A stretch of DNA of 19,209 nucleotides from the IMG/VR virus record IMGVR_UViG_3300032327_000093, positions 69,215-88,423 of that record; one strand, given 5' to 3'. The notes under the pieces were generated by a model, which was given only the letters and a program-made list of their open reading frames with translations, searched no databases and was not told the DNA's origin. Every line of letters begins with the position of its first letter. The first letter of the stretch is position 1. This DNA comes from a virus (taxonomy: Duplodnaviria > Heunggongvirae > Uroviricota > Caudoviricetes). Made by a program: the position numbers and the translations under genes. This document shows positions 1 to 19,209 of this stretch, one piece after another.

Positions 1-2
1 GA

Positions 3-1625
3 AACAAAGACAAAATAGCAGAAGGTTACTACCCAATGGGCAAAAAAGCTAGTTATAGTGATGCTGTACCTAGTGTAAAGATTGTTATTGAACATAGCCG
101 TGTCATTGAAGAAGGTGAACAACGCTATCGTAATATCAATAGGATATTCCTAGAGAATCAATTAGGTGAAAGATATCTACTTGATACTAAGAAGCCTGGT
201 ATTGCCCGTGTATATGCTAGACATATCGCTGAAGGTGGCAAAGTCAATGATGACCGTTGGAGTCACATTGGTAGTCTTTGTGAAGAATATCAAAAGATGG
301 CTGGATTCGTCCGTGCTACACGCAATGGTCAGTTCAATGAATCAGCACAATCATTAGTCAATGAAGGTATCGCGCACTACGCAAGTCTACGTGAATCATT
401 GAGCCGTATGACTGGTAAGCGTGGTTACAACGCTTACTTTGAAAACTGGACACCATCATTGATGGAAGATGGAACAGAAGAAACTAATCTAAATGAATTG
501 TTTGTACAAGAGACATTAGACCCACGCATTGAAAGTGTAATGCCGATATTGAATAGAATACACAAGAAAGTTGCTGAGTCAGTCGTTGACAAAGAATTGA
601 ACAAGTTAGCAGAGTGGGCTGATAGTCTAGTCGAAGAAGAAAGTATTAAATCTAACAATCCAGTCGGTATTCCTGAAGAAAACGATGCAGAAAGTTTTGG
701 CGGATTTGCTGAAAGTGAAGGTAGACAAGAAATTGGTCAAATGATGGCTGATGATGGCATAACATATAGTGCAGAAAAAGAAAATGAAATCATTAGTAAG
801 ATGGTTGAGTATATGAAAAAATCTGGAATGGATTCAAAACAGATTCGTTATCTATTGAACTATGACGAAGATTATATTGCCGATCAGTTAAGCTACTTAC
901 CAAAAGAAGGAATGGATGAAAGTGCATTACAAGCATACTTGGGCGATAAGAAGTATGGTAAAGATGGTATGGATGCATTACGAAAAGCAGGACGTGAACA
1001 TGCCGGTAAAGAAAAAATGCAAAACATTCGTGCTAAATTTAGTAACAAAGAAGAAGAAGTTGACGAAGGTCTTGATGCTAACCAAAAGCGTGTAGGTCAA
1101 TTAGGCCCAACAGAGAAGGTTGGTAAAAAAGGTGCAGTAGGTAAACTAGTTGGTGCTAATGAAAACTTTATTAACTCTACTTCACAGGCAGTAACAACTG
1201 AAGAAGATGAAATGGATGAAGGTACTCATACACAACATGATAGAGACTTGAATCCAAATGATTATGATCGTCCTAATACAGATTTTAGTAGAGATCCTAT
1301 TGAAGCTGGGACAGACAGAATACACCAAAAGATATCAAATATGTTGAAGAAGTTGTCTAAGCCAGAAGATAAGCCATTAGATAAGAATAAGACTAGTCTT
1401 GGTAGTACTGTACTAGATGAAATGGACAAGAGCCAAACACCTCCGGGTCGTGACGGTGATCCTCGTCCTGGTCCAGACAAAGAAGCAAAGACAATAACAA
1501 AAGAAAAAATGGTCAAACACGCTAGTGACATTCTTAGTAAATCAATGGCTAAAAAAGATGACAAGAAAGATGTAAAAGAAGGACAAGATGACCTAGACGC
1601 TATTCTAAGAATCATTAGAAAGTAA
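3..1625 (+). CDS. Acidic, low-complexity putative virion/head protein, 5'-truncated
   Basis: The frame is open from base 3 (NKDKIAEGYYPMGKK...), so ATG 36 is probably internal. The N-terminal half looks globular and the C-terminal half is D/E/K-rich with many hydrophobic-X-Glu motifs. The structural role is inference. Confidence 0.6.
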   Translation, partial: NKDKIAEGYYPMGKKASYSDAVPSVKIVIEHSRVIEEGEQRYRNINRIFLENQLGERYLLDTKKPGIARVYARHIAEGGKVNDDRWSHIGSLCEEYQKMAGFVRATRNGQFNESAQSLVNEGIAHYASLRESLSRMTGKRGYNAYFENWTPSLMEDGTEETNLNELFVQETLDPRIESVMPILNRIHKKVAESVVDKELNKLAEWADSLVEEESIKSNNPVGIPEENDAESFGGFAESEGRQEIGQMMADDGITYSAEKENEIISKMVEYMKKSGMDSKQIRYLLNYDEDYIADQLSYLPKEGMDESALQAYLGDKKYGKDGMDALRKAGREHAGKEKMQNIRAKFSNKEEEVDEGLDANQKRVGQLGPTEKVGKKGAVGKLVGANENFINSTSQAVTTEEDEMDEGTHTQHDRDLNPNDYDRPNTDFSRDPIEAGTDRIHQKISNMLKKLSKPEDKPLDKNKTSLGSTVLDEMDKSQTPPGRDGDPRPGPDKEAKTITKEKMVKHASDILSKSMAKKDDKKDVKEGQDDLDAILRIIRK

Positions 1626-1644
1626 AGGGTAAATTACCCATCAA

Positions 1645-1669
1645 AAACCTCACTTAAAAAGTGAGGTTT
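1645..1669 (+). terminator. 10-bp stem-loop after the acidic protein gene (terminator-like or RNA-processing hairpin)
   Basis: AAACCTCACT-TAAAA-AGTGAGGTTT is a perfect inverted repeat with only a short U run. A second palindrome, GGGTAA-A-TTACCC, lies at 1627-1639. Confidence 0.55.
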
Positions 1670-1680
1670 GCCATAACAAT

Positions 1681-1688
1681 GATAAATA
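1681..1688 (+). promoter_or_regulatory. T4-type late promoter-like element (GATAAATA)
   Basis: One mismatch to the T4 late consensus TATAAATA. The same octamer recurs intergenically at 13467 (+) and 17954-17961 (-). Confidence 0.5.
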
Positions 1689-1691
1689 CTA

Positions 1692-1720
1692 TTGACAGGA
1701 CGAGAAAGTATTGCTATACT
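1692..1720 (+). promoter_or_regulatory. sigma70-type promoter for the gp32-like gene
   Basis: TTGACA (1692-1697), 17 nt, TATACT (1715-1720), with an extended -10 TG at 1712-1713. Confidence 0.75.
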
Positions 1721-1801
1721 TACTCATCGTGTTAGTTACTTCATGGTGAAGTAGCGAATTAAAAAAAACGAGACCATCTCAAATTTATAAGGAATATTTA
1801 T

Positions 1802-2809
1802 ATGGCATCATTAGCAGACATCCGCGCACGTATCGCAGCGCAAGACACAAAATCAAACAACAAGGGTTCAAACACCCAATCAGATAATTCTATCTACCCT
1901 CACTGGAACATGGACGAAGGCACTACTGCTAGTATTCGTTTCTTGCCAGATGGTGATACAAAGAACGAATTCTTCTGGGTAGAAAAACAAATCATCAAAC
2001 TTACATTTAATGGAGTCAAGGGTGACAGCAACGCAAAACAAGTAGTCGTTCAAGTTCCATGTGTTGAAATGTACAACGATGGTTCAACTTGTCCTATCTT
2101 GGCTGAGGTTCGTCCTTGGTACAAAGACGAGACATTGAAAGAAATGGCTAACAAGTATTGGAAAAAGCGTAGTTACATTTTCCAAGGCTTTGTACGTCAA
2201 AACCCACTTGGTGATGACAAGACTCCAGCGAATCCAATTCGTAGATTCGTTATCAGTCCACAAATCATCCCAATCATTAAGAGTGGATTACTTGATCCTG
2301 AAATCATGGAATTGCCTACAGACTATACACGTGGTCTTGACTTCAACATCAAGAAGTCTAGCAAGGGTGGATATGCAGATTACAGTACAAGTAACTGGGC
2401 ACGTAGAGAAACAGCATTGACTGAGGCTGAACAAGCAGCAATTGAAGCACATGGATTGTTCAATCTTAGTGACTTCTTGCCTAAGAAGCCAGGTGAGGCT
2501 GAACTACGCATTATGAAAGAAATGTTTGAAGCATCAGTAGAAGGTGAAGCATACGACAACGCACGTTGGGGACAATACTATCGTCCATGGGGCTTAGATG
2601 CTCCAGCAGGTTCACAAAGTGAATCAGCACCCTTGCCAACTCGCACTGCTCCAGTAGCAGCAACTAATCTACCCGATTGGGAAGGTGACGTTGCAGCAGC
2701 AGAAGCGTCTTTCACTAGTGCTCCTGTAGTTGTTCCATCAGCAAGTCCATCAAGTGACAAAGCACAAGATATTTTAGCGATGATTCGTAGTCGCCAAAAG
2801 ACTGCTTAA
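1802..2809 (+). CDS. gp32: T4 gp32-like single-stranded DNA-binding protein
   Basis: Motifs IRFLPD, CPI, YWKKRSYIFQGFV, G.DFNIKK..KGGYADYSTS.W, an acidic/flexible C-terminus, and a position next to uvsX. Confidence 0.9.
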   Translation: MASLADIRARIAAQDTKSNNKGSNTQSDNSIYPHWNMDEGTTASIRFLPDGDTKNEFFWVEKQIIKLTFNGVKGDSNAKQVVVQVPCVEMYNDGSTCPILAEVRPWYKDETLKEMANKYWKKRSYIFQGFVRQNPLGDDKTPANPIRRFVISPQIIPIIKSGLLDPEIMELPTDYTRGLDFNIKKSSKGGYADYSTSNWARRETALTEAEQAAIEAHGLFNLSDFLPKKPGEAELRIMKEMFEASVEGEAYDNARWGQYYRPWGLDAPAGSQSESAPLPTRTAPVAATNLPDWEGDVAAAEASFTSAPVVVPSASPSSDKAQDILAMIRSRQKTA

Positions 2810-2815
2810 ATCTAT

Positions 2816-2835
2816 ATAGGGGCTACGGCCCCTAT
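2816..2835 (+). other. C(UACG)G tetraloop hairpin between gp32 and the next RBS
   Basis: ATAGGGGC-TACG-GCCCCTAT forms an 8-bp stem with a UNCG-family loop and no downstream U tract. AGGAG follows at 2839-2843. Confidence 0.65.
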
Positions 2836-2849
2836 CTTAGGAGAACACC

Positions 2850-3089
2850 ATGACATTACCAGACGAAAGATACCGTGCCATGAAGCAAGGTAAAAAATTA
2901 TTAGAGGAATTGTGTGATCCTGGTCGTACACCACGTGTACCTAGTTTAATCAGAGATCGTGCAAGAGCCGCTCTAAGACACTATCCGCAAGATTGGGAAA
3001 TTGACTCAATGGCAGAAAAATGTCCTGATATACTTGATAAGTTATCATTCAATGATAGAATATACTTAACAGGCACAAACAACAGATAA
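2850..3089 (+). CDS. Small conserved phage hypothetical protein (MTLPDERYRA..., LRHYP motif)
   Basis: 79-aa ORF with an AGGAG RBS, in the operon between gp32 and uvsX. Confidence 0.75.
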   Translation: MTLPDERYRAMKQGKKLLEELCDPGRTPRVPSLIRDRARAALRHYPQDWEIDSMAEKCPDILDKLSFNDRIYLTGTNNR

Positions 3090-3109
3090 CAAAGAAAGAG
3101 AGATTATCA

Positions 3110-4180
3110 ATGGCAAAACCATTTGATGTAAGCAAGTTCCGTAGAGAAATCACGAAAAGTATCGAAGGACTTAGTATAGGATATAACGATCCAACCGATT
3201 GGATCAGTACAGGAAATTATGGACTCAATTATCTCATTAGCGGTGATTTTAATAAAGGGGTACCTCTTGGTAAAGTTACTGTCTTTGCCGGAGAATCTGG
3301 ATCAGGAAAAAGTTTCATCTGTTCAGGAAACCTAGTAAGACACGCACAACAACAAGGCATCTATGTAGTTCTCATTGATACAGAGAACGCATTAGATGAA
3401 AAGTGGCTACACGCATTAGGTGTAGATACAAGCGAAAGTAAATTGCTTAAACTTAATATGGCTATGATTGATGATGTGGGTAAAACTATATCAGAGTTTA
3501 TGAAGTCATATAAACTAATGTCAGAAGATGACAAGCCTAAGGTATTGTTCATCATTGACAGTCTTGGTATGCTATTGACTCCAACTGACGTTAATCAGTT
3601 TGAAGCAGGTGATATGAAAGGTGACATGGGTCGTAAGCCTAAAGCACTAACAGCACTTGTTCGTAACTGTGTTAATATGTTTGGTAGTCATAATGTAGGA
3701 TTGGTTGCTACTAATCACACATACGCAAGTCAAGATATGTTTGACCCAGATGATAAAATTTCAGGTGGTCAAGGATTCGTTTACGCAAGTAGTATCGTAG
3801 TCGCCATGAAGAAACTCAAACTCAAAGAGGATGAGGATGGTAACAAGGTTGCAGAAGTAAACGGTATCCGTGCTGCTTGTAAGATTATGAAAACACGCTA
3901 TGCGAAACCTTTCGAGAGCATACAAGTCAAGATTCCATACGAGACAGGAATGAGTCCTTACAGCGGCTTGACTGATATGCTTGAGAAGTCTGGCGCATTG
4001 AAGAAAGAAGGCAACAGCTTGGTATACACTACCGAAGATGGTGAGGTTCTTAAAGCGTTTCGTAAAGGCTGGGAAGCAAACAAAGACGGCATACTAGATA
4101 AGGTCATGCTTGAATATACTGGAAAAACTAAAAGCATGATAAGTAATGTAACAACACCTACGGAGGAAGTTACAGAATGA
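3110..4180 (+). CDS. uvsX: UvsX/RecA-like recombinase
   Basis: Walker A FAGESGSGKS, plus IDTENALD, IIDSLGML, NHTY and GGQGFVYASS motifs. Confidence 0.93.
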   Translation: MAKPFDVSKFRREITKSIEGLSIGYNDPTDWISTGNYGLNYLISGDFNKGVPLGKVTVFAGESGSGKSFICSGNLVRHAQQQGIYVVLIDTENALDEKWLHALGVDTSESKLLKLNMAMIDDVGKTISEFMKSYKLMSEDDKPKVLFIIDSLGMLLTPTDVNQFEAGDMKGDMGRKPKALTALVRNCVNMFGSHNVGLVATNHTYASQDMFDPDDKISGGQGFVYASSIVVAMKKLKLKEDEDGNKVAEVNGIRAACKIMKTRYAKPFESIQVKIPYETGMSPYSGLTDMLEKSGALKKEGNSLVYTTEDGEVLKAFRKGWEANKDGILDKVMLEYTGKTKSMISNVTTPTEEVTE

Positions 4181-4419
4181 GTTTAGATACAATCGCTGAA
4201 GTTTGGGAAGCATTACGTGAGCATATTGATTTAAGTGAACGTGATGATGCGGCAGATACACTTGTCAATTTTTTGATTGATAATAACTATGAGATAGAAG
4301 ATATAAAAGATGCCTTCAAAGACAAAGATATCACTAGAGCATTGAAGGGTTACGCCGACGAGCATTTTCCAGAGGAAGATGAAGATTTTGATGAAGAAGA
4401 TTTAGACGAATGGGATTAA
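4177..4419 (+). CDS. Small acidic hypothetical protein
   Basis: ATGA overlap with the uvsX stop; strongly acidic C-terminal tail. Confidence 0.75.
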   Translation: MSLDTIAEVWEALREHIDLSERDDAADTLVNFLIDNNYEIEDIKDAFKDKDITRALKGYADEHFPEEDEDFDEEDLDEWD

Positions 4420-4881
4420 ATGTCAAATTGGTACACAAGGATAACAGTCAATCTGGCTGTGATACCTGATTTTATTCAACACTTTGAAACCGAACTAGAT
4501 AATGCTAAGAAAGAGGTAAAGATATACGGCAATGTTGAAAAGAACATTGCCGCTTTACCCGGCATTACCGAACATAGATTCAATCAGTTACAAGAAGTAG
4601 AAGCGGTACTTAACTACTTGAATATTCAATTACGGAAAATTCGCCGAAAACATTTTCAAAAATATTTAGAAGCGTATAATAGAGCATTGACAAGCCGTGA
4701 CGCTGACAAGTATGTTGAGGGTGAAGATGAAGTTATTGAATATGAAATATTGATTAACGAAGTGGCATTACTTAGAAATCGTTGGCTTGGTATATTAAAG
4801 GGCCTTGAAGCTAAACAGTGGCAGATGGGGCATATCGTGCGGTTACGCACTAGTGGAATGGAAGATATTACAATTGGCTAA
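4420..4881 (+). CDS. uvsY: UvsY-like recombination mediator
   Basis: 153-aa helical protein with Y.E.Y.R.L..RD..KY.EG pattern and C-terminal ILKGLEAKQWQMG.IV.LR..G.ED, typical of UvsY; lies next to uvsX. Confidence 0.8.
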   Translation: MSNWYTRITVNLAVIPDFIQHFETELDNAKKEVKIYGNVEKNIAALPGITEHRFNQLQEVEAVLNYLNIQLRKIRRKHFQKYLEAYNRALTSRDADKYVEGEDEVIEYEILINEVALLRNRWLGILKGLEAKQWQMGHIVRLRTSGMEDITIG

Positions 4882-5725
4882 ATCAAACATAATGACAACT
4901 ATGCAAACGCAGATGAAAAATCTCGCAAAAAATAGTACCTTACCTAAAGTGCAAGTTACTACTCAACCAATCTCTTCCTCACAAAATCATCTGCATACTC
5001 TTTTAGGAATTAATAGTACTACATCTTTTGATGATTTATATAATACTGAATATGTTAAAAAATATGAAGTATTTGAGACCACAGAAGATATACTAGGATT
5101 GAGTGTTACTTGGCACAGAATGCGTCCATTAATCAATGCATCAACTAGTCCCAATATTAGACCAACTAAACTTACTGATAGTATCTTGTTCAAAGAAATA
5201 ATTCAGGAAGATAGAGATAAGGCTGAACGCATCCGTGACTATTACAGCAAGAAACTTATGGTTATAACTTTGCGTGAACAAAGGATAAGTAAATTCAGGA
5301 AAGATTTATCTACCTTCATTCATGGTGATAGTAAAGTAGTCAAAGAAGAATTGATGCCAATAATTTATCGTCTACCTGAATTCTATGATTATGATATAGA
5401 ATTTGATGATATGGTTAGAGAATTGAATACACGATTTGAATTTCCTGAAAACACAAAAGCATGGTCAGGTACAAAAACTCTAAAGCCTATCAAAAAATTT
5501 CTAGTCAAACATAGAATAAACAAATTCTCAGAATACTGGTTGAAAGATGATGACAACAAACTATGCAAGATTGAAGTTCCAATCGACAACAAACTAAATC
5601 ATCTCTGGGAACACTTTTTTGAGCAAGATTCTATTCCCCTAGTAGGGCTTTTTAAGCATATGGAACGTGACGGAATTAGCTATTTTCACCTAAAAAACTG
5701 GGAAATAGACTTTACCAAAACTTGA
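4874..5725 (+). CDS. Hypothetical protein (about 283 aa)
   Basis: In-frame TTG 4874 overlaps the uvsY stop (alternative ATG 4892). The ORF-track start at 4805 lies deep inside uvsY and is unlikely. The stop TGA lies in the -35 box of repeat 1. Confidence 0.7.
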   Translation: MAKSNIMTTMQTQMKNLAKNSTLPKVQVTTQPISSSQNHLHTLLGINSTTSFDDLYNTEYVKKYEVFETTEDILGLSVTWHRMRPLINASTSPNIRPTKLTDSILFKEIIQEDRDKAERIRDYYSKKLMVITLREQRISKFRKDLSTFIHGDSKVVKEELMPIIYRLPEFYDYDIEFDDMVRELNTRFEFPENTKAWSGTKTLKPIKKFLVKHRINKFSEYWLKDDDNKLCKIEVPIDNKLNHLWEHFFEQDSIPLVGLFKHMERDGISYFHLKNWEIDFTKT

Positions 5726-5750
5726 CATTAAATGGTTTTGGGTCTATAAT
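5722..5750 (+). promoter_or_regulatory. Repeat promoter 1 (sigma70 consensus)
   Basis: TTGACA-17-TATAAT followed by AAGGAG and ATG 5781. Confidence 0.9.
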
Positions 5751-5780
5751 AGAGGCTTAGATTGATTAAAGGAGCTAGTT

Positions 5781-6053
5781 ATGACACAAGTTTACGACCG
5801 TTTGACAGAGCAGGAAAAGCGTGAAGTTCGTATGTACGGTGTTACCGTTGCAGGTATGCGTGAAAGTATCGAATCCAGCATCACTTTCAAGTTTTCTGGT
5901 CCTGCTATGATTGCTGCTAGTTTGATGAGTGATGCACAGGAAATGATTAATACCGAGTACGGTGAAGTTGACTATATGCGGGCCGAAGATGCCCGTCAAT
6001 GTCTGAATCGTGCTAAGTGGGTCCTGTTTGAATATGTTATGAAAAAGGATTGA
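5781..6053 (+). CDS. Cassette hypothetical protein (90 aa)
   Basis: Own promoter and RBS; the stop lies inside repeat 2. Confidence 0.8.
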   Translation: MTQVYDRLTEQEKREVRMYGVTVAGMRESIESSITFKFSGPAMIAASLMSDAQEMINTEYGEVDYMRAEDARQCLNRAKWVLFEYVMKKD

Positions 6054-6078
6054 CAACAAATGGTTTCGGGTCTATAAT
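6050..6078 (+). promoter_or_regulatory. Repeat promoter 2
   Basis: TTGACA-ACAAATGGTTTCGGGTC-TATAAT, then CAGGAG and ATG 6112. Confidence 0.9.
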
Positions 6079-6111
6079 GTAATCTTAGACAGTTAAGCAC
6101 AGGAGAACATC

Positions 6112-6447
6112 ATGGATGTACATAAATTGACTAAGACTGAACTATGGGACCTAATTGACAGTTTCGGCCCACAAAATAAAGTTGTGGTTGGAAGTGATAC
6201 TGTGAATATCACCAATCAATATCACAATGTAACATATCCCATACGAACGGAACAGGACCTGTCTCAATTAGATAGGATTGTGGAACTTGATAGTAGCATT
6301 TACCGCAGAAAATACAATCTGGTATTCTGTTATAACGAAGGCCAGCGTGAGCATTTTTTCATCGAGCCTGCGGGACTGAAAAATCACAAAACAAAGTTGG
6401 AAAAATTGCTATACAAAATGTTGGAAAAATTGCTATACAAAAATTGA
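6112..6447 (+). CDS. Cassette hypothetical protein (111 aa) with a duplicated C-terminal octapeptide
   Basis: RBS CAGGAG; ends LEKLLYKM-LEKLLYKN; the stop lies inside repeat 3. Confidence 0.75.
   Translation: MDVHKLTKTELWDLIDSFGPQNKVVVGSDTVNITNQYHNVTYPIRTEQDLSQLDRIVELDSSIYRRKYNLVFCYNEGQREHFFIEPAGLKNHKTKLEKLLYKMLEKLLYKN
6396..6442 (+). repeat. 24-bp-period tandem duplication
   Basis: GTTGGAAAAATTGCTATACAAAA is identical at 6396-6418 and 6420-6442. Confidence 0.9.
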
Positions 6448-6472
6448 CATTAAATGGTTTTGGGTATATAAT
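6444..6472 (+). promoter_or_regulatory. Repeat promoter 3
   Basis: TTGACA-17-TATAAT; 48 nt identical to repeat 4. Confidence 0.9.
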
Positions 6473-6502
6473 CTAGTCTTAGATTGATTAAAGGAGCACA
6501 AA

Positions 6503-6889
6503 ATGGGATACAGTGATTGGCAAGCATCGGCAAAGATAGAGGACATGGTTGGCAAGGTGTTCACTTCGGTAACACAAGATTGTGATGTGATGGTGTTCGA
6601 GAACGCAACCGAACGCTTTGTGTTCTTCCACTACCAAGACTGTTGCGAAAGTGTGTCCATCGAGGACATCTGCGGTGACCTGCAGGACTTGGTGGGAGAA
6701 CCTTTGTTGATCGCTGAGGAAGTTTCAGGTGAGACTCCTGTAGATTTCAACGAAATGGACCATGAGAGTGTGACTTGGACCTTCTACAAGTTCGCTACCC
6801 GCAAGGGCTATGTGGATGTTCGTTGGTTGGGCGAGTCTAACGGCTACTACTCAGAAGGTGTAAGCCTGGGTCGTGAGTTGGTTGCTTGA
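6503..6889 (+). CDS. Widespread phage hypothetical family (H.QDCCE.V.IEDI.GDL ... TWTFYK ... G.SNGYYSE motifs)
   Basis: The motif pattern is recognisable as a common phage DUF (from memory DUF7448-like, not searched); RBS AAGGAG. Confidence 0.75.
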   Translation: MGYSDWQASAKIEDMVGKVFTSVTQDCDVMVFENATERFVFFHYQDCCESVSIEDICGDLQDLVGEPLLIAEEVSGETPVDFNEMDHESVTWTFYKFATRKGYVDVRWLGESNGYYSEGVSLGRELVA

Positions 6890-6914
6890 CATTAAATGGT
6901 TTTGGGTATATAAT
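6886..6914 (+). promoter_or_regulatory. Repeat promoter 4
   Basis: TTGACA-17-TATAAT, then CGGAG and ATG 6944. Confidence 0.9.
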
Positions 6915-6943
6915 CTAGTCTTAGATTGATTAACGGAGCAAAT

Positions 6944-7318
6944 ATGTCTGAATTCACTACTTGGGAACAAATGTCTAAACTGGAACAGGCGCAAGCCATC
7001 TTCTGGGATATGTACAAGGATGCCTACGGTGTTCGCCCGCGCGGTATGGATACATCCGCTTGGGACGAGGCTACCTTTGAAGCCGAGTTAAACTACCTGC
7101 AGGACTTGATTGCCAAGAACGAGCAAGAGCGCAAGATCGCCGAACACGAGGCTGCACATGCCTTTGAAATGCGAGTGCAGAGCATCATAGACTGCGGTGC
7201 TCATAATCGTGCTATGGCCCTGCGTTGGATTCACGAGGCAGAAGGTTCTAATGGTGATGACGAGTATCTTTGCTACTTGGTTGGATTGCCCTATGCTTAT
7301 TTCAAGAAGGTTGCATAA
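6944..7318 (+). CDS. Conserved T4-like phage hypothetical protein (D.YKDAYGVRPR motif)
   Basis: ATG 6944 sits behind the GGAG RBS; the ORF-track TTG 6926 lies inside the repeat leader. Confidence 0.8.
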   Translation: MSEFTTWEQMSKLEQAQAIFWDMYKDAYGVRPRGMDTSAWDEATFEAELNYLQDLIAKNEQERKIAEHEAAHAFEMRVQSIIDCGAHNRAMALRWIHEAEGSNGDDEYLCYLVGLPYAYFKKVA

Positions 7319-7599
7319 TGAACACATATAATATACACGATGATCCAGCTGCATTTTATGACGAGAAGTACATCGGCAAGGTGCTGATGCTGCACCCGGC
7401 CGAGTGTGTGTTTGAACTAGACGCACCTCGGAAGATTATGCAACGGTTGTCGGTTAGACCTATAACGGAGTGGCACATGGCCGAGCATGGTGATGAATTC
7501 AGAGAATGCTGGCATCAGAGCGAAATGTATTGTCCGCATGAAGGCATTGATAGACTGGCCGAGTGTGGTGTAAAAAGTTTAGATTGGGAATTAGCATAA
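7318..7599 (+). CDS. Hypothetical protein (93 aa)
   Basis: TAATG overlap with the upstream gene; in frame with the track ORF 7270-7599. Confidence 0.65.
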   Translation: MNTYNIHDDPAAFYDEKYIGKVLMLHPAECVFELDAPRKIMQRLSVRPITEWHMAEHGDEFRECWHQSEMYCPHEGIDRLAECGVKSLDWELA

Positions 7600-7730
7600 T
7601 GTATAGAGTTGGCGATTTGATTTTTCGTACGCTGGAAGCACTTTGCATCTATGTCGCAGAACATAGGGGTGAAGATTTTACAATTGAATGGATTACTGAG
7701 TATACACTCGGTGACCCGATGGAGCAATAA
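7599..7730 (+). CDS. Small hypothetical protein, 43 aa, below the ORF-track cut-off (MYRVGDLIFRTLEALCIYVAEHRGEDFTIEWITEYTLGDPMEQ)
   Basis: TAATG overlap at 7597-7601; exactly fills the gap to the next start; its 3' end supplies the GGAG RBS for ATG 7732. Confidence 0.6.
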   Translation: MYRVGDLIFRTLEALCIYVAEHRGEDFTIEWITEYTLGDPMEQ

Positions 7731-7731
7731 A

Positions 7732-7950
7732 ATGGTACGTAGTTTTAATTTTGATGTGGTACAGCGTGAAACCGCTGACGGTCACACACGGATAACTGAA
7801 GGCGCTTATTGGTACAACGAAGCACAAAAAATGGCTCGGAAGGGTACTGCTAAGTTGGTAATGAACAATAAGAGTTTTGCTGGTTACGGTGGATCCACTG
7901 ACGTTGGTTATACACGGTATAATTATACTGTGACTGAGGTCCTTGGTTGA
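7732..7950 (+). CDS. Hypothetical protein (72 aa)
   Basis: GGAG at 7721-7724 then ATG 7732; the stop lies inside repeat 5. Confidence 0.7.
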   Translation: MVRSFNFDVVQRETADGHTRITEGAYWYNEAQKMARKGTAKLVMNNKSFAGYGGSTDVGYTRYNYTVTEVLG

Positions 7951-7975
7951 CATTAAATGGTTTTGGGTATATAAT
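7947..7975 (+). promoter_or_regulatory. Repeat promoter 5
   Basis: TTGACA-17-TATAAT; 44 nt identical to repeat 7. Confidence 0.9.
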
Positions 7976-8008
7976 AGAGTCTTATTCAGTTAATTAAAGG
8001 ACTAGAAA

Positions 8009-8275
8009 ATGGCTAAAAAAATCTCTATCAAAGTTTTCGCAGACCCAGGTCATGCATGGGCCCGCTTCCCCAAAGCAAAGTTGGTGGCGCTTGGTATCGC
8101 CGATAAGATTAGTCCTTACAGCTACCAGAACGGCACCAATGCTTTCTTGGAAGAAGACTGCGACCTGTCATTACTGGTTCGTGCTCTCATTGAGCGTGGC
8201 TATGAGATTAAATTCAACGAAAGCCATGCTAATAAGCAAAGCAAAATCCGCAATTATTCTACATATCGGGCTTAA
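8009..8275 (+). CDS. Small phage/mobile-element protein with D-P-G-H-x-W and Y-LEED-C-D-type motifs
   Basis: RBS AAGGA; ADPGHAW and FLEEDCD motifs of a common uncharacterised family. Confidence 0.8.
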   Translation: MAKKISIKVFADPGHAWARFPKAKLVALGIADKISPYSYQNGTNAFLEEDCDLSLLVRALIERGYEIKFNESHANKQSKIRNYSTYRA

Positions 8276-8278
8276 TAT

Positions 8279-8467
8279 ATGAAAATGCGTAAACACAAGG
8301 TAAACAAAGTCCGATGCAGCCGTCAAGCCTGGGTGGATAATGGTGCATGGTCCTACTATAACCGCCGCTTCGAACTGAGCATCCTTAAGGTTCGGGCCGA
8401 GCGTGAAGCCTATATGAATGCCTGGCGTGAGTCTCAAATTCCAACTGAAGTTGTTCTACCGGCTTGA
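8279..8467 (+). CDS. Small basic hypothetical protein (62 aa)
   Basis: Fills the gap and its stop falls inside repeat 6 like the other cassettes; RBS is weak. Confidence 0.6.
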   Translation: MKMRKHKVNKVRCSRQAWVDNGAWSYYNRRFELSILKVRAEREAYMNAWRESQIPTEVVLPA

Positions 8468-8492
8468 CATTAAATGGATTTGGGTATATAAT
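8464..8492 (+). promoter_or_regulatory. Repeat promoter 6
   Basis: TTGACA-TTAAATGGATTTGGGTA-TATAAT. Confidence 0.9.
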
Positions 8493-8526
8493 ACATACTT
8501 AGACAGTTAATTAAAGGACTTAGAAA

Positions 8527-8721
8527 ATGACAAATTTTGCAATGTTTACTGACGCTGGTAATGATGCAGTTGGATCCATCGTAAAGTTGGCAATCAGTCA
8601 AAACTTGAGTTGGTCTGTTGTTCGAGGATTGCTCAAGGCCTTGGCTCAGGACGAGCGTTTTGAGGAAGCTACTGACACCTCTGTGCAGGAAGCAGTATAC
8701 AAGGCTTGCGATTTTAGTTGA
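8527..8721 (+). CDS. Cassette hypothetical protein (64 aa)
   Basis: RBS AAGGA; the stop lies inside repeat 7. Confidence 0.75.
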   Translation: MTNFAMFTDAGNDAVGSIVKLAISQNLSWSVVRGLLKALAQDERFEEATDTSVQEAVYKACDFS

Positions 8722-8746
8722 CATTAAATGGTTTTGGGTATATAAT
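8718..8746 (+). promoter_or_regulatory. Repeat promoter 7
   Basis: TTGACA-17-TATAAT, then CAGGAG and ATG 8780. Confidence 0.9.
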
Positions 8747-8779
8747 AGAGTCTTATTCAGTCAACAACAGGAGTTTCAG

Positions 8780-8998
8780 ATGGGCTACAAAGTTATCGCA
8801 GACAAACATCAGATGGATGAAATGCGTACCAAGTATGGTCCTCGCAAAGGTCTAGAAGGTCCTTTCAACTTCACTGGCCGTGTGTTGTATTACGACACCG
8901 AAGAAGGTCAGTACTATGACCCCACTACCGACTTCTATGTTGAGCAGGCTGATATGGATATCATCCATCAGCGTATCGTGGATATTCTGAAGGCTTGA
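8780..8998 (+). CDS. Cassette hypothetical protein (72 aa; YGPRKGLEGPF ... YYDP.TDFY)
   Basis: ATG 8780 sits behind CAGGAG; the track start at 8618 runs through the upstream gene and promoter. Confidence 0.8.
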   Translation: MGYKVIADKHQMDEMRTKYGPRKGLEGPFNFTGRVLYYDTEEGQYYDPTTDFYVEQADMDIIHQRIVDILKA

Positions 8999-9023
8999 CA
9001 ATAAATGGGTAATAGTATATAAT
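8995..9023 (+). promoter_or_regulatory. Repeat promoter 8 (most diverged spacer)
   Basis: TTGACA-ATAAATGGGTAATAGTA-TATAAT, then CAGGAG and ATG 9058. Confidence 0.85.
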
Positions 9024-9057
9024 ACTATCTTGTTCAGTTAATTACAGGAGTTTTTCT

Positions 9058-10089
9058 ATGTCAACTATTCGCATTCTCTCTGGTTCTTATCGTAACAACC
9101 CTGTTGCTGGTGATGTGTTCACACTAGTCAAAGGTTATCAGGTTGGTAAGAAGGGCGGATTCGTTACTGTTAAAAATGACGGACAGTTTGCATCGGGTGG
9201 ACCTCAGGTCCGTGTCAATGTTAATAGCATTGAAGATATTCAATTCATGAATGGAGAAGCAGTAGTGGGTAATGCAGTAGAATTCAAAGCAAAAGCAGAG
9301 GTTCTCAAAGAATCTGATCAGGAAGCAATGGACCGTATCGCAGGTCGTTTTGCTGTATTGGATGAAATGTCAAAAGCATGTATCAGTGGTGACATTCGTG
9401 CTATGATTGTCACAGGCCCTCCTGGTGTCGGTAAGTCATTTGGTGTTACTCAGCAAATGGAAAAAGCTAGCATGTTCGATAAGATTGCTGGCAAGAAGGT
9501 CCGTTTCAATACTGTCAAAGGTGCAATGAGTGCTATTGGTTTGTTTGTACTATTGTACAAATACTCTGATGCTAAAAACGTATTGGTGTTTGATGACTGC
9601 GATATCTGGGATGATCAAGATGCAGTCAACATTCTGAAAGGTGCATTGGATAGTAGCAAGACACGGCGTATCTCTTACAACAAAGATTCACGTATTCTGC
9701 GTGAAGAGGGAGTGCCCAATTCTTTCAACTTCAATGGCTCTATCATCTTTATCACAAACAAATCGTTTGATGCTAAAAAAGCAAACAAAATGCAACCTCA
9801 CTTGGATGCATTGCAAAGTCGTTGTCACTTTCTGGATTTGACTATCAATACTGAGCGTGACAAAATGATGCGTATCAAGCAGGTCTATCGTGATGCTGAC
9901 CCTGGCTTGTTTGTTGACTATTCTTTTAGTAAAGAACAAGAAGAAGGCATCATGGAATACATGTGGTCTAACTGCAATCAATTGCGTGAGATCAGTTTGC
10001 GTATGGTGTTGAAGATTGCTGACTTGGTTAAAATCAGTCCCAATAACTGGACAGAACTTGCGAAAGCAACTTGCATGAAGAATCTCTGA
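9058..10089 (+). CDS. AAA+ ATPase with an N-terminal beta-rich domain
   Basis: Walker A GPPGVGKS, Walker B VLVFDDCD, sensor-1 IIFITN, arginine finger ALQSRC. Confidence 0.85.
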   Translation: MSTIRILSGSYRNNPVAGDVFTLVKGYQVGKKGGFVTVKNDGQFASGGPQVRVNVNSIEDIQFMNGEAVVGNAVEFKAKAEVLKESDQEAMDRIAGRFAVLDEMSKACISGDIRAMIVTGPPGVGKSFGVTQQMEKASMFDKIAGKKVRFNTVKGAMSAIGLFVLLYKYSDAKNVLVFDDCDIWDDQDAVNILKGALDSSKTRRISYNKDSRILREEGVPNSFNFNGSIIFITNKSFDAKKANKMQPHLDALQSRCHFLDLTINTERDKMMRIKQVYRDADPGLFVDYSFSKEQEEGIMEYMWSNCNQLREISLRMVLKIADLVKISPNNWTELAKATCMKNL

Positions 10090-10119
10090 TTAGATTACTT
10101 TTAGTCTGCAAAGACTTTC

Positions 10120-10145
10120 AGGGGAACTTAGGTTCCCCTTTTTTT
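10120..10145 (+). terminator. Rho-independent terminator closing the cassette array
   Basis: AGGGGAAC-TTAG-GTTCCCCT followed by a T run. A small AGTCT-GCAA-AGACT GNRA hairpin lies at 10103-10116. Confidence 0.88.
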
Positions 10146-10155
10146 GCCTTTATGC

Positions 10156-10185
10156 TTGCATTTACTAATTACTTTATGTTATACT
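10156..10185 (+). promoter_or_regulatory. Putative extended -10 promoter for uvsW
   Basis: TTGCAT (10156), 18 nt, TG-T-TATACT (10177-10185). Confidence 0.55.
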
Positions 10186-10195
10186 AAGTACTAAT

Positions 10196-11683
10196 ATGAA
10201 ACAATGCAAAATAATTGTCAAGGATGAAGTCAATGTAAAAATCGAAGGCTTAGAATTAAGCGAACGAAAAGCATTGGTAAAGATGTTTGAGTATGATGTG
10301 CCCGGTGCAAGGTATCTTCCTGCGGTACGATTAGGTAGATGGAATGGTAAGGTTAGTTTCTTTAGTCTTGGTGGCAGTAGCTATGTCAATCTACTTCCCG
10401 AAATACTACCCTTCATTGATAGCAGAGACTACGATATTGAACTAGAGGATTTGCGTACATACAGCACAACATTCAATTTTAGTGAAGTGTCCGAGGAGAC
10501 ATTCAAACACAAGAATTGGCCCGAAGGTCATCCGATCGCAGGACAACCTGTAGTATTGCGTGACTATCAGATATCAATCATCAATGAGTTTCTAAAGAAC
10601 CCACAGTCATTACAAGAGATTGCTACAGGTGCAGGCAAGACATTAATCACAGCAGCATTGAGTTGGTCTATTGAAAATTACGGGCGCAGTATTGTTATCG
10701 TGCCTAACAAAAGTCTTGTGACACAAACAGAAGCAGATTATATCAATCTAGGTTTAGATGTTGGTGTATACTTTGGTGATAGAAAAGAATACAACAAGAC
10801 ACATACGATCTGTACTTGGCAGAGCCTTAACAACATGCTTAAGAAAACAAAAGCAGGTGAAGCGGAAGTCGAGATTGGTGACTTCCTTGAAGGTGTTGTT
10901 TGCGTCATGGTTGACGAGGTTCACATGGCCAAAGCAGATGCACTAAAAGAACTATTGACTGGAATAATGAGTACTATTCCAATTCGTTGGGGTTTGACTG
11001 GCACTATCCCTAAAGAAAAATTTGCGAGTCAAGCTATCTTCATCAGTCTTGGTAATGTCATCAACAAACTATCCGCTAGTGAATTACAAGACAGAGGTGT
11101 GCTGGCACAATGTCATGTGAACATCGTGCAACTACAAGATGGGGTTGAATTCTCTAATTACCAAAGTGAACTAAAACATTTACTTGAAGATGATAAACGA
11201 TTAAATAAAATTGCTCAACTGGTAGATACAATCAAGAACAGTGGCAACACATTGATACTGGTTGACAGGGTAGCAGCAGGAAAAGAGTTACATAATAGAC
11301 TAGCTGAACTATTAAGAAACTTCAAAACAGAATACGATGTTGTATTCGTATCAGGCAATACTGGTATGGATGAACGAAAAGAACAATACGATGAAGTTGC
11401 AACAGCAACTAACAAAATCATCATAGCAACGTATGGCGTTGCAGCCGTAGGTATTAACATTCCACGAATCTTTAATCTTGTTCTTATTGAACCAGGAAAG
11501 AGTTTTGTAAGGGTGATACAAAGTATCGGTCGTGGTATCCGTAAAGCAGAAGATAAAAATTTCGTGCAGATTTGGGATATCACCAGTAGTTGTAAGTTTG
11601 CAAAACGGCATCTTACACAAAGAAAAGCATTCTACAAAGAGGCCAACTACCCTTTTGACGTAGAAAAACTCACATATAAATGA
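10196..11683 (+). CDS. uvsW: UvsW-like superfamily 2 DNA helicase
   Basis: LRDYQ Q-motif, IATGAGKT Walker A, MVDEVH (DExH), GLTGT, ATYGVAAVGINIP, QSIGRGIR; N-terminal WNGKVSFF. Confidence 0.9.
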   Translation: MKQCKIIVKDEVNVKIEGLELSERKALVKMFEYDVPGARYLPAVRLGRWNGKVSFFSLGGSSYVNLLPEILPFIDSRDYDIELEDLRTYSTTFNFSEVSEETFKHKNWPEGHPIAGQPVVLRDYQISIINEFLKNPQSLQEIATGAGKTLITAALSWSIENYGRSIVIVPNKSLVTQTEADYINLGLDVGVYFGDRKEYNKTHTICTWQSLNNMLKKTKAGEAEVEIGDFLEGVVCVMVDEVHMAKADALKELLTGIMSTIPIRWGLTGTIPKEKFASQAIFISLGNVINKLSASELQDRGVLAQCHVNIVQLQDGVEFSNYQSELKHLLEDDKRLNKIAQLVDTIKNSGNTLILVDRVAAGKELHNRLAELLRNFKTEYDVVFVSGNTGMDERKEQYDEVATATNKIIIATYGVAAVGINIPRIFNLVLIEPGKSFVRVIQSIGRGIRKAEDKNFVQIWDITSSCKFAKRHLTQRKAFYKEANYPFDVEKLTYK

Positions 11684-11689
11684 TATAAT
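11681..11689 (+). promoter_or_regulatory. Extended -10 element overlapping the uvsW stop
   Basis: TG-A-TATAAT, where TGA is the uvsW stop; 6 nt upstream of ATG 11696. Confidence 0.5.
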
Positions 11690-11695
11690 AACAAA

Positions 11696-12196
11696 ATGCG
11701 TATACTTACATTAGAAAATTCCTATTACAATCTTGAAACATTACCCGAAGAAATAGATGATCTACGATTTGCCATACTAGATAATAGTAATCCAAGTAAT
11801 GTAGATTATCATTATATCCCATTAATATTTTTAGAGAGTTTTAATGCACCTGCACTTGTACTAAGAATTGGCAAGCATACGATTAAGATGCCAGTAGATT
11901 GGCAGATATTGATTGGTGAAAAAGAACATGGTGACTTAGAGACATTGCCATTGACGAGTATCAATGATAGAGGATTCAATGCGTTTGAGTTCAATCCATT
12001 GAGTAGCTTTAGTCCTACATTTCTACCTATTGAGATACTAGACATATACCATGATGTAACGTGGTATGCTCCTCGATTAAAAAACGGACAGTTTCTGTGT
12101 GTACCTATCGAAGATGGTCCTAAACCCGCATGTATATATTTTGTAAAAGAGATTAGTCGTAATTGCGAGATAGTAGATTATTCGCAGGCATTCTAA
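11696..12196 (+). CDS. Conserved hypothetical protein, possibly a degenerate Hint-like fold
   Basis: 166-aa beta-rich ORF; spacing resembles Hint blocks B and F but without catalytic Cys1/His/Asn (inference). Confidence 0.7.
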   Translation: MRILTLENSYYNLETLPEEIDDLRFAILDNSNPSNVDYHYIPLIFLESFNAPALVLRIGKHTIKMPVDWQILIGEKEHGDLETLPLTSINDRGFNAFEFNPLSSFSPTFLPIEILDIYHDVTWYAPRLKNGQFLCVPIEDGPKPACIYFVKEISRNCEIVDYSQAF

Positions 12197-12789
12197 TGGC
12201 AACAAGAAAAGCAGCAGTACCAGTTGATGAGAAATTTGACAAACAAGATTTAGACTTGTTTGAGGTCCTTGCCGCAATGGATAAGAAAGACTATGGCTTC
12301 TATGATAGGTTATCAATAGAACAACAAAAGAAGTTTGTGCCATTCACGATGATACAATGGATGAGTGCAATCAAAGCATCAGGTGACCTACAAGGATATT
12401 ATTTGATGAGTGTAGAATATCATGCAAACAAATATCTATTCAACGAGAATGTGCAGAAGCATCCTAAACTACAATGGTTGATGTTATGTGCTAGTAGCCC
12501 TAATTTAGGTAAACAGTTTCATCAATGGATACCTAACATAAGCCCTAAGGTAAGCAAACTACAAGCGCCTGCAAAGATAAAAGATATAAGAGAATACTAT
12601 AAGAAGATATATCCCAAAGCACATGAAGATGATATAACGGCTGTAAGTCAAGCGTTTGTAGATAGTCAAAAGCGTAAACTTAGATTAGCAGAATTATTCC
12701 CCAACATGAAAATAACAGACATTGAGACACTAAATGAAACTATCACCGACGAACAACTTAAGCAATATGAAAGAGACCTCGGTAATTGA
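12196..12789 (+). CDS. gp62-like clamp-loader small subunit
   Basis: TAATG overlap gives the start at 12196. ANKY ... KHPKLQWLML ... KQFHQWI resembles the gp62 N...HPKLQY..L...KRF..W pattern; replication context. Confidence 0.6.
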   Translation: MATRKAAVPVDEKFDKQDLDLFEVLAAMDKKDYGFYDRLSIEQQKKFVPFTMIQWMSAIKASGDLQGYYLMSVEYHANKYLFNENVQKHPKLQWLMLCASSPNLGKQFHQWIPNISPKVSKLQAPAKIKDIREYYKKIYPKAHEDDITAVSQAFVDSQKRKLRLAELFPNMKITDIETLNETITDEQLKQYERDLGN

Positions 12790-13468
12790 ACCAGTAAAGT
12801 TTGGATGTGAATTCTGTAAGCGTGAGTTCTTAAAAGAAAGCACGATAACTAAACACATCTGTGAGAACAAGCGTAGGTGGCTAGATAAAGACTTGCGTGG
12901 TAATCAGTTTGGCTTTCAGACTTGGGTACAGTTTTATAAAAAGAATACATCTAGTCGCAAGCATCGTACCTATGAAGAATTCATTCGTAGCGCATACTAT
13001 ACAGCATTCACTAAGTTTGGTAACTATTGTCTTAATATCAATGCTATCAATATCCCAAGATATGTTGAATGGTTATTAAAGAATCAAGTTAAGATTGACA
13101 ATTGGTGTAGTGATAGTACCTATACCAAATATCTTATCGAATATCTACGACATGAGGATCCATTTGACGCAATACATCGTAGCGTAGAGACTTGTATCAA
13201 ATTAGCTGAGGATGCAAACATTCAACCACATGACATGTTGCGTTATGGTAATGCGAACAAACTATGTTATGCTATCACAACGGGCAAGATAAGTCCATGG
13301 ATGTTGTATCAGAGCGACAGTGGTACCCGTTTTCTAGATACATTAAATGAAGGTCATGTGCGACTTGTAATAGATTATATTGACCCAGAACAATGGGCAA
13401 TAAAGTTCAAGAGGGATACAGAACTCACAAAACGAATCAGTAGTACACTAAAAGAAGCTGGTTATTGA
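12767..13468 (+). CDS. Conserved protein with an N-terminal C-x2-C-x12-H-x-C zinc finger
   Basis: CEFCKREFLKESTITKHIC; ATG 12767 overlaps the end of the gp62-like gene. Confidence 0.75.
   Translation: MKETSVIEPVKFGCEFCKREFLKESTITKHICENKRRWLDKDLRGNQFGFQTWVQFYKKNTSSRKHRTYEEFIRSAYYTAFTKFGNYCLNINAINIPRYVEWLLKNQVKIDNWCSDSTYTKYLIEYLRHEDPFDAIHRSVETCIKLAEDANIQPHDMLRYGNANKLCYAITTGKISPWMLYQSDSGTRFLDTLNEGHVRLVIDYIDPEQWAIKFKRDTELTKRISSTLKEAGY
13415..13468 (+). repeat. Copy A of a diverged 54-nt duplication (DTELTKRISSTLKEAGY*)
   Basis: Aligns codon-for-codon with 14233-14286; 38/54 nt and 12/17 aa identical (hand count). Confidence 0.85.
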
Positions 13469-13529
13469 TAAATAAAAGTGTAGTCCACGAGCCTCTAACC
13501 TCTCCGACTACTCTAACGCTATCAAGGAG
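13467..13529 (+). promoter_or_regulatory. Endonuclease leader: late-type GATAAATA, stem-loop and AAGGAG RBS
   Basis: GATAAATA 13467-13474; GTAGTC (13480-13485) pairs with GACTAC (13506-13511); AAGGAG 13524-13529. Confidence 0.6.
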
Positions 13530-13536
13530 CATCAGC

Positions 13537-14181
13537 ATGAGTATTTATTCAAGAAAAAACTCTCCCATTGGATTTTATGTCTACGCATATGTTAGGTCAG
13601 ATGATACCCCATATTATATTGGAAAAGGCCATAATCAACGAGCATGGAAACACACAAAAAATGATGTTATAAAAACACCAGCGGACCACAACAATATAAT
13701 CATTTTAGAAACAAGGTTAACTTCTTTGGGAGCAGCCGCAATTGAGAGAAGAATGATTCGTTGGTATGGTAGAAAAGATTTATGTACTGGTATACTAAGA
13801 AATAGAACTGACGGCGGAGAAGGAGTTTTAGGTGCTATACGCACTGCAAAATGGAACTCCAATATTGGAAAAGCAAATTTAGGTAAGAAAAGAACTTTAG
13901 AAATAGGAGCTCGTCATAGTATAGTAATGACAGGTCGTAAACAATCAGATGAAACTCGCAAAAAGAGATCCGATTCTCTTACTGGTAGAACAAGGACAAC
14001 TGAAGAAAAAAATAGCATTAGCTTTGGTAAAAAAGGAAAACCACAAACGACAGAGCATATTGCAAATAGAAAAGCAGCACTTTTGGGTAAAAAACAGCAG
14101 GTGGTAATATGTCCACACTGCGGCACGAGTGGGGGAATAGTTAATATGAAACGATGGCATTTCACCAATTGCAACCATTAG
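13537..14181 (+). CDS. Free-standing GIY-YIG homing endonuclease with NUMOD3-like repeats and a C-terminal CPHC zinc ribbon
   Basis: FYVYAY...PYYIGKG...R catalytic module, LRNRTDGGEG, repeated G-K/R-x-x-S/T-x-E-x-K/R modules, CPHCG...NMKRWHF..C; ATG 13537 sits behind AAGGAG. Confidence 0.88.
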   Translation: MSIYSRKNSPIGFYVYAYVRSDDTPYYIGKGHNQRAWKHTKNDVIKTPADHNNIIILETRLTSLGAAAIERRMIRWYGRKDLCTGILRNRTDGGEGVLGAIRTAKWNSNIGKANLGKKRTLEIGARHSIVMTGRKQSDETRKKRSDSLTGRTRTTEEKNSISFGKKGKPQTTEHIANRKAALLGKKQQVVICPHCGTSGGIVNMKRWHFTNCNH

Positions 14182-14183
14182 CA

Positions 14184-14212
14184 TTGACATTAATCTATTT
14201 TGATGATATAAT
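14184..14212 (+). promoter_or_regulatory. Consensus sigma70 promoter downstream of the endonuclease
   Basis: TTGACA-17-TATAAT with extended TG; the first 10 nt (TTGACATTAA) match the array repeat. Confidence 0.85.
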
Positions 14213-14232
14213 TAGGTACACCTTATATACAA

Positions 14233-14286
14233 GATACTGATGTTACAAAACAAATCAAAGACACCCTCAAAGAAGCAGGCTACTAA
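14233..14286 (+). pseudogene. Copy B: stranded 3' end of the zinc-finger gene (DTDVTKQIKDTLKEAGY*)
   Basis: Codon-aligned to 13415-13468; has no start of its own; overlapped in another frame by the ORF starting at 14240. Confidence 0.8.
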
Positions 14287-14467
14287 GGTTCGTGTACCTT
14301 GGGCAAAAGGTGAAACTTCATATAAGTGGAATGATGTATGTGGCTATGCGATAGAACACTTTGGCTTGCCCGGTGAAAGATATTACACGCATGCCACAGA
14401 AGATTATATGGATTTTTATTTCTATGACGAGCGTGATGCTATACATTTTAATTTGAGTTGCTTATGA
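14240..14467 (+). CDS. LRW-family small paralogue 1
   Basis: AIEHFG ... FYFYDERDAIHFNLSCL. Confidence 0.7.
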   Translation: MLQNKSKTPSKKQATKVRVPWAKGETSYKWNDVCGYAIEHFGLPGERYYTHATEDYMDFYFYDERDAIHFNLSCL

Positions 14468-14733
14468 CACACAAGATTCGGTACGAACGTCCTAGGTCTG
14501 GGATAACATGGAACATGACAACAGAGGAACCCGTATTGATAATTGATTACGGTAACCGCAAAGTTCGTCTGACTCATAGCACCCCGTCGGCTGAGATTCT
14601 CAGCCGTAAGATGCAGGATCAAATCAAATGGTGCGAAGATACTTTCCGTTCTGGGACACATAGCTATTCCAACGGTAGATGGTTTTTCAAACGACCACAG
14701 GATCTAACCATGTTCTTGTTGAGGTGGCTATGA
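14464..14733 (+). CDS. LRW-family small paralogue 2
   Basis: ATGA overlap; IKWCEDTF ... WFFKRPQDLTMFLLRWL. Confidence 0.75.
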   Translation: MTHKIRYERPRSGITWNMTTEEPVLIIDYGNRKVRLTHSTPSAEILSRKMQDQIKWCEDTFRSGTHSYSNGRWFFKRPQDLTMFLLRWL

Positions 14734-15011
14734 TTAAGAAACGCGCCATGAATGAAGCTAGATGGGTGTCTGAATTAACCACCATGAAAAGACTTGAAAC
14801 TGGTTATGCTGGAAGTCAACCTAAATATCCCTATTGGGTCAAACCATACAACTACTCTTATAAAGAGTGGGATGACATGAGAGATTGGATGATAGATACC
14901 ATGGGATATAGTGATTGGGTGGTGAAACATGCTCGTTGGGTTGGTAGTGATAGAAAGTATTGGTTCCGTGATGAATCAGATAGAACCTTTTTCATATTGA
15001 GGTGGTCATGA
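14730..15011 (+). CDS. LRW-family small paralogue 3
   Basis: ATGA overlap; RDWMIDTMG ... YWFRDESDRTFFILRWS. Confidence 0.75.
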   Translation: MIKKRAMNEARWVSELTTMKRLETGYAGSQPKYPYWVKPYNYSYKEWDDMRDWMIDTMGYSDWVVKHARWVGSDRKYWFRDESDRTFFILRWS

Positions 15012-15253
15012 GTAAATTTACACATAAAACAGAACGCTATTTCGGTAGCAAAACAAATATACATACAGTATCTTGGAAGGGTCAAGAAGATGTTGATGTT
15101 AAAGAAGTCAAGAAATGGTGTAAAAAGAATTACGGCAAGCCAGGATATGATGAAGAAACTGGAACTAATCGTTGGGTAGATAACATCAAACAATGCGAGA
15201 TAATGCTTACCCGTGATGAAGATTTGACTATGTTTTTACTACGCTGGGAATGA
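15008..15253 (+). CDS. LRW-family small paralogue 4
   Basis: ATGA overlap; KKWCKKNYG ... LTRDEDLTMFLLRWE. Confidence 0.75.
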   Translation: MSKFTHKTERYFGSKTNIHTVSWKGQEDVDVKEVKKWCKKNYGKPGYDEETGTNRWVDNIKQCEIMLTRDEDLTMFLLRWE

Positions 15254-15456
15254 AAACCGTAACCGTCACAAATGTGCCAGTACTTCAAATAATAGAGATA
15301 GTACATCAGATGAGGGCGCATGGATGGGTAGACAAAGTAGATTTTGATTGGGCATTTTATAAAGCAGAAAACTTTTCTGAACCAGCTTACTGTTATACTA
15401 TATTCAATTTCTACCGAGATGAATACAGTACATATTTTTCATTGAGATGGCTGTGA
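15250..15456 (+). CDS. LRW-family small paralogue 5
   Basis: ATGA overlap; FNFYRDEYSTYFSLRWL. Confidence 0.75.
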   Translation: MKTVTVTNVPVLQIIEIVHQMRAHGWVDKVDFDWAFYKAENFSEPAYCYTIFNFYRDEYSTYFSLRWL

Positions 15457-15722
15457 GTAATATTTCAAAAGATTTTCAAGATTATGATGACGATGATCCA
15501 CAAGTTCATTTCAGGAAGAATCGTTGGAAGTACTGGAACCTGCTTAAGTTAGTAAGAACTGAATTCATGGTAGATAGAAAAGAGTTTGATGCTTATCTTT
15601 TTGAATCATATATCCAAGATAAGTATGGCATAAAGATGAACATGCTTGATGGAAACATTACTGATGGTTACGAGATTGTAGATGAACATAAGTATTTGAT
15701 ATTCTTGTTGAGGTTTCAATGA
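15453..15722 (+). CDS. LRW-family small paralogue 6 (divergent)
   Basis: GTGA overlap (alternative ATG 15447); YIQDKYG ... EIVDEHKYLIFLLRFQ. Confidence 0.7.
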   Translation: MSNISKDFQDYDDDDPQVHFRKNRWKYWNLLKLVRTEFMVDRKEFDAYLFESYIQDKYGIKMNMLDGNITDGYEIVDEHKYLIFLLRFQ

Positions 15723-15952
15723 GCGATACAGATTGGGAAAACATCAAGTCAGGATGGTATGAACTAGTTATCAAACTTGGTGAACATGACACAACATTTT
15801 CACAAAGGAGAGAGATAGTAGATTGGATAATCACAAACATACAAAAACCAGATAGACATTGTGTATATACTTGGGTATATGATGAGGTTTGGTTATTCAA
15901 AGTCAAATTTAGATACGAGCGTGATTATATTTTAGCAAGATTAAGATGGTAA
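15719..15952 (+). CDS. LRW-family small paralogue 7
   Basis: ATGA overlap; IVDWIITNI ... VKFRYERDYILARLRW. Confidence 0.75.
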   Translation: MSDTDWENIKSGWYELVIKLGEHDTTFSQRREIVDWIITNIQKPDRHCVYTWVYDEVWLFKVKFRYERDYILARLRW

Positions 15953-15953
15953 T

Positions 15954-16229
15954 ATGGCAATAACAACATACACAGAACAATTCAGACAAGCATTTCCCAC
16001 TGCCGCAGACTCACTTTGCCGTGACAGTAAATCTAAATCTGGACACAAAACAGTCTATCGTAGAGATTGTAGATATCATAAAGAAGATCCGTCTATCATT
16101 GTAAAATGGATGAGAAGAAATTTTGGTGAAAGACACCAAGGATGGGACTTCTCCTTAGTTGGAGGATGTGTTACAATAGAGTTGTGGGATGATAAATTTA
16201 TAACAATGTATGAAATGTGGCAAACATAA
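15954..16229 (+). CDS. Probable LRW-family paralogue 8 (divergent tail)
   Basis: IVKWMRRNFG ... IELWDDKFITMYEMW. Confidence 0.65.
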   Translation: MAITTYTEQFRQAFPTAADSLCRDSKSKSGHKTVYRRDCRYHKEDPSIIVKWMRRNFGERHQGWDFSLVGGCVTIELWDDKFITMYEMWQT

Positions 16230-16453
16230 TGGAAAAGCGTGAAAAACATCAGAAGCGAAACACTTGGAGAATACTCAAGGAACTAGAACCTATACAATCA
16301 CTATCATGTAGATTAGGTTGGCATAAATGGACTAACTGGGAGGTATGGGATGAAATATGGTCAAACGGAAGTGTTAGCCATGCAACATGCTACTGTGCAA
16401 AATGCGGTATGCCTAGGATCGAACAACCCTATAGTAAAAGTAAAAAAGGATAA
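16229..16453 (+). CDS. Small Cys/His protein (CRLGWHKW ... CxCxxC), DUF1660-like
   Basis: TAATG overlap gives the start at 16229; the C-x-L-G-x-H-K-W motif resembles the DUF1660 prophage family. Confidence 0.6.
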   Translation: MEKREKHQKRNTWRILKELEPIQSLSCRLGWHKWTNWEVWDEIWSNGSVSHATCYCAKCGMPRIEQPYSKSKKG

Positions 16454-16455
16454 AC

Positions 16456-17004
16456 ATGGCAGATATAATGATAGACATTGAATCACTTGATACAACACCA
16501 GATTGTGTGATTCTTACAATTGGCGCAGTATTGTTTGATCCTAGAGGTCAAGGAATCATTGACAAGATTGAGATTAGACCTACGATTGAGGATCAAACAG
16601 AGATTTATAATCGTAGTATCAATGAAGCAACATTAGAATGGTGGAGTAAACAAAATCCAGAGGCTATCGAAGAAGCTATGGGTGACAGAGACCGTGTATC
16701 GTTCAAAGAGGCAATGGATCAATTGTATAAGTTTTGTTGGAATCATGGTAAACCGTGGAGTCATGGAGCTCCATTTGACATTGTTGCTATGGAACATGCT
16801 TGGAGACAATTTGATCAATTAGCACCCTGGCCCTATTATAATGTTAGAGATACACGAACATTGTTTGATATTGCTGGTGTCAGTCTTAAAGACGGTGGAC
16901 ATGTAACGAGTCACAAAGCAGTAGAAGATGCTGAAAGACAAGCTATTGTGGTGCAACAAGCGTATGTGAAATTAATGAAAGCAGGATTGGTTCAACCACG
17001 ATGA
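16456..17004 (+). CDS. DEDDh 3'-5' exonuclease (T4 DexA / Rv2179c-like)
   Basis: MIDIESL (ExoI), WSHGAPFDI (ExoII), RDTRT, HKAVEDA (ExoIII). Confidence 0.85.
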   Translation: MADIMIDIESLDTTPDCVILTIGAVLFDPRGQGIIDKIEIRPTIEDQTEIYNRSINEATLEWWSKQNPEAIEEAMGDRDRVSFKEAMDQLYKFCWNHGKPWSHGAPFDIVAMEHAWRQFDQLAPWPYYNVRDTRTLFDIAGVSLKDGGHVTSHKAVEDAERQAIVVQQAYVKLMKAGLVQPR

Positions 17005-17612
17005 GAATAGATAGTGATATTGACATTGATTTTGCCGATAGATCAGAGATGTTGCTGCATATAAAACATACCAATGCGGCAATGCGTAATGTCAATCCTA
17101 TTCGTAAACATGCTACTGGTGTTTATGTCACTCCTATCCCCTATGACCCTGTGCTTGACATAGCAAGCATTGACTATACAGTAGCAGAGAAGCGTGGTTA
17201 TTTCAAACTTGACCTATTGAATGTTCATGTATATGAGAACGTCCGTGACGAGCAACATCTAAATGAGTTAATGGTTGAACCTGATTGGAGTAAATTAAAA
17301 GACAAGAGTTTTGTTGAGAAACTTATTCACTTGAACAATCAGTATTACAACATAGAAAAGATGCCAGAACCTATAGATAGTATCCCAAGATTAGCTATGT
17401 TTCTAGCAGTTATTCGTCCCGGTAAGAAACATTTGATAGGTAAAACTTGGAGTGAGATCAATAAAACTGTCTGGGATAAGGGAACTGACGGATATGTGTT
17501 TAAGAAAGCACATGCGATTGCGTATGCTCAATTAGTTGTGGTTCATATGAACCTGTTAGGGCATTCGTTTGACGAGGGTGATACTACGGCGTTTACTACG
17601 GCGCTTACTTAA
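17001..17612 (+). CDS. Miniature DnaE (family C polymerase alpha subunit)-like protein
   Basis: SDIDIDF, RKHATGVYV, GYFKLDLLNV, FLAVIRPG and YVFKKAHAIAY occur in the same order as the DnaE motifs. Confidence 0.8.
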   Translation: MRIDSDIDIDFADRSEMLLHIKHTNAAMRNVNPIRKHATGVYVTPIPYDPVLDIASIDYTVAEKRGYFKLDLLNVHVYENVRDEQHLNELMVEPDWSKLKDKSFVEKLIHLNNQYYNIEKMPEPIDSIPRLAMFLAVIRPGKKHLIGKTWSEINKTVWDKGTDGYVFKKAHAIAYAQLVVVHMNLLGHSFDEGDTTAFTTALT

Positions 17613-17936
17613 TTCATTCATGCTACATATTGGACCATGAACAATAACTAGACTTTTGTTATTGAAGGTCCTAAGATAAGGTCTAAACATAGACCATTCA
17701 TTTTTTAAGAACAAATTGATAGGTATAAGTCTGTTACTTTCCCACCACCATACTTCACCTAGTTCTAAAAACTTCTCTTTTATGTCATTGTCTACTATGG
17801 ATCCATAGTCGTAGATGGTAGTCACCATGTCATCACGGTTTTGAACTATTCCAACATAATCTTGGTTGGCATACGAACACACAGTTATGAAAGGGTGATT
17901 CTGAGTTAAGCGATTGAAAAATTCGTTTTGGATCAT
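17556..17936 (-). CDS. Conserved phage hypothetical protein (HPFIT...EYVGI..N.D...T..YD; WWWESNR.IPIN.FL)
   Basis: The only credible minus-strand gene; preceded by a GATAAATA late-type element; overlaps the DnaE-like ORF convergently by 57 nt. Confidence 0.8.
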   Translation of the reverse strand: MIQNEFFNRLTQNHPFITVCSYANQDYVGIVQNRDDMVTTIYDYGSIVDNDIKEKFLELGEVWWWESNRLIPINLFLKNEWSMFRPYLRTFNNKSLVIVHGPICSMNELSKRRSKRRSITLVKRMP

Positions 17937-17953
17937 TATTATAGTGAACAGCT

Positions 17954-17961
17954 TATTTATC
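17954..17961 (-). promoter_or_regulatory. Late-type promoter GATAAATA (minus strand)
   Basis: + strand TATTTATC; 17 nt upstream of the minus-strand ATG at 17936. Confidence 0.55.
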
Positions 17962-17994
17962 GGGTAACCAAAGTTAATTAAATTAATATATTAG

Positions 17995-18002
17995 ACTAAA
18001 TA
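17995..18002 (+). promoter_or_regulatory. Late-type promoter variant ACTAAATA
   Basis: Divergent from the minus-strand element; followed by AGGAG (18009-18013) and GTG 18023. Confidence 0.45.
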
Positions 18003-18022
18003 TGTCATAGGAGCCTACATTT

Positions 18023-18787
18023 GTGTATTCAACATCAGTATTTTATTACGTTCAGCGCAACATTGTCGTGCTATTGTCAGGCTATTCACCGAGGAGATAT
18101 ATGCCAGTCTACGCAAAACCATTAACTTTACATAAGGGAGTTGATAATCAGATCCAGTTTCAGTTCTTAAATCAGGAACAAAAACCCATAGATATTACTG
18201 GGAAAAGCATCACTTGCCGTATATTAAACTATGAAGGCAATCAAGTTCTGATACAAAAAGCATTAACATTACAGTTTGCAGCTACTGGTATCTGTGCATT
18301 ATTTCTAAATGCAGCAGACCTTGAGAATATCGAGGCTCAAAAATGCTATTACACATTAGAAATTCCAGTTAACGAGTTTGACTTCCCTGTATTTGTAGAC
18401 CAAAATGCAGGTGCTCGTGGTGTGATGAATATCGTCAATAGTGTATTACCTAACTTTGTTCCATCATATAGTATCACTATCCCGACTGGACAAGCATTCC
18501 CTAACAGTCACGGGTCTAACGGAAGCAGCTTGACATACACTACAAGCGTACTAAGCACCAACAACAATCCAATACTAACTATCCAAACAGAATATATTGA
18601 ATTCTATGGAAACACGACCATTCAAGGTAGCAGTATTGTAGATAACGATTGGTATGATATTGTGACCACAGAAGAAGTATCTAATGTTACACAAACGGTT
18701 GGATATGTTATACAAGGATTTCATCCTTATATCCGCATGCAATTCACTAGCAATGCGGGCGCAGTAACCAATATATTGACCAGATAA
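18023..18787 (+). CDS. Putative virion structural protein with a BppU-like N-terminal beta domain
   Basis: GTG start with AGGAG RBS; L.LHKGVDN.I.FQFLNQEQKP.DITG pattern resembles BppU N-terminal Ig-like domains; T/S/N-rich (inference). Confidence 0.6.
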   Translation: MYSTSVFYYVQRNIVVLLSGYSPRRYMPVYAKPLTLHKGVDNQIQFQFLNQEQKPIDITGKSITCRILNYEGNQVLIQKALTLQFAATGICALFLNAADLENIEAQKCYYTLEIPVNEFDFPVFVDQNAGARGVMNIVNSVLPNFVPSYSITIPTGQAFPNSHGSNGSSLTYTTSVLSTNNNPILTIQTEYIEFYGNTTIQGSSIVDNDWYDIVTTEEVSNVTQTVGYVIQGFHPYIRMQFTSNAGAVTNILTR

Positions 18788-18788
18788 T

Positions 18789-18817
18789 TTGCTTTAGTGT
18801 TTCTATTGTGTTACAAT
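18789..18817 (+). promoter_or_regulatory. sigma70-type promoter for the primase
   Basis: TTGCTT-17-TACAAT with extended TG at 18809-18810. Confidence 0.6.
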
Positions 18818-18823
18818 CAATAG

Positions 18824-19209
18824 ATGTTTGATATCCTGTCTATATTACCTGGTAAAAAGAAACAAACAAGTTCAGGTTGGACTAGCTTTAATGCTATCTG
18901 TTGTACCCACTTTGGTCACAGACAAGATAAACGTATGCGAGGTGGAATCAAGTTTGATGGCAGTAACTGGAGTATGCATTGTTTCAATTGCGGGTTCAAG
19001 TGTAACTTTGTATTAGGTCGGTCAATCAGTCAAAAAACTCGCAGTCTGTTAATATGGTCTGGGATTGATGAGCATCAAGTTAAGCGTTGGAGTTTAGAAA
19101 GTTTACAACAAAAAGACTTGATAGACTTTACACAGCCAAAGAAACAAAAGATAAAAATCAAGTTCAATGACCACAATCTACCCGAAGGTGAGATTGTTGA
19201 TGTGAATAA
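18824..19209 (+). CDS. gp61-like DNA primase, N-terminal zinc-binding domain, 3'-truncated (absent from the ORF track)
   Basis: Hand translation: MFDILSILPGKKKQTSSGWTSFNAICCTHFGHRQDKRMRGGIKFDGSNWSMHCFNCGFK...; open to the window end. Confidence 0.8.
   Translation, partial: MFDILSILPGKKKQTSSGWTSFNAICCTHFGHRQDKRMRGGIKFDGSNWSMHCFNCGFKCNFVLGRSISQKTRSLLIWSGIDEHQVKRWSLESLQQKDLIDFTQPKKQKIKIKFNDHNLPEGEIVDVN

Follow-up and report, generated by a model that had tools for sequence, protein, structure and literature searches.

A repeated predicted promoter whose -35 box supplies the stop codon of the preceding gene at a variable locus of an uncultured jumbo phage

The window, i.e. the whole 19,209-nt stretch of DNA analysed here, carries an array of small genes (positions 5722–9057, + strand) built around eight co-oriented, very similar copies of the promoter-like repeat TTGACA-N17-TATAAT. 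In all eight, the TGA at positions 2–4 of the -35 hexamer is the in-frame stop codon of the ORF upstream. We favor the view, with a probability of roughly 0.68, that this is a hyperplastic region of a jumbo phage in which stop and promoter have reached an end state of compaction and in which genes are shuffled by homologous recombination, in the manner of the PeSL (promoter-early stem-loop) elements of T4-type phages but without the stem-loop, and that it is not an integron-like capture device.

The window forms the end of an 88-kb fragment with a CheckV completeness of ~25%. The fragment's UvsX shares 60–68% identity with those of jumbo-phage isolates and related contigs reach 303–364 kb; judging from these sequences, the source is an uncultured jumbo T4-superfamily-like phage. 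A search of cultured phages for DNA nearly identical to the window returned no match, so there is no close isolate. The region occupies a constant position between the recombination genes gp32, uvsX, and uvsY together with a conserved gene (g0) on one side, and a second conserved gene (g12) and a helicase on the other. The same 29-nt promoter is present in at least 119 IMG/VR stretches. The motif is a specific marker of the clade and of its variable regions, the probable sites of host-interaction genes. The ORFs of related contigs come from simple ORF calling, with some in the wrong frame, and metagenome contigs may contain homopolymer errors.

Perfect repeats begin at 5722, 6050, 6444, 6886, 7947, 8464, 8718, and 8995, each matching the consensus at 12 of 12 positions with a spacer of 17 nt. 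Together with a diverged ninth copy (14184–14212, + strand), located behind a homing-endonuclease-like gene, the window holds 9 matches to TTGACA-N17-TATAAT vs 0.01 expected from 200 shuffles. The upstream stops end at 5725, 6053, 6447, 6889, 7950, 8467, 8721, and 8998, exactly as a sequence-only reading of this DNA had claimed, and they close ORFs of 277, 90, 111, 128, 72–99, 62, 64, and 72 aa, respectively. Noncoding DNA at these junctions consists of the module alone, i.e. the 29-nt promoter and a leader (29–34 nt from the -10 box to the ATG) with an RBS of the GGAG or GGAC type. An A-rich flank of ~7 nt, with the consensus AAA-G(G/C)T before the TGA, extends the module upstream, and an in-frame TAA follows two codons past the TGA (TGA-CAW-TAA) in every copy except the second. 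The claim that only the repeat separates the genes thus holds at the eight junctions, but not as a rule of one module per gene: g4, g5, g6, and g7 share one module, as do g8 and g9. Where no promoter intervenes, genes in the window meet in TAATG or ATGA overlaps, a sign of general compaction. Likewise, the overlap of promoter and stop is universal within the array, whereas 6 other copies of the same promoter elsewhere in the 88-kb contig, including the ninth window copy, clearly supply the upstream stop in 0–1 cases. At the ninth copy, the upstream stop lies 5 nt ahead of TTGACA, and there is therefore no overlap with the -35 box.

All features of the locus are on the + strand. The left flank gene g0 (4892–5725, 277 aa; ATG at 4892, alternative TTG start at 4805) belongs to a family with 57 homologues and has no Pfam or PHROG match; in some relatives, a G+C hairpin stands ahead of the promoter at its junction. 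It ends at the TGA of module 1 (5722–5780), which comprises the -35 box TTGACA at 5722–5727, the -10 box TATAAT at 5745–5750, and a leader with AAAGGAG before the ATG at 5781. The first cassette is the ORFan g1 (5781–6053, 90 aa), whose family ends at a -35 TGA in 8 of 11 distinct junction contexts, as defined by offset and downstream gene. Its stop belongs to module 2 (6050–6111), which carries the spacer variant ACAAATGGTTTCGGGTC. The next gene, g2 (6112–6447, 111 aa), is a rare ORFan from a family of 2, and has a 24-bp tandem duplication (6393–6440) directly before its stop in module 3 (6444–6502). Modules 3 and 4 (6886–6943) differ by a single mismatch over ~55 nt, and enclose g3 (6503–6889, 128 aa; DUF7448, phrog_2650), which the module 4 TGA closes.

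Behind module 4 lies a four-gene unit (6944–7950) composed of g4 (6944–7318, phrog_21968), g5 (7318–7599), g6 (7599–7730), and g7 (7732–7950), joined by TAATG overlaps or a 1-nt gap, with the stop of g7 provided by module 5 (7947–8008). Modules 5, 6 (8464–8526), and 7 (8718–8779) are perfect promoter matches. The pair that follows module 5 (8009–8467) includes g8 (8009–8275), which has its own TAA, and g9 (8279–8467), which stops at the module 6 TGA. A related contig, L059, and five other contexts have no g9, and g8 there ends at the module TGA with its C-terminus (YRA) unchanged. On a weak alignment, the g8–g9 junction might be a decayed promoter. The ORFan g10 (8527–8721, 64 aa) and g11 (8780–8998, 72 aa, phrog_13298) are closed by modules 7 and 8, respectively. 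Of all the cassettes, g11 is the most mobile, being followed by 12 different neighbours in the relatives. Module 8 (8995–9057; spacer variant ATAAATGGGTAATAGTA) precedes the conserved right flank gene g12 (9058–10089, 343 aa, phrog_1250), which has weak clamp-loader-like AAA similarity. The cassette proteins match no function-annotated family, but only ones of unknown function (DUF7448 and three PHROGs).

The modules are most likely promoters, predicted to fire early with the host RNA polymerase and to produce nested transcripts that run past g12. An 8-bp G+C-rich hairpin with a T-run at 10120–10145 is the only + strand terminator-like site outside the coding region in 4400–10300, and the transcripts of all eight promoters probably share their 3' end there. 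No such site occurs in the modules or intergenic stretches of 5722–9057, where the sole scanned candidate (6799–6815) falls within g3. The eight modules fold no better than shuffled sequences do (z −1.9 to +1.9), and the window contains no match to Rfam or known RNA families.

Cassette content and order both vary among relatives, with breakpoints in or at the repeat, as the sequence-only reading had anticipated. The interval from g0 to g12, two flanks conserved in 42–89 loci, ranges from 300 to 4153 bp, and the same cassette families are found in other arrays with other flanks. Homology blocks between the window and five related contigs (L059, L123, L162, L038, and L026) are limited at module coordinates, with ends at 6050, 6498, 6886, 7947, and 8461. 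For example, g3 is missing from the 99%-related L059, and both ends of this indel lie in the identical module (modules 3 and 4). Ahead of the -35 box, bases show linkage to the upstream gene family (z 8–17); leader bases show it to the downstream family (z mostly 5–14), a link that exceeds the upstream one at every variable leader position. Linkage to either family is weak for bases of the 29-nt core; the switch from upstream to downstream gene occurs within this core, which is the crossover zone. These data support a hyperplastic region with promoter-leader-RBS repeats.

Across the clade, 88 of 163 non-redundant promoter contexts (54%) have the upstream stop at the -35 TGA. Another 37 have a stop, usually TAA, beginning 4–8 nt upstream of the -35 box, no stop begins within the last 3 nt ahead of the box or at its first base, and in 7 the upstream ORF enters the repeat in another frame. 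Counted by frame, ~102 junctions are in the TGA frame vs 17 and 13 in the remaining two. The -35 TGA junctions involve 69 of 147 upstream gene families; this recurrence in independent families, together with the excess of promoter matches over shuffles, rules out chance or an annotation artefact. In the controls, stop and -35 box overlap at 2 of 17 promoters in RB49 and at 1 of 9 in Pectobacterium phage CBB. Of the isolates nearest by UvsX, which include CBB, Vibrio phage 2.275.O and Sinorhizobium phage Phosso lack any perfect TTGACA-N17-TATAAT site. Module positions 7–9 are T in 313 of 334 copies, A in 321 of 334, and an invariant A. This TAA and the remaining spacer are equally conserved where the ORF has already ended upstream, and promoters at the roughly half of junctions with other stops or spacers are just as conserved. 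Conservation of the 17-nt spacer far exceeds what sigma-70 needs and could reflect another function, e.g. as a binding site for some factor or a site of recombination.

Since the module begins ~7 nt ahead of the -35 box, it specifies the final one or two residues of the preceding protein as well as the stop, and positions -7 to -1 have an identical consensus whether they are coding or noncoding. Of 141 proteins, 49 have Lys as the penultimate residue, and the C-terminal residue is Gly in 43, Ala in 39, Ile in 21, and Thr in 13. Among 45 gene families with mixed junctions, 35 have -35-TGA proteins that end ≤3 aa from homologues with their own stop. The proposal that the repeat acts as a single part is borne out for the stop, the final codons, and a predicted promoter, leader, and RBS, but these native ends speak against its extension, i.e. 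that any ORF fragment fused to the repeat becomes a cassette. The type of junction is a stable trait of the gene upstream, regardless of the gene downstream. The junction of g0 is retained in deeply diverged relatives and is old. Small changes can also move an ORF end: a TAA to AAA change lengthens an ORF to the -35 TGA in one family (f72), and a 1-nt change in an A-run carries g2 of L059 into the repeat. With hundreds of junctions and 147 gene families, the clade is a natural data set for the co-evolution of promoters and gene ends under compaction, and one in which to ask if large phages require dedicated machinery to turn over their accessory genes.

The near identity of the 29-nt core in all copies probably allows crossovers within it by general homologous recombination, which could proceed through the phage UvsX pathway during co-infection or between copies within one genome. 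Such crossovers would delete, insert, swap, and reorder units made of a leader, its ORF or ORFs, and the next flank. The adjacency to uvsX/uvsY, genes that the sequence-only reading named as a plausible driver, reflects conserved core synteny and does not itself point to a dedicated link. The stop within the -35 box would represent the end point of genome compaction. Because TTGACA contains TGA, and the flank AAA-G(G/C)T-TGA reads Lys-Gly/Ala-stop, an ORF that loses its stop or spacer in frame would end there and leave the promoter unharmed. Any more shortening would ruin the promoter, and the state should therefore act as a ratchet, stable and passed on together with the gene upstream. The strong frame bias is not obviously accounted for by compaction alone, which also does not explain why the overlap is found in 8 of 8 copies in the array vs 0–1 of 6 elsewhere in the contig.

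An unlikely alternative is that the module (AAA-G(G/C)T-TGA-CAW-TAA, promoter, leader, and RBS) was selected as an adaptor that closes any joined frame and restarts expression, i.e. a recombinase-free, integron-like platform. Arrays would then be places where new genes are tested, and the in-frame stop an adaptation for capture and not a by-product of compaction. The module does provide the last codons and a stop, usually with a back-up TAA, its TGA frame is strongly over-represented, cassettes move within and between arrays, and the genes concerned are unrelated ORFans with a G+C of 0.43–0.50 in 9 of 11 cassette genes vs 0.39 for the contig. However, the module promptly closes just one of three frames, about half of the junctions have other stops or spacers with promoters equally conserved, and TGA-type ends match native C-termini in most mixed families. 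Junction type also tracks the upstream gene and not the event, with g0, which is not a cassette, keeping the same junction across deep divergence. Moreover, homologous exchange from repeat to repeat relocates existing junctions and makes no new ones.

We give even less credence to the stop at the -35 box (UGA-C, usually with UAA two codons on) being a selected termination signal that, for example, shields the next leader and RBS from read-through ribosomes or sets the level of coupling or read-through. In its favor are TGA-CAW-TAA in 7 of 8 window copies, the highly conserved positions 7–9, and the lack of terminators within the array, which means that working promoters would necessarily give read-through transcripts. 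Yet the TAA and spacer are conserved independently of where the ORF ends, so their conservation is not tied to termination; the stop, 55–60 nt ahead of the next start, is too distant for coupling, and neither structure in the modules nor Rfam matches in the window were found. Tandem duplication and divergence of one ancestral gene-promoter unit, with the junction inherited by all copies, would fit modules that are co-oriented and so alike, but is very improbable given that the 13 proteins show no detectable paralogy (best E-value 0.04), fall in separate families, and belong to families that recur in other orders and other arrays.

The preferred reading, compaction combined with homologous shuffling, has its closest known counterpart in PeSLs, the mobile regulatory cassettes of the T4-type phages RB49/phi1, nt-1/KVP40, and PST/T4 (Arbiol et al. 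2010, PMC2839356; Comeau et al. 2014, PMC4122927), and the array is a compact, stem-loop-free variant of such promoter cassettes. The basic mechanism, in which repeated early promoters recombine with each other, has been in print since 2010 as PeSL shuffling (PMC2839356). A further trait of PeSLs is mini-circles that arise when neighboring repeats recombine. Both systems have repeated near-consensus sigma-70 early promoters with an RBS (TTGACA-N17-TATAAT in the RB49 form; promoter activity is predicted here), and both lie beside small ORFans in hyperplastic regions bordered by core modules. Relatives differ in either system by indels and replacements that the repeats delimit and that are attributed to general homologous recombination, for which short homology is sufficient. 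By contrast, a stem-loop or terminator is absent from all eight window modules, the 17-nt spacer is conserved in this clade while RB49 spacers vary, and the phages are uncultured jumbo phages. PeSLs have the upstream stop in AT-rich sequence ahead of the -35 box (PMC2839356, Fig. 2 legend), and the -35 TGA is far more often the stop here than in RB49 (54% of junctions vs 2/17). Promoter-mediated modular shuffling is thereby widened from T4-like phages of ~170–250 kb to an abundant clade of uncultured jumbo phages. It also involves a regulatory repeat that overlaps coding sequence and sets the final residues and stop in about half of the preceding genes; beyond the PeSL papers, the literature searched held nothing on this stop-inside-the--35-box architecture or on hyperplastic regions of jumbo phages.

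Integron cassettes come with attC sites, an IntI integrase, and a common Pc promoter. The array is similar to these in its co-oriented small genes, in a repeat near or overlapping the end of the cassette ORF, and in content that varies between relatives. The integrase-free, integron-like capture proposed earlier agrees with the lack of tyrosine or serine recombinases (PF00589, PF00239) in the 88-kb record, itself only ~25% complete. The same lack counts against likeness to an integron, as does the architecture: each unit has its own promoter and not one in common, the repeat has no attC-like single-strand fold, and exchange maps to plain homology. A cultured distant relative, phage CBB, also has repeated TTGACA-N17-TATAAT with a conserved spacer and flank before small genes, but its spacer sequence is another one, and in its repeated family the -35 box does not overlap the upstream stop, which lies 17–20 nt ahead of it. 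The ATGA and TAATG junctions of compact operons, many of which occur in the same window, are alike in that two signals share nucleotides with no spacer left, but in the array the stop is paired with a promoter hexamer, where compact operons pair it with a start codon.

We find that the motif TTGACA-N17-TATAAT occurs nine times in the window against 0.01 expected from shuffles, eight of these matches (all + strand, at 5722, 6050, 6444, 6886, 7947, 8464, 8718, and 8995) lying in an array of cassette genes (g1–g11) between the flanking genes g0 (4892–5725) and g12 (9058–10089), and the ninth being a diverged copy at 14184 (+). The promoter modules built on this motif are 77–100% identical over 30 nt, with a likeness that reaches up to 85 nt, through a leader that ends in a GGAG- or GGAC-type RBS, followed by an ATG 29–34 nt past the -10 box. 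In all eight array copies, the in-frame stop of the upstream ORF is the TGA at positions 2–4 of TTGACA, as the sequence-only reading had claimed, and the ORFs closed in this manner are real (62–277 aa). The stop is a tandem one (TGA-CAW-TAA) in 7 of the 8 copies. Because the stop falls inside the -35 box and the module runs to the ATG, the module is the sole non-coding DNA at these eight junctions. Not every gene has a module of its own, however—i.e. one is common to g4–g7 and another to g8–g9, and genes within these units are joined by TAATG overlaps or 1–3-nt gaps.

The window represents the final 19 kb of a single IMG/VR virus record of 88,423 bp (38.7% G+C), with a CheckV completeness of ~25%. 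Genes for a gp32-like ssDNA-binding protein, UvsX, and UvsY lie 5' of the array, and a helicase and the conserved 343-aa g12 (phrog_1250) lie 3' of it. The UvsX protein shares 60–68% identity with those of jumbo myoviruses (340–490 kb; Phosso, Atu_ph07, XbC2, CBB, and GAP32), no close DNA match was found among cultured phages, and metagenomic relatives include contigs up to 303–364 kb. By these comparisons, the 88-kb contig is a piece of an uncultured jumbo phage.

At least 119 IMG/VR stretches contain the 29-nt core of the module (three positions left free), frequently in several copies. Across 163 non-redundant promoter contexts, in which the nearest upstream ORF of at least 40 aa was considered, the upstream stop is the TGA of the -35 box in 88 (54%). 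In 37 contexts the stop starts 4–8 nt upstream and is usually a TAA, arranged as TAA-A(0-3)-GG-TTGACA, and no stop starts on the first base of the box or in the three positions just ahead of it. The ORF enters the repeat in another frame in 7 contexts, and the other 31 have a longer spacer (9–148 nt) or, in 2 cases, no ORF end within 400 nt. For stops no more than 8 nt from the box or inside the repeat, reading frames are split ~102:17:13 in favour of the TGA frame. Adding 75 syntenic loci, with ORFs that we called and clustered into families, yields 523 junctions, which reduce to 306 when each combination of offset with upstream and downstream family is counted once; TGA-type junctions occur in 69 of 147 upstream families, 47 of which are exclusively of this type. 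The overlap of stop and -35 box is real, with solid statistical support. It is far rarer in RB49, the type phage for promoter-early stem-loop (PeSL) cassettes (PMC2839356, PMC4122927), where only 2 of 17 upstream ORFs end in this TGA despite 20 perfect promoters, whose spacers are not conserved. In CBB, the promoter repeat is different and stops lie 17–20 nt upstream. In the contig of the window itself, 0–1 of the 6 promoter copies outside the array show the overlap.

Cassette order and content both vary among the 42 related loci that carry both g0 and g12, where the distance between these two genes can be as short as 300 bp, with a single cassette, or as long as 4153 bp. For example, one locus (L157) reads g0-f187-P-g11-P-g1-P-f17-P-g12, where P is the promoter and f-numbers are gene families, while the window has g1 far ahead of g11. 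In the closest relative, L059 (g12 99% identical), blocks of homology start or end at window positions 6050, 6498, 6886, 7730, 7947, 8273, and 8461. This locus lacks g3, with both indel ends inside a ~55-nt stretch identical between modules 3 and 4, and carries a promoter and an f33 cassette in place of g7; it also lacks g9, so its g8 closes at the module TGA with the same C-terminus (YRA). A mutual-information scan of 334 de-replicated junctions reveals that bases 5' of the -35 box track the upstream gene family (z 8–17), whereas leader bases track the downstream family more (z mostly 5–14), a link that is stronger than the one to the upstream family wherever the leader varies, and the core is only weakly linked to either neighbour. 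This switch in linkage places crossovers mainly in the core, and the prediction that cassettes vary among relatives with breaks at the repeats is borne out.

The families of g1, g5, g8, and g10 recur in further promoter arrays whose flanking genes are unrelated. The cassette proteins are ORFans or carry domains of unknown function, and because they are unrelated to each other, duplication and divergence of one unit was rejected. G+C is 0.43–0.50 in 9 of the 11 cassette genes (g2 0.37, g6 0.41), compared with 0.39 for the contig and 0.33 for g0, pointing to a difference in origin or in constraint.

The best-supported explanation is that the putative early promoter modules also provide portable stretches of homology on which general recombination can act, as happens in PeSL shuffling, where repeated early promoters serve this role (PMC2839356, PMC4122927). 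A stop inside the -35 box would then be the tightest layout that spares both gene and promoter, equivalent at promoter junctions to the ATGA and TAATG overlaps elsewhere in the window, and may act as an end state because further deletion would destroy the promoter. This mechanism alone does not account for the strength of the frame bias, for 8 of 8 overlaps in the array against so few elsewhere in the contig, or for the conserved 17-nt spacer. The latter (window 5728–5744 and equivalents) has an entropy below 0.8 bit at most positions across 334 junctions from L001–L192. Sigma-70 promoters do not require a conserved spacer sequence, so this one could be a factor binding site or have another role.

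One rival, proposed by the sequence-only reading, is that the module is a selected capture adaptor that turns any ORF fragment fused to it in frame into a cassette; another is that its stop is a selected translation-termination signal. The module does reach past the -35 box, with a consensus at positions -7 to -1 (M-M-A-A-A-G/A-G/C) that is the same whether coding or non-coding, so TGA-ended proteins tend to finish in Lys-(Gly/Ala/Ile/Thr). Among 141 such proteins, 49 have a penultimate Lys and the last residue is Gly in 43, Ala in 39, Ile in 21, and Thr in 13; the module thus encodes both tail and stop. Against capture of fragments, the ends of TGA-type proteins and of their own-stop homologues lie no more than 3 aa apart in 35 of the 45 families with both junction types, indicating native C-termini rather than truncation points. 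Junction type follows the upstream gene regardless of the gene after it: g8 is always TGA-ended with six different downstream neighbours, g1 is so in 8 of 11 distinct contexts, and family f64, also with six neighbours, invariably stops 7 nt upstream. The TAA-type junction is a T set into the A-tract of the module. Transitions of a single step can be seen: in family f72, a TAA to AAA change lengthens the ORF by two codons, to the -35 TGA, and one added A in an A-run drives g2 of L059 into the repeat.

The TGA junction of the conserved gene g0 persists while protein tails diverge (TKT, DRG, VKS, EKA, MA, and others), occurs on either side of the midpoint root of the g12 tree, and its state changes ~6 times on that tree compared with 12.7 for shuffled labels. 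In one subclade (L026, L116, L132, L135, and L136), g0 ends four residues sooner with its own TAA, followed by a G+C-rich hairpin and T-run, with the promoter 52–67 nt further on—i.e. the classical PeSL layout of terminator plus promoter, at the same position. In four other loci (L147, L157, L159, and L168), g0 stops at the TTGACA TGA though the promoter behind it is partly deleted or diverged (e.g. -10 TATACT), so the stop outlives the promoter.

PeSL is the closest known kind to the window array, which shares its repeats of a consensus early promoter (predicted here from sequence), its hyperplastic setting among ORFans, and its indels bounded by repeats. The stem-loop component was not found in the window, so the array is not a strict PeSL, yet it is predicted to work like one. 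The PeSL papers place the upstream stop within AT-rich sequence that precedes the -35 box (PMC2839356, PMC4122927), and none of the literature that could be searched describes stops set systematically inside that box. The proposed likeness to integrons does not hold for attC folding or promoter logic, nor for the integrase, none being found in the 88-kb fragment (~25% complete).

A strong hairpin with a T-run (10120–10145) lies directly 3' of g12. In the non-coding parts of 4400–10300, no other + strand site looks like a terminator, so the eight predicted promoters would yield co-terminal nested transcripts and g12 would receive the summed transcription from all of them. Elsewhere in the 88-kb contig, at 43820–45270 of the contig, a second small cluster comprises three module copies whose stops come before the -35 box, and a short inverted repeat of G+C stands ahead of one of them. 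Within the array, the extreme 3' end of g2 carries a 24-bp tandem duplication (6393–6440; 23/24 identical) right before module 3, which repeats the peptide LEKLLYK and is single-copy in the L059 homologue. Lastly, the g8–g9 junction GGGCTTAATATATGAAAATGCGTAAAC (8262–8300) aligns weakly with a module start GGCTTGACATTAAATGGATTTGGGTATAT (8455–8490), and the stop of each gene is preceded by GGCTT. Decay of a module, or a microhomology exploited by the g9 indel, could account for this.

Follow-up and report, generated by a model that had tools for sequence, protein, structure and literature searches.

A probable mobile homing-endonuclease cassette that splits a gene overlap and carries a spare gene end in a jumbo-type phage

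Why should the 3' end of a phage zinc-finger gene (ZnF) occur twice, once closing its own reading frame and again on the far side of a free-standing endonuclease gene? The question is raised by a stretch of 19,209 nucleotides (the window) taken from an 88-kb IMG/VR viral record with phage contigs as long as 264 kb among its relatives. A preliminary description of this DNA, drawing on what is established for T4-like phages, explained the arrangement by a homing endonuclease cassette that had replaced the end of its target gene and left the old end behind. We are fairly confident that the bases from about 13357 to 14232 do constitute a mobile homing-endonuclease cassette, which splits the overlap between ZnF and the next gene and has a spare ZnF end aboard. 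The host itself is not T4-like but a jumbo-type phage, as its ZnF protein shares about 30-33% of residues with proteins of PA5oct, 121Q and Atu_ph07. A megablast search with 12700-14800 against deposited phage genomes returned nothing, and the lineage is known only from metagenomes.

Both copies of the gene end, as well as the TAAATA box, hairpin, ribosome-binding site, endonuclease open reading frame and sigma-70 promoter between them, lie where the preliminary description had placed them (Table 1), and the two copies are indeed identical at 12 of 17 amino acids and 38 of 54 nucleotides. Local alignment of the ZnF tail with the DNA downstream of the endonuclease gene gave a score of 66 (z = 10.9 against 200 shuffles), and chance can be excluded as the origin of the repeat because copy B together with the DNA that follows it (14233-14467) agrees at 97% of positions with the genuine 3' part of ZnF and the gene after it in the cassette-free relative L002. 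Copy A closes the ZnF reading frame with a stop codon; copy B, 765 nt downstream, is untranslated in the ZnF frame, with a stop at 14209-14211 and no start codon after that stop. At its other end the gene has two candidate start codons, 12734 and 12767.

Table 1. Coordinates in the window of the zinc-finger gene, the cassette parts and the next gene
Feature	Position	Strand	Basis or remark
Hybrid zinc-finger (C2H2-type) gene, ZnF	12767..13468	+	ORF list; PHROG 11058, E 5e-58
Identical 22-nt block, likely left homology arm	13335..13356	+	left crossover points in or just after the block
Patch, ZnF codons preceding the duplication, brought by the cassette in place of the native ones (...VRLVIDYIDPEQWAIKFKR)	13357..13414	+	
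Cassette-specific substitutions; predicted recognition/cleavage region of the empty allele	13360..13382	+	rare bases, converted tracts
Copy A, substitute last 17 codons and stop of ZnF, cassette-borne	13415..13468	+	peptide DTELTKRISSTLKEAGY, then stop
Endonuclease leader, 68 nt	13469..13536	+	conserved upstream of many homologous endonuclease genes
TAAATA box	13469-13474	+	invariant
Hairpin 1 (13480-13511)	outer stem 13480-13485/13506-13511, inner stem 13489-13491/13502-13504	+	covariation
Hairpin 2	13518-13520/13528-13530	+	overlaps the ribosome-binding site
Ribosome-binding site AAGGAG	13524-13529	+	
Free-standing GIY-YIG homing endonuclease gene, 214 aa	13537..14181	+	motifs, PHROG, fold, pN/pS
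Cassette trailer, outward consensus sigma-70 promoter and short untranslated stretch	14182..14232	+	right junction 14232/14233
Promoter TTGACA-17-TATAAT with TG extension	TTGACA 14184-14189, TG-TATAAT 14204-14212	+	12/12 match
Copy B, native ZnF 3' end, retained as 5' end of the next gene	14233..14286	+	peptide DTDVTKQIKDTLKEAGY, then stop
First small paralogue, 75 aa, of the F-x-L-R-W array	14240..14467	+	ATG 14240 inside copy B

The rationale for comparing relatives of the ZnF gene is that the preliminary description had foretold how an allele without the endonuclease should read. All 80 IMG/VR relatives of ZnF lack the endonuclease gene. Their ZnF reads KFKR-D...AGY and stops within the first small paralogue, with which it overlaps directly, and in the nearest relatives the end is of the copy B type (DTDV...) and not of the copy A type, as anticipated. 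Filled alleles number four, the window and three more metagenome contigs (L163-L165), all with the same insert and the same right junction at 14232/14233. Presence or absence of the endonuclease is hence a polymorphism at one fixed site, with co-conversion of the flanking DNA. Comparison of the window with the other three filled alleles gave 81% identity in the left flank, 93-95% in the patch, 94-96% in copy A, 94-97% in the leader, 96.6-96.9% in the endonuclease gene, 92-96% in the trailer, 72-89% in copy B and 64-69% in the right flank, so that, taken one by one, the cassette segments are 92-97% identical and the flanks 64-81%. Moreover, the flanks match different empty lineages, those of the window being 96-97% identical to L003 and L002 and the left flank of L163 97.7% identical to L012, and copy B is specific to each lineage and matches its own empty relatives (in L163, for example, it is the DAVLTKRVKDTLSEAGY of the L012 type). 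Because the cassettes of L164 and L165 are identical, the four filled alleles represent about three independent backgrounds. The finding of one and the same cassette in diverged backgrounds, each with its lineage-specific copy B, indicates that the substitute end, the endonuclease gene and the promoter travel together and that the native end stays in place, in agreement with the earlier proposal. It also bears on the notion that a chimeric contig made the repeat, which could be entertained given that the window is a metagenome-assembled viral contig; four contigs (the three additional ones with different dataset prefixes) have the same architecture and different flanks, and we regard an assembly artefact as scarcely credible.

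The start of the imported tract had been put at 13415, the first base of the duplication, and this had to be moved about 55 nt further left, to 13357-13360, where identity to the nearest relatives drops. ZnF of the window shares about 95% of nucleotides with L001-L010 up to 13359 and 63-80% beyond, so the gene is native to about 13357 and its last 36-37 codons derive from the cassette. With the exception of position 13354, the 22-nt block that precedes this point does not vary among the four filled alleles, the window included, and nine representative empty alleles with which they were compared, and the left boundary falls at 13358-13359 in the window and at 13335-13353 in L163 and in L013/L014. 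The patch itself is conserved among the filled alleles to a much greater extent than the left flank, and patch-type sequence occurs in just two of the 80 empty alleles, L013 and L014. Apart from these two, none of the empty alleles exceeds 79% identity to the ZnF part 13357-13468, and no donor lineage of the substitute end was found among them. The preliminary description had called the end recoded; that it is a substitute stands, and recoding is indistinguishable from an origin in an unsampled, diverged lineage.

These boundaries also decide how much weight can be given to a local duplication, in which the endonuclease gene would have been inserted between both genes with the 54-nt target duplicated in place, copy A diverging once it was free of the overlap. 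The codon usage of copy A fits such a history, since its last codons (GCT GGT TAT TGA, where overlapping alleles have GCA GGC TAC TAA) are free of +1-frame constraint, a freedom shared by the non-overlapping L037 group, and a duplication of this kind may describe the very first event in an unsampled founder lineage. Divergence, however, begins at 13360, 55 nt upstream of the duplication; in-place divergence of copy A to 70% is implausible in a gene that is otherwise about 95% identical to its nearest relatives; and between backgrounds with 64-81% identity in the flanks, copy A and the patch keep 93-96%, from which it follows that at least three of the four genomes received the end together with the cassette. 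As an account of the window, a local duplication is therefore improbable.

Could the insert be instead a group I intron or an intein, the removal of which joins ZnF to copy B? Introns encode many of the GIY-YIG endonucleases of phages, and such a joining would restore the native C-terminus. Nevertheless, copy A already completes the open reading frame in frame and ends it with a stop, a search of the + strand of 13300-14400 against Rfam matched neither an intron nor any other RNA family at E <= 1, and the non-coding part of the insert amounts to just 119 nt (68 + 51), too few for an intron core. Group I introns end in a terminal G, and the base before 14233 is A; intein motifs are absent. We consider splicing of either kind very improbable.

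Assignment of the endonuclease to the GIY-YIG family rests on motifs, fold ranking and PHROGs, because the Pfam GIY-YIG model PF01541 gave no match and the Foldseek E-values are weak. Its predicted plan comprises an N-terminal nuclease domain, about five helical NUMOD3-like repeats and a C-terminal CxxC...H..C zinc ribbon. Among 25 homologues the residues Y14/Y16 (FYVYAY), Y26, G29 (YYIGKG), R35, E70 and N89 are invariant, and Y27 and I28 are conserved in at least 90% of the rows of that alignment, as expected of a GIY-YIG domain, which combines two tyrosine motifs with conserved Arg, Glu and Asn residues and has a beta-beta-alpha-beta-alpha core. The protein matches the 'homing endonuclease' families PHROG 314 and 655, the latter covering residues 104-213, and in the AF2 model (pLDDT 82.5) the strands 13-19, 25-32 and 54-61 and the helix 63-78 reach a pLDDT of about 90. 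GIY-YIG domains (UvrC N-terminal domain, PD-T4-3) occupy each of the Foldseek ranks 1-11, with probabilities of 0.63-0.97, mostly at least 0.87, TM scores on the target of 0.2-0.6 and E-values of 0.07-0.24. The C-terminal part of the model shows five regularly spaced helices at 104-182 and the ribbon at 189-211, whose motif CPHC...RWHF.NC is common to many homologues. Searches with Pfam and NCBIfam yielded just a sub-threshold NUMOD3 (17.6 bits, cut-off 20.4), and a phmmer search of PDB sequences weak matches only (E 0.1). Values of pN/pS between filled alleles ranged between 0.14 and 0.25, and the protein is under purifying selection.

This last result is relevant to the possibility that the endonuclease is inactive or irrelevant and that the block spread as a passenger of ordinary homologous recombination between co-infecting phages, with the conserved block at 13335-13356 and the downstream paralogue serving as arms. 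The phages are visibly mosaic, the identity profiles along the ZnF gene varying between relatives, sharp boundaries could come from ordinary recombination at the conserved block, and L165 has a 33-nt in-frame deletion inside the nuclease domain. Passive spread is nonetheless rather unlikely in our opinion, given that selection has kept the protein, that its catalytic residues are all intact and that the right boundary lies on the first homologous base every time. In addition, all converted tracts, including those of L013 and L014, span the same 23 substituted nucleotides, as expected around a targeted break.

Detailed examination of these 23 nucleotides showed that six rare bases are densely clustered at 13360-13369. 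The codons concerned, otherwise conserved in 88-97% of the 80 relatives, include a K-M to R-L replacement, and further cassette-specific bases lie at 13367, 13372 and 13381-13382. The region is the intersection of all converted tracts, and in the endonuclease-less L013 and L014 the cassette-type bases are limited to about 13354-13382/13402, which would be the expected residue of short-patch break repair at this place or of cassette loss between the two copies. The cut site had earlier been predicted near 13412-13417; the conversion tracts favour 13360-13382, both positions being predictions, and we infer that the substitutions in it make filled alleles immune.

In a model of mobile cassette insertion that unites these observations, the element sits exactly where ZnF begins to overlap the next gene and comprises, in this order, a 55-nt diverged patch, the 17 codons and stop of copy A, the structured leader with its ribosome-binding site, the GIY-YIG gene and an outward sigma-70 promoter. 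It carries its own ZnF 3' end because there is no intergenic space at the overlap, and the native 54-nt end stays because the next gene takes its start codon and N-terminus from it. The endonuclease would cut cassette-free ZnF alleles of a co-infecting relative, most likely within the substituted region. Repair of the break from the filled allele would place the left crossover within the conserved block (13335-13359) and trim the right end back to 14233, the first base with homology. Since the ZnF stretch of the cassette differs at the predicted site, the product would no longer be cut.

Evidence at the right-hand side is in line with the retention of the old end for the sake of the next gene, as the preliminary description had supposed. 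The retained 54 nt equal the overlap with that gene, and in 59 of the 77 empty alleles scored its first ATG precedes the ZnF stop by 50 or 44 nt, thus falling 1 or 7 nt inside the retained segment, the junction being 1 nt before the commonest ATG. The promoter just upstream could drive this gene from within the cassette. Its bases are identical in the four filled alleles, and by our own arithmetic the chance of a perfect 12/12 match at fixed spacing is roughly 4^-12 per position, or about 2e-6 over some 30 positions. No Shine-Dalgarno sequence follows it. A near-consensus promoter after the endonuclease gene was present at just two of 61 homologous endonuclease loci and is not a habit of the family, and nothing similar to the trailer was found in any homologous locus compared. 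The record has eight resident early promoters, of which the one at 14184 is not a copy, spacer and downstream sequence being different.

A cassette that works in this manner has close parallels among the mobile endonuclease ORFs (mORFs) that swap C-termini in fungal mitochondria, described for atp6, atp9, cox2 and nad3 of Glomus sp. (PMC3630166) and for atp6 of Allomyces macrogynus (Paquin et al. 1994, as cited in PMC3630166). Rhizopus atp9 and Mortierella cox2 are further examples. There, too, an endonuclease ORF occupies the 3' part of a gene, with a foreign in-frame C-terminus upstream and the native one downstream; the inserted end is diverged (63.5% of nucleotides identical in Glomus atp6, about 70% in the cassette) and the native end matches close relatives (91% and 97%, respectively) (PMC3630166). 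The Glomus atp9 element is likewise GIY-YIG (PMC3630166), and the A. macrogynus mitochondrial genome has a free-standing GIY-YIG endonuclease gene (PMC7487136). The cassette differs in residing in a phage and not in an organelle, having the same working but not belonging to the mitochondrial lineages. Its duplicated length equals the gene overlap; the native end is kept as a functional 5' end for the gene that follows and not as a pseudogene; an outward sigma-70 promoter and a conserved structured leader come in addition; and there is no in-frame fusion of the endonuclease with the host gene.

Among phages, the Seg and Mob endonucleases of T4 type (SegF, SegG, SegB, MobE; intronless homing) share with the cassette a free-standing GIY-YIG gene between or beside conserved genes and co-conversion of flanking DNA (PMC2988022). 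Their polymorphic resistant target near the insertion site, the promoters of downstream genes within or beside the endonuclease gene, and the promoter and hairpin leaders that control its translation (PMC2988022) have putative counterparts in the cassette. The string 'duplicat' is absent from this review of T4 homing endonucleases (PMC2988022). The elements of T4 are intergenic or have only a few bases in common with neighbouring genes, whereas the cassette sits in a 51-nt gene overlap with a spare gene end. Our limited literature search found no phage precedent for a duplicated or substituted gene end beside an endonuclease gene. Our own scan of about 60 other distinct homologous endonuclease loci, a crude one in which the longest upstream ORF in any frame was used, found no upstream-gene tail repeated downstream at z >= 3, only the window scoring.

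Insertion of an endonuclease cassette into a coding sequence without splicing is known from mobA with the gene 60 bypass element of T4. The review mentions mobE in nrdA of Aeromonas phage Aeh1 under the term 'genes-in-pieces' (PMC2988022). Both resemble the present case in joining an intron-less insertion into a coding region to a device that preserves the function of the host gene. They do so by a split protein or by translational bypass, whereas here the host protein remains in one piece through a substituted end. A selfish endonuclease equipped in this way could colonise a site that has no intergenic space, in packed overlapping arrays, with no splicing and with its neighbours unharmed, and phage intronless homing would be linked to the C-terminal swaps of fungal mitochondria, which suggests an independent origin of the same solution. 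The 80 empty and four filled alleles, with their mapped boundaries, amount to a natural experiment that predicts a 23-nt target. For annotation, a short duplicated gene end next to an endonuclease gene should be read as the footprint of such a cassette, and phylogenies may be distorted by gene ends of hybrid origin.

The leader of the endonuclease gene deserves separate consideration. Besides the TAAATA box and the two hairpins it contains a CTCTAA box, and across 34 homologous leaders hairpin 1 is paired in 95.3% of cases, with compensatory changes in nine of its ten pairs and a covariation score of 0.67, against 0.20 in shuffles (0/500). Because TATAAATA is not enriched in the 88-kb record (three on the + strand, eight expected), the designation of the TAAATA box as a late-type promoter is a mere analogy to T4. 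In endonuclease leaders of T4 type the late promoter is situated such that late transcripts are without one arm of the hairpin sequestering the ribosome-binding site; in the present leader it is hairpin 2 that overlaps this site. Short conserved modules of promoter and hairpin that flank mobile genes and possibly act as recombination arms are known as PeSL cassettes in T4-type phages, and these can be compared with the leader and also with the eight resident early promoters (PMC2839356, PMC4122927). Unlike PeSL, the leader combines a TAAATA box and a ribosome-binding site with two covarying hairpins, and it is tied to endonuclease genes of several families and not to orphan early genes. On metagenome contigs of uncultured phages it is common to endonuclease genes of three nuclease superfamilies: GIY-YIG; HNH, including HNH_3; and DUF559/Vsr-like. 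We advance tentatively, with a little less than even confidence, the double claim that the cassette is the first phage 'overlap splitter' of the C-terminus-swapping kind (spare end, endonuclease and outward promoter) and that its leader is a widespread, undescribed regulatory RNA of at least three unrelated nuclease superfamilies. If functional, the shared structured leader would be a general control element of phage homing endonuclease genes, a common and portable module for the expression of selfish nucleases.

The window makes up the final 19.2 kb of a viral record from IMG/VR that is 88 kb long, and in it the ORF for a C2H2-type zinc-finger protein ends at 13468 with the residues ...KFKRDTELTKRISSTLKEAGY and a stop (copy A, the substitute end), while the DNA 3' of the endonuclease gene translates in the zinc-finger frame as DTDVTKQIKDTLKEAGY and a stop (copy B, the native end). 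The two copies are identical at 12 of 17 residues and 38 of 54 bases, and the zinc-finger tail aligned with this downstream DNA with a score of 66 (z = 10.9 against shuffles). The duplicated gene end and the features between its copies, as set out in the preliminary description, were confirmed in coordinates and identities. A repeated upstream tail gave z < 3 at every other locus when about 60 homologous endonuclease loci were scanned. Directly at the end of copy A all three frames are closed by TGA-TAA-ATA-A and the TAG behind it, the TAAATA box thus contributing stop codons.

Coordinates of the cassette, its flanks and its leader, with identities to the window obtained by aligning the filled alleles L163-L165
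Feature	Coordinates	Position or basis	Identity to window
Left flank	13229-13334		81%
Block	13335-13356		100%
Patch	13357-13414		93-95%
Copy A	13415-13468		94-96%
Leader	13469-13536		94-97%
Leader on other contigs	L082-L161, L243-L362; e.g. L084:2935-3005, L093:2925-2997, L013:2757-2827 (minus strand)
TAAATA box	13469-13474	between copies A and B
Hairpin	13480-13511	between copies A and B
Ribosome-binding site AAGGAG	13524-13529	between copies A and B
Endonuclease gene (214-codon ORF)	13537-14181	between copies A and B	96.6-96.9%
Trailer with promoter	14182-14232		92-96%
Perfect TTGACA-17-TATAAT promoter with TG extension	14184-14212	between copies A and B
Copy B	14233-14286		72-89%
Next ORF	ATG 14240	3' of insert
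Right flank			64-69%

Homologues of the zinc-finger protein in deposited phages are distant (approximately 30-33% identity to hypothetical proteins of the jumbo phages PA5oct, 121Q/PBECO4, Atu_ph07 and others). IMG/VR holds 180 relatives, and in none of the best 80 of these, which we compared (64-93% amino acid identity), does the gene contain an insert. The C-terminus reads ...(K/R)F(K/H/N)(R/K)-(D/N/E)...(A/G)GY-stop in all 80 and overlaps the next gene, the first small F-x-L-R-W paralogue, in most of them. The closest relatives (L001-L011, approximately 92% amino acid identity) end DTDV... or DMDV...KDT(L/I)KEAGY-stop in the manner of copy B, and 14233-14467 is 97% identical to the DNA of L002; the expectation that empty-site relatives would resemble copy B and overlap the paralogue was thus borne out. 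The protein itself (12785-13468) belongs to PHROG 11058, the terminal (A/G)GY being retained throughout these best 80 of 180 metagenomic relatives, and its gene adjoins a helicase gene in jumbo phages of Pseudomonas, Escherichia, Klebsiella, Agrobacterium, Sinorhizobium, Vibrio and others at approximately 30% identity.

Querying metagenome contigs with the endonuclease protein yielded three further filled alleles (L163, L164 and L165), which encode a 91-97% identical protein and carry their inserts at the window's insertion site. As the cassette segments are alike in genomes that differ by 20-35% around the insert, the endonuclease gene travels together with the substitute end, the leader and the promoter as one mobile unit of approximately 875 nt. 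The right junction (14232/14233) falls at the identical base pair in all four filled alleles, and the copy A peptide differs among them only in L163, where one S is replaced by G. Copy B is in each case the native zinc-finger end of its background: that of L163, DAVLTKRVKDTLSEAGY and a stop, is the same as the end of the empty allele L012, to which the L163 left flank is 97.7% identical. An assembly artefact is excluded by finding the same architecture in four contigs with different dataset prefixes, its probability being negligible, and an intron or intein, in our judgement contradicted, is hardly credible.

The window's zinc-finger gene is approximately 95% identical to the empty alleles L001-L010 up to 13359 and 63-80% thereafter (sliding comparison), and this drop places the start of the imported tract some 55 nt left of the duplication. 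Of the earlier proposal, the import of a foreign end stands, but its start at 13415 does not, divergence being present already from 13360. Duplication in place, by which copy A would have been made from the resident gene end, is contradicted by this divergence and by the movement of copy A between backgrounds, and we consider it very improbable. The zinc-finger-derived part of the cassette is at most 79% identical to any empty allele other than L013 and L014. The lineage in which the substitute end originated lies outside those sampled, and the first insertion was presumably illegitimate.

At 13360-13369 the window has six bases that no more than 5% of the 80 relatives share; the relatives are 88-97% unanimous at these positions, and the six bases alter the conserved codons K-M to R-L. 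The left edge of the cassette-type sequence lies at 13358-13359 in the window and between 13335 and 13353 in L163. Two endonuclease-less alleles of the L015-L023 group are of cassette type over a short stretch only, which begins at 13354 and ends at 13382 in L014 and at about 13402 in L013, and then revert to the group's own sequence. Such short patches would fit break repair from a filled donor with both ends resolved within the zinc-finger homology, and they would also remain if copies A and B recombined with one another so that the cassette was lost. Because all converted tracts intersect at 13360-13382, the cluster of private substitutions included, we predict that the enzyme recognizes and cuts its target in this stretch, which lies 30-55 nt 5' of the insertion point. 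I-TevI likewise cleaves at a distance, 23-25 nt from its own insertion site. Cleavage at 13412-13417, as put forward in the preliminary description, is the alternative, and in its favour a 3' end with 30% mismatches would anyway be trimmed back to the conserved block.

In the empty alleles the paralogue's first ATG, in the +1 frame, precedes the zinc-finger stop by 50 nt (35 loci) or 44 nt (24 loci), and the retained segment begins 51 nt before that stop codon; the junction hence falls 1 nt upstream of the commonest start, and the duplication is as long as the overlap between the two genes. The window's paralogue is of the -44 type, and copy B opens with G-ATG in L163 and L164. The cassette thus went in at the edge of the downstream gene, and it provides the 17 zinc-finger codons otherwise cut off. 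Since the zinc-finger frame of the filled allele is stopped at 14209-14211 with no start codon afterwards, copy B now serves the next gene only, supporting the suggestion that the old end is kept because that gene starts inside it.

Pfam gave only a sub-threshold NUMOD3 match to the endonuclease, which is matched by PHROGs 314 and 655 ('homing endonuclease') and, in tblastn, by sequences including annotated Seg-like and intron endonucleases. Y14, Y16, Y26, G29, R35, E70 and N89, all GIY-YIG hallmarks, do not vary among 25 aligned homologues, and at least 90% of the rows share Y27 and I28. The AlphaFold model (pLDDT 82.5) comprises a nuclease core of beta-beta-alpha-beta-alpha topology and five helices at even intervals, with a zinc ribbon at the C-terminus, and Foldseek ranked GIY-YIG domains 1-11 in the PDB (probability 0.63-0.97, mostly at least 0.87, with weak E-values of 0.07-0.24). 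Codon differences between filled alleles (10-13 synonymous, 6-9 non-synonymous; pN/pS 0.14-0.25) indicate purifying selection on the protein during its spread. This selection, together with converted tracts centred on one site, weakens the view that the endonuclease is a passive passenger spread by ordinary recombination, which we regard as unlikely. In L165 a 33-nt in-frame deletion (11 codons, equivalent to 13660-13692) lies between strands 2 and 3 of the GIY-YIG domain and may represent early decay after fixation in one lineage.

All nine perfect (12/12) sigma-70 promoters of the window are on the plus strand. Eight of them (5722-9023) have near-identical 17-nt spacers and 5' leaders, and the ninth, at 14184, which bears out the consensus promoter reported between the copies, has a spacer unlike the others and bases conserved in all four filled alleles. 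The TGA of its -35 box (14185-14187) lies in the endonuclease frame, two codons past the TAG stop. Empty alleles have no promoter at the insertion point because the paralogue starts inside the zinc-finger gene, and it is plausible that the predicted promoter replaces lost co-transcription or translational coupling. T4 segG, segA, segE, mobB and mobC similarly contain embedded promoters for downstream genes (PMC2988022). An outward promoter is no general trait of this endonuclease family, only 2 of 61 homologous loci having one.

Free-standing endonucleases, co-conversion, embedded promoters and split genes are well documented in phages. We found no phage precedent for a carried substitute gene end in the literature searched, and the string 'duplicat' is absent from a T4 review (PMC2988022). 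Mobile endonuclease ORFs of fungal mitochondria follow the same principle, a C-terminal duplication lying downstream of the inserted ORF; in Glomus atp6 the C-terminus brought by the insert has diverged (63.5% nt), and close relatives agree with the native one (91%), the architecture having been seen first in Allomyces macrogynus atp6 and later in Rhizopus atp9 and Mortierella cox2 (PMC3630166; PMC7487136). What is new here, compared with that case, is that the element resides in a phage, that the duplication precisely resolves an overlap between genes and remains functional, and that a predicted outward promoter and the shared leader are added.

Conservation is higher in the 68 nt leading up to the start codon than in the endonuclease protein, and this leader recurs 5' of endonuclease genes with only 40-50% protein identity. 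The TAAATA box, a CTCTAA box and the CAGC that precedes the ATG vary little or not at all among 34 distinct leaders, and the two-tier hairpin 1 is 95.3% paired with changes on both sides in 9 of 10 pairs (covariation 0.67, against 0.20 in shuffles, 0/500, and 0.03-0.09 with slid partners). A weaker hairpin 2 overlaps the ribosome-binding site and covaries by eye (GCT/AGC, AGT/ACT, GATT/AATC, ACATT/AATGT). A single stem variant has at least 120 exact matches in IMG/VR, preceding GIY-YIG, HNH (PF01844), HNH_3 (PF13392) and one DUF559/Vsr-like (PF04480) ORFs; the leader of approximately 70 nt thus accompanies at least three nuclease superfamilies (GIY-YIG; HNH including HNH_3; DUF559/Vsr-like) on many uncultured-phage contigs. 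It matched no Rfam family. T4 I-TevI-III, segB and mobE are controlled by late promoters and by hairpins hiding the ribosome-binding site (PMC2988022). TATAAATA is not enriched in the 88-kb record, so that 'late promoter' for the TAAATA box is an analogy with T4; TATAAATA, ATAAATA and TAAATA are rarer than base composition predicts on both strands of the whole record, and because of this a T4-type late promoter is no obvious feature of this phage's own genes.

The L013 contig, whose zinc-finger gene has the cassette-type patch without a GIY-YIG gene, bears between a helicase gene and a homologue of window ORF 11696 an HNH endonuclease gene (1984-2751, minus strand; 255 aa) in the opposite orientation, whose leader has 94% identity with that of the window across 54 nt. 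In L037 and L044-L047 the zinc-finger gene lacks the paralogue overlap and is directly followed by a homologue of window ORF 15719-15952, implying that about six of the small F-x-L-R-W paralogues were deleted; the zinc-finger stop region of these relatives reads GCT GGA TAT TAA, overlap-freed codons such as copy A likewise uses.
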